A stretch of 64,000 nt of DNA from an uncultured delta proteobacterium (GCA_963792965.1 CAWBYW010000016.1:192001-256000), one strand, 5' to 3'. Numbered from the stretch's first letter, positions 1 through 64,000 are shown. Notes: generated by a model from the sequence alone, not told the origin. Program-made: numbers and translations.

Positions 1-1032
1 TGTCTTTGCCGGCGTATTTCGGGGCGGTGCCGTGGGTCGCCTCGAAGAGCGCCGCGCGGTCCCCGATGTTTGCCCCCGGCGCCATCCCAAGCCCGCCGAC
101 CTGCGCGGCCAGCGCGTCGGAGAGGTAATCGCCGGTCAGGTTCGGCGTGGCGACCACCGAGTACTCCTCGGGACGGAGCAGCACCTGCTGGAACATGCTG
201 TCGGCGATCCTATCCTTGATGACGACCTTTCCCTTCACCGCCGTCCCGCCCGTCTCCGACTCGGGAAGGGTCGACTCCCCGAACTCCTCCCGGGCCACCT
301 CGTACCCCCAGTCCCTGAAGGCCCCCTCGGTGAATTTCATGATGTTTCCCTTATGAACGAGCGTCACCGAATCCCGGCCGTTCTCGACGGCGTAGCGGAC
401 GGCCCGCCGCACGAGCTTCTTGGTCCCGGTCTCGCTCATCGGCTTGATGCCGATCCCGGCGTCACTGGCAATCGTGACGCCGAACTGATCGTGGAGGATA
501 CCGATGAGGCGTACCGCCTCGTCGCTCCCTCGTTTCCACTCGATGCCGGCGTAGACGTCCTCCATGTTCTCACGGAAGATGACCATATCGACCCGTTCGG
601 GATGCCGCATCGGTGAGGGGACGCCGGGGATATAGGCGACGGGACGCACGCAGGCGTAGAGGTCAAGCGCCTGCCTCAACGTCACGTTGATGCTCCTGAT
701 CCCGCCGCCCACCGGGGTGGTCAGGGGGCCTTTGATGGCCACCTTATAGTCGCCGATGGCCCGGACCGTCTCGTCCGGAAGCCACGAGCCGGTCTTCTCG
801 TTGGCCAGCTCGCCGGCCAACACCTCAAACCACCGGATCTCCCGCTTCCCGCGGTAGGCTCGTTTCACGGCCTCATCGATGACGATCTCGGCCGCCCGCC
901 AGATGTCGGGCCCGGTGCCGTCCCCCCGGATAAAGGGGACGATGGGATCGTCGGGGACGGACGAGATCCCCCTTCTCATCGATTGTTATCGTGGAGCCGT
1001 CAGGGGGAGATAAAAAGCAGCTGTTTTGCCAT
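1..1032 (-). CDS. icd: NADP-dependent isocitrate dehydrogenase (runs off the window edge; apparent indels near the 5' end)
   Basis: Manual minus-strand translation gives [53 protein letters not shown] and [15 protein letters not shown] at 1032 follows an AAGGA RBS. Frame breaks at about 1010 and 960. Confidence 0.93.
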
Positions 1033-1246
1033 TGTTCCTTATTAACCCTATTGCCATTCGGGGCTAATAGCCCATACTCTAATAAGATCGCGATGCCTTG
1101 CCGGGTATCATCTACGATTCCGCAGTCAAATAGTGCATCATCACAACCCGACATGACCACGCTCTTCGTCCGGGCGGGAGGCACCGCCGTAACGTCGCGC
1201 TATCCCTGCCGGAGGCCCGTCCGCGCCTCCGCCCTGCCGTGGCCGT

Positions 1247-1754
1247 TCAGACAGCGATGCCGCCGTGCTTCTTGATGTGGGAGACCAGCCCCCCGTCCTC
1301 GAGGATCTTCTGCATGATGCCGGGAAGCGCCGGAAACGTGAGCTCAAAGCCGCGCGTCACGTCTCTCACTACCCCTCTGGCGAGGTCGACCTCCAGCTCA
1401 TCGGCTTCCTGTATGCGCCTCGGTATCGACGATGATAACCGGAAGCCCCACGTTGATGGCGTTTCTGAAGAAGATCCGCGCAAACGATTTTGCCAGGACC
1501 GCCCCCACGCCCGCCATCTTGATGATGATCGGCGCGTGCTCGCGCGACGACCCGAGCCCGAAGTTTCTGCCCGCCACCACGAAATCACCTACGGAAAGCT
1601 TTGCCGCAAAGTCTTCCCTCGCGTCTTCCAGCACGTGCTTTGCAAGCTCGGGGAGGTTCGACCTCAGGTGATAATACCTTCCGGGAGCGATGTGATCCGT
1701 CGAGATGTCATCTCCGAAGAGAAACGCCTTTCCTCTCAATACCTTTTCGGCCAT
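1247..1754 (-). CDS. leuD: 3-isopropylmalate dehydratase/homoaconitase-type small subunit (one frameshift at about 1415)
   Basis: [44 protein letters not shown]. The C-terminus ([11 protein letters not shown]...ILEDGGLV) lies in the overlapping ORF 1247..1588. Confidence 0.85.
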
Positions 1755-1759
1755 CCGGT

Positions 1760-2617
1760 CTACTCCGTTTTTTCCGTCTTTTCGCTTTTTTCGCCCTTCT
1801 TGATAGTAGAATTGATCAGGGCCCTGAGGATGAGGCTCCTCTTGGCCCCTCCCAGCACGCTTTTCAAATCCTCATAGAGGCTCGGATCGTTGACGAGTGC
1901 GCCAAGGGTCCCTTCGCCGTTATCGATCTTGGTCAGGATGCTGTCCAGCCGAGTGATCGATTCATTGAGATTGTTGACCGGGGCGGTCGTCTTGCCGGTC
2001 GAACCGTAGACGAGCCCATGCAGCGTGCCGTTTCCCTTCTTGATCTCACCCACGATCTCGTCGGTATTCTTGAGGATACGCGCCACGTCTTCGCCGGAGC
2101 CTTCCTTCTTCAGGGGGGCCAGGAAGGTATTAAGGGAGTCGGTGATGTTCTCGATATTGCTCACGATCTTGTCGGCCCGCTCGAGATACGCGAAGAGCTC
2201 GACACTCTCCACCGAGGTGATGTAATCCCCGTTTTGGAGAACCTTCGCCTCAGGGCTCCCGATGGTAATGGCGATGTACTTATCTCCCAACACCCCCATC
2301 GTCAGGATGCTTGCCGTGCTGTCGTCCCTGACCCGCTCCTGAACATTCTTATTGATCCTGAGCTCGACGCCCACGAGGCGCTTGTTGCGATCGGATAAAA
2401 ACCATATCCGCGAAACCGTCCCCACCTCCACACCCGCAAGTCTCACCGGCGAGCCGACGATGAGCCCTCCCACGTCCTTGAAATTGGTGAAGAGGACATA
2501 CTGCTCCCTGAAGAGCTGATTCTTGCTCCCGATGGAAAAAACGACGATGAAGGCAAGGACAATCCCGATGAATATGAAGAGCCCGACCCTGATCTCCTGT
2601 GCCGCTTTTCTAGCCAT
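1760..2617 (-). CDS. mlaD: MCE/MlaD family protein
   Basis: N-terminal TM helix, [29 protein letters not shown], helical C-terminus. GAGGAGG RBS before ATG 2617. Confidence 0.9.
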
Positions 2618-2768
2618 ACACACCTCCTCAGACACCCCGGAAGAGTCTGCCTTCCAGGGGGGTGCGCCAAAAAGAAAAATCACATGAGCGCTGCTCTTAG
2701 GTTAGTAGCGTATCCTTTTAATCCAAGGTCTCGCGCAAAACCGCCCATACGCCGCCGGCCCCCGTCCC

Positions 2769-3509
2769 CTATAGATCCCCGATATTCCCCTCGATGAACC
2801 CTTTAACCATCGGGTCCTGCGACTCGGTCATTTCTTTAGAGGTCCCCACCGCCGCGATCTTCCCGCGGTAGAGCAACGCAAGCCTGTTGCTGACGGAGAA
2901 GGCCGATTTCATGTCATGCGTGACGACGATCGAGGTGACCTTGAGAAGCTTCTGCATCTCGATAATGAGGTGGTTGATCCGGTTCGAATTGCCCGGGTCA
3001 AGGCCGGTGGTCGGCTCGTCGTAGAGAATGATCTCGGGATCATACGCGATGGCCCGGGCCAGCGCCACCCTCTTCTTCATCCCGCCGGAAAGGTCGGCGG
3101 GCATCATCTCCTCGATCCCCGGCAGCCCCACCATGTCAAGGCACTTTCCGACCTTCTGCCTGATCTCTTCTTCGGTTACCCCTTTATGCATCGTCAGACC
3201 GTAGGCCACGTTGTCGCCCACGCTAACGGAGTCAAAGAGCGCCCCGCCCTGAAAGAGCATCCCGATCCTTCTTCGCACACCAACCAGCTCTTCCTCGTCC
3301 AGCGGGACGATATCGACTCCATCGATCAGTATCTTTCCCTCGTCCGGCTTCATGAGCCCGATGAGGAGCTTTAAGAGGACGCTCTTGCCGGAGCCGCTCC
3401 CGCCGATGATCGTAATCGTCTCGCCTTTATTGATGGAGAGATCAAGCCCCGTATAGACCACTTTTTCGTCGAACGCTTTTTTGATGTCTCTGAATTCGAT
3501 AAACGGCAT
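2769..3509 (-). CDS. mlaF: MlaF/Mkl family ABC ATPase
   Basis: Walker A GGSGSGKS, LSGGMKKRVALAR, YDEPTTGLDP; flanked by mlaD and mlaE. Confidence 0.92.
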   Translation of the reverse strand: MPFIEFRDIKKAFDEKVVYTGLDLSINKGETITIIGGSGSGKSVLLKLLIGLMKPDEGKILIDGVDIVPLDEEELVGVRRRIGMLFQGGALFDSVSVGDNVAYGLTMHKGVTEEEIRQKVGKCLDMVGLPGIEEMMPADLSGGMKKRVALARAIAYDPEIILYDEPTTGLDPGNSNRINHLIIEMQKLLKVTSIVVTHDMKSAFSVSNRLALLYRGKIAAVGTSKEMTESQDPMVKGFIEGNIGDL

Positions 3510-3510
3510 A

Positions 3511-4296
3511 TCAGGCCTGGAAAACGAGTATAAAAAGTTTCGTCAGGAAGAAATCCGCAACGAGGATCGAGAGCGATATCGTGACGACCGACTCCGTGGT
3601 CGCCTTGCCGACCCCGACCGTGCCCCCCACGGTCGTGAATCCCCGGTAGCACCCCACCAGCCCGATGATCATTCCGAAAAATGCCGACTTCCCCACACCG
3701 CCGACGAAGTCGCTGATCTCAAGGACGTTATAGACCTGGTTCATGTAATAGGTGGGGTTGACGCCGAGCTCCCGCATGGTGATGAGCATCCCCGAGATGA
3801 TCCCCACCACGATCGAGAAGACCGTGAGGACCGGCAGCACGATGGTACACGCCAGGACCTTGGGGCCAACGAGCTCCCGCACCGGATCGGCGCCAAGCGC
3901 CCGGAAGGCGTCGATCTGTTCGGTCACGTTCATGGAGCCGACCTCGGCGGTGATGCCGGCGCCGACCCTCCCGCCGACGAGAAGGCCCGTCAGCACCGGC
4001 CCGAGCTCACGCACGAGAGAGACCGCCAACACGTTGGCGGCAAAGGACTCGGCACCGAACCTCTTCAGCGAAAAGGCCAGCTGCAATGCAAAGACGAGCC
4101 CCGTGAAGAGGGCGGTGAACGTTGCGATGAGGATCGACTTGATCCCGATATATTCTATCTGTTCGACAACGAGGCCGTATCTGAAGGGCGGCGTGACGAG
4201 TGTCAGGATCGTTCGGAAGAACATCCGCGTGGAGCCGTCGAAGTAGATGACGGTCTTCAGGAACCGCTCGCCAAGAACGCGGAAGAACTCCTTCAT
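3511..4296 (-). CDS. mlaE: MlaE family ABC permease
   Basis: RELGPVLTGLLVGGRVGAGITAEVGSM..TEQIDA, GVGKATT. Confidence 0.92.
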   Translation of the reverse strand: MKEFFRVLGERFLKTVIYFDGSTRMFFRTILTLVTPPFRYGLVVEQIEYIGIKSILIATFTALFTGLVFALQLAFSLKRFGAESFAANVLAVSLVRELGPVLTGLLVGGRVGAGITAEVGSMNVTEQIDAFRALGADPVRELVGPKVLACTIVLPVLTVFSIVVGIISGMLITMRELGVNPTYYMNQVYNVLEISDFVGGVGKSAFFGMIIGLVGCYRGFTTVGGTVGVGKATTESVVTISLSILVADFFLTKLFILVFQA

Positions 4297-4820
4297 TTGG
4301 CAGGCTCCTTCGTAAAGTGAAAGCTCTCCACCACGTCTGCGAAAACGGGCGACACCCGGTCGAAGTCTTCAACGCGGCACCAGGAGGCGATATCGTATAT
4401 GGTGCCGGAAGATCGTATCACGTATGCGGAGAAAATCAGCGGCACCCCGTTGGACACGCCTTTGAGCTTCACGTACCACGCCGGCACGCCGTCTATCGTC
4501 GCCTCCTCAGACGTAAGATATTCGGCCTTTTCGATCCCCATGAAAAGCTCCCGGGCCAAGAACTGCAGGGGTGCCTCTTTCCCGTCCCCGCCCGCATAAC
4601 TGTCCGGTCCCGCCGCCACGGCGATTGAGGCCCCGTCGGCGGGGTCGCTCGTTGCCACGAGGGCCTCCTTGGGGGGAATTACCTCAAAGGGGGCCTTCGG
4701 CAGCTCCACGGAAAAATGATACTCGTCGGAAACGAAGGTACTGTCCACAATCCGACCATGGGCACAGCCGAATACAACGAGCGCCAACACTACAAGGATT
4801 ATCGGCCGATAGTGTATCAT
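4293..4820 (-). CDS. Putative lipoprotein, possibly PsbP/DcrB-like fold
   Basis: Signal peptide with lipobox VFG-C. Overlaps both neighbouring genes by ATGA. The fold assignment is inference. Confidence 0.65.
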   Translation of the reverse strand: MIHYRPIILVVLALVVFGCAHGRIVDSTFVSDEYHFSVELPKAPFEVIPPKEALVATSDPADGASIAVAAGPDSYAGGDGKEAPLQFLARELFMGIEKAEYLTSEEATIDGVPAWYVKLKGVSNGVPLIFSAYVIRSSGTIYDIASWCRVEDFDRVSPVFADVVESFHFTKEPAK

Positions 4821-5740
4821 CGAACCACCACGTCCTTTCGCGCGTGCATTAAGAGTAATACCCCGAAGACCAGCGGAAGACAAGAGATGATCACGAGCAG
4901 AAAAATCTGCCCCACACCCCATACCTCCCTCCGGAAGAGCGACCCCACCGCCCCGAAAATCATAACGGCCGAGAAGGCAACCAGGATGATTCCGACGGTG
5001 ATCTTGACCAGGCCCACCGGGGTTCGATATCTGGAGACGGTGGCGTAGAGTTCTTCGTCCCGCATACCCCGAAAAGGCGAGTCCTTGAGAGCCAACAGCA
5101 GCCGTTTTTTGTAAATCCGATAGAGCCAGACCATGATCGGAATAATGAGCAGCGCAAGCGGTGTCTCGGTAAAGAGGACAAAATCGTACGCTCCGTGAAA
5201 GATAATGGCGATAAGGAGCCCCGCCGCAAGAAAGTGTTTGTGCGTCTGACGATCCATCTTCAGCATGCCGACGTAATAGCCGATAACAGCCCCGGTAAGG
5301 GCGTGCAGCGGCACCGCAAAGACGGCGCGGAAGACCCCCGTGGCAAGACCGAACTCATAGACGTAAAAGACGTTTTCGATCGTGGCAAAACCGAGGGCCC
5401 CCGCCACGCAGTAGACGATGCCGTCCATTACCTCGTTGAACGTGGGCGAGCGATACGCCTTGATGCCCACCGAGAGAAGCTTTGCGCCCTCTTCAATCGG
5501 GGCGATGATGAAAAACGAGCCGATAAATGCCCCGACGATATTCCCTTCTATCGGGATCCCGGAGGACGCCTCCAGTACCATCTCCAGGAAGCCCGCCGGG
5601 ACCGCCAGCACCGCCCCGATGAAGAAAGTGGCAACGATGAGGCCCTTGGGTTCCGGCTCGTACTTATCCTTGTGGTAGACATACCACAGGATAAAGAACG
5701 CCGGGGCGACGGCCAGCAGGAAAAGCATCAGGAATTCCAC
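4817..5740 (-). CDS. PrsW family intramembrane metalloprotease
   Basis: DKYEPEP, APIEEGAK, GFATIEN, PLHA, FHGAYD motifs; multiple TM helices. Confidence 0.9.
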   Translation of the reverse strand: MEFLMLFLLAVAPAFFILWYVYHKDKYEPEPKGLIVATFFIGAVLAVPAGFLEMVLEASSGIPIEGNIVGAFIGSFFIIAPIEEGAKLLSVGIKAYRSPTFNEVMDGIVYCVAGALGFATIENVFYVYEFGLATGVFRAVFAVPLHALTGAVIGYYVGMLKMDRQTHKHFLAAGLLIAIIFHGAYDFVLFTETPLALLIIPIMVWLYRIYKKRLLLALKDSPFRGMRDEELYATVSRYRTPVGLVKITVGIILVAFSAVMIFGAVGSLFRREVWGVGQIFLLVIISCLPLVFGVLLLMHARKDVVVR

Positions 5741-5958
5741 GTACGAGTCACCCGCTAAAAATCATTTTATTATAACAAAACTTTTTCTGTTTTACTACTA
5801 AACAGAGTAACCCAGCTATGTTTTTATCAGGTCGCGTCTGATGGCCGCCGCGAGCCGTGCCCCAAAAAGGTCCGCTCGTCGTCTTCAATCTGCTTGACAT
5901 TCGTGATATTCCCGCGATAATAGTACGATAACCGTTGGATTTCTTCAGGAGGAATGCA

Positions 5959-6486
5959 ATGAAATTAGTAAGACTCATTCTCGCGGCGATTCTCCTGGGC
6001 ACGCTTTCGCTCATCGTATCGCTGCCCGCACAGGCGGCGGAAACGGTAACCCCCGACGAGATAATCACCAAGGTACACGAGGCGGCAAAATTCCTCTCCG
6101 AGAAGGGCGAGGCGGGGCTGGCTCAGTTCAATGACCCAAAGGGCCCGTGGGCGTGGAAGGACACCTATGTCTTCGTTTTCGACTGCAGCAGGGGGATCAT
6201 CGTCGCCCATCCCAACAAGGACCTGGTCGGCACAAAACTCGCGTTGCGGGTGGACAAGAACGGCCTCAAGTATGACCTCTCCCTCTGCGAGGAGGCAAAG
6301 AAACCCCTCGGCGGCTGGGTCGAATACTGGAGGCCGAGCGATGTCATCGATGAAACCGGCACGGCCGAGTATCAGAGAAAGATCTCCTATATGCTGAAAG
6401 TGCAGGGCCGGCCCTATGAGGTCGGGGCGGGTATCTACGAGCCGACACTTACCGTTGACGAGCTAAATAAAATGTTGGAAAAGTAG
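5959..6486 (+). CDS. Secreted standalone single-Cache domain protein
   Basis: Signal peptide, FNDPKGPW..KDTYVFVFD, AHP..LVG, GGWVEY.W, VGAGIY. AGGAGG RBS. Confidence 0.85.
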   Translation: MKLVRLILAAILLGTLSLIVSLPAQAAETVTPDEIITKVHEAAKFLSEKGEAGLAQFNDPKGPWAWKDTYVFVFDCSRGIIVAHPNKDLVGTKLALRVDKNGLKYDLSLCEEAKKPLGGWVEYWRPSDVIDETGTAEYQRKISYMLKVQGRPYEVGAGIYEPTLTVDELNKMLEK

Positions 6487-6588
6487 AGGCGGCCGCGTTT
6501 CACGACCAAACGACATCGGCCAATGGCGCATATACGTCCGCAGCTGACGGATGTCCTTTGTTAACCTCATTCTCACGTGGAGAGAGAC

Positions 6589-7108
6589 ATGAAAAAAGTT
6601 CCCCTGTTCGTTTTACTATCAGTTCTGGCGTCCCTAACGGCGCTCGTAGCGATCCCCGCCTTTGCCGGGGAAAACGCCACGCCCGAGGAGGTGATCGCCA
6701 AAGTCAACGAGGCATCGGCATACCTCATCGAAAAGGGCGACGCGGGCCTGGCCTCGGTTTAACGACCCCAAGGGCCCGTGGGTCTGGAAAAATACCTACG
6801 TCTTCGTGTATGACTGTGATAAGGGAGTCTGCGTGGGCAATATCACGCCGGGCCTTGTCGGAAAAAAGATCCAGGACATCAAGGACGCCAACGGCAAGCC
6901 GACCGGCCTTGACCTCTGCGAAGCGTCCAAGAGCCCCAACGGGAAGTGGATCGAGTACGTCTGGAGAGACCCGAGCACCGGTGAGATGAAGCCGAAGCTC
7001 TCCTTCATCTACAAGGCCCCCGGCGCCAAGTACACCGTCTGCGCCGGAATCTACAGCCCCGAGGGAGTCACCGCCGCGGATCTCAACAAGAAACTCGAAG
7101 GCAAATAG
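6589..7108 (+). CDS. Second standalone Cache domain protein (frameshift at about 6757)
   Basis: Paralog of the previous gene. Removing one base restores FNDPKGPWVWKNTYVFVYD and joins ORFs 6577..6762 and 6806..7108. Confidence 0.8.
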
Positions 7109-7126
7109 TATCCCCGCGAAGATAGC

Positions 7127-7162
7127 AAAAAGGGGCGTTCCCGCCGGGAACGCCCCTTTTTT
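7127..7162. terminator. Bidirectional rho-independent terminator
   Basis: AAAAAGGGGCGTTCCC-GCC-GGGAACGCCCCTTTTT between convergent genes. Confidence 0.9.
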
Positions 7163-7191
7163 ATGTTCTATATCGAGGGCCTTTGTCCTTC

Positions 7192-7713
7192 TTATGCCTT
7201 CCGACGTTCAACGATCTGTTGGGCCTTCCTGTCGGAGTCTCCCATCAGATAATAGAGGGCGACGGCCGCAAAGATTGCGTAGAGGGGAAGCTTGGGAATC
7301 AGGTAGTGGTTCATATAGAGGTAGATCCCGGTAAAATAGAGGACGTTGTAGAGGCAGAATACAAAGATGTCGATCGAGAGGAGCGTCAGGAGTCTCTTCT
7401 TCCCCCCCGGGCGGAAATTCCAGTAGGAGGCCGAAAACCAGATGAAGAGCGGCACCGAGACGAGGTAATAAAGAGAAAATGTGCCCGACAGGAAGAGGTC
7501 GAGGCCATTCGGGTCCCGGGGAATGCCCGAGAGCGAGAGCGTATGCGTGAGGTATCCCACGAGGAGCGAGAAGTGTGAGAAAAAATTGATCGAGAGGTTG
7601 AAAAAAGAGACCGTCATCCCGAAGAAACCGGCGTACCAGAAGCCGAAGGGGAGCCCCTCGTTGAGCCGATAGGGGGGGAAAAGGATCTCCATGAATTTTC
7701 TTTGTTCTGTCAT
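7192..7713 (-). CDS. Hypothetical membrane protein (about 4 TM)
   Basis: MTEQRKF start with GGAG RBS directly after the lgt stop; hydrophobic segments. Confidence 0.7.
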   Translation of the reverse strand: MTEQRKFMEILFPPYRLNEGLPFGFWYAGFFGMTVSFFNLSINFFSHFSLLVGYLTHTLSLSGIPRDPNGLDLFLSGTFSLYYLVSVPLFIWFSASYWNFRPGGKKRLLTLLSIDIFVFCLYNVLYFTGIYLYMNHYLIPKLPLYAIFAAVALYYLMGDSDRKAQQIVERRKA

Positions 7714-7714
7714 C

Positions 7715-8584
7715 TCATCTCCTCGGGGCTTTAAGCCCCTTATGCGTACGGTGGCCCGTCGTTTTTTTATCCCGGTCGCCGTCTGTCGGGCGCCTGCCCG
7801 GTTTTGTAATGCCGTCGATGAGAGCGACGCTGTTTTTCTCGCGGATGCGATAGTAGAGGACAATCCCGACGATGACGGCGACGATGCTGATAAGCTGGGA
7901 GGTGGTGACGCTCCCCCACAGCCATGAGCCCCGCGGGTCCCCGCGGAACGCCTCAACGATACTCCGGGTCGCGCCATAGAGAAAAAGATAGGAGAGGATC
8001 TGCTCTCCGCGGAATCGTACCTTGTCTCTCCGGAGAACAAGCACGGCAAAGATGGCGAAGTCAAACAGCATGTCGTAAATCTGGGTCGGGTGCAGCGCCA
8101 CCCCTAACGGCGCGATCCCGGACTGGGTAAAGGTAATGCCCCAGGGGAGGCTTGTCGGCTTCCCGTAGCAGCAGCCGGCCATAAGGCAGCCGATCCGCCC
8201 GATGCCCTGGCCCAGCGCGACGAAGGGGATGGCGATATCCACCCAGACCCACCCGTCCAATTTCTTGGCCCTGAAATAGATCAGCGCCGCAATGAGCGCT
8301 CCGACGAAAGCCCCGTACCAGACCAGCCCCCCCTCCCAGAGCATGAGGATCTTGAAGGGATAGTGCAAGTAATAGTCGAAATTGACCAGGACGTAGACAA
8401 GCCGGGAGCCGACGATGGCCGAAAGCAGGACCCAGAAGGCAAGGTCGATGCCCGTGTCGACGGAGATCTGCCGCTTCTTCAGCTGGAAGAGAAAAAGCGC
8501 AAAGGCGGCCAGAAATCCCATGGAGACAAAAAAACCGTAGGTGTAAACGGTGACCACCCCGAAGGAATAGAGGATCGGATGCAT
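7715..8584 (-). CDS. lgt: Prolipoprotein diacylglyceryl transferase
   Basis: GSRLVYV, WEGGLVWYG, GRIGCLMAGCCYG, HPTQIYD. Confidence 0.95.
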   Translation of the reverse strand: MHPILYSFGVVTVYTYGFFVSMGFLAAFALFLFQLKKRQISVDTGIDLAFWVLLSAIVGSRLVYVLVNFDYYLHYPFKILMLWEGGLVWYGAFVGALIAALIYFRAKKLDGWVWVDIAIPFVALGQGIGRIGCLMAGCCYGKPTSLPWGITFTQSGIAPLGVALHPTQIYDMLFDFAIFAVLVLRRDKVRFRGEQILSYLFLYGATRSIVEAFRGDPRGSWLWGSVTTSQLISIVAVIVGIVLYYRIREKNSVALIDGITKPGRRPTDGDRDKKTTGHRTHKGLKAPRR

Positions 8585-9096
8585 TAGCTGTTCCCCTGTT
8601 TGGCATTGAGCCTCGGCTCGACGATAAGGAGCTCATAGGCAAGAAGGACGATCCCCACGGAGATCGCCGAATCGGCGAGGTTGAAAATAGGCCAGGAGAG
8701 CGAATAGAGGTGCAGGTACAGAAAATCCCGGACCTCTCCGAACATGACCCGGTCTATCAGATTTCCGACGGCGCCGGCAAAGACGAGTGAGAGTGAGACC
8801 AGGTAGGTGAGTCTCTCCTTTTCGGCCTTAAAGAAAAGATAGAAAATGAGCCCCATCGCGATCAACGATACGCCGATGAGAAGCGGGAGCCGGGTGACAT
8901 CGGAGAGCCGCGCCATGATCCCGAAGCCAGCTCCCGTGTTCCGTATATAGCGGATATCAAAAAAGTTCGGGACGATGGTGATGAACTGGTTGAGGAACAG
9001 CGTCCTTTCGACGATGGCCTTCGTCGCCTGATCGGCGGCCACCACCAGAAGGGTGATCACGCAAAAGAGGAGGTATTTCGTCCGATTGCTCTTCAT
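8584..9096 (-). CDS. lspA: Signal peptidase II
   Basis: DQATK, NTGAGFG, GAVGNLIDR, FNLADSAI. Confidence 0.95.
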   Translation of the reverse strand: MKSNRTKYLLFCVITLLVVAADQATKAIVERTLFLNQFITIVPNFFDIRYIRNTGAGFGIMARLSDVTRLPLLIGVSLIAMGLIFYLFFKAEKERLTYLVSLSLVFAGAVGNLIDRVMFGEVRDFLYLHLYSLSWPIFNLADSAISVGIVLLAYELLIVEPRLNAKQGNS

Positions 9097-9100
9097 CCGC

Positions 9101-11883
9101 CTATCCCTTCAGGTTGTCCGCGCAGGAGGCGCAAATTTCCGGGTGCTTCGGGTCCGTCCCGATGTCTTCCTTGTAATTCCAGCAGCGGGGGCACTTGGCG
9201 CCGGACGCCTTTTCGATCAGGATCGAGAGCCCCGGGACCTCTTCGCTCTTCACCGAACCCGCGGGCGCGGCGTCCACGATATCTACCCGCGAGACGATAA
9301 AGATGTCCGAAAGCTCGGCCGCATATTTCTTGAGGAGTTCCCTCTTTTTCCCCTCGGCCGCGATAATAACCCGGGCGTCAAGCGAGTGCCCGATGGTCTT
9401 GTTTCTCCGCGCCTCCTCCAGCGCCTTCTGCACCTGCTCCCTGATCCCGATGATCTCCTCCCACGCCGCCTCAAGGGCCTCGTCCATGAGCGAGGTGTCC
9501 GGTTTCAGAAATGCGGCCAGATGAACGCTCTTTTCGTTGCCGCCGGGCAGCATCTCCCAGATTTCCTCGGAGGTAAACGTGAGGATCGGCGCCATGAGGC
9601 GCGTCATCCCGTCCAGGATCGTATACATGGCGCTCTGTGCGGCGCGCCGCTTCTTCGAGTTGGGCGCCTCCGTGTAGAGACGGTCTTTGAGGATGTCAAG
9701 GTAGAAGGCTGAGAGGCTCGTCGCGCAGAAGTTATGGATGCCGTGGTAGATAACGTGAAAATCGAAGCTCCGATAGGCCTCGATGACCCTCTCGGCAAGC
9801 CTGGTGAACTTGACGAGGATATACCGGTCGATCTCGAGGAGCTCGGAGGGCGCCACCATATCTTTTTTGGGATCGAAGTCCGACAGGTTGCCGAGGATGA
9901 AGCGCGCGGTGTTCCGGATGCGGCGGTAGGCCTCCGATTGGCGCTTGAGGATCTCCGGGGAGATGCGGATGTCCTCCCGATAGTCCTCGGCCGCGACCCA
10001 GAGCCGGAGGACCTCTGCCCCGTACTCATCGATGACCTGCTGGGGGGCGATAACGTTGCCCAGCGACTTGCTCATCTTCTTTCCCTCGCCGTCCACGAAA
10101 AAACCGTGCGTGAGGACCTCACGGTAGGGCGCGCGGCCCCGGGTGCCGACGGAGGCCAGGAGCGAGGAGTGGAACCACCCGCGATGCTGGTCGCTCCCCT
10201 CGAGATACATGTCCGGGTACCGGCTTAAGGCCGGGGTTCTTTTCGCAGACCGCGGCGTAGCTCACCCCGGAGTCAAACCAGACGTCGAGGATGTCGTCTC
10301 TTTGTGAACGTCTTGCCGCCGCATTGTCGCACGTCAATCCCGGGGGCCGCCAGCTCCTTGACGTCCCGGTCGAACCAGCGTCGGCGCCTTCCTTCTCCAC
10401 AAAGTCGGCCACCTGCTCGAGGATCGCCTTGTCGATGATCTCTTTGCCGCAGTCGTTGCAGTAGAAAAAGGTGATGGGCACGCCCCACGAACGCTGGCGC
10501 GAGATGCACCAGTCGGGCCGGTTCTCGACCATCCCGAAGATCCGGTCCTTTCCCCACTTGGGGATCCAGCGTGACCCGGTCGATCTCTTCAAGCGCCTTT
10601 TTCCGCAGGGCGTTTTTCTCCATCGAGATGAACCACTGTTCGCGTGGAGCGGAAGATGATCGGCTTCTTGCAGCGCCAGCAGTGCGGGTACTGGTGGGAG
10701 TAGTCGGCCTGAGCAAGGAGCACCCCGAGTTCTTTCAGTTTTTTCGTAACGTCATCGTTTGCGTCGAAGACAAACTGTCCCGCGAAGAATTCGACGTCGT
10801 CCGTGAAGCGGCCGTAGTCGTCCACCGGGGCGTAGATCTCGAGGCCATACTTGAGGCCCGACTCGTAGTCCTCCTGCCCGTGCCCGGGCGCCGTATGGAC
10901 TGCACCGGTGCCGGCCTCGAGCGTGACGTAGTCGGCAAGGATGATCACCGAGGGTCGGTCGTAGAACGGGTGTCGGCCTTCTTGCCCTCCAGGCTCCTTC
11001 CGGGGAACGTCGCCAACACCTTATAGTCTTCCATCCCGAAGGAGTGCAGCACCGTGTCGGCCAGGTCCTCGGCCATGATATAGACGTCGCCGTTCTTAAC
11101 CTCGGCGGCGACATAGGTATAGTCCGGGTGGAGGGCGATGGCGAGGTTGGCCGGGATCGTCCAGGGGGTCGTCGTCCAGATGACCACAAAGACGCGCTTT
11201 CCGGCAAGCGCCGGGAAATCTTTCGAGAGGTCGTCAATCATCGGGAACTTGACGTAGATCGAGGGGGAGACGTGGTCGTGGTACTCGACCTCGGCCTCGG
11301 CCAGCGCCGTGACGCAGGTGGCGCACCAGTAGACCGGCTTCTTGCCCCGGTAGACCGCCGCCGAGAGCGCGAACTTCGTCAGCTCTCTGACGATCGTCGC
11401 CTCGTAGTCGTAGCTCATGGTGAGGTAGGGGTTTTCCCACTCCCCGAAGACGCCCAGCCGCTTGAACTCGTCCCGCTGGATGTCGATGAAATGCTCCGCG
11501 AAGGTCCGGCACTTCTTGCGGATCTCGCTTTTGGTCATCGTGAGCTTCTTGTCGCCCAGCTCTTTATCCACCTGGTGCTCGATGGGGAGGCCGTGGCAGT
11601 CCCAGCCGGGGACATAGTAGGTATCGAATCCCATCTTGAAGCGGGATTTGATGATGATGTCCTTGAGGATCTTGTTGAGCGCCGTGCCGAGGTGGATGTT
11701 GCCGTTGGCGTAGGGGGGGCCGTCGTGAAGGATAAACTTTTCTCTCCCTTTTGATGCCGCCTTGATGAGATCATAGAGCCCCATCTCTTCCCATCGGGAG
11801 AGCAGAATCGGTTCGCGCTTGGTCAGGTCCGCCTTCATCGGAAAGTCGGTCCGGGGAAGGTTAAGTGTCTCTTTATAATCCAT
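9101..11883 (-). CDS. ileS: Isoleucine--tRNA ligase (several apparent indels at 10200-10980)
   Basis: [66 protein letters not shown] and a C-terminal CPRC..C..C zinc finger, spread over five ORF fragments. Confidence 0.96.
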
Positions 11884-12033
11884 CGGCCCCTCCGGCATCT
11901 CTGTGCCCATATCTCCTTGATATTTCAAGAAAATAAATTCTATATAACTATCACGAAAAATGGGAAATTGTCAAGGGAAAAGAGGGGCGGTTGGAGCGCA
12001 CTGCGGGGGAAGGGCTCTCAACGACACCGTTAT

Positions 12034-12317
12034 CGTCATTGCGAGGAGGCGTAGCCGACGAAGCAGTCTGTTTTTCAACCGTCATTGCGAGGGGCCAAAG
12101 GCCCCGTGGCAATCTCGTGACTATGGAGGAAAAACGAGCGGCAAACCGACGTTTGGGATGGGCAGTCAGGGGATTGCTTCGGCTATATCACCCCAAAAAG
12201 CTATCGCTTTTTGGGGGCCCCGGTGAAGGAAGGGGAGCGGGAATATTCCCTCCTTTCTCGGTCGGGGTCCCCGCAAATGCCAGCATCTGTGGGGTACATT
12301 CACTCCCTCGCAATGAC
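12034..12317. repeat. Intergenic palindromic element (GTCATTGCGAGG...CCTCGCAATGAC type) with a nested inverted pair of hairpin repeats
   Basis: 13-bp inverted repeat at 12081-12093 and 12305-12317, a partial extra copy at 12034, and internal hairpins at 12191-12216 and 12269-12294. Confidence 0.75.
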
Positions 12318-12456
12318 AGCGAAGCGGCAAACGGACACCACACGTGGTATCCCTCTACGAGTCGGAGGAAGGATGCTTCGGTTAGGGACGTTTGATATAC
12401 TATTGCATGTTTTAGATTATGTAGCGGCAGACGTGTCGTGCCCGTCTGCCCGGGCG

Positions 12457-14760
12457 CTATCCTTCCTTCCGTGTCGCTCTTTTCGGTTTCAGGCCCCTGG
12501 CGGGAAAGAGGATCGTGAACGAGGTATCGCCGGGCGCAGATTTAACCTCGTAGCGCACGTCGTAGGGCTTGAGGAGAAAGTCGACGGTGAAAAGCCCCAG
12601 CCCCGTTCCCTGGCCTTTCTGGCCCTTCGTGGTGAAGAACGGATCGAAGATGTGCGGAATATGTTCGCTGTCGATCCCCGTACCGGTGTCATGAAAGGTA
12701 ACTTTGATCTTCTTCTTAGAGAGGGAGGTCTCGATCGTCAGCTCCCGCCGCTCCGAGGTGCGCATGGCGTCCACCGCGTTGAGGACGATGTTGACAAAGC
12801 TCTGGGAGACGTCCGAATGGACCCCGGGGAGCCTCGGGAGGGACTCCGAGAGGATAAGGGTCTTGGCTATCTTGTGTTTGAAGAAGAGGTCCGCCTCCAA
12901 AAACGCCACCTCCGCCTCGATGATCCCGTTGATATCGAGGTCCTCTATCTTACGCCTGGATTCATTCCGAATCTTGAGGAGGAGGTTCTTGACCTGATCC
13001 GAGAGCCTCAGCGCCACGGTGTAGGCGTCGTTCACGTCGCCGATGAGGTCTTTCCTTCTCCCGACAAGCGACTCTACCGGCAGCTTTCCCTCCTCGGTCA
13101 GCTCCCGCTCGACGTCTTGATGGACTACCTTGAGTATGCCTATCAACGCCTGGAGGGGATTGTTGAGGTTGTGGAAGAGCCCTTCGGTCATGATCCCGAT
13201 CTGGGAGTGTTTCGAGCGCTCCATCAGCTCGAGCTGGAGCTTCTCCTTCTCTGAGGCCAGGGCGAGGAGCTGCGTCTTGTCCACGAGGTGGGCGATTACC
13301 TGGCCCTTCGATGCCCCGTTCGAGATGGCCGACAGCGTCGCCTCAAACATGATTCGTTTGGCGTCTTCGGCTCGCATCTCACACTCGACTGCCACAGGGG
13401 ACACGTGTGACCCAATGACGTCGGCGATCGCCTGCCGTATCCGCTCCTCGTAAGTCGGGGAGACGAACTCAAGGAACGATCTCCCCACAAGCGACGTGGG
13501 ATCCATGCCGAGAAACTCCCCCATCATTCCGTTGGCAAACTGGATCACGAGCGACCCGTCCAGGATGGTCCAGGCGTCGCCCGAGCCTTCAACCACCATG
13601 CGGTATTTCCGCTCGGACTCCTCAAGCTCCCGGCTCCGCTCGCGCACCTGTTGTTCGAGCTGACGGTTGTAGTTCTCGATGAACTCCCTGGATGTCCGGA
13701 GCTCTCCGGCCATTCGATTGAACGATTGGGCAAGATCACCGATCTCGTCTTGCGATCGTACGGTGATCTGTTGGGAAAAATCGCCCCTGCCTATCCGATC
13801 GGTTCCCCGGATGATCTCCTTTATGGGACGTGCGATGGCTCCCGAAAGGGCGATGGAAACAAGCGACGTCACCACAAGGATAATGACGATGGCAAAGCCG
13901 AAACTCTTTCTGATCTGGCCTGCGACGAGATATGCCTCATCCTCCCGATAGGAGATCACGACCTTGAGCTCCTTGGGTCCCGCGTCCTGGACCCCCGAAA
14001 TCGTCGTGATAAAGGCGATGTACGGTCTGTTCTGTCTGTCCACATAGTGAATAATGCCTTCCCCGATCGTCATGATTCGTTTGGTCACCGCCCCGTCGGA
14101 AAAGGGAGTAAAGAGCGGCGTCCCGTCGGGACCAGCCACGATGAGACCCGACCCGTCGACGATAAAGGCCCGCCCCGTTTCACCGATCTGGACGAGCTTT
14201 GTCATCTCCGTCAACCCCTGATCACCCACGGCGGCCAGGAGCGTGACGGGAACACTCCCCGTTTTTCGGCCGACGGGAAGCGCAATCAGGAAGGCGGGCT
14301 GTTCTATCCCCGGAAACTTCTGGGGGGATGTGATGCGGGGAAAGGTCCCGGAAAACCCGGTAAAGTCCGCGCCACCCATGAAGAATGCCGGGGAACCGCC
14401 GACGGCAAATGCCTGCCCTCCCTTGAGGAGGAAGAGACCCATGATGTCGGGCGAAACCTCCCGCACTTTCACCATTTCCCGCTCAACCACGCTCCGGGCT
14501 GCCTTTTCGTCGGCAAAGACCGGATCCTGGGCCAATAACGCGACGGACCGATAGGTCTCTCCGATTGAGCGGTCCGCGTCGTTTTTGAGGCGAAGGCCGA
14601 TATCGGTCAGGGTGTTTTCGACCTCGAGGGCGGCCTGCCGGTTGATCTGCCAGAAGGTATAGAAAGACATGAAAACGATGGGGATAAGGCCGATTGAGAC
14701 AAAGAGAAAGAAGAGCTTGATGGTTATGCTGATTTTCGGCCTGTGGTCGAGAAGGGACAT
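12457..14760 (-). CDS. Membrane sensor histidine kinase (periplasmic Cache-like, HAMP, PAS, HisKA, HATPase)
   Basis: Two TM helices, DEIGDLAQSFNRM, H-box FHNLNNPL, NAVDAM, DTGTGI, FDPFFTTK, GTGLGL. Confidence 0.92.
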   Translation of the reverse strand: MSLLDHRPKISITIKLFFLFVSIGLIPIVFMSFYTFWQINRQAALEVENTLTDIGLRLKNDADRSIGETYRSVALLAQDPVFADEKAARSVVEREMVKVREVSPDIMGLFLLKGGQAFAVGGSPAFFMGGADFTGFSGTFPRITSPQKFPGIEQPAFLIALPVGRKTGSVPVTLLAAVGDQGLTEMTKLVQIGETGRAFIVDGSGLIVAGPDGTPLFTPFSDGAVTKRIMTIGEGIIHYVDRQNRPYIAFITTISGVQDAGPKELKVVISYREDEAYLVAGQIRKSFGFAIVIILVVTSLVSIALSGAIARPIKEIIRGTDRIGRGDFSQQITVRSQDEIGDLAQSFNRMAGELRTSREFIENYNRQLEQQVRERSRELEESERKYRMVVEGSGDAWTILDGSLVIQFANGMMGEFLGMDPTSLVGRSFLEFVSPTYEERIRQAIADVIGSHVSPVAVECEMRAEDAKRIMFEATLSAISNGASKGQVIAHLVDKTQLLALASEKEKLQLELMERSKHSQIGIMTEGLFHNLNNPLQALIGILKVVHQDVERELTEEGKLPVESLVGRRKDLIGDVNDAYTVALRLSDQVKNLLLKIRNESRRKIEDLDINGIIEAEVAFLEADLFFKHKIAKTLILSESLPRLPGVHSDVSQSFVNIVLNAVDAMRTSERRELTIETSLSKKKIKVTFHDTGTGIDSEHIPHIFDPFFTTKGQKGQGTGLGLFTVDFLLKPYDVRYEVKSAPGDTSFTILFPARGLKPKRATRKEG

Positions 14761-14793
14761 CTCTGTGTCGACCCCTGTTCTACCGGTCGCGCC

Positions 14794-15510
14794 CTATCTG
14801 ATGAGGGAAAGGACGAGGGCCGCCGTGCCGACGACTGCCGCGATGCCGACCGCCGCGGCCGCTATCCGGAGCCTATTATTAAGCACCGCTATCCTTCGAC
14901 CCTGTCCGATCAGCTCATTTTCAAGGGTCTGTATGAGGGAGTGCTGTCGCTGTTCCGATTGCTCGACCTCATCGTGAAGCTTGTCGACCTCCGTCTCGAC
15001 GGCACCGCGCAGCTCTCGCAGCTCAGATATGACCTGTTTTGTCTCCGACTCGAGGCGCTCTATCTCGGACTCCGTAATCTCCTTGAGGAACTCCACGGTA
15101 AGATCGATGAGACGGTCGTACTGGGCCCTGATCATCCGGTCATAGTGGGTAAGCATCATCTCATCGGAATAGCTCCCGACGGCGGTTGTGCGTCGAGGGC
15201 CGTCGGCCGTCTCGGTGCGGGCATCGATAATCTCGAATTCCTCGGGCGGCACCTCACCGTCTTTTTCGCCGTATCGCCGTTCCATTCCCGGAGGGGGCGT
15301 TCGCATGATCTGGGAAATCAGTTCCTGATGGGATCTGAAACGCTGGGCGAAGTCGCTGCTGATATTTCTGAGCTGTTCGAAATCGAGGGACTTGAGGTGG
15401 TCTTCGACGATCTCATAGAGGGAGGAGATATTTTCGCTCTTTTCTTTCTCGGTATCCTGATCGTCGTCCTTCGTTTTTTTATCGATGATCTTCTTGAACC
15501 ACTTCTTCAT
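14794..15510 (-). CDS. Hypothetical coiled-coil protein with C-terminal membrane anchor
   Basis: Acidic heptad-rich helices and a hydrophobic tail (AAAVGIAAVVGTAALVLSLI); 33 bp upstream of the kinase. Confidence 0.7.
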   Translation of the reverse strand: MKKWFKKIIDKKTKDDDQDTEKEKSENISSLYEIVEDHLKSLDFEQLRNISSDFAQRFRSHQELISQIMRTPPPGMERRYGEKDGEVPPEEFEIIDARTETADGPRRTTAVGSYSDEMMLTHYDRMIRAQYDRLIDLTVEFLKEITESEIERLESETKQVISELRELRGAVETEVDKLHDEVEQSEQRQHSLIQTLENELIGQGRRIAVLNNRLRIAAAAVGIAAVVGTAALVLSLIR

Positions 15511-15576
15511 AGGTGCTATCGTACCACCCTTTTTCTTTTTGTCAAGTTTATGATGGGGAGGCCGGCGCCCCCGCGG

Positions 15577-15605
15577 TTGACAACAGCCGCCCGTGGTGAT
15601 ATAAG
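15577..15605 (+). promoter_or_regulatory. Sigma-70-type promoter
   Basis: TTGACA-17 nt-TATAAG upstream of ATG 15633. Confidence 0.55.
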
Positions 15606-15632
15606 ACTCAAAGACTTGGGAGCAAGAAGCAG

Positions 15633-16102
15633 ATGAAGCCTCCGCGTAAACTTGGCGTGACGCCGCTGATCGTCGTCTTCTGGGATCAACCGATGTGGCA
15701 CGGAACTCCGCGCGTCTTCACCGACCGGGTGGACGACCTGAAGGCCGAGCTCTGCGGACTTTACCCCCTGTTCCATGACGATCTACGCGGGCCCGGACTA
15801 CATGAGAAGCGAGGACGGGACGTCGCCGGCCTACTGGCAGGCGCGCTTTTTCGTCGAGAAGGGGTGTAAATACACCGGGATCCGGGTCCCCGATAAGCGA
15901 CGGTCGCGACATCGTGCTGCCGCCCCTCGGCCCCGGCTTCTATCAGGACTGCATGTTTCCCGAGGGGCTCAACTGGACGGAGCCGGATGCCCTGGGCCGG
16001 ATGGTTTTCACCAAGATCAACTCGTTCCGATTCGTGGAGCACAAGTTCACGATCTTCAACGATTACCTCCCTCCCCAGCTCAAGAAAGAAGGTGATCGGT
16101 AG
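15633..16102 (+). CDS. Hypothetical protein of about 155 aa (two apparent indels)
   Basis: Three overlapping ORF pieces (15633, 15775, 15914) with host-like codons join after two single-base corrections. Its stop overlaps the start of the radical SAM gene. Confidence 0.55.
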
Positions 16103-17004
16103 TGGAGCACCTCACGGCGTCGTTTTTTTTGACCCGCCGCTGCTCGAGCCGCTGCCGCCACTGCGGGGCGTGGTACACCAAATCGGCCGAAAGCGACTTC
16201 ACGAAGGACGACCTCGGCCGCTTCATCACCGAGGTCTCGCGGATCTCCCGGATCGAGGCGGTGGGTCTCTCGGGGGGCGAGGTCTTTGTGGTAAAGGAGC
16301 TCTTCGATTTCGCCGTGGACGAGCTGAAAAAGGCGGGGATCCCTTTTACGTTCGTGACCAACGCCTATTGGGCAAGAAGCGAACAGCGTGCGCGCCAGCT
16401 TCTTTCGCGCTATCGGGGGACGCTCGGGATGGGCCTTTCGGCCGATTCCTTTCACCAGGAGTTCATCCCACTGTCACGGGTGGTCAACGCCGCCCGGGCC
16501 GCGAGCGAGCTCGGAATACCCTACGTCGTGAGGGCCACCATGCGGGCCTCCGACAGGCGGCAGGATGTGGAGCGTCTCCTCCTCGATGCCGGTCTGCCGG
16601 ACCGGGAGACGATCGCGTACGCCCCCGTCATGTTCATCGGCAGGGCGAGAAAGAAGATCCCGCCCGAGGATTTCCCCGACGACAACCCCGTGCGTCCCTG
16701 CCTGTCGCTTCGAACCCCCTTCATCTTCCCCAACGGGGACGTCTACGCCTGCTGCGGCGAGGCGGCCAATATCGAGGGGCGCCACCCGCTTCTTCTGGGA
16801 AACCTGAACGAAATGGATTTCGTGTCCCTCATCGCGAAGTACGAGACCGACCCGACGCTGGGCGCCATCTATACCGAGGGTCCCCGCTCCCTCTATGAGC
16901 GGACGGGCGCCTCGCCGACAACCCTGCGCGAGGAACTGCTGCTCCGCTCCCCCTGCGGGACGTGCCGGCTGTTGTTCGATCAAGAAGGAATGCGGCGGGA
17001 CTGA
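16102..17004 (+). CDS. Radical SAM enzyme with C-terminal SPASM/Twitch-like cysteines
   Basis: CSSRCRHC (CxxxCxxC), SGGEVF, VTNAYWA, SADSFHQEF, C-terminal PC...VYACC...PCGTC. Confidence 0.9.
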   Translation: MEHLTASFFLTRRCSSRCRHCGAWYTKSAESDFTKDDLGRFITEVSRISRIEAVGLSGGEVFVVKELFDFAVDELKKAGIPFTFVTNAYWARSEQRARQLLSRYRGTLGMGLSADSFHQEFIPLSRVVNAARAASELGIPYVVRATMRASDRRQDVERLLLDAGLPDRETIAYAPVMFIGRARKKIPPEDFPDDNPVRPCLSLRTPFIFPNGDVYACCGEAANIEGRHPLLLGNLNEMDFVSLIAKYETDPTLGAIYTEGPRSLYERTGASPTTLREELLLRSPCGTCRLLFDQEGMRRD

Positions 17005-17035
17005 GAAAGAGAGTGCCGCGGCTCAGAGACGCTCC

Positions 17036-18970
17036 TTACCCCTTCTTCTTATCCACCGTCTCCCTGACCTTCCTGACCAGTTTCTTCAATTGAATCGGTT
17101 TCTGGATAAACGAATCGGCACCCATGGCAAGAAGATTCCGTATCTGTCCGCTCCGGCTGTAGGCCGAGGTGACGAGCACCTTTGCGTCGGGGACTATCTC
17201 TTTGATCCTCGCCAGCGTCTTCTCTTCCCCCGGGTCCGGCATAACGAAATCGAGGATGATCAGATCTATGTGACCGTTCTGGCGGCCAGCAAGATCAATG
17301 CCCTCGTTCCCATCGCGGGCGGTAATGACCCGGTACCCGTTCTCCCTCAGGAAATCCCCCCACAGCTCCCTGACAACCGGATCATCGTCTATGATGAGTA
17401 TTGTCTCGTTTCCCGAAAAATCCTCCGGCTCTTTGGTCGGGAGCGCCGCCCGTACACCCTCCCCGACGGCGGGGAAGTAGAGCCGAAACGTCGTTCCGCC
17501 GCCCACCTCGCTCTCCACGGTTATCTGGCCCTTATGGCTCTTCATGATGCCGTATACCGTCGATAGTCCCATCCCGGTCCCGCTCCCCTGCGCTTTCGTG
17601 GTAAAGAACGGCTCGAATATCCGGCCTCTGATCTGGGGCGGTATGCCGATGCCGGTATCGGTGACCGATATTACCACGTGGTCGCCCTCCTGCGCCCCGA
17701 GGTGTGCCTTGACAAAGTCTTGACCCAGCCTCTTGTTTTCAGTCTCGATGATGAGGCGACCACCCGTCGGCATCGCGTCCCGCGCGTTGATGCAGAGGTT
17801 GAGCAGGCTCTGTTCCAGCTGACCGGCGTCTCCCTCAATGAGCATCAGGTCCGTCTCGAGGCGGGTTACTATCTCGATGGACTTATCCAATGTGCCGGAG
17901 ATAAGGGGGAGCACCTTCTCAACAACGTCGTTGACTCTCATTTTCGTCGGACGGTGCCGTCCCGACCGTGCCGTATTCAAGAGCTGCCTGGTCAGCTCGG
18001 AGGCGCGCACGGTCCCATCGTAGATCGTCTTAAGTGCCTTATAGTCCGGGTCGCCTTGATGCTTCTTGAGGAGGAGATACTCCGAGTATCCCATGATGCC
18101 GACAAGGATGTTGTTGAAGTTGTGCGCGATCCCACCGGCCAGCGCATTGACGGCCTCCATTTTTTGCGCGTGGACGAGCTGCTCTTCCAGTTTCTTCTTT
18201 TCCGTGATGTCCTTTAACGAGCCCTGAAAACCGATTACGTTTCCCTGCGCGTCCTTCCTCCGAGTCGCCGTCACGAGGCAGTTGGCGACGGTGCCGTTTT
18301 TCCTTTTCAGATCAACGTCGAAGTCTTTCAGAAACCCTGTTTGGGCGATATCCTGCACGAATTGCTGCCTCTTTTCGGCGTTCGTGTAGTTTTCGATGAT
18401 GTTCTTTCCGACCAGTTCTTCCCGGGTGTATCCCGAAAGCTCCAGTCCTGCCGGGTTTATATCAATCACCGTCCCATCGAGGGACGTCATGAAGACGATG
18501 TCCTGTGAGTTTTCAAACAGGCTTCGCCACTTCTCTTCGGACTCCCGCAGCGCCTCCTGGGCCCGTTTCTTTTCAGTGATGTCGCGGGCGATATGCACGC
18601 TCCCGATCAGCTCTCCCTCCACGTTATGGAGGGGAGAAACGATCAGGAGAAAATCACCGCCCAGCTTTTCCTCATGGATCTCGGCGGTATGTTCACAGCC
18701 GTCCTCGATAAGCCGGGCATGGGGACAGAAGGGCACGGGCCCCACAGTACCGTGAACGCAGGCATAACATTCCTTGCCGATACACTCATCGGGATCAATG
18801 CCGAGGCGATCCGTCATGGCCCTGTTTGCCCGAACGATCCGATATTCCTTATCGACGATCACGATGAGGTCCGGCACCGCATTGAAGGTGCTGGTCCATG
18901 CGTCTTCGGAAGCCGCTGAGGGCAGCCCCCGGGCCGGACGAGGATCCCGATCGATTCGATTATCCTTCAT
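17036..18970 (-). CDS. Cytoplasmic hybrid histidine kinase (2 PAS, HisKA, HATPase, receiver)
   Basis: AGGIAHNFNN, NARDAM, FEPFFTTK, receiver ILIIDDD/LILD/QKP. Confidence 0.93.
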   Translation of the reverse strand: MKDNRIDRDPRPARGLPSAASEDAWTSTFNAVPDLIVIVDKEYRIVRANRAMTDRLGIDPDECIGKECYACVHGTVGPVPFCPHARLIEDGCEHTAEIHEEKLGGDFLLIVSPLHNVEGELIGSVHIARDITEKKRAQEALRESEEKWRSLFENSQDIVFMTSLDGTVIDINPAGLELSGYTREELVGKNIIENYTNAEKRQQFVQDIAQTGFLKDFDVDLKRKNGTVANCLVTATRRKDAQGNVIGFQGSLKDITEKKKLEEQLVHAQKMEAVNALAGGIAHNFNNILVGIMGYSEYLLLKKHQGDPDYKALKTIYDGTVRASELTRQLLNTARSGRHRPTKMRVNDVVEKVLPLISGTLDKSIEIVTRLETDLMLIEGDAGQLEQSLLNLCINARDAMPTGGRLIIETENKRLGQDFVKAHLGAQEGDHVVISVTDTGIGIPPQIRGRIFEPFFTTKAQGSGTGMGLSTVYGIMKSHKGQITVESEVGGGTTFRLYFPAVGEGVRAALPTKEPEDFSGNETILIIDDDPVVRELWGDFLRENGYRVITARDGNEGIDLAGRQNGHIDLIILDFVMPDPGEEKTLARIKEIVPDAKVLVTSAYSRSGQIRNLLAMGADSFIQKPIQLKKLVRKVRETVDKKKG

Positions 18971-19071
18971 GTTCCACCTCGGCAGCTATGCCCCGGGCCG
19001 ATAGAGAGGCACGATCGGTTTTGTTGAAACGAGCGAAAAATTTTTTCTATTCTAATGGATGTGCTAATCGA

Positions 19072-19542
19072 TTACAAGGACGTTTTCTTGTATTTGGCAA
19101 AAATATTTTTGACGGTCTGATTCAAAACGGGATGCACCGCGTCCGGGGCGATCTCGGAAAGCGGCCCCAATACAAAGGCCCGCTCCGTCATCCTGGGATG
19201 GGGAATGACGAGATCGGGATCATCGACCACAATGTCGCCGAAGAGCAGGATGTCGATGTCTATGATCCGCGGGCCGAAACGGACGGTGGGCAGCCTTCCC
19301 ATTAAGCGCTCGACGCGTGTGAGCTCCAAGAGCAGCTTGCGGGGCGTCAGGGTTGTCTCGATCTCAAGGGCGGCGTTGATGAAATCGGGCTGGTCGATAT
19401 ACCCCTCGGGCGCCGTCTCGTGGAGGGACGACATCGCCACGACCCGCACACGACTGATCGCATCGATCAGGTCGCGGGCGCGCATGATGCATGCCCGTCG
19501 GTCGCCGAGGTTTGAGCCGAGCGCCAAGAAGACCCGTTGCAT
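19072..19542 (-). CDS. folK: 2-amino-4-hydroxy-6-hydroxymethyldihydropteridine diphosphokinase
   Basis: ALGSNLGDR, QPDFIN, GPRIIDIDIL, IPHPRM.ERAFVL.PL. Confidence 0.95.
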   Translation of the reverse strand: MQRVFLALGSNLGDRRACIMRARDLIDAISRVRVVAMSSLHETAPEGYIDQPDFINAALEIETTLTPRKLLLELTRVERLMGRLPTVRFGPRIIDIDILLFGDIVVDDPDLVIPHPRMTERAFVLGPLSEIAPDAVHPVLNQTVKNIFAKYKKTSL

Positions 19543-19716
19543 AGCCTGTATATAACACAGGCGGCCCGGCCCTGCAAGATCGTTCGACGACCGCAAAGCG
19601 GCGGGGTTGGCGAGCGTCGGCTGGAATACGTCGCGCCCCAGGCACCCACCCACGGACGCACCCGCACGGAGATGGCGCCGGCCCTTTCGTCGCATCCTTT
19701 TTCGGCTCCACTACCA

Positions 19717-19746
19717 TTGACATTATCGATAATTATTGTCTATAAT
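19717..19746 (+). promoter_or_regulatory. Sigma-70 promoter of wrbA with a palindrome in the spacer
   Basis: TTGACA-18 nt-TATAAT; ATTATCGATAAT at 19722-19733. Confidence 0.7.
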
Positions 19747-19778
19747 AGCATATACCACTGAACGGAAAGGAGGGAGCC

Positions 19779-20390
19779 ATGAAAGTACTCATCGTATTCT
19801 ATTCCATGTACGGCCACATCTGGCGCATGGCCGAGGCCGTGGCCGAGGGGGTGAAGAAGGTTGCCGGTGCCGAGCCCGTTCTGCGACGCGTCCCCGAGAC
19901 CCTCCCCGACGAGGTCCTGAAAATGATGGGTGCGCTCGAGCCCCAGAAGGCTTTATCCCACATCCTGGTTTGCAGCGTTGATGAGCTCAAGGGTGCCGAC
20001 GCCATTATCTTCGGAACGCCGACCCGCTTCGGCAACATGTGCGGTCAGATGCGGCAGTTCCTTGATGCCACCGGCGGCCTCTGGGCGGCGGGCGCGCTCG
20101 TCGGCAAGGTCGGCAGCGTCTTTACCAGCTCCGCCACGCAGCATGGCGGGCAGGAGTCGACCATATTAAGTTTCCACTACACGCTGCTCCACCACGGGAT
20201 GGTGATCGCCGGACTCCCCTATGCGTTTGCCGGCCAGACGAGAATCGACGAGATCACCGGCGGCTCGCCCTACGGTGCATCGACCATCGCCGGCCCCAAA
20301 GGGGAGCGGCTGCCGTCGGAAAACGAGCTTGCCGCGGCTCGGTTCCAGGGGGAGTACGTCGCCTCGATTGCCGCGAAGCTGAAGAAGTAG
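19779..20390 (+). CDS. wrbA: NAD(P)H:quinone oxidoreductase type IV
   Basis: [30 protein letters not shown]. Confidence 0.95.
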
Positions 20391-20400
20391 ACTCGACGAC

Positions 20401-20426
20401 CGCCCTTCGGCATAAGCCGAAGGGCG
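20401..20426 (+). terminator. Hairpin downstream of wrbA
   Basis: CGCCCTTCGGC-ATAA-GCCGAAGGGCG; no clear U tract. Confidence 0.5.
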
Positions 20427-20581
20427 CGACCTTATAGGGTCTCCGGAGACTCCACCCGCTTTTGTTGACACACGCCCGACCGAGGTGCGGCTCCTTGACT
20501 CGGGGACGGCCCCGTGATAAGAGGGTGCTTTGTTTGCTTTTTTATCGTCTCGAGCTCACTAACCCTTCTTCGTCAATTGAC

Positions 20582-21406
20582 ATGAAACATTCATTGGATG
20601 AATTTCAGGCGTTCCTCGGCCATTCGGATAAATACGGGGTGCACTTCGGCCCATTCGAGGATCGTCATTTCCCTCCCCACACCCGGATCGGTCTGAGAAT
20701 CGCTGTCCCTCTGGGGCTGTCGATCTTGAACTTCGGCTACGGAACGTCCCGAGTCGAGACAATCGAGAGCCCGATCCACGGTGAACTCCTTTCTCACGGT
20801 GAGAGGATCATCTACGCCCATTGGCACCGTTACGCCCAGTATTACTATTTTTGGGCGCGTCACCGGCGGCACGTGATCATGAGTAGCCCAAAGGACGCCG
20901 GCGAATATGGGGCCCGCTGCATGGCCCGTGTGGAAATCCTCACCGTCAGGGGCTCCACCTCTTCTCGATCGAGAACCGGCGCCGTCCGCGATAAGAAGGG
21001 AAAAGAGGCGATAGCGGCCATGGTAGGCTTGATCCGGGACGAGGGCTTTCACGCCGGCCTCACCGTGGACGGTCCGAGGGGACCGGCCCTCATGCTCAGG
21101 AAGGGTGTCGTCGCGCTGGCGCGGGAGACCGGTGCCCCCATCTTTCCGATGACCGTTGCCGGCCGTCCCCATGCGCGCCTTACCACCTGGGATCGAATGT
21201 GGGTCCCGCTGCCGTTTTCACGGATCATATTTTTTTTCACCGGCCCTTTTTACGTGCCCCGGAGGGCTTCCGTCGGACGGCTCGAAGCGATCCGGGCGGA
21301 GATCGAGGCCCACATGCAGGAGATGGCCCATAAGGCCGAGCGTTATTTTGTCGATAAGAACGTCCGGCGTCAGTTTCCCGAGCCGGTCTGGGAAGACCGG
21401 GCGTAG
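20582..21406 (+). CDS. DUF374 / lysophospholipid acyltransferase family protein
   Basis: WH, S.KDAGE, VRGSTS, TVDGPRGP, TWDRM.VPLPFS. Confidence 0.8.
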   Translation: MKHSLDEFQAFLGHSDKYGVHFGPFEDRHFPPHTRIGLRIAVPLGLSILNFGYGTSRVETIESPIHGELLSHGERIIYAHWHRYAQYYYFWARHRRHVIMSSPKDAGEYGARCMARVEILTVRGSTSSRSRTGAVRDKKGKEAIAAMVGLIRDEGFHAGLTVDGPRGPALMLRKGVVALARETGAPIFPMTVAGRPHARLTTWDRMWVPLPFSRIIFFFTGPFYVPRRASVGRLEAIRAEIEAHMQEMAHKAERYFVDKNVRRQFPEPVWEDRA

Positions 21407-21461
21407 AGGGAAAAGGCGCATCCACCCCGTGAGCCTTTATGTCCGGAAATGGAAAATCGAT

Positions 21462-21490
21462 TTGACACGCCGACAGAAAAATAGTATAAA
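21462..21490 (+). promoter_or_regulatory. Sigma-70 promoter of the CDF pair
   Basis: TTGACA-17 nt-TATAAA. Confidence 0.6.
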
Positions 21491-21589
21491 GAGCTCAGCG
21501 GATATATCAGGCAAGAAACCAGTCAAAAGCCCCCTCGGCTCAAGCCCATCATAAAGCGATCGAATACAAAAGGAGATGTCCATACTTCC

Positions 21590-22579
21590 ATGGATCCGAA
21601 GCGCTATAAGACTCCCGTCGCCCTCCTTTCCGTGGTGTCCAACTCGATCCTCGTGATCCTGAAGTTCGTCATCGGGATCTTGATCGGGTCGGTATCGGTC
21701 ATCTCCGAGGCGATCCACTCCGGGGTCGACTTGGTGGCCTCTTTCATCGCCCTGTTCTCGGTTAAAAAATCCGCAAAGCCCGCCGACGACGAACACCCGT
21801 TCGGCCACGGAAAGGTGGAGAATATCTCAGGGACCATTGAGGCCATCCTCATCTTCTTTGCCGCAGGGGTTATCATCAACGAGGCGTTCCATAAGCTGGC
21901 AAACCCCCAGCCGCTGGATATGGTGGGGTGGGGCTTAGTCGTTATGCTCATTTCGTCCGTCCTGAACCTCGTCGTTTCTCACCTCCTCTTTGTGGTCGGC
22001 CGCGCGACCGAATCGGTGGCGCTGGAGGCCGACGCCTGGCATCTCAGGACCGACGTCTATACTTCGGCGGGCGTCCTCTTCGGCCTCCTTATCATCTGGG
22101 CCGGTAAGCGCCTGATGCCCACCGTCAACCTCAATTGGATCGATCCGGTGGCGGCCATCGCCGTGGCGCTCCTTATCGTCCGCGCCGCCTACCTGATGGT
22201 CATAAAATCGGCCCGCGACATCCTCGACGTCAGCCTGCCGGACGAAGAGCTCTCCCAGATCCGCGACCTGATCCTCAGGCAGGCGCCCGACGTACTCGGC
22301 TTTCACGACATGAAGACCCGAAAGGCCGGCTCGACCCGGTTCGTGGAATTTCACCTGCTGGTGGACGAGGATATGTCCGTTCTAAACTCGCACCGAATCA
22401 CCCAGGTCATCGATGACGACATAAGCGCGCTCTTCCCCGATGCCCAGGTAACGATACACATCGAGCCGTGCGACAAGACCTGTCCCTCCGAGTGCGTCAA
22501 GAACTGCATCCTGACGGAGAAGGAGGGGATCTCCCGGGGACGCCCGATCATGGCGACAAGACAAAAGGGCGAAATATGA
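21590..22579 (+). CDS. Cation diffusion facilitator (FieF-like), copy 1
   Basis: SEAIHSGVD, PADDEHPFGHGKVE, ADAWHLRTD, IHIEP. Confidence 0.93.
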   Translation: MDPKRYKTPVALLSVVSNSILVILKFVIGILIGSVSVISEAIHSGVDLVASFIALFSVKKSAKPADDEHPFGHGKVENISGTIEAILIFFAAGVIINEAFHKLANPQPLDMVGWGLVVMLISSVLNLVVSHLLFVVGRATESVALEADAWHLRTDVYTSAGVLFGLLIIWAGKRLMPTVNLNWIDPVAAIAVALLIVRAAYLMVIKSARDILDVSLPDEELSQIRDLILRQAPDVLGFHDMKTRKAGSTRFVEFHLLVDEDMSVLNSHRITQVIDDDISALFPDAQVTIHIEPCDKTCPSECVKNCILTEKEGISRGRPIMATRQKGEI

Positions 22580-22675
22580 GGCCGGTTCGACCGGGCAACC
22601 ACGAGACGGATGCCCCCGCAGGCTCGCCCGGGTGGTTTCGCAAATAGGGGACATAAAACGAAACCCTCATCTCTT

Positions 22676-23629
22676 ATGGATCCGAAGCGGTATAAGACCT
22701 CAGTCGCCCTCCTTGCGGTGGTGTCCAACTCCATCCTTGTCGTGTTCAAGCTTGCCGTCGGCCTCATGATCGGCTCGGTCTCCGTCATTTCCGAGGCAAT
22801 CCATTCCGCCGTCGACCTCGTATCATCCCTGATCGCCTTCGTATCGGTGAAAAAGGCGTCGCGCCCCCCCGACGAGACACACTCCTTCGGCCACGGCAAG
22901 CTCGAGAATGTCTCCGGGACGATCGAGGCGTTCCTTATCCTTCTTGCCGCGGGGTGGATCATCGCCGAGGCGGTCCACAAGCTGCGCCACCCCGCCAGCG
23001 TCTCATCCGTTGGCTGGGGGGTCGTGCTGATGTTCTGTAGCGCGTCGGCCAACTTCATCGTATCCCATATCGAGTTCGTCGTGGCCAGGGCTACCGAATC
23101 GGTGGCCCTCGAGGCCGACGCCTGGCACCTGAGGACCGATGTCTATACCTCGGCCGGGGTCCTTGCGGGTCTTCTGACGATCTGGATCGGGGGTTACCTC
23201 GCGCCCGGCGTGAACCTCGTCTGGATCGATCCGCTGGCAGCCATCGCCGTGGCGCTCCTCATCGTCCGCACCGCCTATGGGATGATCATCAAGTCGGGGC
23301 GGGATATCTTCGACTTCAGCCTCCCGGCCGATGAGGTCGCAAAGATACGGGACGTGATATCGCGGCAGGCCCCCGAGGTAATCTCGTTTCACGGCATGCG
23401 CACCCGCAAGGCCGGCCCGACCCGATACGTCGAGGTTCACGTAATGGCCGACCGCTCCATGTCGCTCGAAGATTCACACCGGCTCTCCCGAAATGTCAGG
23501 GATGAGATACGCTCCCTCTTTCCGGACACCCACGTGACGATCCACGTCGATCCCTGCGACGGGACCTGCCTCCCGGACTGCGTCGATAACTGTTCGAGCC
23601 CGGATAGAAGAAAACCCCGGGCGGGATAG
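22676..23629 (+). CDS. Cation diffusion facilitator (FieF-like), copy 2
   Basis: Tandem paralog with the same start (MDPKRYKT) and the same motifs. Confidence 0.93.
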   Translation: MDPKRYKTSVALLAVVSNSILVVFKLAVGLMIGSVSVISEAIHSAVDLVSSLIAFVSVKKASRPPDETHSFGHGKLENVSGTIEAFLILLAAGWIIAEAVHKLRHPASVSSVGWGVVLMFCSASANFIVSHIEFVVARATESVALEADAWHLRTDVYTSAGVLAGLLTIWIGGYLAPGVNLVWIDPLAAIAVALLIVRTAYGMIIKSGRDIFDFSLPADEVAKIRDVISRQAPEVISFHGMRTRKAGPTRYVEVHVMADRSMSLEDSHRLSRNVRDEIRSLFPDTHVTIHVDPCDGTCLPDCVDNCSSPDRRKPRAG

Positions 23630-23701
23630 AGTCGAACCGTTCACCCAGACAGATGGTGAGAGCCGGCGGTCCTTTAAAAGAGAGAAGGAGGAAAAGGAGA
23701 T

Positions 23702-24921
23702 ATGAAGGCGATCATCTATGACTTTTCCATTGCGCGCTATTTGCTGTACCGCCCTCGGCGCGATCACGAAAGAGCACCTATACGAGCCCCGTCTCGCCCA
23801 TCAGGCTGTCCGAACTTCCCGACCCACAGCTCCCCGGCCCCGAGTGGGTCGTCGTGAAGACAAGGATGTCCGGCATCTGCGCCTCGGACATGAGCGCCAT
23901 CACGATGAAGGAAAGCCCGACCCTCACTCCCTTCGCCTCCTTCCCCTTCATCCCCGGCCACGAGGACGTGGGGACCATCGTCGAGGCGGGACGGGGCATC
24001 CGCCCGTGGAAGGTCGGCGATCGGGTCGTGGTCAACCCGGCCCTCTCGTGCGCGGCGCGCGGCCTCATGCCGCCCTGCCCGTCGTGCGCACGGGGGGAGA
24101 CCTCCGTGTGCGAGATGGCGGCCGAGGGCAAAACGGCAAAAGGCCTGAGCACCGGCTACTCACACGACACCGGCGGCGGCTGGAGCCCGTACTTCCTCGC
24201 GCACCGGTCCCAGCTTTACTCGCTGGACGGCATTGCCGACGAAGAGGGCGTCATGATCGATGCCTTCTGTTCAGCCCTCCATCCGGTCATGAGCCACCTC
24301 CCGAAGAAAGGACAGTCCGCGCTGGTCATCGGGGCGGGGCCCATCGGGCTTTCGGCGATCCAGGCAATCCGCGCCCTCGCGCAGGGCGTCACGATCATCG
24401 CGCTGGATAAATCGGCTGCGAGCATCACAAGGGCCCGCGAGGCGGGGGCCAGCTTTGCGCTCGGGGCCCGAACGGGCGCCTCGATCTACGAAGAGGTGGC
24501 CGAGATTACCGGGGCGCGCGTTTACAAACCTCTTATCGGACCACAGATCCTTATGGGCGGCGTCGATACGATATTCGACACCGTGGGGCGCGGCTCGACC
24601 ATCGAGATGTCGCTGAGGCTCCTCAAGACGGGGGGGACCTACGCCCTCATCGGCCTTGCCGCCACCGAGCGCCTTGATCTGACCCCCCTTTGGTTCAAAG
24701 AGCTCACGATGGTCGGCTCGCTGGGCTACGGCGCACAGGTATATAAAGGAAAACAGACTCACACATGGGACGTTGCGCTTGATCTCATTTCAAAAAAGCG
24801 GGTGCGGCTGGCCCCCTACGTCACCCACACGTTCGGCCTGAGCGAGTGGCGAGCGGCGATCCGGACCAACCTGAACAAAGAAAGGTACGGCGCGGTCAAG
24901 ACGGCCTTCGTTTTTGACTGA
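23702..24921 (+). CDS. Zn-dependent alcohol dehydrogenase (MDR family); apparent indels at about 23750-23780
   Basis: GICASD, GHE, structural Zn cysteines C..CPSC...C, GAGPIG. AGGAG RBS before ATG 23702, which is out of frame with ORF 23854..24921. Confidence 0.88.
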
Positions 24922-25081
24922 TTGGCGCACCGATGCTCTCCGAGATGCTCCGGGCCGGCCGAAATGTGCCCTACGGCCCTGAATATGAATTTTTCAAAAA
25001 GCGCAAAAAATACTTGATATTTTCGACTTTTAAGTTTATATATAAAAAAATCAAAATCTAAAAAAAGAGCCGAACCTCCCT

Positions 25082-26149
25082 ATGAAAACGTGGATAGGAC
25101 TCATTATTTCCGACGAGAGGCTTGCACGAACGGTTCAAACCCTTCTCAAGGTCAACAGCGCGGCCCAGGTCGTCGGGACCTATACCGACGCGAAAGAGGC
25201 GGCGCGCGACCTTAAAGATAAGGGTGACGTGCTGGTCATATTCGGCATCGGGCCCGATCGCAGGGAGTTCCTGAAAAACCTCAGGGTGATCCAGCTTTCG
25301 GGTCCGTACCCCGTCCTCGGGGTCGGCACCGCTGCCGACGCATCGCCCCTCCTCTTTGATGCCTTCAGGCTCGGGATGCTCGACTTCATCTCCCTCCCCC
25401 CGGAGGAGATCGAAAATCCTACGGATTCGCTCCTCAAGGAGATTATGGAGTCAATCGACGCCCTCTCGGCCGGTAGTTCCGACCGGATCAGACGTGTGGC
25501 CTTGAAACCGTTCAAGGAGACGGAAAAAGTCTCGCCCTCGGATCAGGCATCCTATTACGTCGCCGTTGGCGTTCCACGAGGCGGAGTCAGCTCGGCGGTC
25601 AGGCTCCTTTCTCAGTTCCCCCGGAGGCGCGATACCGCGCTCGTCGTATCCCTCCCGATACCTCAACAGTCCGTGGCCCCGTTTATCGCGGATCTTAAGC
25701 CCTATACACAGTGGTCAGTTCATCCCGCCCTCACGGACGGAAAGATCCAGGGCGGTGGCTGCTACCTCTTCTCGACACAGGCGCAATACACGGTGGAAGG
25801 ATCCATCGACGGAAAGTGCAGGATTGTCACACGGGCTGAAGGCGCATCACCCATCGACTCCATCATGGAAAATCTTGCGGGCTCCTTCGGGGGGTCGGTC
25901 GTCGGCCTGCTGCTGGAGGGGACCGGAAAAGACGGGGTCGGCGGCCTTTCCGCCGTCAAGTCAAGAGGCGGCACCACGTTGACGATCAAGGCGGGTGGAG
26001 GCGTCCTGGGTGGCCGGCCCTCCGCGGCATCTGCAAAGGAATCCGCCGATTTGCTGGTCGATGGTGACGAGCTGGCCAAAGCGCTGACCTCTTTCATGGG
26101 TGAGATGCAGGATATCACCAACATAAACCGTATTCTTAATTATCAATAA
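25082..26149 (+). CDS. Degenerate CheB-like protein (pseudo-receiver plus methylesterase-like domain)
   Basis: Collinear with CheB (VVGT..DAKEA, GMLDFI, GVPRGG, SPID, VGLLLEGTGKDG..GL.AVK.RGG.T) but lacks the phospho-Asp, the receiver Lys, and the catalytic Ser and His. Confidence 0.8.
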   Translation: MKTWIGLIISDERLARTVQTLLKVNSAAQVVGTYTDAKEAARDLKDKGDVLVIFGIGPDRREFLKNLRVIQLSGPYPVLGVGTAADASPLLFDAFRLGMLDFISLPPEEIENPTDSLLKEIMESIDALSAGSSDRIRRVALKPFKETEKVSPSDQASYYVAVGVPRGGVSSAVRLLSQFPRRRDTALVVSLPIPQQSVAPFIADLKPYTQWSVHPALTDGKIQGGGCYLFSTQAQYTVEGSIDGKCRIVTRAEGASPIDSIMENLAGSFGGSVVGLLLEGTGKDGVGGLSAVKSRGGTTLTIKAGGGVLGGRPSAASAKESADLLVDGDELAKALTSFMGEMQDITNINRILNYQ

Positions 26150-26167
26150 CAGACGAGGAGTGGTACC

Positions 26168-27391
26168 ATGTCCCTGATTAACGAGCTTGAGGACATGTCC
26201 CTCAAAATGTCTCCGCGGTTTGTAAGAAATGTCAAGAGTGCCCTTGAGATCGCGCTGGAAGAAAAGGCACCGGTTCAGCTCGATGACGTGAAGGCATCTC
26301 TCGCCGATTTTATCGAGGCGGTCAAGATCATGGGGCTTGACGAGCTGAGAACGAAACTCGAAGACATAGCCCGAATTCTCGAAGCTCCGGGACCGGCCGC
26401 GCAGGTTCTCCTCCAATTCCGCTCCGAGTTCAACACCCTGGCCGACAATGTCCCTTCCGACGAGCGGGAGTTCCTCAAAAAAAAGGAGCCGCCCCCGTTT
26501 GAAAATATGGATGTGTCCATCGACCGGGACGTCATCGATCGGTTTACGGCGATCCCCGGCGTCGGGGAAGAGAGGGCGCGCGTCCTTTACTTTTCCGGGT
26601 TCAAATCGGTGGAAGATCTCTCGACGGCCTCTGTCGCCAGGCTCTTCGGCGTGCCGGGCATGACACTGTCCGTGGCCAAGAAAATCGCGGACCACTTCAA
26701 CCCCAACCGGCTGGTGAGGCTTGAAACCCTGGCCCGTGACGAAGAGCCTTCCACGAAGGCGGAGATATCGTTTGTCGGAAAGCCACAGCCCATCCGCGAC
26801 AGTGAAGCGGTCGCGATGGACGAAGTGGAGCCGGGCGAGGATCTCGAGCTGATCGAGCTCTTCATCGAGCGTCTTACGGAGTATCTTGACGGGGCCTCCA
26901 CAATTATTGAGAATCTTTCATCCCAATCTCTCTCCTCGGAGATGATTCTCCATCTGGAGGAGATCACCCACGAGCTCGTTAAGACCGCACGCTACATGGG
27001 ATTTGAACAGATCCACGTCGTCGCCGAGCGCCTCGAGTCAACAATCAAGGACATCATCTCCGGCGACGATCAACTGACGAAGGACACCGTCTTCTTCCTC
27101 AAGGACTCCCTCAAGCAGATCGAGACGGGCTGCGCCGGCCTTAAGAAGGGTATCGAGCGGCTCAAGGAGAAAAGAGAAGAAACCGCGGTATCCCTTGAGT
27201 ACAACATCCTGACGATGGCAAACTACTGGGGCGAGCTCTCCGATCTCTATAAGGATACCCACGAGATCCTGCGCAGGGTCTCCCAGCAGGGAACTTTCTC
27301 CACCGAAGACCTCGAGCGCCTCAGGGAAAACAGCTCGAGGCTCGACGATTTGGCAGGATCGATTTCGGAGCTCGTGGAGGACCTCTCGTAG
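26168..27391 (+). CDS. Hpt domain plus tandem helix-hairpin-helix protein
   Basis: HhH pair IPGVGEERARVL..SGFKSVEDL...VPGMTLSVAKKI; Hpt-like ELIELFIE...ITHELVKTARYMGFEQI..VAERLE. Confidence 0.75.
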   Translation: MSLINELEDMSLKMSPRFVRNVKSALEIALEEKAPVQLDDVKASLADFIEAVKIMGLDELRTKLEDIARILEAPGPAAQVLLQFRSEFNTLADNVPSDEREFLKKKEPPPFENMDVSIDRDVIDRFTAIPGVGEERARVLYFSGFKSVEDLSTASVARLFGVPGMTLSVAKKIADHFNPNRLVRLETLARDEEPSTKAEISFVGKPQPIRDSEAVAMDEVEPGEDLELIELFIERLTEYLDGASTIIENLSSQSLSSEMILHLEEITHELVKTARYMGFEQIHVVAERLESTIKDIISGDDQLTKDTVFFLKDSLKQIETGCAGLKKGIERLKEKREETAVSLEYNILTMANYWGELSDLYKDTHEILRRVSQQGTFSTEDLERLRENSSRLDDLAGSISELVEDLS

Positions 27392-27478
27392 TCGCCCGAG
27401 CCTCCGCCACATTTTCTTAACCGCCCTATCCGGGCGGCGGTATCTTACAAGCGGCTCTGAAACCGGGGGAGTGCGTCT

Positions 27479-28240
27479 ATGGCCAAGATAATTGCCGTGG
27501 TCAGTCAAAAGGGTGGGGTCGGCAAGACCACAACAGCGGTGAACCTTGCCGCCAGTATGGCGGCCCTCGAGGCGCGGTCGCTGGTCGTCGGAATCGACCC
27601 TCAGTGCGGCGTTTCAGTCTCCTTCGGCATGGACAGCAAGAGCGTCTCCTACGGCGTCTTTAACGTCATCTATCACGATGTCCCGACGATGGAGGCCGTC
27701 CGCCATTCCGAAATCAAGTTCCTCGACGTAATCGTCAATAACACCGCCAACCCCGATGAGGAGGAGCTCCTTACCCAGGCGATGAGGAAGGAACGGTTTA
27801 AGCTCAAGGACAAGCTGGCCGAGATTGACAAATTCTACGACTTCATCGTGCTCGACTGCCCACCGGCGCTCAACTCGCTCACAATCTCCAGCATGATTGC
27901 CGCAAATTCTCTCCTGGTCCCGGTACAGGGCGAGTTCTTCTCCATGGACAGCCTGGGCAAGCTCCTCAGGGCCGCGCGTGAGGTGGCAAAGAGATACAAT
28001 CCTTCCCTCTACATCGAGGGTTTTCTCCTCACCATGGTGGACCACCGGACCAACCTCGGCAAGAAGATCAGCGAGAATCTGAAGCGAGCTATGGGAGACA
28101 AGGTCTTCACGACGGCGATCCCGCGAACGATCAGGCTGGCCGAGGCGCCGCTCATGAAAAAGCCGATTATCCTCTTTGACATCAGCTCGGTAGGCACCAA
28201 GGCCTACCTTTCGCTGGCGCAGGAGATCATGACGAAGTAG
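27479..28240 (+). CDS. ParA/Soj family ATPase (no parB nearby)
   Basis: Deviant Walker A KGGVGKTT, DPQ, DCPP, PVQGE, DHRT, PRTIRLAEAP. Confidence 0.93.
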   Translation: MAKIIAVVSQKGGVGKTTTAVNLAASMAALEARSLVVGIDPQCGVSVSFGMDSKSVSYGVFNVIYHDVPTMEAVRHSEIKFLDVIVNNTANPDEEELLTQAMRKERFKLKDKLAEIDKFYDFIVLDCPPALNSLTISSMIAANSLLVPVQGEFFSMDSLGKLLRAAREVAKRYNPSLYIEGFLLTMVDHRTNLGKKISENLKRAMGDKVFTTAIPRTIRLAEAPLMKKPIILFDISSVGTKAYLSLAQEIMTK

Positions 28241-28759
28241 ACCGGACGGCTCGCCCATTCGTAATATACCTCTGAATGATACAGGAGATGCACCGAGCAT
28301 GAGCCGCGAAGAGACGTGATTGCCTTTTTCCAGATCCACTATTTTTCCACGCCACGCACACAGAAAATTCGGAGACATACAAGACGGAAGGGTTTTCGTC
28401 CAAGAGATACAGGATACAAAATACAATAGGGGATGCGCGTCAATAGCATACGCGGTCCCTGCGTTGCTCTATGTGCGGAAGGCTCACTCGTAATCCTCCC
28501 GCTTTCGAGACTCTTCCCGGTATCGCTCTTCTTGATTCACCGTAGATTCTTTAACAGAGGCGTCGTGAGCAAAACGATGGACACTAAAATATTAGAAAAA
28601 AAGTAATACTAATAGAGGCAAAGAGGGCTATTCTACGAGAGAAGGGAGCCCTGATCGAACGGCGGCATATTTCTTAGGCCTCGTGTATTGGCTCTTGCCA
28701 ACATATACTATATCTAAACCCTAAACATCTCAAACTGTTTTATTCAAGGAGGTACTGTC

Positions 28760-29308
28760 ATGGGCGACGCTGTAATCGGTCACGGAATGTTCGAGCTGCG
28801 TGAAAACGAAGAAATCTGGGGTGTCAATCGCCGTTTTGTTCTTTTCTCCAACGCACTATTACTTAACATGATGGAAAGGATCGAAGGCGTGTTGGGGCCG
28901 GTCGGTAAAAGGCAGATATATGAGGTCGGGTATTCATCGGGCAAATTGGGCGGAGAGAAGATGCGGCCCATATTCAAAGGAGGAATCGAACAGTTCAAAC
29001 AGCATGTCAACCTCAGCACTAATCTGGGCTGGGGAAAGATCAATACGATAGACTACGATGAAAAAGACGGGAAGATCGTGTTGGAGTACGTGAACACCTG
29101 GGAATCGGGGGGATACCGGGAAGTCCACGGAGATAAAAAGACGACGGGCTCGATCTGTCTGATCTCCGCGGGCCTTGCGGCGGGGGCCGCCGAGGGGGCT
29201 TTTGAGACTCCCTACGAATGCACCGAGGAGCTGTGCGTCTGCAAGGGCGATAAGGTGTGCCGATTCGTGGTAACGCCGATGGGCGAGAAACGAAAGATCC
29301 TCAAATAG
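28760..29308 (+). CDS. V4R (4-vinyl reductase) domain protein
   Basis: GWGK, C...AG..AG, ECTEELCVCKGDKVCRF. AGGAGG RBS. Confidence 0.85.
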   Translation: MGDAVIGHGMFELRENEEIWGVNRRFVLFSNALLLNMMERIEGVLGPVGKRQIYEVGYSSGKLGGEKMRPIFKGGIEQFKQHVNLSTNLGWGKINTIDYDEKDGKIVLEYVNTWESGGYREVHGDKKTTGSICLISAGLAAGAAEGAFETPYECTEELCVCKGDKVCRFVVTPMGEKRKILK

Positions 29309-29408
29309 GGCTGGCGCTTTTTGAGAATAAACCGGCCGAGAAAGACTCAAGGCTTTCTGAAGACGAACGAACGGGGGCCCGCCTCTCACAGGACATCGGC
29401 AATAAATA

Positions 29409-29434
29409 GGAAAGGGGGCGTTCGCCCCCTTTCC
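29409..29434. terminator. Terminator hairpin between convergent genes
   Basis: GGAAAGGGGGCGTTCGCCCCCTTTCC. Confidence 0.75.
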
Positions 29435-29454
29435 TCGTATCTTCGGATTCTCTG

Positions 29455-31322
29455 TTAAAACGCGAACGAGTCGGCCGAGATCTCCATAATCGAGAGGTCC
29501 TCGGTCTTGATGGCCTTGGCGATCGCGTCGGCCTGCGGAAGGATGTGATGGATGAAATACTTGGCTGCGGCGACCTTCCCCGAGTAATAGGCGGCGTCCG
29601 TGTTGTCTTTCAGGAAGGCGGCCCAGCCCGTCCAGTCGTTGGGGTCGGCGCCCTTTGCCTTCGCGAGGGCGTCGAGCTTTCCCTGCGCGATCACGGCCTG
29701 CCAGGCAAGCATCCAGCGCGCTAATGACGATAGCCATCAGGTTCAAGAACGGCGCGGCGTTGCCGACGGGGATGCAGGAATCGTCCCTCTTTTCCGCACT
29801 GGGCGAAGTATGCGCCCATGCCGGCCAAGAGATCGACGCCTTCTTTTACCTTGGCGATGAGGTCCTTGAGCTTGGCATTATTCGCCTCGGCGGTCACGAA
29901 GGTGTACATCTCGGTGAGGAGGAACATAAAGTTCTTCCCGCCCTTCTGGCCCAGCTTCCTGCCGACGAGATCCAGCGCCTGGATGCCGTTGGTCCCCTCG
30001 TAGATGGCGGCGATCTTCACGTCCCTGAGGATCTGCTCCACGGGATACTCCCGTGTATACCCGTAGCCGCCGTGCACCTGGATCGCCTTATCGGCCACCC
30101 AGAAGCCGACGTCCGACCCCCAGGACTTGACGATGGGGGTCATCACCTCCAGGATCCCGTGCCATTTCTCCCGCTCTTCCTCGGTCTTACCCGAAACCGC
30201 GTAGTCCTCGCACCGGGCCGTAAAGTAGAGCATGGCCCGCATGCTTTCCGTGTGGGACTTCATCCAGAGCAGCATCCGCCGCACGTCCGGGTGATTGATG
30301 ATGGGCACACGGGGCGCCTCGGCGTTTCTGAAGTTGACCAGGTCCGCCCCCTGCAGCCTCTCCTTGGCGTACTTGACCGAATAGAGATAAGCCCGGGAAG
30401 CGGCCGCCAGCCCCTGCATGCCCACGCCGATGCGCGCCTCGTTCATGAGGACGAACATGACCATCATCCCCTGGTTCTCCTGGCCCAACAGCTCGCCGTA
30501 GCACTTGCCGCTGTCGCCGAAGTTCATGAGGCACGTGGCCGAGCCGTTAATCCCCATCTTGTGCTCGATGCCGCCGATGTTATAGTCGTTGCGCTCGCCC
30601 AGGCTCCCGTCTTCCTTGACGCGGAATTTCGGGACGATAAAGATCGAAATCCCCTTCGTGCCGGCCGGCGCCCCCTCGATACGGGCCAGAACCGCATGGA
30701 CGATATTCTCGGTCAAATCGTGATCGCCGCCGGTGATGAATATCTTCGTGCCGGTAATGGAATAGGAGCCGTCGGGGTTCTTCTTGGCCGATGTCTTGAG
30801 GGCACCCACGTCGGAGCCGGCCGCGGGCTCCGTCAGGACCATGGTGCCGGCCCACTGCCCGGCGAACATCTTTTCCATGTAGAGCTTCTTCTGCCGATCG
30901 GTGCCGAACATCGCGATCAGGTGCGCCGCGCCCTCGGTCAGGCCGGTGTATGAGAGGAAGGGGAAGTTACAGTTGAAGTACTCCTTGGCCGCGGAGTTGA
31001 GGAGGAGGGGGAGCCCCTGCCCGCCGACCTCGGGCGGGTGCGAGAGACTGATCCATCCGCCTTCGGCGTAAAGCTTGAAGGCATTCTGGAAGACCTTGGG
31101 GACATACACGTTGCCGTTCTCTATCCGGCACCCCTCCTTGTCCCCCTCGGACACCGCGGGCTCGATCACGTCGACGGTAAGTTTACGCGCCTCTTCGAGG
31201 ACCATATCATATAGGTCTTTCGATTGGTCGGCATAGCGGGAAAGCTCGGGCAGCTTATCGAGCCCCAGCTGCTCATACAGCACGAATTTCTGGTCCCGCT
31301 CGTCAATGACGTAGTTACTCAT
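29455..31322 (-). CDS. Acyl-CoA dehydrogenase, long (about 620 aa) type; two indels at about 29720 and 29775
   Basis: GTMVLTEP.AGSD, GTKIFITGG, EHKMGI, MNEAR, QVHGGYGY, IYEGTNGIQ. The C-terminal domain is in ORF 29455..29712. Confidence 0.93.
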
Positions 31323-31640
31323 TGTCCTCCTCCTTTGGTTTTCACGGAGTATATGAAGGGTTAGTAATAATTACCTGTCGGATACCCTACCGAATTTCGA
31401 TTCAGTTGTCAACAAATCTGTGAGGGTTTTAAAAAAAAGGGGGATTGGGGTGAAAAGAATACCGGAGAGCCACGATAGGTGATCGTGAGAGACGACGAAC
31501 TCAGACTGATGAATGCTCCCGGTTTTTGGTGGCCCTGGAGGACAAGAAAGAAGGGATAGGACCCTGTCAGCGAACGATCGGGCCGCCCACCCTTCTTCCC
31601 GTCCGGCCCCAAAAGAGCGAAGCCGTTTCGGGATGACTTC

Positions 31641-32168
31641 TCACGGCGTGACCTCCATTTCCATGAAGCAGAGGTTATGTTCCATCCTCCAGAGGATATC
31701 GAGGCGCCTGGCGACCTCACGAAACCCCGCGCGGAGATAAAACGTGTACGCCCGTGAGAGATCAAGGACCGTCACGAGACGGGCCCGACGAAATCCCGCG
31801 CGGCGTGAGAAGTCGAGGGCGCGTCCAAGCAGCTCCCTTCCGAGGCCGCGTCCCCGGAAGTCTTTATGCACCACGAGCCAGCGGATAAAGGCCGTGCCGT
31901 CTCCGACGCCGAGAACAAAGAGCACGCCGACGATGTTTTTTCCCGATCGGCAGACCAGGAAGAAATCGCGGCCGGGCTTGTTTTGCTCCAGCATCTCTTT
32001 GAGGGCATAGGCGGCGTCGATAATGAAGGCGCGATCCCACCCAAGCTCATCGATGAACACCTCACGCATGAGGACGAGTATCAGGTTTGCGTCGCCGTCC
32101 TTATACGGACGGATTACTGCGTCGACCCCGGGGGCCGATATCGTCCGGCGGAACGGAGTTGTCTCCAT
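31641..32168 (-). CDS. GNAT family N-acetyltransferase
   Basis: V...FRGRGLGR, A..FY.RAGF. Confidence 0.88.
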   Translation of the reverse strand: METTPFRRTISAPGVDAVIRPYKDGDANLILVLMREVFIDELGWDRAFIIDAAYALKEMLEQNKPGRDFFLVCRSGKNIVGVLFVLGVGDGTAFIRWLVVHKDFRGRGLGRELLGRALDFSRRAGFRRARLVTVLDLSRAYTFYLRAGFREVARRLDILWRMEHNLCFMEMEVTP

Positions 32169-32252
32169 GAGCTTTCCGAAAAAATGTGTCGGGCCGTCTA
32201 AACCTTTTGGACGAGGCTTTACTTTTACCGTAATATACTATATCATGCGAGT

Positions 32253-33017
32253 ATGCTTGTTGCACACATCATTCTGACATCGATGGATATCGTCGTCGGC
32301 GGGACCAACACCCGCCTTCCGATTATGTGCACGCTCGTGGAGGACGGCAACCGTCTAATGCTCTTCGACACCGGCTACTGGGAAAGCCCGGACCTCATGG
32401 CGGGCCTCCTCCGCCTCGGGTTTACCCCGACCGACGTGACCCATGTTTTCCTGACTCACTTTCACGGGGATCATGCCGGCGGCGTCGACCTCTTTTCGGG
32501 GGCGATCAAGGTCGCCAGCAAGAGGGAGAGCGATTTTTCCCGAGTCTGGCTCAAGGGTTTTGCCGAGACGCCTGATAGATATCGCTACGTCAAGGATTGC
32601 TTCCCCTACCTGTCCGACGCCGTCGTTCGGGAGCGGACGGACCTCCTTTCCGAGCACCTGAGGTACGTCCCCCCCTATTGGTGGAACGGGGCCATGGAAG
32701 GATACGTCTGGGTGGAAGAGACACCGGCGCTGGTAGGGTGTGTCGAGCCGCTCTCGACACCGGGGCACACACCCCATCATACGGCCTACCTTGTTAAGGG
32801 TGGGCACGGTGCCGTGCTCGTCGCCGGGGACGCTATGAGCCGCCGGGGCGCCAGCCTCGACGCACTGCCGCTCGATGAGCCCCACCTGGATCTGGAAGCC
32901 TATAAGAAGAGCCTGAACATCCTGCAGAAGATCCCGGCCTTTGTCGTCCCCGCCCACGACCGCCCGTTCGTGCAGGGGGACTGCCCGATCCGAACGGCCA
33001 AGAGGGTAGAATTTTAA
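32253..33017 (+). CDS. MBL-fold metallo-hydrolase
   Basis: FDTG, THFHGDHAGG, TPGHTPHH, AGDA, PAHD. Confidence 0.88.
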   Translation: MLVAHIILTSMDIVVGGTNTRLPIMCTLVEDGNRLMLFDTGYWESPDLMAGLLRLGFTPTDVTHVFLTHFHGDHAGGVDLFSGAIKVASKRESDFSRVWLKGFAETPDRYRYVKDCFPYLSDAVVRERTDLLSEHLRYVPPYWWNGAMEGYVWVEETPALVGCVEPLSTPGHTPHHTAYLVKGGHGAVLVAGDAMSRRGASLDALPLDEPHLDLEAYKKSLNILQKIPAFVVPAHDRPFVQGDCPIRTAKRVEF

Positions 33018-33131
33018 ACGGAGCGAGGGCGGGCCCGCGTCGTTTGCGACGTCTATGACGTTTGGCCTCTAATCATTTCTGATCCCTTCCGGCGGAAAGT
33101 TCGCGGCGGGCCTCTTTGAAGAAATAAAAAT

Positions 33132-33156
33132 AAGGGGCGGCACGCTGCCGCCCCTT
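33132..33156 (-). terminator. Rho-independent terminator
   Basis: AAGGGGCGGCA-CGC-TGCCGCCCCTT followed by a T-rich tail on the minus strand. Confidence 0.75.
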
Positions 33157-33241
33157 CCGCTATACGTCATATCGATAGCCGAGCTCTTCTCTTACGAGAG
33201 ATGGCTCACGCCCAAGAGAGATGTATCGCTTACGGCCGTTT

Positions 33242-33646
33242 TCAGTCCTTCAATCCCCATACGCTGATGACCGCCCGCACTAAAGTTCCCGGGCGTGTCT
33301 TATAGTAGAAGGTAATATTGTTAATGTAGCGGGGCGCATTAGGGAGATCGATAACCCGTGTACTGCCGCCCGCGGGGATGAACGCGCGGACCGGCACATT
33401 TATCACCTGGCCGTCGCCGAATTGGATCTGCAGGCTTTCGAAGTCTACCCCCCTGTCTCTCACCTGGATTCGTATCGCCCTGAACATGCCCATCTCCGAG
33501 GTCACCTGAATCTGATCCTGCTCCGAAACCAGCGCGACCGTTCTCTCACCGAGAAAGACCCATTCATCGGCTCGAGCGGAAAAGACGACGACCAGAATCA
33601 ACAAAGAGAGCACCGCTGCTATCGAAAACGCAACTCCTTTTTTCAT
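33242..33646 (-). CDS. Secreted beta-rich protein, DUF2541-like
   Basis: Signal peptide; W..LGERTV....D.I, F.DG, GGSTRVIDL, V.G pattern. Confidence 0.65.
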   Translation of the reverse strand: MKKGVAFSIAAVLSLLILVVVFSARADEWVFLGERTVALVSEQDQIQVTSEMGMFRAIRIQVRDRGVDFESLQIQFGDGQVINVPVRAFIPAGGSTRVIDLPNAPRYINNITFYYKTRPGTLVRAVISVWGLKD

Positions 33647-33918
33647 TTCTCACCTCCGTAATTATGCTGATCGACACTACAGTCTTATCACACAACACCG
33701 ACAAGAGAATTATCATACCAACGATTATCTTCCCGTAGCCTCCTCTTAAATACCTTCCATATATAAATAATACCTCCGGATTTGTCGGCAGTCAAGGCGG
33801 CGCAGAGGTTATCAACGATTCCATTTCACGGGAACGGACTTTCTCCTGTCCGCGTTTTCCGGGCGGTAGGACTCAGAGCGCCCCAATAACATCGGGGGGC
33901 ATACAGCCATCAGCAGCG

Positions 33919-33992
33919 ACTGAACGTCCACTCAATAAACTGAATGGCGATTCATATTTTCCTTGAAATCGGCGAGAACTTCCTGCTATACT
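33919..33992 (+). promoter_or_regulatory. Tandem operator-like sites plus sigma-70 promoter
   Basis: ACTGAACGTCCACTCA and ACTGAATGGCGATTCA start 20 bp apart, followed by TTGAAA-18-TATACT. Confidence 0.5.
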
Positions 33993-34030
33993 GTACTATT
34001 CCCGGCTATTACTGAAAGGAGATTCTCATC

Positions 34031-35338
34031 ATGGACTGGAAAGAAACGTACAAACAAAAAGTGGTTTCACCCGAACAGGCCGTCGCGCATATCAAGTCGG
34101 GAGATATTATCGCCATGGGCGGCGGACCCAGCGCCCCTCCCGATATCGTGGCCGCACTATGCAAGCGCTACCTCGAGCTCGAAAACGTCACGTTGGTCAC
34201 CGGTATCACCATGCACCTCTTCGATCTCTTTAAGCCTGAATACCGAGGCCACATCAACTTCAAGACGCTCTTCATGGGGCCGCTGGAGCGGATGGTCTTC
34301 AAGCAGAAAGGAAATGTCGACCCCATCTCATATCACCTGTCGCAGACGGACCAGCTCGTCTATCGTGAGGGAATAAACGTCTATTTTGGCGAGGTGAGCC
34401 CACCCAACGAGAAGGGCTTTATGAGCCTGGGCCCGATCGGCGTCTACAACGGGTGGCTTGCCGCCAAACATGCCGACCGGGTCATCGTACAGGTGAACAA
34501 GGAAACCCCGTTCCTTCACGGGCAGCTCACGACGCTCCATGTCAGTGAGGTAGACTGGATCGTAGAGAAAGACCATCCGCTTCCGGTTCTCCCGGAGATC
34601 CCAGTTTCGGAGGAGGACAAAAAAATCGGGGCGCTTGTCGCGGAAAGGGTCCCCGACGGGGCTACCATCCAGTTCGGGATCGGCGGGACCTCCAACGTCG
34701 TCGGGCTGCATCTCAGGGAAAAGAAGGACCTCGGCGCCCACACCGAGATGCTGACCGACTCGATGATGGAGCTCTTCGAGCGGGGGGTACTTACCGGCAG
34801 GAGAAAGACGTTTCACCCCGGCAAGATTGTCTGCGGCTTTTCTGTCGGGACAAAACGGCTCTACGACTTCATGGACAACAACCCCATATGCGAGTTCGCA
34901 CCGATCCATTACACCAACAGCGTCGATAACATCGCACGAAACGACAACATGGTCTCCATAAACAACACCTTGACCGTGGACCTGACCGGCCAGTGCGCCT
35001 CGGAATCCCTCGGCCATGCGATGTACAGCGGCACCGGAGGCCAGGTGGACTTCATCCGTGGGGCGGCCAAGTCCAACGGCGGCATGTCATTCATCACGCT
35101 CCCGTCGACCTCCATGACGAAAAATGGCAGGATCTCCCGCATCGTCTCACAGTTCCTCCCCGGGACGATCGTGACGACGCCCCGGTCCGACGTGCACTAT
35201 ATCGTGACCGAATGGGGGATCGCCGACCTGAAGCTGAAGAGTATCCAGACGCGGATCAAGGAGATGCTCAGGATCGCCCACCCGGACTTCCGGGATCAGC
35301 TTAAACACGAGGCCGAGGAGGCAGGGCTGCTTTTCTGA
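34031..35338 (+). CDS. Acetyl-CoA hydrolase/CoA-transferase (4-hydroxybutyrate CoA-transferase family)
   Basis: DGATIQFGIG, DLGAHTEM, VDLTGQ..SES, SGTGGQVDF, VTEWG. Confidence 0.92.
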   Translation: MDWKETYKQKVVSPEQAVAHIKSGDIIAMGGGPSAPPDIVAALCKRYLELENVTLVTGITMHLFDLFKPEYRGHINFKTLFMGPLERMVFKQKGNVDPISYHLSQTDQLVYREGINVYFGEVSPPNEKGFMSLGPIGVYNGWLAAKHADRVIVQVNKETPFLHGQLTTLHVSEVDWIVEKDHPLPVLPEIPVSEEDKKIGALVAERVPDGATIQFGIGGTSNVVGLHLREKKDLGAHTEMLTDSMMELFERGVLTGRRKTFHPGKIVCGFSVGTKRLYDFMDNNPICEFAPIHYTNSVDNIARNDNMVSINNTLTVDLTGQCASESLGHAMYSGTGGQVDFIRGAAKSNGGMSFITLPSTSMTKNGRISRIVSQFLPGTIVTTPRSDVHYIVTEWGIADLKLKSIQTRIKEMLRIAHPDFRDQLKHEAEEAGLLF

Positions 35339-35367
35339 GAGTGCCGACAAAAACGCCCTGAAGCGAT

Positions 35368-35393
35368 AAAAAGGGGGACCCGTTCCCCCTTTT
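35368..35393 (+). terminator. Rho-independent terminator
   Basis: AAAAGGGGGA-CCCGT-TCCCCCTTTT. Confidence 0.75.
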
Positions 35394-35437
35394 GTAGTAT
35401 AGTGCGAAAAAAAGAAGGATACCACGCCGTGCGCTCA

Positions 35438-36334
35438 ATGAGACCGATCGAATGGACACTGCTGGGTGTGCTGTCGATCATCTGGGGATGTTCATTTTTT
35501 CTTATCGCGGTGGGACTGCGCGGCTTTCACCCCTTTACCGTCGTCCTGATACGGGTAACAGTGGCCGCGCTGGTTCTTCTCGGTGTCGTTTGGCTCAGCG
35601 GCATACGATTTCCGTCCGGCCTGAGGGTATGGGCGGGCTACATGATACTGGGCGCGCTCAATAATGCCGTCCCCTTCAGCCTGATCGCATGGGGAGAGAC
35701 CCGCATCGACAGCGGCAGCGCGGCGATCTTCAATGCGACAACGCCCATCTTTGCCGGTATCCTGGCGCATTTCTTTACCACGGATGAAAAGCTCAACGCA
35801 CGCAAGCTCATCGGGATGCTCATAGGGTTTGTAGGCGTCTATCTCATGATCAGGCCGGAGCTTACCAACGGGCTGTCCTGGCGCGGCTCCGGCCAGGTGG
35901 CCGTCCTGGGCGCGGCGTTGATGTACGCGGTCGCCGGGATTTACGCAAAGAGGTTCAAAGGAGACCCCCCGCTGGCGACGGCGGCGGGAATGCTGGTCTG
36001 CTCGAGCCTCGTGATGCTTGTGCCGGCCCTCGTGTTCGAAGCGCCCTGGTCGGCGCGCCCCTCGCTTGTGGCGGTGGGCGCGATTATCGGCCTGGCGACG
36101 ATCGGGACGGCTCTGGCTTACGTCCTTTTTTTCCGGATACTTTCGACCGCCGGCGCCACCAATGTGCTTCTCGTTACCTTTCTGGTCCCGATCGGCGCGC
36201 TCGTCCTCGGTATCCTCGTGCTCGGCGAGATCATCCATCCGGAGGATCTGGCCGGGATGGGACTGATTTTCCTGGGGCTGGTCTTTATCGACGGGAGGGT
36301 ACTTGCGTACCTCCGCGCCAAGTGGATGTCCTGA
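35438..36334 (+). CDS. EamA/DMT family transporter
   Basis: About 10 TM helices; IWG.SF, PFSLIAWGE..IDSG, LGE. Confidence 0.9.
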   Translation: MRPIEWTLLGVLSIIWGCSFFLIAVGLRGFHPFTVVLIRVTVAALVLLGVVWLSGIRFPSGLRVWAGYMILGALNNAVPFSLIAWGETRIDSGSAAIFNATTPIFAGILAHFFTTDEKLNARKLIGMLIGFVGVYLMIRPELTNGLSWRGSGQVAVLGAALMYAVAGIYAKRFKGDPPLATAAGMLVCSSLVMLVPALVFEAPWSARPSLVAVGAIIGLATIGTALAYVLFFRILSTAGATNVLLVTFLVPIGALVLGILVLGEIIHPEDLAGMGLIFLGLVFIDGRVLAYLRAKWMS

Positions 36335-36418
36335 AAACGAAACGGACCGACGGTAGACGGTCTCCGTCTCTATCTGAGCTCCCTTCAAGCCCGTGCGTTA
36401 CCGGCCAAAAGGCTCGAG

Positions 36419-37564
36419 TTACTTCACCCCCCAGGCATCGAGGTTCTTGTTGGCGAGGTTGATCGCGGCCTGCCTCGTGGTGATCTTCGACCTCTGGCTC
36501 TCTTCAATGCAGTAGCGCACGCCGCTACGGATCCTCTTTGAGAACTCCTCGAAGACCTTCTCCACGGGGCACTGGCCCGTCAGCACCAGCCCGAAGCCCG
36601 CCGCCGCCCCGGCGTTGGCGATGAAGTCCGGGATGATGGGCGTGCCTTTCTTGGTCAGCGTCTCCTGGGCCTTGGGCGTGATGGGGATATTGGCCCCTTC
36701 GAGGATCAGCTTTGCGCCGACCGTCTTCACGTTATTCTCGTTGATCGCACCGGCGATCGCGGCCGGCACGATGATATCCGCCCCAGCCTTCAGCCATCCC
36801 TCACCGTCGTCCTTCTTGAAGGCGAAGTCGAGCTTCTTCCTGTCGATCGTGCCGTGCACGTCTTTTGCCGTGATCAGTTTTTCGACGTCGAGACCGTCCT
36901 TATTGACGATCGTCCCCTCGATGTCGGTCACGGCGATCACTTTTGCGCCCCGCCGGGCCAGGTTCCTGGCGGTGATGCTGCCGACGGTGCCGAATCCCTG
37001 GACGGCCACGGTGGCGCTCTTCAGGTCTATCTTCAACAGCGCCGTCGCCTCGTCGGCCGCCTCGGCGATGCCGTAGCCCGTGATGATCTCTTCGAAACTT
37101 TCCCCGCCGAGCTTGGATAACTCCACGTTTTCCGGGAGGTTCAGAGTAACGCCGCGGTCCTTCGCCTTTTTCTTGGCCATCTCGATGGGGTTGACGCCCG
37201 CCGCTCCGTTTATGATGGTCACATCCTCGGCATTCGTCCCCATGTCTTCCCCGATGGTATAGACGGTAGAAAGTAGCGGCATCGCAAGCCTACCGAAGGA
37301 GGCGTCGGCCTCGTTTTTCTTGGGGGAGCGGGGATCATAGACGATGCCCGACTTGGCCCCGCCGACCTGTACGCCCATGGCCGCAAATTTATAGGTCATC
37401 GTCCGGGCGAGCTGGGCCACCTCGTCTATGGTCACGGTAGGGCTCATCCTTACGCCGCCGCCGCATACCCCTCCGATGAGCCGGTGGACGACGATATAGG
37501 CCTTTAGTCCCGTCTCGGGGTCGTACAGGGTCACTTCGTACATGTTTTTCTCATTGACAGCCAT
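36419..37564 (-). CDS. Glu/Leu/Phe/Val dehydrogenase family protein
   Basis: GGVRM, MTYK, GGAKSGI, EDMGT, QGFGTVG, EGAN, PDFIANAG. Confidence 0.9.
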   Translation of the reverse strand: MAVNEKNMYEVTLYDPETGLKAYIVVHRLIGGVCGGGVRMSPTVTIDEVAQLARTMTYKFAAMGVQVGGAKSGIVYDPRSPKKNEADASFGRLAMPLLSTVYTIGEDMGTNAEDVTIINGAAGVNPIEMAKKKAKDRGVTLNLPENVELSKLGGESFEEIITGYGIAEAADEATALLKIDLKSATVAVQGFGTVGSITARNLARRGAKVIAVTDIEGTIVNKDGLDVEKLITAKDVHGTIDRKKLDFAFKKDDGEGWLKAGADIIVPAAIAGAINENNVKTVGAKLILEGANIPITPKAQETLTKKGTPIIPDFIANAGAAAGFGLVLTGQCPVEKVFEEFSKRIRSGVRYCIEESQRSKITTRQAAINLANKNLDAWGVK

Positions 37565-37823
37565 AGCGAGTCTCCTTTCCTCTCGTGTGGACTAAACACC
37601 AATGCCGAAACCGGCGATACCTCTTATAAAGCAGTGTAAGACTGCCTCGGATCAGTATATCGTATACAATCGCCCGGTGCAACCCAATACCCGACCGGCG
37701 TTCATAAAAAAGTCGAACGCGGGGATAGATGACGATCCCCAGACACGGAGTCATCGACAACGTTCGATCGCGCGGCGCGGCGGACCCACCCTTAGTCAAT
37801 CGTGGTAAGCGGACATCTCCCGC

Positions 37824-38291
37824 TCAGCCGATCTGCTCGACCAGGTAATTCTGCAGCCCCATCTGCTTGATCTGGTCCAGCTGGGCCTCGATCCAGTCGA
37901 TGTGGTCCTCTTCTTCCTTCAGGATCGATTGGAGGAGATCACGGGTGCCGTTGTCTCCCATCTCGACCGCGAGCCTGATGCTCTCATTGTAGTTCTTGAT
38001 GGCCGTAGCCTCGGCGCCGTGGTCGTTTGCGTGCATCTTGGGTACCTCGGCTCCGATGGAGATCTTGTTCAGGTTGCTCACGACCGGAATCCCCTCCAGG
38101 AAGAGGATGCGGGCGATCAGCGTCTCGGCGTGCTTCATCTCGTCGATGGCGCGCTTCTCGATGGCCTCGTCGAGGCGTTTGTACCCCCAGTTGTCGCACA
38201 TCTCGGCGTGGACCATGTACTGGTTGATGGCGGTCAGCTCCTCGGCCAGGCGGGCGTTCAGGTGCTCAATGACCTTTTCATTTCCTTTCAT
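37824..38291 (-). CDS. bfr: Bacterioferritin
   Basis: MKGN, ELTAINQY, IDEMKHA (heme Met), RILFLEG.P, EEDHIDW. Confidence 0.96.
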   Translation of the reverse strand: MKGNEKVIEHLNARLAEELTAINQYMVHAEMCDNWGYKRLDEAIEKRAIDEMKHAETLIARILFLEGIPVVSNLNKISIGAEVPKMHANDHGAEATAIKNYNESIRLAVEMGDNGTRDLLQSILKEEEDHIDWIEAQLDQIKQMGLQNYLVEQIG

Positions 38292-38589
38292 GGTAACCTC
38301 CTCTTTATAGGTGACTTCGGACCGGAAGACATCGTCTCAGGGTTGGCGCGTGCGTAGATCTACTATAAGTCTACCACACTTCTGTCGGCCGTCAAGGCGC
38401 CGTGCCGACCGCGACAAATGATAAGAGGGCGAGGGAGTGCTTTACAGGCGCCGGCGGGACGCCGGGGTCACCGTGAAAGGGACGAGCGTCACTCTGAATC
38501 AAGAACAGGGTTGGAGGAATGAGTGGACACGCTGGGCTATCGAAGGTCGGCCACTACAAAGCGCCGCCTCGCGGCCGCCGGAATGCGGG

Positions 38590-40113
38590 CTACATGCCCT
38601 GCCGGTCGAGGCTGCGGTATTGCACCGCCTCGGCCAGATGGTTCGTCTTGATTTCGGGCTCGCCGGCCAGGTCCGCGATCGTCCGGCCCACCTTGATGAT
38701 GCGCGAATAGGCCCGGGCCGAGAGCTTCAGCGTCTGCATCACCTTCTCGAGGAACTTCCCGCACTCATCCGACAGGGGCGCAAAGCGCTCCAGATCTCTC
38801 GTGGGCATCCGGGCGTTAAAGAAGTAGGGGCGATCCTTGAACCGTTCGTACTGGACGATCCGCGCCCGGTTCACCCGCTCCCGGATATCGCCCGACGGCT
38901 CGCCCGGCTTTTCGGTGAGCTCTTTATACTTGACGGCCGGGACCTCGATATGGATGTCGATGCGGTCCATCAGGGGCCCGGAGATGCGCGAGCGGTAGCG
39001 GCGGATATCGGCCGTGGTGCAGACGCAGTGCTTGTTCTGATCGCCGAGGTAGCCGCAGGGGCAGGGATTCATCGCGGCCACTAACATGAACCGTGAGGGA
39101 TAGGTGATGCTCATGAGCGCGCGGGATATGGTGACTTTCCCGTCCTCGAGAGGCTGCCGCAGCACCTCCAGCGCGTTTTTCTTGAACTCCGGCATCTCGT
39201 CCATGAACAACACGCCGTTATGCGCAAGGCTCACCTCCCCGGGGTTGGGGATCGTCCCGCCGCCGATGAGCCCCGCGTCCGAGATCGTGTGGTGGGGGGA
39301 GCGGAAGGGACGGACCGCAATGAGGGGCCTTCCGTCCATCTTGCCGGCCACCGAGTGGATCTTTGTGGTCTCGATGGCCTCCTCAAAGCTCATCTCCGGC
39401 AGGATCGTCGGGATGCGCTGGGCGAGCATCGTCTTGCCGGAGCCGGGGGGGCCCATCATGATGAGGTTATGGCCCCCCGCCGAGGCCACCTCGAGGGCGC
39501 GCTTGGCGTGGCTCTGGCCCCGCACGTCGGCAAAATCGACGTCGTAGCGCTTATGCGCCAGGAATATTTTCTGGCGGTCCACCTGCTGAGGGGATATCGC
39601 CTCGTCTCCCCGAAGGAAGGAGACGGCCTGGGCCAGCGACCTGAGGGGAATCACGTCGATGCCGTCGACCACGGCGGCCTCGGTGGCGTTTTCCGCCGGC
39701 AGGAGAATCGAGCTAAAGCCCTTGTCCCGCGCCGCCACGGTCATCGGCAGCACGCCCTTGATGGGCTTGGTCCTCCCGTCCAGCGAAAGCTCGCCCACCA
39801 AGAGGTGTTTGGCAAGGATATCCTTGGAAATCAGGTTTGAGGCCGTGAGGATCGCCACGGCCATCGGGAGATCGAAGGCCGAGCCTTCTTTCTTGATGTC
39901 GGCGGGGGCGAGGTTGACGGTGATCCGGCGCGAGGGAAAGTCAAAGCCGGAGTTCTTGATGGCCGCCCGCACCCGCTCCTTGCTCTCCTTGACCGCGGCG
40001 TCGGGCAGGCCCACCGTGTTGAGCATCGGCAGCCCCAGCGAGAGGTCCACCTCCACGTCCACGACATAGGCGTCGATGCCGAGCACGGCTCCGCTCTTGA
40101 CCAGAGAAAGCAT
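38590..40113 (-). CDS. comM: YifB/ComM Mg-chelatase-like AAA+ ATPase
   Basis: [44 protein letters not shown]. Confidence 0.93.
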
Positions 40114-40574
40114 TAAAAATTACCGGCCATATGAAGGAAGGCTTTGATCTTGTCGTTGGTCTCCCTAAGGCGACGGGACAGTGTCCTGACGAAGGCCCAG
40201 AGCATCTTGTAGGCGATCTCCTTGTCGAAAAAAAGAAGCTCGTCGAAGTCTTTCTTGGAGATGACGAGAAACTCTGAGTTTTCGTGCACGATTGCGTCGG
40301 CAGATCGCGGAGAGTCGTCGATGAGGGCCATCTCGCCGAAATAGTCCCCCGCGTTAAGAATCGTGAGCGCCTCCTCGCCCGCCCCGCGGATCGCCTGCGA
40401 GATCCGCACCGAGCCTTTGAGGATCACGTAGAATTTTTCTCCCTTATCACCCTCATGAAAAAGGAACGCCCCCTCGGGCTGCTTTTCGTTGACGAGTATC
40501 CGGGATATCTTGACGAGCTCTTCGTCCGTCAGGTCTTCAAAGAGATAAATCCCCTTGAGGATGGTGGGTTCCAT
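40113..40574 (-). CDS. Standalone cyclic nucleotide-binding domain protein
   Basis: [17 protein letters not shown] phosphate-binding cassette, no HTH; stop overlaps the comM start (TAATG). Confidence 0.9.
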
Positions 40575-40819
40575 ATCGACACCTCGTTACTACCGGATAA
40601 CGTATAACAGACATTTGGGACAATTTCAACGAAAAAGAAGTTAGAGACAAGGCAAGATAGCACAAAAACTAATCGATAGGGATTGTCGTGACTATCTTCT
40701 TTCCGAACGACTCAAGCCGACAGACTTTGCCCGCTCGCCCAACGGTACCTCCACGCAAGCAAGGCTTCCTGGGGCGATATTTGCTTTACACCATTTTTGG
40801 GGTCTGTTATACTGACGTC

Positions 40820-41487
40820 ATGGGCGAGGCCGAAGAAATACAACTTCTCGAGGCGAAACTGAACGAGCTGAAGGTCGCCTACGAGAAATATTTCGCTGGC
40901 GTGGAGAGGCTGGAACCTGCCCGGCTGCGCGACGAAGTGCAGCGGATGGTGCGTAAAACCGGCACCTTTCACATCACCAACACCGGCCTCAAGTTCAAGC
41001 GGGATACCATCATCGCGCAGTTCAACACGCTCGTCCAGCACTGGAACCGGATCCTCAAGCAGATCGAGGACGGGACTTACTCGCGCGACCTCTTCCGGAT
41101 GAAATTGAAGGACAAGGAGAAGGGCGACCCTCCCCCCCACCCCCACGCGCCCACCGGAGCACACAAGGGCGCCCCCCGGCGGATACGGACGCGCCCGGGG
41201 CACAGCCGGCCGGCCCGAAGGCGTCGGGCAACCCAACCTCGCCCCCTTCCTCCGCCAAGAAGCCCGTATCCCCGCCGACCGGCGAATACGACTACGTCTA
41301 TAAGAGCCTCGTCGCGGCAAAACAGAAGCTCGGCGAGCCCACCAACAACATCAGCTACAGCGCCCTGGAGTGGAGCCTCAAGAAGGAGGCCGAGACGATC
41401 AAGAAGAAGTTCCACGCCTCCCGGGTCGAATTCAAGATAGAGATCAAGGACGGAAAGCCGGTGATCAAAGCCGTACCCGTTAAATAA
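40820..41487 (+). CDS. MXAN_5187 C-terminal-domain-type protein (frameshift in the Pro-rich linker)
   Basis: LK..YEKYFAG.ER.EP...W.R...QIE.G N-terminal domain; C-terminal domain ...VEFKIEIKDGKPVIKA in another frame. Confidence 0.75.
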
Positions 41488-41512
41488 CTCCATTTTTGTT
41501 GGTCTTGGGCGT

Positions 41513-42501
41513 ATGGAAATCGCGGACGGAATCTTCACCTATCGCGGGAGGCGCGGCGACAAGATCAGGCCCGGCGCCGGGTCGTCCAGCGTGACGGTCG
41601 TCGGAAAAGACGCCCTGATAATGATAGACACCGGCGTCGTCTCCGGGGGGGCGTTTGACGAGCTCGTGGCCGCCATGAAGCGAGACCGCCTTGACGTCCG
41701 CGTGGTCCGCCGGGTCGTCTTTACCCACGCCCACTGGGACCACCTCAACGCCGCCGGAAAAGTCGTCTCCCTCTCCGGCGCCGACGCGTGCGCCGCCCGC
41801 GCGGAGACCCCGTTCGTAGAGGACGACAAGAAAAATTTCGGCGCCTTCCTCTCCGGCTTCCCCGAATTCATAAAAGAAATCTTCCCCTTCCCGCTCCCCG
41901 TGGCGAAGCTCCTTGTCCGCTACGCCTGGGGCCGTCAGCCCGCGCTGACCGTCTCGAAGGAACTCGACGACGGCGATCCTCTGGGCGCGGGCAGGGAGAT
42001 CCGCGCCGTTGCCTTCCCGGCCATACCGACGGCCATACGGGCTATTTCATCCCGGACGCCGGGGTGCTGGTCTCCGGGGACCTGGTCGATTTTGAGAACT
42101 CCGAGGGGATGGACCTCAACAACCCCCGATCGAGCTACGAATCCGCGCTCGGCTCCATCAGGCGCGCCATTGCGCTGGCTCCCGCCGTCCTTATCCCCGG
42201 CCACGGGGAGCCGATAGTCGGAAAACAAAAGGTCCGCGAGATGCTCGATAAGGCGCTCGCGGGCGGCCTCGAATATCCCGCGACCATCAATGCGGTGCTG
42301 GGCGAGAGCCCCCTGCGGCTCAAGGAGATATTGAGGGCCGCCTTTCCCGACACCCCCTTTTCCATGGAGGCGATGAAGATGATGCTCATCCTGATCGTCC
42401 TTCTCCATATGGAGAAAGGGGACCAGGTGAGACGGGTCCAGAAGAAAGGAAGACCCGCCTGGGTCGTCGCCATGCCCATGGAGACCCGCAAGAAGAGATA
42501 A
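41513..42501 (+). CDS. MBL-fold metallo-hydrolase (frameshift at about 42012)
   Basis: IDTG and THAHWDH in the first ORF; PGHTDGH, SGD and PGHG in the second. Confidence 0.85.
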
Positions 42502-42752
42502 AGACAACCCTGATTTCTCGCCACAGTCGCAGCGCGCCATACGATACCTCCCCCGAAGGAAGCGGACAAGCCAACCCCTCAGAGCATGAATGGTCTAGCG
42601 CTCATTCCGTTGACAGGGAAACGGGCGGCCTCCCGAAGCGCCGCGCCGCGCACCTGAATAGCATCCGGACCCTTAGTGACACCGCCCGTGGCGCGTGGTA
42701 CAATAGTATTAAGCGGCAAGTTATATATGAGTCAGAAAGGAGGTAAGCGGAC

Positions 42753-43250
42753 ATGGTAACACTAACAGGAGCCGGATTGGCTCAGAAGATCACGCAGAAA
42801 ATAGAGGAGTTGAAAGAGGCATGCCGGGGGGTCGACGAAAAAACGGCCGCTCGCGCGCCCTCGGAACGGTGGTCTCCCAAAGAAATCCTTTCCCACCTTT
42901 TGGGAGCGGAGGGGACGAGCCACGTGACTATGCTCCAGGCCTTTCTCGATAAGGATACCCCCACGCTAAACCTCCATCCCGGAGACCCCCATTTTTCCGA
43001 GAAGCGCGCACGGATGACCTTTGCCCAGCTCCTCTCCGAAGTCGAAAAGGAGTACAAACGGGTATCCGACTTTGCGGCGGGCCTGTCAGACCAGCAGCTT
43101 GGCCGAAAGGCGCATGTTCCCGAGCTCAAAGACTCGGCATTAGGAGAATACCCGACGCTCGGAGGCCTGCTCGGCGGCATTGGGACGTATCACGTTCAAT
43201 TCCACATTGACCATATGCGCGAGATCTTGAAGGCCCTCTCAGAGAAGTAG
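42753..43250 (+). CDS. DinB family protein
   Basis: [10 protein letters not shown] ... H...HIDH. AGGAGG RBS. Confidence 0.85.
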
Positions 43251-43357
43251 AACGTCCGTCGGTGGCCTCGCCCACCCAATTTGTTGCTCCGGCTTGTGCC
43301 CCTCACTCCGGATTCTTCCGTCGACGGCACCGGGCAGGCCGCCGTGCTCTGGATCGT

Positions 43358-44239
43358 TCACCCGTCTCCATCAGGCGCACTACAACACTTGTGCCCGCCT
43401 TCTTTCATCCCCCGGCCACGGGAAGCCCGTGGACCGTCTGTCTTCTGCTTAATCTCTTTCGTGTTAAATACGAATATTACCGCTAAGATGACATACGATA
43501 TGTGAAACAGATTAGAGATAAATAATGACACCAATCCATGCCCTGTTATACGCATTTGAATAATGGCATCCACTATTCCTTTAAAACCGAAGAGAAGGTC
43601 GCGAGGATCGGAAGTATCGGTGCTGCCAATCCACGCGAGTGAAACGGTCATAAGTATAAGATAAGAAAGAAAATAGCCCATATTATGTCGACGCATAAGT
43701 AACACAAGCGCGAACAGAAGTAGGATCATCCTTGTCGAAATATAGAGAATATATAGCAGAGAAGTGTATAAGCTTCTTACTAAATCTACCGTCCCACTAT
43801 ACTTGAATCCATATAGACTACTAATTGCGGGCCATACAGTATAAGTGAGCAGTACTAAGAGAATTAGTGCAGTAGTCTTTATCGGTGTTCTATCCAGTAA
43901 TGATGAGGTATATAGTTTTGTATCAGAAGACAACAAGACAACGAATAGAGAAATGACGGAACTTAAGAAAATAGGCAAGGAGATAAAGGGATGATAGACA
44001 AGGAAGAGGTGATAGATTTCATTTACTCTACTTATGTTTTGTGCTGAAAAGTTAATAAGAAAACAGATACACCCAACCCATACGAACCAGCCCCTCAGAT
44101 TCCCCCTGATCGTGAAAAACAGGGCGACGACGAAGATCGGAACGAATATGAAGGTATAGAGGCTAAAACCGACCGAAGCGGCTATAAAAAGAACATTCAA
44201 GGACGATAAGACATATGCCGTTATGAGTTTCTTATTCAT
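43358..44239 (-). CDS. AT-rich polytopic membrane protein, copy 1
   Basis: About 7-8 hydrophobic segments; paralog of the next gene. Confidence 0.75.
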   Translation of the reverse strand: MNKKLITAYVLSSLNVLFIAASVGFSLYTFIFVPIFVVALFFTIRGNLRGWFVWVGCICFLINFSAQNISRVNEIYHLFLVYHPFISLPIFLSSVISLFVVLLSSDTKLYTSSLLDRTPIKTTALILLVLLTYTVWPAISSLYGFKYSGTVDLVRSLYTSLLYILYISTRMILLLFALVLLMRRHNMGYFLSYLILMTVSLAWIGSTDTSDPRDLLFGFKGIVDAIIQMRITGHGLVSLFISNLFHISYVILAVIFVFNTKEIKQKTDGPRASRGRGMKEGGHKCCSAPDGDG

Positions 44240-44240
44240 G

Positions 44241-45074
44241 CTAAGCCCTTCTCAATAAGAACCGCGTTTGCCCGCCTGTCTTCCGCTTAATCTCTTTAGT
44301 TTTAAGTATGAATAATATCGTTAAGACAAAAGATGATACGTAAAATAGATCATAGACGAATAGCAGCAATTCATGCCCTGTTATGTGTGTGTGAATAATG
44401 GCGCTCAGTAATTTACCGAAACCAAGAAAAAGATAACGAGGATCAGGCGTATAGGTGTTACCGACCCAGGTGAGGGAAATGGTCATAAGTACAAGGTAGG
44501 AAAGAAAATATCCAATATAGCGTCGACGTACGAATAACAGAAAGGCGCTTAGAATCACGATTATTTTCATCGTAATAAAAAAGGTAAGTATCAGAGAAGT
44601 GTAGAAGAGTATTGATAGATCCATCCTGGAATTAAATTCAAATCCATATAGATCAGTGATTACCATCCACAGTGAATATAAAAGCAGCGCAAGTAGGAGG
44701 AACGCCGTAAGTCTCGTAGGTATTCTATCTATCAACGGGGAAGTAATAGACCTTATATCTGAAGACCATAAGACGATGAGTAGCGAGACAAAGGAACTTA
44801 AGAATATAATGAGCGCGACAAAAGGATTATAGACAAAGAAGAACCTGCACATGGGATTTACGCTACTTATGTTCTGCGCCGAAAAATAGATAAGAAAACA
44901 GATACACCCGACCCATACGAACCAGCCCCTCAGATTTCCCCTGATCGTGAAAAACAGGGCAACGACGAAAATCGGAACGAATATGAAGGTATAAAGGCTG
45001 AAACCGACCGAAGCGGCTATGAAGAGCACATTCAAGGACGATAAGACGTACGCCGTTATGAGTTTCTTATTCAT
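44241..45074 (-). CDS. AT-rich polytopic membrane protein, copy 2
   Basis: First 62 aa identical to copy 1; one base separates its stop from the next ATG. Confidence 0.75.
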   Translation of the reverse strand: MNKKLITAYVLSSLNVLFIAASVGFSLYTFIFVPIFVVALFFTIRGNLRGWFVWVGCICFLIYFSAQNISSVNPMCRFFFVYNPFVALIIFLSSFVSLLIVLWSSDIRSITSPLIDRIPTRLTAFLLLALLLYSLWMVITDLYGFEFNSRMDLSILFYTSLILTFFITMKIIVILSAFLLFVRRRYIGYFLSYLVLMTISLTWVGNTYTPDPRYLFLGFGKLLSAIIHTHITGHELLLFVYDLFYVSSFVLTILFILKTKEIKRKTGGQTRFLLRRA

Positions 45075-45426
45075 CGTGAACCCTCTAAACAAAAGCTGTT
45101 CAGGCCAAGAAGATCATCGGCGGGGGCTTGCGAGAAGAGGTTGACTATTCGAGCGACATTATACTTTTTATCGGATATTATGATACGGATGACAACCTGT
45201 CAAGTAAAACATGATAGATAAGTTTTTTGGAGGTCTAAAAAAAGAGGTGTCGAGACAGGCGTCTGTCTTTACAGGGAGAGCTAAATCCCTTAGCTTGTTA
45301 CGCTGGCTCGGCGCGGCAATCCGCCGGCTGTCCTATCCGGATGGAGGATTTGCCGCGCGTTTCCGTTTGATTGTTGGCGGGCCAGGCAAGTGAAGGATAG
45401 AGAGGAAGCAGGATTTCGAGAGGCGC

Positions 45427-46092
45427 CTACGGAAATCTGATCGGCTCAAGCGAATCGATCTTCTTCAGGCGCTCTTCGTATTCCTCAAGATACCGCCGTC
45501 TCCCGTCGTCCCCGACCTGGAAGGCGGAGTAGGCCACAAACGGCGGCAGGGCGTGCATGCCGCAAAAATAGAGCACCCCGTGGTTGATGTGATAGAGGAC
45601 CTGGTCCATATCCGTCCCGTGGATGCCGCTTTTCGAGTAGCTCTCGGCGTTGCCGCCGGTCGTCACCACGAGCATCCCTTTTTTGCCGGGAAGGAGCCCC
45701 CTTCTATAGATCTTCTCGAAATCCCATGCGAACCCGGCGGCAAAGACGCGGTCAAACCATCCCTTCAGGATCGCCGGCGCTGAAAACCACCAGACCGGAA
45801 AATGTATCACAACCAGATCGGCCCACGTCAGCTTCTCCTGCTCCTCTTTAATATCCGGCGCAAACAGGCCCTTGGCCGAGGCGTTTCTTTGTTCCATGAG
45901 ATAATTGACCGATGCGGGATTTTCGAGCTCGAGAAAGTCGCGCGTATCGAGAGCGGACTTGAACTCCATCTCATTGAGGTCGGATACGACGACCTCGTTG
46001 CCGCCGCCCCCGAGGATCGAGACGGTCTTTTCCTTCAGGGCGGCGTTAAAGGAATTTTTCTCCGGATGGGCGTACACGACCAGGACGTTCAT
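45427..46092 (-). CDS. Flavodoxin-like NAD(P)H dehydrogenase (quinone), NQO/KefF family
   Basis: YAHP...SFN, FPVWW..PAILKGWFDRV, TTGG. Confidence 0.92.
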   Translation of the reverse strand: MNVLVVYAHPEKNSFNAALKEKTVSILGGGGNEVVVSDLNEMEFKSALDTRDFLELENPASVNYLMEQRNASAKGLFAPDIKEEQEKLTWADLVVIHFPVWWFSAPAILKGWFDRVFAAGFAWDFEKIYRRGLLPGKKGMLVVTTGGNAESYSKSGIHGTDMDQVLYHINHGVLYFCGMHALPPFVAYSAFQVGDDGRRRYLEEYEERLKKIDSLEPIRFP

Positions 46093-46210
46093 GTGCTAAC
46101 CCTCCTGTTCACACCATCTCCCGCTCTTCTTTCCGTCTCCCCCGCCGCTGCGCACGCGAAATCAAGGGTTCCCCGAGATCAATTCCCCCCGCAAATGTTT
46201 GGGTGGTCCA

Positions 46211-47344
46211 TTACGGCAGTCTGACCGTCCTTCCCTTCCATCTGACCCCTTCTCTGGCCATCGAGACCGAGATAGCCTTGCCGATCATCCCAATCCAGAC
46301 GACCGCGCCGATCGGGAAGAAGAGTATCTCCGAAAGGGCAAGCCCGTACCTTCCCGCCGCCGTAAGAAACATGACCATGCCAAGCAGGATGCTCACCACC
46401 GAAATGACCACGGGGGAGACTGTCCACTGGGTCAGCAGCGTATAGGCTACGTTGAAGAACGGGATGACAAAGAGCACCGCGTAGGAGATGAGCGTAAGAA
46501 AGGCGACCGCCAGTGCGCGGTGGGCCGTCGTGTAGTGAAAGCGTGTCAGTCCGTCCCACAGCTCGGGGGGGCCGCCGTACACCTTTGCCCGGGCGATCCC
46601 TCCGCCGGAAAGGAGAACCACCTTTCCGCCCCTTTGCTTGAGGAGCTTTGCCATGTCGGCCCCTTCGCGGAGTGTCTCGCTTGCGCCGCTGTGGCCGCCG
46701 ATCTTCTTGTATGCGCCCCTCTCCACCAGCATGCACTGCCCGTTGGCATAGGCGGCCACCGCTTCCCAGGGCCAGTCCATGGCGTAGGCGGGAAAGAAGA
46801 GGAAGAGCTGGAGGTACATGAACGGCGCAAGGAGTCCCTCCCAGAAACCTTCCTTGGCCTGGTACGGGAGGATCGAGAGGATCCCCGCGCCCGTCTTCTT
46901 TGCGGCGGTTACGAGGTAGGAGAGGGCCCGCCGATCCAGCGCGACGTCGGCGTCAAGAAAGAGAAGGTACTCACCCCGCGACACCTGGGCCGCCTCGTAC
47001 TGCGCATAGGTCTTCCCGAACCAATGCGGGGCGATCGCCCTGCCGCGGAAGACCCGGAGCCGCTGGTTATTGGCGGCGATATTCTCGGCAAGCTGCACGG
47101 TGTTGTCGGTGGAGGCGTCGTCCACGACGATGACCTCGTACCTTGGGTGGTCCTGGGTGAGGGCCGATCTGAGGCACGCCACGATGTTCTTGGATTCGTT
47201 CCGGGTGGGGATAAGGACCGATACGGAGGGGAGGGTGTCGCGTCGCGCTGACTCGATGGGGTCTTTGATGGCCGTCCGATTAGCGATGATATTGATGAAA
47301 AAGACGATCAGGAGAGCCAGGATGACGATACTGAAACTTGCCAC
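46211..47344 (-). CDS. Membrane GT2 glycosyltransferase (CrtQ/HpnB-like)
   Basis: IPTRNE, VDDASTD, W.GK, FLDAD, ANGQC; terminal TM helices. Confidence 0.88.
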   Translation of the reverse strand: MASFSIVILALLIVFFINIIANRTAIKDPIESARRDTLPSVSVLIPTRNESKNIVACLRSALTQDHPRYEVIVVDDASTDNTVQLAENIAANNQRLRVFRGRAIAPHWFGKTYAQYEAAQVSRGEYLLFLDADVALDRRALSYLVTAAKKTGAGILSILPYQAKEGFWEGLLAPFMYLQLFLFFPAYAMDWPWEAVAAYANGQCMLVERGAYKKIGGHSGASETLREGADMAKLLKQRGGKVVLLSGGGIARAKVYGGPPELWDGLTRFHYTTAHRALAVAFLTLISYAVLFVIPFFNVAYTLLTQWTVSPVVISVVSILLGMVMFLTAAGRYGLALSEILFFPIGAVVWIGMIGKAISVSMAREGVRWKGRTVRLP

Positions 47345-47649
47345 GATATCCCCCCGCTTTATGACTCATGCATTAATGGATAATAATAGCGTAGGAATGA
47401 CGGGGAGGTCAACTACTTTCTGAGACACCGCCGCACGTCGTGCGGGAAAGGGAAAATGGCAGCGGCTCCGCGCGGCGCCTCGGGCTCGTCGTGGGTGCCT
47501 CGCACCCACCATATACGCGAAACCATCAGGTATCCGGCTGACCAGCTCCGGCCGCTCTGCTCTTTTGAGCAGGTTCCTGTTTTCTCTCGAGGATGGCACG
47601 ATGACGGAGATGTTATGAAGAACGTTTGCGCGCGGGGGAGGCGAAGGCT

Positions 47650-50600
47650 CTATCCCAGGACTTCCCGGACTTTGATAAGGAGGTCGTGCGCGGTAAAAGG
47701 CTTCCCGATAAATCCGAGTGCACCCTTCTGAAGCAGATCGTGGTGCTGGTTTTCCTCGCTGAATCCACTGGCAAGGAGGACTTTGGCCGCGGGGTCTATC
47801 GACAACACCTTTTCGAGAACGGCTCCTCCTCCCATCTCCGGCATCATAATGTCAAGGATGACCAGACCGATGGGTTGTTTTCGCTTCTTAAAAAAGGCTA
47901 TGCCCTCGGCCCCGGAGCGGGCGCGGATGACCTTATATCCGGCGCCGCTCAGGACGGCCCCGACCATCGAGAGGATATCTTCTTCGTCGTCGATTACCAG
48001 GATCGTCTCCGACCCGCCCCTTATCTCCCTGACTCTCTCCGGTATTCTTTCTTCCTGCCTCTCCGATGCCGGGAGATAGATGAGGAATTCGGTCCCCTTT
48101 CCGACTTCACTGTTCACGTCGATGTAGCCGCCGTGTCCCTTGACGATGCCGTAGACGACGCTCAAACCGAGGCCCGTCCCGCCCTTGTCCCTTTTCGTTG
48201 TGAAATAGGGTTCAAATATGTGTCCAAGGGTATCCCTGTCTATCCCCGTTCCCGCGTCGGCAACTCTCACGGATACGTAGCGGCCCGGCTGTATCGTATA
48301 GTTACTTTTCTCTATGCCCTCGGAAATCTCTTCCATGAATGTGCGGATCTGAAGGGTCCCCCCCTCAGGCATGGCGTCCCGCGCGTTTATCACGAGATTC
48401 ATGAGCACCTGATTAATCTGTGAGGCGTCGCCTTCGATCGTTGGCAGACTCTCATCCTTCATTACTTCTATTTTTATTGATTTTTCAAAGGTCTTCGAAA
48501 TGAGGTCGTAGATTTCATCCAAGATATGGTTGATATTGATGCTCCTTTTCTCCAATTTCCCTTTTCGGGAATATGCCAGGAGCTGAGAAGTGAGCTTTGA
48601 GGCCCTGAGCGCCGATTTCTCGATGGCATCCAATCCTTCCGACAACATGTCGCCCTGGGAATATTTATTCTTGAGTAGTGAGGCGTATCCGAGGATCGTC
48701 GCCAGGATGTTATTGAAGTCGTGGGCAATCCCGCCCGTGAGCCTGCCGATCGCTTCCATCTTCTGGGCCGCGAAGAGCTGCTCCTCCATCTTCTTTCTCT
48801 CGGTGATATCCCTTACGCTTCCCTGGAGGCCGATTATCTTGCCGTCCCTGTCTTTCCTGAGGGTCACGGTCACAACGGCATCCACGAACGTGCCGTCGCC
48901 CTTTATCAGCTTCACGGGATAATCTTCGATAAACCCCCGTTCCATCACCTCCCTTACGAATGAGTCTCGCTCCTTTGGCTCGGCGTAGAAATCCCGTATA
49001 TTCATTTTTTTTATTTCGTCCTCGGTGTAACCAAAGAAGGTCTTGCCGGACTCATTGATGTCGATAATTTCCCCGTCGACAGTGCAGATGTACATAAAGT
49101 CTCTTGCGGTTTCAAACAGGTTTCTGAATTTCTCCTCGGATTCCTGCAGGGCATTTACGATTTTCCTGCGTTCTGTCGCGTTCCGCCCTAAACCGTGAAC
49201 CTCGGCGACTCTATCGCCGTCGAAAACAAACCGCTCCCGCGTCTCCAGGATCACCACTTCTCCATTCTTGCTCCTGAACCTGAGCTCAAAAGTGCCGAGG
49301 TCTTCGCCGGCCAGCTGCCTCTTGAATGTCTCTTTAACGAATTGTAGCGAATCCGGCATGAGAAAATCGGTGAACTTCTTTTTTAACAGCTCGTTCTTGG
49401 AATACCCCGAGGCTTTTTCGATGGCCTTGTTGATATATTTAATTTTTCCGGAACCGTCCACGATGTAGATGACATCCTCGATGTTCTCGATGAGATCCCG
49501 GTACCTCTCCTCGGACTCTTTGAGCGCCTCCTCGGCGGCTTTCCTCTCGGTGATATCGTTGAGGAAGCTGAGCACGGCCGGCCGACCCTCCCAGGTTACC
49601 AGTGTGGAACGGACCTCATTCCATCTGATACTTCCGTCCGTACTGTACGTACGAAACGCAAACGGATAAGACAGGTCGCCGCCCCTAAGTCTTTTCAGGT
49701 AGCGCGTTGTCAGTATTTTCCTGTCGTCCGGATGGATGAATTCGATAAATGGCTTCGAGAGCAGCTCCTCCTCCGAATATCCTGAAAGATCACCAGCCTT
49801 CCGATTTAGGAATTTTACCTTTTCATCCTGTGCGACGAGGATGAACTCGCTGGCGTTGTCCACCACGGTGCGATACTTTTCTTCGGACTGCCGGCGGGCA
49901 TCGTCGATGAGCCTCTGCCGGGCCAAGAGCCGGGTGTTTTCGTCAAGCGACACGATCTGCCGTATGACTACCAGGCCGATGACGACCCCCACCCAGATCA
50001 GGAGGGTGGAAAACCTCACCGGCAGCTCGCGGCCATAGCTCGCACTCAAAAGGAGATATGCCGCGCCGAGCCATACGTAGGGAACATAGACAATCCAGGG
50101 CGCCGTCACACGCGCGGGCTGAATCGCGTTCGTTCGATTGTGTGCGCCTGATCCCGCGTCCTTGACCGCATTGGCCTGAAGCACCCCGGCAAGACCGGCA
50201 ACTAAGATGGCTGCACTCCATCCAACGTTTACGTATACCTCGGTCAAGTAGGTCCCGGCATTGACCTGATAACCGTAGATCGCATCGGTGATAATCTGAA
50301 GCGTGATACTTGCCGTAAGGAGCCAGATAGGTCCCCGCACTTGAGTCTCTAATCGGCGTGAGAGGAAAAGGAAAAGAATGATAATGAGGAAGAGGTGTAA
50401 GACCGGGTAGACGACCGAGAACATGACGGTCAAACGGTCCATCCCTCCCATCTTAAGGAGCGGGCTGATCCAGAAGTACCAAAATATCAGGACGGCCGCC
50501 AGCACCACAATGCTTAAGTCTAAAGAAACCTTAAGCCACTCATTTGTTGTCAGACGTTTCACGGGGAGACTCAGGATTCCCCATATAGAAAGTGCGAAAT

Positions 50601-50955
50601 AGAGAAGGTAGAACACGTCGGAAATCGCGGAGGGGAGCGGCGTCCGTCTCAGAACGACCTCTTGGACGAACCAGCCGACGTCACCCAGCGCAATGGCGAT
50701 CTGCGCCAGTGCCAACAGGCCCCAGGCAATGAAGAGCCGGCGCGAATAAACGGCCGAGCGCCGGGCTCCCCAGAAAAGGGCTGCCGCCGCAAGTAAGCCT
50801 ATAGCTGGAGAGAACAGGTCGCCAAAGACGGTGCGTGTCCATTCGCCCATGGTTACGGCGGTGTTCAGCAGCAGATATGCGGGAAAGAGGATTACGAAGA
50901 AGAGGGCCGCGTTGAGCGGGGTAAAGAGACGTAGGGGGGACCTTTTTGTCTTCAT
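47650..50955 (-). CDS. Hybrid histidine kinase (multi-TM sensor, 3 PAS, HisKA, HATPase, receiver)
   Basis: About 9 TM helices at the N-terminus, PAS repeats, GGIAHDFNN, NARDAM, GTGLGL, receiver. Confidence 0.93.
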   Translation of the reverse strand: MKTKRSPLRLFTPLNAALFFVILFPAYLLLNTAVTMGEWTRTVFGDLFSPAIGLLAAAALFWGARRSAVYSRRLFIAWGLLALAQIAIALGDVGWFVQEVVLRRTPLPSAISDVFYLLYFALSIWGILSLPVKRLTTNEWLKVSLDLSIVVLAAVLIFWYFWISPLLKMGGMDRLTVMFSVVYPVLHLFLIIILFLFLSRRLETQVRGPIWLLTASITLQIITDAIYGYQVNAGTYLTEVYVNVGWSAAILVAGLAGVLQANAVKDAGSGAHNRTNAIQPARVTAPWIVYVPYVWLGAAYLLLSASYGRELPVRFSTLLIWVGVVIGLVVIRQIVSLDENTRLLARQRLIDDARRQSEEKYRTVVDNASEFILVAQDEKVKFLNRKAGDLSGYSEEELLSKPFIEFIHPDDRKILTTRYLKRLRGGDLSYPFAFRTYSTDGSIRWNEVRSTLVTWEGRPAVLSFLNDITERKAAEEALKESEERYRDLIENIEDVIYIVDGSGKIKYINKAIEKASGYSKNELLKKKFTDFLMPDSLQFVKETFKRQLAGEDLGTFELRFRSKNGEVVILETRERFVFDGDRVAEVHGLGRNATERRKIVNALQESEEKFRNLFETARDFMYICTVDGEIIDINESGKTFFGYTEDEIKKMNIRDFYAEPKERDSFVREVMERGFIEDYPVKLIKGDGTFVDAVVTVTLRKDRDGKIIGLQGSVRDITERKKMEEQLFAAQKMEAIGRLTGGIAHDFNNILATILGYASLLKNKYSQGDMLSEGLDAIEKSALRASKLTSQLLAYSRKGKLEKRSININHILDEIYDLISKTFEKSIKIEVMKDESLPTIEGDASQINQVLMNLVINARDAMPEGGTLQIRTFMEEISEGIEKSNYTIQPGRYVSVRVADAGTGIDRDTLGHIFEPYFTTKRDKGGTGLGLSVVYGIVKGHGGYIDVNSEVGKGTEFLIYLPASERQEERIPERVREIRGGSETILVIDDEEDILSMVGAVLSGAGYKVIRARSGAEGIAFFKKRKQPIGLVILDIMMPEMGGGAVLEKVLSIDPAAKVLLASGFSEENQHHDLLQKGALGFIGKPFTAHDLLIKVREVLG

Positions 50956-51294
50956 CAGCGGTGCCCCTGTAAAGGAAATGAAAGTCGCGCCGATAGGGCT
51001 ATGGTTCAGCTCCGGTAAGTCGGATATCAATCGGCACGCGCTGTCTCGTTTTTCGTGAACGAATTGTTTCGGTGTACATCACTGTATCAAAACTTATTAC
51101 GCGTTTCAAGGTATTTAGTGACCCACCGGCCCCACGCTCCTCCGCCCGGTGTCAGGCCAGTGTGCGCCCTGAAGTTGTCTCGGCTGACCGTTATTAATTC
51201 GACCCCGGGACGGTCCTCTCCGAGTTGATCGGCGGTAACGGTTACAAGCGGCGTATCGTCCTCCACAAGGAGGACTTTTTTCTTGCGCCGGCAT

Positions 51295-51351
51295 CTTGCG
51301 CATAAACTGTGCGTCGTCCACGATCAAAACCCGTATCTTCTTATCGATCAT
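51295..51351 (-). pseudogene. 5' stump of a CheB/receiver gene
   Basis: MIDKKIRVLIVDDAQFMRK followed by sequence that no longer looks like a receiver; ATGA overlap with the upstream gene. Confidence 0.55.
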
Positions 51352-51737
51352 GTTCCCCGTTGTCCTCGAAGGGCTCGCTCGATGAGCTCGGCGAGGCTTT
51401 CCATAAGAAACGGTTTCTCGATGTATCCGTACAGGCCCTCTTTTTGAAGGAGCCGCATCTCCTTGGTTTTGAAACTCTCCGACAGGAGGATAGTCTTCAG
51501 CTCGGGATGCCGCCCCTTGAGCTCAAAAAAAAGATTGACCCCGCCCATCCCCGGAAGCGAGGTATCGGTAATGACAAGATCATATGTCCTTTTGTTGATG
51601 AGCGAGAGAGCGCTTTCCCCGCTTGCCGCCACTGAAATCGTCACCGTCGGAAATTCCCTTTCGATATTGGCCCTCAAGAAGTCAGCGTATACGGTCTCTT
51701 TGTTGACGATGAGAACCTTCTGAGCCGTTCGTTTCAT
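51348..51737 (-). CDS. Single-domain response regulator (atypical acidic pocket)
   Basis: VLIVNKE, DLVITD..LPGM.G, EKPF. Confidence 0.85.
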   Translation of the reverse strand: MKRTAQKVLIVNKETVYADFLRANIEREFPTVTISVAASGESALSLINKRTYDLVITDTSLPGMGGVNLFFELKGRHPELKTILLSESFKTKEMRLLQKEGLYGYIEKPFLMESLAELIERALRGQRGT

Positions 51738-51844
51738 GAAACAACCACCCGTGGAAGCGGAGTTATCGTGTAAGACGCCTTCACATGCCGCATATCATGG
51801 ACGCTCTCAAGTGAGTAAGCACAAGCCGGCGCCGCCTCTGTTCA

Positions 51845-51860
51845 AGCAATTAATATGCCA
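51845..51860 (-). promoter_or_regulatory. Sigma-54 -24/-12 promoter
   Basis: TGGCATATTAATTGCT (GG-N10-GC) upstream of 51737; IHF consensus match AATCAAGCGGTTA at 52040-52052. Confidence 0.7.
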
Positions 51861-52217
51861 TCGCGGGAAGCGGCGAAAAAGTCACCGCTCCCTCCCGACA
51901 AAAAAGCAGTAATGATATCGATAAGTTAGACAAGGGATAAATCTGACTGCTCGATGACGGAGGGAGCGAGAGCGGGGTGTGAAAGATATTTTGCAGCCCT
52001 GCCTCGCCTGCTTGAGGGCGGGACCTGTATCTATAATGAAATCAAGCGGTTATGCCGTGGCCGGAAAAAGATGTGCGCAGATATTATTTTGCACCCGGTT
52101 TCAAAAAACCTGATGCTATCGGTGTTTTGCGTCTGAAGGTTACGGATCACGTCAGGATCAAAGAGAGGGGAGAGGGTGCCTGTCTCAAGGTCCTTCAAGC
52201 GGGGACCCCGGCTCGGC

Positions 52218-53594
52218 TTAATCCTCCAGCCCGAGCTTTTTCATTTGATATAACAGAACCTGGCGGGGAATGTTAAGGAGGCGGGCCGCCTGGGACCGGT
52301 TGCCGCCGCTCTGGACAAGGGCCTTGTTGATCAGCTCCGTCGAGACCCTGTCAACGACAGCCTTGAAATCGATCCCCTCTTCGGGGATGTAGTGGGGGAT
52401 AACGGAATCGACGGACGCCTTTTGATGGGAATCAATAACGAGGTGTTTGGTGTTGATCAAAGGCCCGTCGGCGATGATGACCGCCCGCTCGACGGCGTTG
52501 CGCAGCTCTCGAATGTTTCCGGGCCACTGGTAGCTTTTGAGCCATTCCATCGCCGGATCCGAGAACCCCGTTACCTTTTTCTTGAGGTTCTTTGAGAGCT
52601 CCTCGAGGAAGACCGTGGCAAAAAGCTCGACGTCCTCCTTACGCTCCATCAGCGTCGGTAATTTTAGGTCCATCACCTTGAGGCGGAAGTAGAGGTCTTT
52701 TCTGAATTCCCCGTTTTCTACCGCCCGGCTTAGGTCCTTGTTGGTTGCCGCTATCACCCGTACGTCCAGCTTGATGTCGGCGGTGCCGCCCACGCGCTTA
52801 TAGGTCATGGTATCCAGGAACCGCAAGAGCTTCGCCTGAAGCATGACCGACATCTCGCCGATCTCGTCCAAGAACACCGTGCCCTTGGACGCGAGCTCGA
52901 ACTGCCCGCGCTTCCTCACCCGGGCATCGGTAAAGGCGCCGGGCTCATAGCCGAAGAGCTCCGTCTCCATGAGGTTTTCGGGGATGGCCGCGCAGTTGAT
53001 CTCCACGAAGGGCTCGTCGCCCCTCTTGGAGCGGTAGTGGATGAAGCGGGCGAGGTATTCCTTTCCGGTCCCCGACTCCCCCTCGATGAGCACGGTGGTG
53101 GTCTCCGACTGGGCGACGAAGAGGGCCAGTCGGTAGATCTCGTTCATGATCGGGGAACGGCCGACCAGGTAGTTGAAATTGAATTTCTTTCGATCGGCTT
53201 CTTTGAGGTACTCTATCTCCCGCATGAGATCAAGGTGTCTGAGGTTTTTCTTGATCGAAAGCAGCAGCACATCCTCCTGGATGGGCTTGGTCAGGTAGTC
53301 GCTGGCACCCATCTTGATGGCGTGAATGGCCGTCTCAATGGAGCCGTAACCCGTCAACATGATTACCTGGGGGATGTCGTAGACCTCGTTGATCTTCTCA
53401 AGGACTTCAAGGCCGCTCACATCCGGGAGCACGAGGTCCAGAAGCACCAGGTCCGGCCGCGCATTCTGGACGATCTTGAGGCCTTCCTGGCCGGTTATCG
53501 CCGAATAGACCTTATACCCCTTGTCCTGGAGCGCCTGTGTCAGGAATCTATTGAAGAGCTCATCGTCTTCGATGATAAGGATCGACGTTTCCAT
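52218..53594 (-). CDS. Sigma-54-dependent response regulator (NtrC/AtoC family)
   Basis: Receiver, GESGTGKE, GAFTDA, FLDEIGE, WPGNIREL, Fis-type HTH. Confidence 0.95.
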   Translation of the reverse strand: METSILIIEDDELFNRFLTQALQDKGYKVYSAITGQEGLKIVQNARPDLVLLDLVLPDVSGLEVLEKINEVYDIPQVIMLTGYGSIETAIHAIKMGASDYLTKPIQEDVLLLSIKKNLRHLDLMREIEYLKEADRKKFNFNYLVGRSPIMNEIYRLALFVAQSETTTVLIEGESGTGKEYLARFIHYRSKRGDEPFVEINCAAIPENLMETELFGYEPGAFTDARVRKRGQFELASKGTVFLDEIGEMSVMLQAKLLRFLDTMTYKRVGGTADIKLDVRVIAATNKDLSRAVENGEFRKDLYFRLKVMDLKLPTLMERKEDVELFATVFLEELSKNLKKKVTGFSDPAMEWLKSYQWPGNIRELRNAVERAVIIADGPLINTKHLVIDSHQKASVDSVIPHYIPEEGIDFKAVVDRVSTELINKALVQSGGNRSQAARLLNIPRQVLLYQMKKLGLED

Positions 53595-53885
53595 AAAATA
53601 AGCCGCATATCCAGATAGTATCGGTTTCTTCTAACGCACCGAGCGATGATTTGCCATCGCTTTTTCGCGCGGTTTCATCCGTTTTTTATTATCTCTATCA
53701 TAAATAGTATTATTTGTCTTTAAAATATAATGGTTCATTTATAGACTTTACCATTTTTATTAAAGAAATGGACAGTTGGGCCATAAAAAGTTTCTTCTCG
53801 CCGCGGGGCCGCCGGAGATAGAGGTGTAGGGGGTATGCAAGCGAGATCGCCCAAACCGCTTTCTTTCGCCCTCCTATTTTCCCCC

Positions 53886-54815
53886 TTACAGCCGCAGGAG
53901 CCGCTGTGCGTTTTCTCCGAGGATCATATTCACGTCCTTTTCGGCGATGCGAAGGTGCTCGACCGGCTTGGTTGAAAGCTCCTTGATCGCCTCGACGTAC
54001 TTCGGCTCGGACAGCACCGGCCAGAGGTAGGGGTTATCGGTGCCGAAGAGGACCCGCTCCGGCCCGAAGTGGGCCACGGCGTGCGAGACGGCCTCGGCAA
54101 AATCGTGATAGTGGTCGCGGGCGGTCGTCTGCCAGGCCGCGAGATCGGTATAGAGGTTGGGCCGGTTCAGACCGAGGGAGAAAAGGATGTCCCGGTAGCC
54201 ATAGGCCATGTGCGCGGCGATCACGTCGACCTCGGGGAAGTGCAGCAGCATCTCATCAAGATACATCGGGTCGCAATACTTGCTGGAGGTGGGGGGTACG
54301 CTCGGTCCGGTGTGGATGAGAACCGGGACGTTGTGTTTTGCCACCGCTTCCACGAGCGTCAGCGTTTCCTTCCCCTCCGGGTTGAACCCTCCCCCGGGGT
54401 GAAGTTTGAGCCCCTTGGCCCCCCATTCTTCAAACGCCTTCTTGATAAAATCCTTGGCCTTCGGCCGCCGCGGGTCCATGGTGACGAAGGGAATGATCTT
54501 CTTCGGGAATCGTTTTGCCATCTCGAGAACCGCCTTGTTCTGCTCCTCGATGGGGACCTTCGGCTCCCCCACCATGAGGCCGGTATCGAAAGGGAAGATA
54601 ACGGTCATGTCAATCCCCGCCTCTTCCATGGCGGCGACATGCTTTTCCCCGGTCGTGTCGTAGTAGACGGGGAGGATATTGTTGATGATCATGTCGATGT
54701 CGGCGTCGACCCCCATCCGTTTGAGGATCGGAAGTGCCATTTTCGCAAATCCCCTCCAGTAATTGTCCGAAAACCAGCTTCTGTCCACGGGGTGGCGGTG
54801 AATGTCGATGATCAT
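53886..54815 (-). CDS. Amidohydrolase_2 family protein
   Basis: IDIHRH, KGLKLHP, IHTG, AAHM, LFGTD.P. Confidence 0.9.
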   Translation of the reverse strand: MIIDIHRHPVDRSWFSDNYWRGFAKMALPILKRMGVDADIDMIINNILPVYYDTTGEKHVAAMEEAGIDMTVIFPFDTGLMVGEPKVPIEEQNKAVLEMAKRFPKKIIPFVTMDPRRPKAKDFIKKAFEEWGAKGLKLHPGGGFNPEGKETLTLVEAVAKHNVPVLIHTGPSVPPTSSKYCDPMYLDEMLLHFPEVDVIAAHMAYGYRDILFSLGLNRPNLYTDLAAWQTTARDHYHDFAEAVSHAVAHFGPERVLFGTDNPYLWPVLSEPKYVEAIKELSTKPVEHLRIAEKDVNMILGENAQRLLRL

Positions 54816-55000
54816 GAGCGCCTCCTTAAAAGGGTAATCGTGGGAAAGGTTTGAGTCGTCTTGCTTCTTTTAGAAGATATGAGCGGGGCAACCCGGAACG
54901 ATGGAGGTTGGGCGAAGGCCGGCTCTCGTTGAAGCCGGAATCGAGGAACGGAGCTCATATACGGCATATCTCGTGAATGCCCCCACGCCCTTCGCGAAAC

Positions 55001-55029
55001 ATCGTAGTATCGGCCCCTGCGAAAGTCAA
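55001..55029 (-). promoter_or_regulatory. Sigma-70 promoter of the amidohydrolase gene
   Basis: TTGACT-17 nt-TACGAT. Confidence 0.55.
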
Positions 55030-55236
55030 GACAAATAAAAATCGGGCTTTCAGGTTTATTTCGTTGAAAAATTCCTTCGCGTAGTATATATATAAAAGGA
55101 TATTGTCTAAATCAAGAGTAAATGTAGTGATTTCTGTGAACGTCTTCGTGCTGTGACGAGACATAAACGTTCATCGGTGAAAGGGGCCTTACTCTCTCAG
55201 CGGGACGTTGCCATACCAAAATAGGGAGTTGAGCAT

Positions 55237-56148
55237 ATGAGCGCAATCACCGCCGCGGGCCTGATCAAGGACTACGCGAAGGTTCGCGCCCTCGCCGGGG
55301 TCAATCTCGACGTTGCCGAGGGCGAGGTCTTCGGGTTCCTGGGTCCTAACGGTGCGGGGAAGACAACCTTTATCAAGATCATGCTCGGGCTTGTCTTTCC
55401 GAGCGCGGGAGACGTCACGGTCTTCGACATGCCGTCGGGGAAGAAAGAGCTCAGACGAAAGATCGGCTACCTCCCGGAGAACATGCGGCTCCAGGGCTTT
55501 TTGTCCGGACGTGAATTCCTTGATTTTGCGGGAAAACTCTATGGCCTGCCCAAGGGAGAGAGAAGACGGCGCGTGGATGGTTATCTCGAGCTCCTCGGGC
55601 TCTCCAAAGCGGCTAAGCGGCCCCTCCGCGAATACTCAAAGGGAATGCTCCAGCGCATCGGGATCGCCCAGGCCCTCATCCACAACCCCGAGATGCTGCT
55701 CTTGGACGAGCCGACGTCGGGGCTGGACCCGATCGGCACCAAGGAGATCCGCGACCTCATCCTTTCCGAAAAGAAGAAGGGTAAGACGATCTTCATCAAC
55801 TCGCACCTCCTGTCCGAGATCGAGCGGACCTGCGACCGCGTGGCTATTCTTAACCACGGGCGGGTCATCAAGGTGGGGCGCCTGGAGGCCCTGTCGGGGA
55901 AGAAGGCGATGATCCGTGTTGAGGTTCAGAAGACGAGCGAGGAGCTTCTCGCCGGCCTGAGCGGGGTGGCCAAAAGCGTGCGGGTGGAAGGAAATACCTA
56001 TATCCTCGATCCGAAGTTCGACGACACCATGGCCCATATACCCCAGATCATCGTATCGTCGGGTGCGCGCATGGTGTCCCTCAAGGAAGACCGGGAGTCG
56101 CTTGAGGACATCTTCTGGCGTGCGGTCAAAGAGGAGGGCAAATCGTGA
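55237..56148 (+). CDS. ABC-2 type exporter ATP-binding protein
   Basis: GPNGAGKTT, YSKGMLQR, LDEPTSGLD, SH. Confidence 0.92.
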   Translation: MSAITAAGLIKDYAKVRALAGVNLDVAEGEVFGFLGPNGAGKTTFIKIMLGLVFPSAGDVTVFDMPSGKKELRRKIGYLPENMRLQGFLSGREFLDFAGKLYGLPKGERRRRVDGYLELLGLSKAAKRPLREYSKGMLQRIGIAQALIHNPEMLLLDEPTSGLDPIGTKEIRDLILSEKKKGKTIFINSHLLSEIERTCDRVAILNHGRVIKVGRLEALSGKKAMIRVEVQKTSEELLAGLSGVAKSVRVEGNTYILDPKFDDTMAHIPQIIVSSGARMVSLKEDRESLEDIFWRAVKEEGKS

Positions 56149-56945
56149 GAGAGATCCTGGCGATTTCGGCAAATACTATCAAGGAAGGGCTGCGCAACAA
56201 GATGTTCTACATCCTGCTGGGCATAGCCCTTGTATTCATCCTGGTCGGCCGGGGGTGCATGAGCGGCAGCATGAACATCCAGAACCGCGAGCTCTCGCCG
56301 GAACAGATGGTTTCCTTTGGGACGATGATCGGCTTCTTTATCATCACGTTCTGGGGCTTAACGCTGGCGGGACTTCTTTCCATGGGGGCGATCCTCACCG
56401 ACATCGAGACCGGGGTCATCACCACCTTTATCTCCAAGCCGATATCCCGCTTTGAATACCTGATGGGAAAGTTCATCGGGATCGTCGCCGTGGTTCTTCT
56501 CAACGTCGCGATTCTCGCGCTCGGCTTTTCGATATTGGCCTATCTCAAGGCGGGGATTTTCCCAATCCACCTCTTTTGGGCCCTCGGCGTCTTTGTCGTA
56601 AACCTCCTGATGCTCATTTCATTCATCCTGCTGGTTTCCCTGGTGAGCGCCCGTATCATCGCCATGATCTTCGGGATCCTCGCCTATCTCTTTTCTGTCG
56701 GGATAGCTATCCCGGTCTATATCGACGCCGTCAGAGAAAAAATGGTCGGCTCCTCGATGTCGTTGGTCCTGGAAGCCATCTATTTCGCCTTCCCACAGTG
56801 GGGATCGACCCATATATATGCCGCCTCCCTTATCTCCGGCACCTTCTCCCAGCACATGTCATACTGGCCGGTCGCTCACTCCCTGCTCTATACCGTCCTC
56901 ATGTGGCTCTTGATGCTGTTTGTATTCGGGAGAAAGGAGTTTTAG
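56145..56945 (+). CDS. ABC-2 type permease
   Basis: Six TM helices; DIETG.I....SKPISR..YL.GK. Confidence 0.88.
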   Translation: MREILAISANTIKEGLRNKMFYILLGIALVFILVGRGCMSGSMNIQNRELSPEQMVSFGTMIGFFIITFWGLTLAGLLSMGAILTDIETGVITTFISKPISRFEYLMGKFIGIVAVVLLNVAILALGFSILAYLKAGIFPIHLFWALGVFVVNLLMLISFILLVSLVSARIIAMIFGILAYLFSVGIAIPVYIDAVREKMVGSSMSLVLEAIYFAFPQWGSTHIYAASLISGTFSQHMSYWPVAHSLLYTVLMWLLMLFVFGRKEF

Positions 56946-57145
56946 TTCAACAATGAGATTATCCGGCGGGCAGGTCCTTGTTCATCGCGCCGTCTCTTGT
57001 CGGCCTGGGTCACTCATGGCGGGTCGCGCCGCACGGCGCGGGGGTACCCTGTCGGGCGCCCGCGTGTGCGCGTCCCGTGCCGTTTCCCCGGCATCGGCCC
57101 TCGCCGTCTGTACGGGCGCAAGGCCTTAGCAGCTCCTCTATCGAT

Positions 57146-58651
57146 ATGCCTAAACCCGACAATAAGCCGCTCTTTTCGGGGACATTAACCGAGACCCCGT
57201 TTCCGAAGCTCTTTTTCGAAATCTGCTCGATGGGCATCGGCGGAACCCTCACCGTCATGAGGGGAAAGGTGAAAAAGGAGATCACCTTCTATCACGGGAA
57301 GCCGGCGCGCATAACCTCGAACCTCCTGCAGGAGGTTCTCGGGAGGTATCTGGTATCTATCGGAAAGATCGGCGAGGATGATTACCAACAGACCCTCACC
57401 TCCGCCTTTACGTCCCATCGCCTCCACGGGGACATCCTCATCGAGCGGGGCTTTCTGACCAACGGCGAGCTCTCAAACTACCTCAGGGAGCAGTCGCTGG
57501 CAAAACTCCTCAACATCTTCAAATGGCCCGACGGGGACTACTCGTTTGTCAAGCGCGATTTCATATCGCCGATCAAGAGCGACTTTCAGTCGCTCTCTAC
57601 GGAGACCATCATCTTTATGGGGATCAAGCACCACTACGCGCTGGATCGACTCATCCCGGCCGTCGATCCGTATGGCTCCTCATACCTCTACCGCGGCTCG
57701 AAGAAATCGCCGCTCCCGGAAACGACCCCGTTGGATGACGACGAGCGATGGCTCCTCGGCCTGGTCGATGGAACCAAGACAGTGAAAGAGACCATCGAGA
57801 TATCGCCCCTCGAGTTTATCGATTCCTACCGCGTCATCTACTGGGCGCTCATCACGGATATCCTGGCCGTCAAGGATAAACCGGCCGTGGCGGCCGTCGA
57901 AACGGATAATCCGATCCCTCAGGACGAGCTGCTCTCGAAAATGGTGGCCACCTATCATGCGATGTCCACCATGAACTATTTCGAGATCCTCGGCGTAGAC
58001 CAGTCTACCCCTCCGGAACAGATCAAACCGGCCTACGTCAGGCTCGCCAAGGAATATCATCCGGACTCGCTGGGCCCGAACGCGCCCACCCTCGTGGAAA
58101 AAACGGCAAACCAGATCTTCGACCTCGTTTCCAGGGCCTACCGCGTCCTGTCCGACGAAGGGGAGAGAAAAGACTACCTGAAATCGCTCAGCGGTAAGGA
58201 TGATAAAGTGACGATCGAGAAAACCCACGACATCATGAATGCGGAGCTGCAGTTTCAGAAGGGGAAGGTATTTCTCAAGAAGCGGGATTACCAGAGCGCC
58301 AAGGAATCCTTCGGGTGGGCCGTCAAGCTGATGCCGGACGAGGCGGAATACCTGGCATATCTCGGCTGGGCCCTGTTCCTCTCGGCCGAAAATAAAGTGG
58401 GGGAGGAGGCGCTTACCGCCACGAAATATCTTAAGAAGGCGGCCTCGCTCAACCCGTCCATCGAGACCATCCAGCTCTTCTTAGGAACGGTCTATAAGAC
58501 CCAGAACCTCAAGGATATCGCGGCGCTCTATTTCAAGAAGGCGCTCGAGATCAATCCCGAGTCGGTCGAGGCAAAGCGGGAGCTCGCAAGCCTCGGCGTG
58601 AAAAGCCAGCAGCAGGACACGAGGGGCTTTTTCGGCCCCAGAAATAGATAG
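57146..58651 (+). CDS. DUF4388 + J-domain + TPR protein
   Basis: N-terminal SG.L....FP/W.DG.Y.F, NYFEILGV..AY..LAKEYHPD, TPR helices. Confidence 0.85.
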   Translation: MPKPDNKPLFSGTLTETPFPKLFFEICSMGIGGTLTVMRGKVKKEITFYHGKPARITSNLLQEVLGRYLVSIGKIGEDDYQQTLTSAFTSHRLHGDILIERGFLTNGELSNYLREQSLAKLLNIFKWPDGDYSFVKRDFISPIKSDFQSLSTETIIFMGIKHHYALDRLIPAVDPYGSSYLYRGSKKSPLPETTPLDDDERWLLGLVDGTKTVKETIEISPLEFIDSYRVIYWALITDILAVKDKPAVAAVETDNPIPQDELLSKMVATYHAMSTMNYFEILGVDQSTPPEQIKPAYVRLAKEYHPDSLGPNAPTLVEKTANQIFDLVSRAYRVLSDEGERKDYLKSLSGKDDKVTIEKTHDIMNAELQFQKGKVFLKKRDYQSAKESFGWAVKLMPDEAEYLAYLGWALFLSAENKVGEEALTATKYLKKAASLNPSIETIQLFLGTVYKTQNLKDIAALYFKKALEINPESVEAKRELASLGVKSQQQDTRGFFGPRNR

Positions 58652-58663
58652 GGAGGCTCATCC

Positions 58664-59581
58664 ATGGTCGAAAAAGTCAAAAAGATATGGCTCGATGGGA
58701 AGCTCATCGATTGGGATAAGGCAAACGTCCACATCCTCACCCACACCCTCCATTACGGCCTCGGTGTGTTCGAGGGGATCCGGTGCTATAGGACGGCCGA
58801 TGGGCGGTCCGCGATCTTTCGGCTCGGCGAGCACATCCATCGGCTCTTCGACTCGGCCCATATCTGCTTCATGAAGATGCCCTTTTCCGAGGACGACATC
58901 GCAGGCGCAGCTATCGAGACGCTCAAGGCCAACGGTATGGAAGAGGGCTATATCAGACCCCTGGCCTTCATCGGAGACGGCGCCATGGGCCTCCATCCCC
59001 AGAACAACCCCGTCCGAGTGGCGATCATCACCTGGCCCTGGGGGGCCTACCTTGGCGAAGAGGGGCTGGCAAAGGGGATCCGCGTCAAGATATCATCGAT
59101 CACCCGGCACCACGTCAACGTCAGCATGACCAAGGCCAAAGTCTGCGGGAACTATGTCAACTCGATCCTCGCCAAGCTCGAAGTCACCCGTGCGGGCTAC
59201 GACGAGGCCATCATGCTCGATACCGAGGGGTATATCTCCGAGGGGAGCGGCGAAAACATCTTCATCGTTACTCACGGCCTGATCAGGACCACCCCCCTTA
59301 CCTCGATCCTGGCCGGCATCACCCGCGATTCGATCATCAATATTGCCCACGAGTTCGGCTATACCGTTTCGGAACAGCGATTCTCCCGCGACGAGGTCTA
59401 CACCAGCGACGAGGCGTTTCTGACGGGGACGGCGGCGGAGATTACCCCGATTCGGGAGGTGGACGACCGCCCCATTGGGAAGGGAGGACCCGGACCCATT
59501 ACCAAGAGACTCCAGGAAAGCTTCTTTGACGTGGTGAAGGGAAAAGACAAGCGGTTTGAGGGATGGCTGACCTATCTTTAG
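58664..59581 (+). CDS. ilvE: Branched-chain amino acid aminotransferase
   Basis: [40 protein letters not shown]. Confidence 0.96.
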
Positions 59582-59725
59582 GCCGGTCCTTCACGGTGCG
59601 GCGATAGGGACCGGGCCGGTTTCCCCCAGACGGAGATATTCCCCGGTGACCGGGCGGTCCGGGCGGTCTCCGGCCGAAACGAGGCTCCCGGTCTGCGTCA
59701 GGCCGTGGCTCTCCCCTATACGTAA

Positions 59726-60634
59726 ATGGAGTTCGGTGTGGAAGAGCTTCGATTCGGCCCCGTCCACTTCATCCCCGGCGACAATCACGGAAGATACCCT
59801 TTCTGCCACTCGCTCTATGTCGAAGGGACCCGGCGCGTTGTGATCGACCCCGCCTCGGATGAGGCACGGCTGCGCGCGCTCAGAGACGGCCCGGGGGTCG
59901 ACGAGGTCTGGCTTTCTCACTACCACGAGGATCACTTCCTATTCCTTCCCGTCTTCGACGGCGTGCCGCTCTCTCTCTCCGAAACCGATGCCGGCGCCCT
60001 TGCCTCCATCGAAAATCTCCTCGATTATTACGACATTACAGAGATGGAAGACCGAAGGGCGTGGGAAGAGTTCATGAACACCTACTTCAGCTTTCGCCCC
60101 CGCAGGGCCGACCGGTATCTCGTCGGCGGAGAGGTTATCGACCTCGGAGGGGTCACGGTCGAGGTGATCGCCACGCCGGGCCACACCGCGGGCCACCTGT
60201 CATTTTTCTTCCCGGAGCAGGGCGTCCTTTTCGTCGGCGATTATGATCTTTCCCCCTTCCCCTACTACGGCGACCGAGACTCCGACATCGACGAGACGAT
60301 CGCCTCGGTCCGGCGCCTCAGAGAAGTGCCGGCCCGTGTGCTGATCTGCCCCCACGACGCGGGAGTTCATCACGAAGGCTTCGATAGGCTCTGGGACCGC
60401 TTCCTGGCGGTTATCGATTGGCGCGAGGCGAAACTGCTGGAGCTCTTGGCCGCGCGGCCGCGAACGATGGAGGATATCGTGGAGGCCCGGATCATCTATA
60501 AGAAGGCCCGGGAGCCAAAGTTGTTTTATGATTACGGCGAGATGTGCACAATGCGCAAGCACCTGATCCGGCTCATCAGACAGGGCCGCGTAACGCGGGA
60601 GGGAGAATTCTATTTGCTCTCAGAGGGGACGTGA
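59726..60634 (+). CDS. MBL-fold metallo-hydrolase with C-terminal winged-helix-like tail
   Basis: SHYHEDH, TPGHTAGH, GD.DL..FPYYGD. Confidence 0.85.
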   Translation: MEFGVEELRFGPVHFIPGDNHGRYPFCHSLYVEGTRRVVIDPASDEARLRALRDGPGVDEVWLSHYHEDHFLFLPVFDGVPLSLSETDAGALASIENLLDYYDITEMEDRRAWEEFMNTYFSFRPRRADRYLVGGEVIDLGGVTVEVIATPGHTAGHLSFFFPEQGVLFVGDYDLSPFPYYGDRDSDIDETIASVRRLREVPARVLICPHDAGVHHEGFDRLWDRFLAVIDWREAKLLELLAARPRTMEDIVEARIIYKKAREPKLFYDYGEMCTMRKHLIRLIRQGRVTREGEFYLLSEGT

Positions 60635-60894
60635 ATAAGGACCGTCGCAAAGGCTTGAAACGGAGGGAGACCGCCGCTTTCGGCATCATCCTCACGTGAG
60701 CGAAAGGGACCGCCCATATACCGATGCTTCTTGGCTCTGTCGAGCCCCATACCTGCCCCCCTGGCTGTGGTCGGCCGACCCATCAAACGCGTGAAAAATA
60801 TTGCAGCCAGCAGGGTCCCGCATCGTCGGCAATCAACACCGAGCGGACCCTCCTGGAAGTCCCCGCGCGCTCCTCTTCCGACGGACGCGTACCC

Positions 60895-61545
60895 CTAAGC
60901 CTCTTTGTGCCCCTTCTTTACGTTCTTCATCGCCCGCGTCAGGTGCTCGGTTACGGCCTGGCGCGCCGCCTCACTGTCCCGGGAGGCCAGCGTCTTGATG
61001 ATCTTTGCGTGGTCGGCGATCCATTCACGGCGATCTCCCGGCACGAGGGTGCTGTACGCCATGGCCAGGACGGACCGATAATAGAGGGGAATCATCGTCG
61101 ACAGGAGGGTTGCGCTCCCCGAGGACTCCACGATATAGCGGTGGAAGGTGATGTCCGCGTCGGCCCCGTCGCCGGGCTTGGCGTCCTTGCACTTATCCAG
61201 GAGCTCCGTGAGCCTGCCGATGAATCTGTCGTAGCGAACCTTTTTTTTGGTCACAAGCTCCGCCCCCAATGGCTCCAGGGCCATGCGGACCGTGAGGATA
61301 TCGAGGATCTCATCGGACGTAATCTGGGACACGAAGGCCCCACGCCTCGGGACGACCTGCACCAGCCCGTAATTGACCAGGAGGTTCATCGCCTCCCTGA
61401 GGGGGGTTCGGGATATTCCGAGAGACTCTGAAATCTTTTCTTCGGGTATCTTTTCCCCCGGCTTGATACTGCCTGAAAGAATCGCATCTTTTACCGTATC
61501 CGCGACCCGATGTTTGAGGCTCAGTTCTTCGATCTTGTACAACAT
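60895..61545 (-). CDS. GntR family regulator (FCD domain)
   Basis: PGEKI.E..ISE.LGISRTPLREA, R..LE, D..FH, H..I...H. Confidence 0.92.
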   Translation of the reverse strand: MLYKIEELSLKHRVADTVKDAILSGSIKPGEKIPEEKISESLGISRTPLREAMNLLVNYGLVQVVPRRGAFVSQITSDEILDILTVRMALEPLGAELVTKKKVRYDRFIGRLTELLDKCKDAKPGDGADADITFHRYIVESSGSATLLSTMIPLYYRSVLAMAYSTLVPGDRREWIADHAKIIKTLASRDSEAARQAVTEHLTRAMKNVKKGHKEA

Positions 61546-61732
61546 CTTTGTCCCCCTTTCTCTCTGTTTATCTGAGAATTGTATTTAATATACAATATAT
61601 ACGCTATTTAGACATTTTTTATGCCGTCCATTCAACGCCTCAGGGCCCCGATCGCGTCGGCTGCCCCTTTTTCATGACGGCATTAATAAGAAATGGGATT
61701 TGTCAGGGTACAGTATAGAGAGAAAAAGAATT

Positions 61733-61762
61733 AAAAAAAGGGGGCTTAGTTAACCCCCCTTT
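61733..61762 (-). terminator. Rho-independent terminator
   Basis: AAAGGGGG...CCCCCTTT stem followed by a T tract on the minus strand. Confidence 0.6.
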
Positions 61763-61857
61763 CGTGGTCCGTTGGAACCAACTATATGAAATCGTTCATA
61801 ATTTCAATAAATTAATAGTTGTCCAATAATACTTTATTTTAATTATTCTTTGTTTCT

Positions 61858-62268
61858 TTAACTGTCCTGCCGGATGATGGGTATCTTGATGAAGGGCACG
61901 CCTTCCTCTCTGAGCTCCTGTTCCTCCCGATCGGTGGTTATCCCACGGATGTTCTTCTTCTCGATTTCACCGTAGTGGATCTTGATCGCCTCTTCGGCGA
62001 ATCGTCCACCCACATCCTCGAAGTGACTCTTGATATAGTGTTGAAGCTGTATGAACTGGACAACCTGCGGAGGCAGGCCGTGGCTCCCTTCCTCTTTTCT
62101 TTGTCTGCCGCCGATGGCAAAGGTGGAAGGAATGCGCTCAATACGGGTTTCGCCGCAGTACGGGCAATCGATCATACCCCCGTCCTTCTGATCCTCGAAA
62201 GAGGCGCTGTCTTTGAACCATCCCTCGAAGATGTGTCCGTTTTCGCATTTCACGTCGTACGCGATCAT
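61858..62268 (-). CDS. DUF1178 family protein
   Basis: MI.YD..C..GH.FEGWF, CP.CG, EDVG..FAEEA..IHYGE, IRG. Confidence 0.9.
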   Translation of the reverse strand: MIAYDVKCENGHIFEGWFKDSASFEDQKDGGMIDCPYCGETRIERIPSTFAIGGRQRKEEGSHGLPPQVVQFIQLQHYIKSHFEDVGGRFAEEAIKIHYGEIEKKNIRGITTDREEQELREEGVPFIKIPIIRQDS

Positions 62269-62586
62269 CGCAACCTGCATAATATATCACTATCGATTAT
62301 ATAATAATATTCCCGGCCGGCGATGTCAATAACTATCGGCCGCCCGCGGTAAGACGCAGGTAGCCCTTAATCGGGCGCGGAGGGTCGAGGAGGCGGCATT
62401 ATTTCTATCTATAGGGAGCTTTGTCACCGGGGGCCCGAGTTTCCTCGGCGAGCCGCGCGATTCACCATTTTCAAATAAAAAATCTTGACACGGGTCAGAA
62501 ATGATGGTTAAATAACTAACTTTAAGGAATTATCGTCTCGTTTGAGGGTTATTTAACGGGCCACTCTACGAGGGAAGGAACCAGAG

Positions 62587-62898
62587 ATGTACGCAGTTAT
62601 CAGGACCGGAGGAAAGCAGTATCGCGTATCCCCGGGAGATACGATCGAGGTCGAGAAGCTTCCGGGGGAGGTCGGCGATCCCGTGGCGATTGCCGATGTC
62701 CTCATGATCGGCTCCGATGAAAAGACCACCATCGGCTCCCCCGTAATAAAGGGGGCCGAGGTTACCGGCACGATCACCGGCCAGTACAGGGGTAAAAAGG
62801 TCACGATCCATAAGTTCAAGAGAAAAACCGGTTACAAGAAAAAAATCGGACATCGGCAGTTCCACACTGAGATCAAGATCGACCAGATAAAGGGATAA
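62587..62898 (+). CDS. rplU: 50S ribosomal protein L21
   Basis: MYAVIRTGGKQY, GHRQ. Confidence 0.97.
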   Translation: MYAVIRTGGKQYRVSPGDTIEVEKLPGEVGDPVAIADVLMIGSDEKTTIGSPVIKGAEVTGTITGQYRGKKVTIHKFKRKTGYKKKIGHRQFHTEIKIDQIKG

Positions 62899-62907
62899 GG
62901 TGACATC

Positions 62908-63168
62908 ATGGCACATAAAAAGGGACAGGGAAGCTCGAGGAATGGCCGTGACAGCGCCGGTCGAAGGCTCGGCGTGAAGCGCTACGGCGGGCAATTCGTT
63001 CAGGCCGGAAACATCCTCGTACGCCAGCGGGGGTCGAAGATCCATCCCGGCGACAACGTCGGCATGGGGAGGGATCATACCCTCTTTGCCCTCGTCGACG
63101 GTGTGGTGACGTACGGGACAAAGGCCAAGGGAAGGAAACAAGCAAGCATTACGCCGGCCGCCTCCTAA
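62908..63168 (+). CDS. rpmA: 50S ribosomal protein L27
   Basis: [26 protein letters not shown]. Confidence 0.97.
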
Positions 63169-63257
63169 GTACGGCGAACGGTCGCACCGCACCTAAAGAC
63201 CCGAAGGGGATAACTCTCCTCGGTCTTCAACGGGAACTCGGGTCTTCTCTATATACC

Positions 63258-63288
63258 AAGGGCAGGTTTTTCCTGCCCTTTCCTTTTT
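63258..63288 (+). terminator. Terminator hairpin between rpmA and obgE
   Basis: AAGGGCAGG-TTTTT-CCTGCCCTT-TCCTTTTT. Confidence 0.65.
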
Positions 63289-63290
63289 GA

Positions 63291-64000
<710 letters not shown>

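Follow-up and report, generated by a model that had tools for sequence, protein, structure and literature searches.

A chemosensory-type ParA encoded with a dead CheB homologue and a kinase-less CheA-like protein: a candidate array-positioning module

The three-gene locus and its products

Within the window (the whole 64,000-nucleotide stretch of DNA analysed), positions 25082-28240 hold three co-oriented genes (Table 1), separated by gaps of 18 and 87 bp and encoding a CheB homologue (pseudo-CheB), a protein combining Hpt-like bundles with a helix-hairpin-helix domain (Hpt/HhH protein), and a ParA, in the layout given by the first-pass annotation. The AT-rich promoter region proposed there exists as an A+T-rich stretch; a simple scan of 24700-28900 for sigma-70 promoters and terminators gave nothing above shuffled expectation. 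Upstream of the trio there are no direct or inverted repeats, and none that is centromere-like, and downstream there is a single weak 13-nt repeat pair. As had been claimed, cheA, cheW, cheR, chemoreceptor and parB genes are missing from the window, as is parS (0 matches allowing up to 3 mismatches). The genes around the trio have unrelated housekeeping roles (CDF transporters, alcohol dehydrogenase, acyl-CoA dehydrogenase), and its conserved neighbourhood contains neither a candidate cargo gene nor an output enzyme. A downstream V4R gene was considered as a fourth member and rejected, being missing at 5/5 related loci.

Table 1. Features of the locus, numbered from the first letter of the window
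Feature	Position	Strand	Remarks
A+T-rich intergenic stretch, presumed promoter region	~24985-25075	n/a	read directly; just 5' of pseudo-CheB gene
Pseudo-CheB gene	25082-26149	+	355 aa ORF
Hpt/HhH protein gene	26168-27391	+	407 aa ORF
ParA gene	27479-28240	+	253 aa ORF; no parB partner

Pseudo-CheB consists of a REC-like domain, a CheB-methylesterase-like domain (Pfam CheB_methylest, E 1.1e-20) and an extra conserved C-terminal tail. It scores 101 bits against the NCBIfam CheB model (cut-off 342), and its homology with CheB HMMs and PDB CheBs runs end to end. The AF2 model confirms the CheB fold for the REC half only (pLDDT 80-89 for residues 1-130), the esterase half being uninformative (pLDDT <50). 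Comparison with Salmonella CheB (1A2O) and a 15-row alignment bear out its description as a dead CheB: Ser164 and His190 of the catalytic triad are both replaced by Pro while Asp286 is kept, the acidic pair DD of the REC domain reads SD, the acceptor Asp is absent, and Lys109 is replaced by Leu. The resulting P-P-D triad is identical in 9/9 orthologues aligned. In the orthologues, the acidic pair becomes S/P/A-D and strand 3 ends in G or E with no conserved Asp, a MAFFT auto run having put a nearby non-conserved Asp into the acceptor column. Full-length pseudo-CheB forms only five clusters at 50% identity (1.84 billion representatives searched), and the loss of Ser and His is also seen in the five full-length representative clusters. 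The S-H-D triad is likewise absent in 55 of the best 150 CheB-like representatives, a figure biased because the search profile was built from dead copies. The alignments thus show pseudo-CheB to be homologous to CheB while lacking its phospho-acceptor and esterase residues.

The Hpt/HhH protein comprises an N-terminal four-helix bundle (residues 3-93), an (HhH)2 domain (~120-177) and an Hpt-like bundle that continues into a long helical extension (226-406), with disordered linkers between these parts. Of the Hpt and HhH fusion originally described, the HhH part is borne out by Pfam (HHH_5, E 1.1e-9, 39 bits, cut-off 27), and the Hpt part more by fold and homology than by Pfam (Hpt, E 3.8e-5, 24.3 bits, just below the cut-off of 24.6). 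The AF2 model shows helical bundles (pLDDT 72). A Foldseek search with the whole model gave no match at E <=0.001, the matches being at domain level only; the top one is the CheA P1 domain 1tqg (TM 0.88 on target, rmsd 1.9 over 101 columns, E 0.04), and the HhH part matches the folds of UvrC and ERCC1/XPF-type HhH. Pfam finds no P3 dimerisation, P4 HATPase_c, P5 CheW-like or ParB domain in this protein, and no CheW or MCP domain in either neighbour of ParA. In BLASTP, residues 115-342 align with residues 288-502 of the CheA of L047 (27% identity, E 7e-17), whose Hpt repeats likewise lack the acceptor His and have Q and E in its place. H268 of the window copy aligns with the P1 phospho-site His of a related CheA, and this column holds His in 7/16 family members, the rest having E, R, Q or S; the translated N-terminal bundle contains no His at all. 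The first 20 residues are conserved, with E8 and R17 invariant, and are not clearly basic (E6, E8 and D9 versus K13, R17 and R20). The family comprises 23 clusters at 90% identity. Longer, fused relatives were not found at E <=0.001 in a 5.8-billion-protein collection, which is weak evidence by the search tool's own account, and fused forms (CheA with HhH) turned up by whole-genome search instead; ESM Atlas scores of 0.78-0.84 are leads only. The protein is shown by these alignments to be homologous to the HhH and His-less Hpt region of che-cluster CheAs, and we infer that it acts as a kinase-less, CheA-derived scaffold.

The third product belongs to the ParA family (Pfam AAA_31, E 1e-45; CbiA, E 1e-22) and carries the deviant Walker A motif KGGVGKT previously noted; Q10-K11-G-G-V-G-K16-T-T-T, D40 and D126 are invariant in a 15-row alignment. 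The Soj-type arginines hold in part: the Arg of DHRT, which we take to be the Soj DNA-binding position, is present in the window copy, and 2/8 trio orthologues aligned have His there. The nearest PDB entries are Soj-type ParAs, and the protein is 41% identical to the genome's own Soj. The only ParB_N match in the assembly lies on contig C10, beside a different ParA, in a yidC-jag-mnmE-parA-parB-bactofilin locus with two parS sites upstream. The trio ParA is thus an orphan as proposed, an extra, parB-less ParA distinct from the chromosomal Soj. A Soj displaced from its parB by misassembly was rejected, given the complete ParABS locus on C10 and the separation of the two ParAs in trees.

Conservation and relation to chemosensory clusters

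Only a rare, uncultured lineage carries the trio. Trio-type ParA and the Hpt/HhH protein are encoded in 10/10 genomes of family f1 (Ca. Zymogenaceae-like MAGs), with all three genes contiguous in eight and contig ends interrupting the other two. Among six metagenome contigs, pseudo-CheB lies upstream in 6/6 and ParA downstream in the 3/3 that reach that far, and gene order is unchanged down to a metagenome copy of 30% identity; the synteny expected of a genuine module is therefore conserved. The context is chromosomal and conserved, with plasmid or mobile genes absent. The three genes are under purifying selection (dN/dS over four pairs: pseudo-CheB 0.12-0.23, Hpt/HhH protein 0.13-0.22, ParA 0.02-0.11), and ParA is the most strongly conserved (65-87% identity). 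In one genome (L010/G275) the reading frames of the Hpt/HhH and ParA genes are broken, which may reflect decay or long-read errors.

Related genomes contain chemosensory clusters with the same three kinds of component. In sister genomes, an unusual CheA consisting of P1, HhH, His-less Hpt repeats and kinase core adjoins ParA and CheB-like genes. The f1 cluster reads MCP-CheY-(HAMP/TauE)x2-CheA (Hpt+HhH+P3-P5, 1137-1264 aa)-CheB-ParA; that of f57, at 3/3 loci, CheW-MCP-CheY-HAMP-CheA (Hpt+HhH 501-554+core, 1319 aa)-ParA-CheB-like; and that of f9, Hpt protein-CheA core-ParA-DUF4388/REC/CheB-like. The ParA-adjacent CheB-like protein is esterase-dead in f9 (2/2) and f57 (3/3, G-L/N-D), as in the trio. 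Since the 407-aa protein has its homologue in the central part of the HhH-CheA, the trio resembles a kinase-less derivative of a cheA-cheB-parA segment. Its gene order (cheB*-cheA*-parA) is unlike that of every parent cluster (cheA-cheB-parA or cheA-parA-cheB*). In the CheB tree, the pseudo-CheBs form a long-branched clade that falls apart from the intact CheB of the f1 cluster. A simple recent tandem duplication of the f1 cheA-cheB-parA is therefore not supported for the CheB part, and the ParA trees do not settle it for ParA.

The ParA trees used Soj and che-cluster ParAs for comparison. Nine trio and ten che-cluster ParAs cluster together, apart from 18 Soj encoded next to parB (branch support 100/99; SH-aLRT 100 with f57 added). 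A grouping of the trio ParA with Soj, which would have refuted the proposal, is thus not seen. The other 10 members of its clade are all encoded in che clusters (f1, f9, f57), and the branching order inside the group was not resolved. By its phylogenetic placement, the trio ParA is shown to belong to a clade whose other members have their genes between cheA and cheB-like genes.

No che gene of this genome is linked to the trio. Over the whole assembly, MCPsignal, CheR and CheA matches occur only on C30, and CheW matches on C30 and C7; the C30 che cluster is thus on a separate contig. The sole receptor of this assembled cluster has two predicted transmembrane segments, and since it is membrane-anchored, a nucleoid-based mechanism is less obviously needed than for cytoplasmic arrays. 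A flagellar link was sought through FliG_C, which has no match in this 89%-complete genome. A C30-type CheA is present in 10/10 f1 genomes and, since the trio is too, co-occurrence cannot discriminate between readings; the HhH-CheA cluster was not found in 4/10 f1 genomes, where the trio is present. The Zymogenia preprint leaves chemotaxis, pili and motility unmentioned.

A putative role in array positioning and its alternatives

In our reading, the trio derives from a segment of a chemosensory cluster (CheA with an HhH insert, a CheB-like protein and ParA) and is dead in signalling; most likely, at about even confidence, it positions or scaffolds chemosensory arrays by means of its ParA, and it is probably a pared-down version of an array-placing system. 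In this mechanism, an ATP-bound ParA dimer would sit on the nucleoid, as PpfA or Soj; the Hpt/HhH protein would serve as a FimL-like scaffold that binds ParA; and both this protein and pseudo-CheB would attach to the array through the CheA-like or CheB-like surface that each retains. As candidate for this array we take the single membrane-bound MCP/CheA/CheW cluster, which lies on C30, with the HhH-CheA cluster as an additional candidate in genomes having one. No phosphoryl transfer would be involved. The label 'phosphorelay-coupled' given to the trio by the first-pass annotation is not supported, there being no conserved acceptor Asp in the REC domain, no consistent His in the H268 column and no kinase in the trio. 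Its view of the two partners as chemosensory-linked adaptors survives to the extent that both derive from chemosensory proteins, by homology to CheA and CheB.

The suggested pairing of ParA with the Hpt/HhH protein was examined by co-folding two ParA and two ATP with one partner, which gave a score of 0.42 (runs 0.51, 0.42 and 0.42) against 0.00 for the best control. The runs share at least 45% of contacts, and the partner pLDDT is at least 67. The mark applied is reached by 116/157 solved complexes and 2/215 mismatched pairs, and at scores of <=0.60 by just 18 of the 157 complexes and by both mismatches, a calibration that holds only roughly here because the runs used their own alignments and a riding ligand. 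The predicted complex weakly supports binding of the Hpt/HhH protein by a ParA dimer.

The same machinery might instead have acquired a new cargo, the trio having been recruited to position or organise something non-chemosensory, with the CheA- and CheB-like folds as scaffolds only. Its setting amid housekeeping genes, its persistence in the four f1 genomes in which no HhH-CheA cluster turned up, the loss of every signalling residue, and the high divergence of pseudo-CheB, with its long branch and new conserved tail, would all suit such a change. However, the known relatives of each component are all chemosensory, the C30 che cluster accompanies the trio in every f1 genome, and no candidate cargo gene, V4R included, is kept beside it; we regard a new cargo as unlikely. 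Somewhat less probable again is that the dead proteins are modulators or decoys of a real chemosensory pathway, filling CheB/CheY docking sites or bridging to an output enzyme, with ParA in a minor or localising role. FimL offers a precedent (excerpts of PMC3019171), the window copy has H268 exactly at the P1 phospho-site, and esterase-dead CheB-like proteins are common in the (biased) list of representatives. Against this, H268 is not conserved, the neighbourhood lacks an output enzyme, and ParA, which always accompanies both proteins, is the member under the strongest constraint.

(HhH)2 domains commonly bind DNA, and the trio could in principle partition DNA, with the HhH protein as a ParB substitute on a centromere-like site, activating ParA by way of a conserved N-terminus that includes an invariant Arg. 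The HHH_5 match, the UvrC- and ERCC1/XPF-like folds, the conserved first 20 residues with invariant E8 and R17, and the weak, roughly calibrated co-fold are consistent with this. It is nevertheless very unlikely: the HhH is inherited from a CheA, where it lies between Hpt domains, ParA groups with che-cluster ParAs and not with Soj, the flanking repeats amount to the weak downstream pair with no parS in the window, the context is chromosomal, and a complete ParABS is encoded elsewhere in the genome. Least credible is a functionless, decaying remnant of a lost chemosensory cluster. The lost catalytic and phospho-sites and the frame breaks in one genome's copy could be read in this way, but it is already contradicted by the selection analysis, in which the two 'dead' genes are constrained along with ParA, as well as by many invariant residues and by intact frames in the same order in 8/10 genomes and 6 metagenome loci.

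Comparison with known systems

Excerpts of PMC10241942 describe ParA/MinD ATPases as bound by partner proteins via N-terminal peptides, and ParC and PpfA as positioning chemotaxis clusters. In Vibrio and H. neapolitanus, the ParA-like ATPase ParC of the chemotaxis operon, with ParP, places chemosensory arrays. The trio ParA can be likened to ParC by gene context, being parB-less, not a Soj, and having clade-mates encoded between cheA and cheB-like genes. By contrast, the trio lies outside any che operon, and its partners are a dead CheB and a CheA fragment instead of a ParP-type CheW-domain adaptor. R. sphaeroides PpfA, with TlpT, partitions cytoplasmic chemoreceptor clusters over the nucleoid. 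This system has a split CheA, CheA3/CheA4 (excerpts of PMC6829392). Shared features are a chemosensory ParA and, in the related f9, a split CheA (Hpt protein and kinase core), and by analogy with PpfA the use of the nucleoid by the trio ParA is plausible. Unlike in PpfA/TlpT, the sole receptor of the assembled che cluster is anchored in the membrane, ParA has no TlpT-like receptor as its neighbour, and the presumed DNA-binding Arg is not in all trio ParA orthologues.

The N-terminus of ChpA, a CheA homologue, has a free-standing paralogue in FimL of Pseudomonas aeruginosa, which is His-less and carries Gln at its Hpt-like acceptor sites; FimL is polarly localised, regulates cAMP output, and is proposed to bridge or modulate chemosensory pathway output (excerpts of PMC3019171). 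The Hpt/HhH protein is similarly free-standing, kinase-less and homologous to a multi-Hpt CheA, with its acceptor His non-conserved or absent. Unlike FimL, it has an HhH, pairs with ParA and a dead CheB, and comes from a different phylum. Pfam gives no FimL_C match at E <=0.1, and an Atlas similarity of 0.78 to an Hpt/FimL_C cluster counts as a lead, short of a match; the resemblance to FimL is thus in kind, not in family. In Myxococcus xanthus, FrzCD chemosensory complexes assemble on the nucleoid (excerpts of PMC5716589), and by analogy the HhH of these CheAs could be a DNA-contacting element of a chemosensory complex, though FrzCD uses a basic receptor tail, with no HhH in CheA and no ParA.

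The cargo of ParA/MinD ATPases is set by small, fast-evolving partner proteins, of which few types are known. The trio is a natural 'minimal' derivative, which has shed every catalytic signalling residue and is nevertheless maintained by purifying selection. Should either the dead CheB or the CheA fragment prove to be a ParA adaptor, it would represent a new partner class and a clear-cut example, alongside FimL, of signalling enzymes reduced to scaffolds. A broader and doubtful extension is that dead CheB homologues form an unrecognised partner or adaptor class for chemosensory-cluster ParAs, with the HhH of these CheAs as the link that holds the complex on DNA. On that view the trio would represent such a machine reduced to its free-standing minimum, a ParA positioning system made wholly of pseudo-signalling proteins, without phosphoryl or methyl chemistry.

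The trio had been put forward as undescribed, a label that has to be qualified: it derives from a chemosensory-cluster ParA arrangement of the ParC/PpfA kind, and its middle protein parallels FimL. In literature on CheA, ParC and chemosensory arrays, 'helix-hairpin-helix' was absent among the matches listed, and a search on CheB-like proteins with catalytic triad, ParA and chemosensory terms gave nothing relevant. The parent cluster type (HhH-bearing CheA with His-less Hpt, ParA and esterase-dead CheB-like protein) was not found described in the literature searched; HhH-CheA/ParA/CheB-like chemosensory clusters occur in at least three families of one phylum.

Conservation of the trio

The pseudo-CheB, Hpt/HhH middle protein and ParA genes lie where the first-pass annotation had placed them, and its coordinates for three co-oriented ORFs, spaced by 18 and then 87 bp behind an A+T-rich region, were reproduced. 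The source genome (G000) is a 3.36-Mb, 89%-complete assembly in 42 contigs, of which the window covers C16:192001-256000. A simple promoter and terminator scan around the trio gave no signal exceeding chance, and no membrane segments are predicted in any of its proteins.

Features of the trio, its proteins and related loci (positions in the window unless another contig or locus is named)
Feature	Position	Strand	Description
Cation-diffusion-facilitator-like tandem paralogues	21590-22579 and 22610-23629		Assigned by sequence only
A+T-rich stretch	~24985-25075		Precedes the trio
Pseudo-CheB ORF	25082-26149	+	355 aa; Pfam CheB_methylest, E 1.1e-20
Hpt/HhH middle protein ORF	26168-27391	+	407 aa; Pfam HHH_5, E 1.1e-9
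ParA ORF	27479-28240	+	253 aa; Pfam AAA_31, E 1e-45; ParA-type P-loop
V4R-domain protein	28760-29308		182 aa; behind a 520-bp gap
Four-helix bundle	Middle protein, residues 3-93		AF2 model
(HhH)2 domain	Middle protein, residues ~120-177		AF2 model
Helical Hpt-like bundle and long extension	Middle protein, residues 226-406		AF2 model
parS-like near-palindrome	G000:C16:191719		~280 bp before window start
ORF with HhH stretch	G000:C7:78649-80484		611 aa in a 638-aa open frame
Tandem orphan CheW-domain genes	L103 (G000:C7:466000-480000), 6882-7313 and 7403-7882	-
Class-I tRNA synthetase (leucyl-type editing domain)	L103, 2547-4076 and 4018-5079	-	Two overlapping frames
Ras/Arf-like small GTPase	L011 (G000:C30), 13486-14013
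Ras/Arf-like small GTPase	L079 (G087), 1417-2046
Split trio copies	L010 (G275:C7:443039-445115)		Hpt/HhH and ParA in several frames

The trio-type ParA and the middle protein are present in all ten genomes of the window's own family (f1), and the adjacency claimed from the window extends to relatives: the trio is contiguous and unchanged in order in eight of the ten, contig ends interrupting it in G054 and G217. Since the genes flanking the trio are conserved too, synteny inside the family is weak evidence alone. Six metagenome contigs with trio relatives, including one whose middle protein is only 30% identical, all carry pseudo-CheB directly upstream, and ParA lies downstream in each of the three that reach far enough. 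The dN/dS values for four pairs are 0.12-0.23 for pseudo-CheB, 0.13-0.22 for the Hpt/HhH protein and 0.02-0.11 for ParA, and the trio consists of working proteins, not decaying genes. In one family member (G275) pseudo-CheB is intact and the other two copies are split, and stop codons interrupt that of Hpt/HhH; either decay or indel errors in long reads could explain these frame breaks. The V4R gene downstream of ParA, whose paralogues include one on contig C9 at 52% identity and several that are weaker, was considered as a member of the module and rejected, being absent from all five related loci. The tandem cation-diffusion-facilitator-like pair is kept upstream of the trio in relatives.

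Pseudo-CheB and the Hpt/HhH middle protein

Alignment with Salmonella CheB (1A2O) and with intact CheBs from relatives bore out the reading of the first gene as a dead CheB. The acidic D-D pair has become S-D, the acceptor position lacks Asp and Lys109 is Leu; in the triad, both the nucleophile Ser164 and His190 are Pro, and Asp286 alone is kept. This dead-site state is common to the nine aligned orthologues with minor variations, and the family has gained a conserved tail at the C-terminus, absent from real CheBs. Confidence in the AF2 model is limited to the REC-like half. A profile of 12 orthologues, run against 1.84 billion representatives, recovered five full-length (415-598 bits) and two fragment clusters at E 5.1e-31 or better, to which the Pro-Pro-Asp signature is restricted; the score then falls to 169 bits for the next-best matches, which are ordinary CheB-like proteins. 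Among the best 150 profile matches the Ser-His-Asp triad is missing in 55 (P0030-P0173; AHD, SYD, AYD, GYD, TED and others), the REC pocket being intact in most. Esterase-dead CheB homologues may be common, but the choice of profile biases this list.

Derivation of the trio from cheA-cheB-parA by a simple, recent duplication is not supported: in a FastTree phylogeny of 62 CheB-like proteins pseudo-CheB sits on a long branch and does not nest with the intact f1 CheB, and the gene order also differs.

The AF2 model of the middle protein (pLDDT 72) comprises three domains with disordered linkers between them. By single domains, the structure that it matches best is CheA P1 (1tqg; TM 0.88 on target, E 0.04), and the HhH part structurally resembles HhH domains of NusA AR, UvrC and ERCC1. 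The Pfam Hpt match is sub-threshold (24.3 bits vs a cut-off of 24.6). H268 aligns in exact register with the P1 phospho-His of a related CheA; only 7 of the 16 members have His in this column, the others having E, R, Q or S, and the N-terminal bundle has no His. The protein therefore has the Hpt fold, but its phosphotransfer site is not conserved. The family is small, with 23 clusters at 90% identity. A further ORF on contig C7 shares the HhH stretch alone with the middle protein (46% over 61 aa).

ParA-containing chemosensory clusters and the ParABS locus

When the middle-protein profile was run over 401 genomes of the phylum, full-length matches were restricted to f1 (9/9 plus G000), and most other matches covered the HhH stretch only. 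In six of the ten f1 genomes the same profile also matches the interior of CheA kinases of 1137-1264 aa, laid out as P1 (with His), HhH, at least two His-less Hpt-like repeats whose acceptor site carries Q and E, and then P3-P4-P5. By BLASTP, middle-protein residues 115-342 match CheA residues 288-502 with 27% identity (E 7e-17). The f1 cluster encoding this kinase reads MCP(dCache)-CheY-(HAMP/TauE)x2-CheA-CheB-ParA, and its CheB triad is intact in all three cases; it also holds two further CheB-like genes with degenerate triads. The segment between cheY and cheA (L047/L048) is an unusual insert of two repeated pairs, each a HAMP membrane protein and a TauE/SafE-family permease.

Related clusters occur in two other families of the phylum. 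In that of f9 a 936-aa Hpt protein and a standalone CheA core are followed by ParA and then DUF4388-REC-CheB-like, and that of f57 (three genomes) reads CheW-MCP-CheY-HAMP-CheA(1319 aa, HhH 501-554)-ParA-REC/CheB-like. In most cases an esterase-dead CheB-like gene adjoins the che-clade ParA, the Ser-His-Asp positions being Pro-Pro-Asp in the trio (9/9), Pro-Asp-Asn in f9 (2/2) and Gly-Leu/Asn-Asp in f57 (3/3). Small GTPase genes adjoin che clusters in two families, and CheB-like proteins of f9, f57 and f1 carry a fused DUF4388 domain; both are hints of polarity-type modules.

The window ParA is distinct from Soj, the chromosomal ParA of ParABS. The single ParB of G000 is on contig C10, in the locus yidC-jag-mnmE-parA-parB-bactofilin, with two near-perfect parS sites immediately upstream of soj; these are the best two in G000. 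Identity between this Soj and the ParA of the window is 41%. In a first IQ-TREE phylogeny (35 rows), nine trio, five f1 che-cluster and two f9 ParAs form one group (100/99) vs 18 parB-adjacent Soj proteins, and with three f57 ParAs added all 19 remain together (SH-aLRT 100), the internal order lacking resolution. No parS was found within the window; the near-palindrome just outside it has two consensus mismatches and lies ~25 kb upstream of the trio. At the position of the DNA-binding arginine of Soj, two of eight aligned trio orthologues have His, and nucleoid binding therefore stays an assumption.

Known systems and a possible mechanism

The analysis shows that the trio is of chemosensory ancestry, has lost its chemistry and is co-conserved. 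It would operate like ParC/ParP and PpfA/TlpT, where che-operon ParA-like ATPases place arrays and are contacted by their partners via N-terminal peptides (PMC10241942); the trio partners belong to different families. A parallel to the middle protein is FimL, whose homology lies with the N-terminal 563 aa of ChpA and whose acceptor sites are both Gln (PMC3019171), a likeness of kind and not a family assignment. For DNA contact inside chemosensory complexes, FrzCD is a precedent (PMC5716589). No description of an HhH-bearing CheA, or of a dead-CheB/ParA pair, was found in the open-access literature searched, and the text of the Zymogenia preprint makes no mention of chemotaxis. The first-pass annotation was partly right: a positioning module with chemosensory adaptors stands, and phosphorelay coupling and the complete lack of precedent do not, the trio being a variant of the chemosensory-ParA kind. 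The trio is restricted to one rare family that is uncultured, but it indicates a broader type of cluster in the phylum, apparently undescribed.

ParA would act as a positioning ATPase, which the CheA-derived scaffold and dead CheB may link to chemosensory arrays, or to whatever took their place. Co-folding of two ParA and two ATP with the Hpt/HhH protein scored 0.42 (runs 0.51, 0.42, 0.42; best control 0.00), and passes at or below 0.60 are wrong more often than right unless the pairing is likely a priori; the model weakly suggests that ParA may bind this protein. The only assembled chemosensory cluster of G000, on contig C30, comprises cheR, MCP, cheW, cheY, a REC-less cheB, cheA and a cheC-like gene, and its receptor is membrane-anchored. 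This cluster as cargo is compatible with the presence of C30-type CheA in 10/10 f1 genomes, which does not discriminate. No FliG was found in the G000 assembly, and the pathway is probably not flagellar. Two orphan cheW genes lie in tandem on contig C7, far from the C30 cluster, and adjoin a 519-aa REC-domain protein; the tRNA synthetase at the same locus is split, possibly by a frameshift or assembly error.
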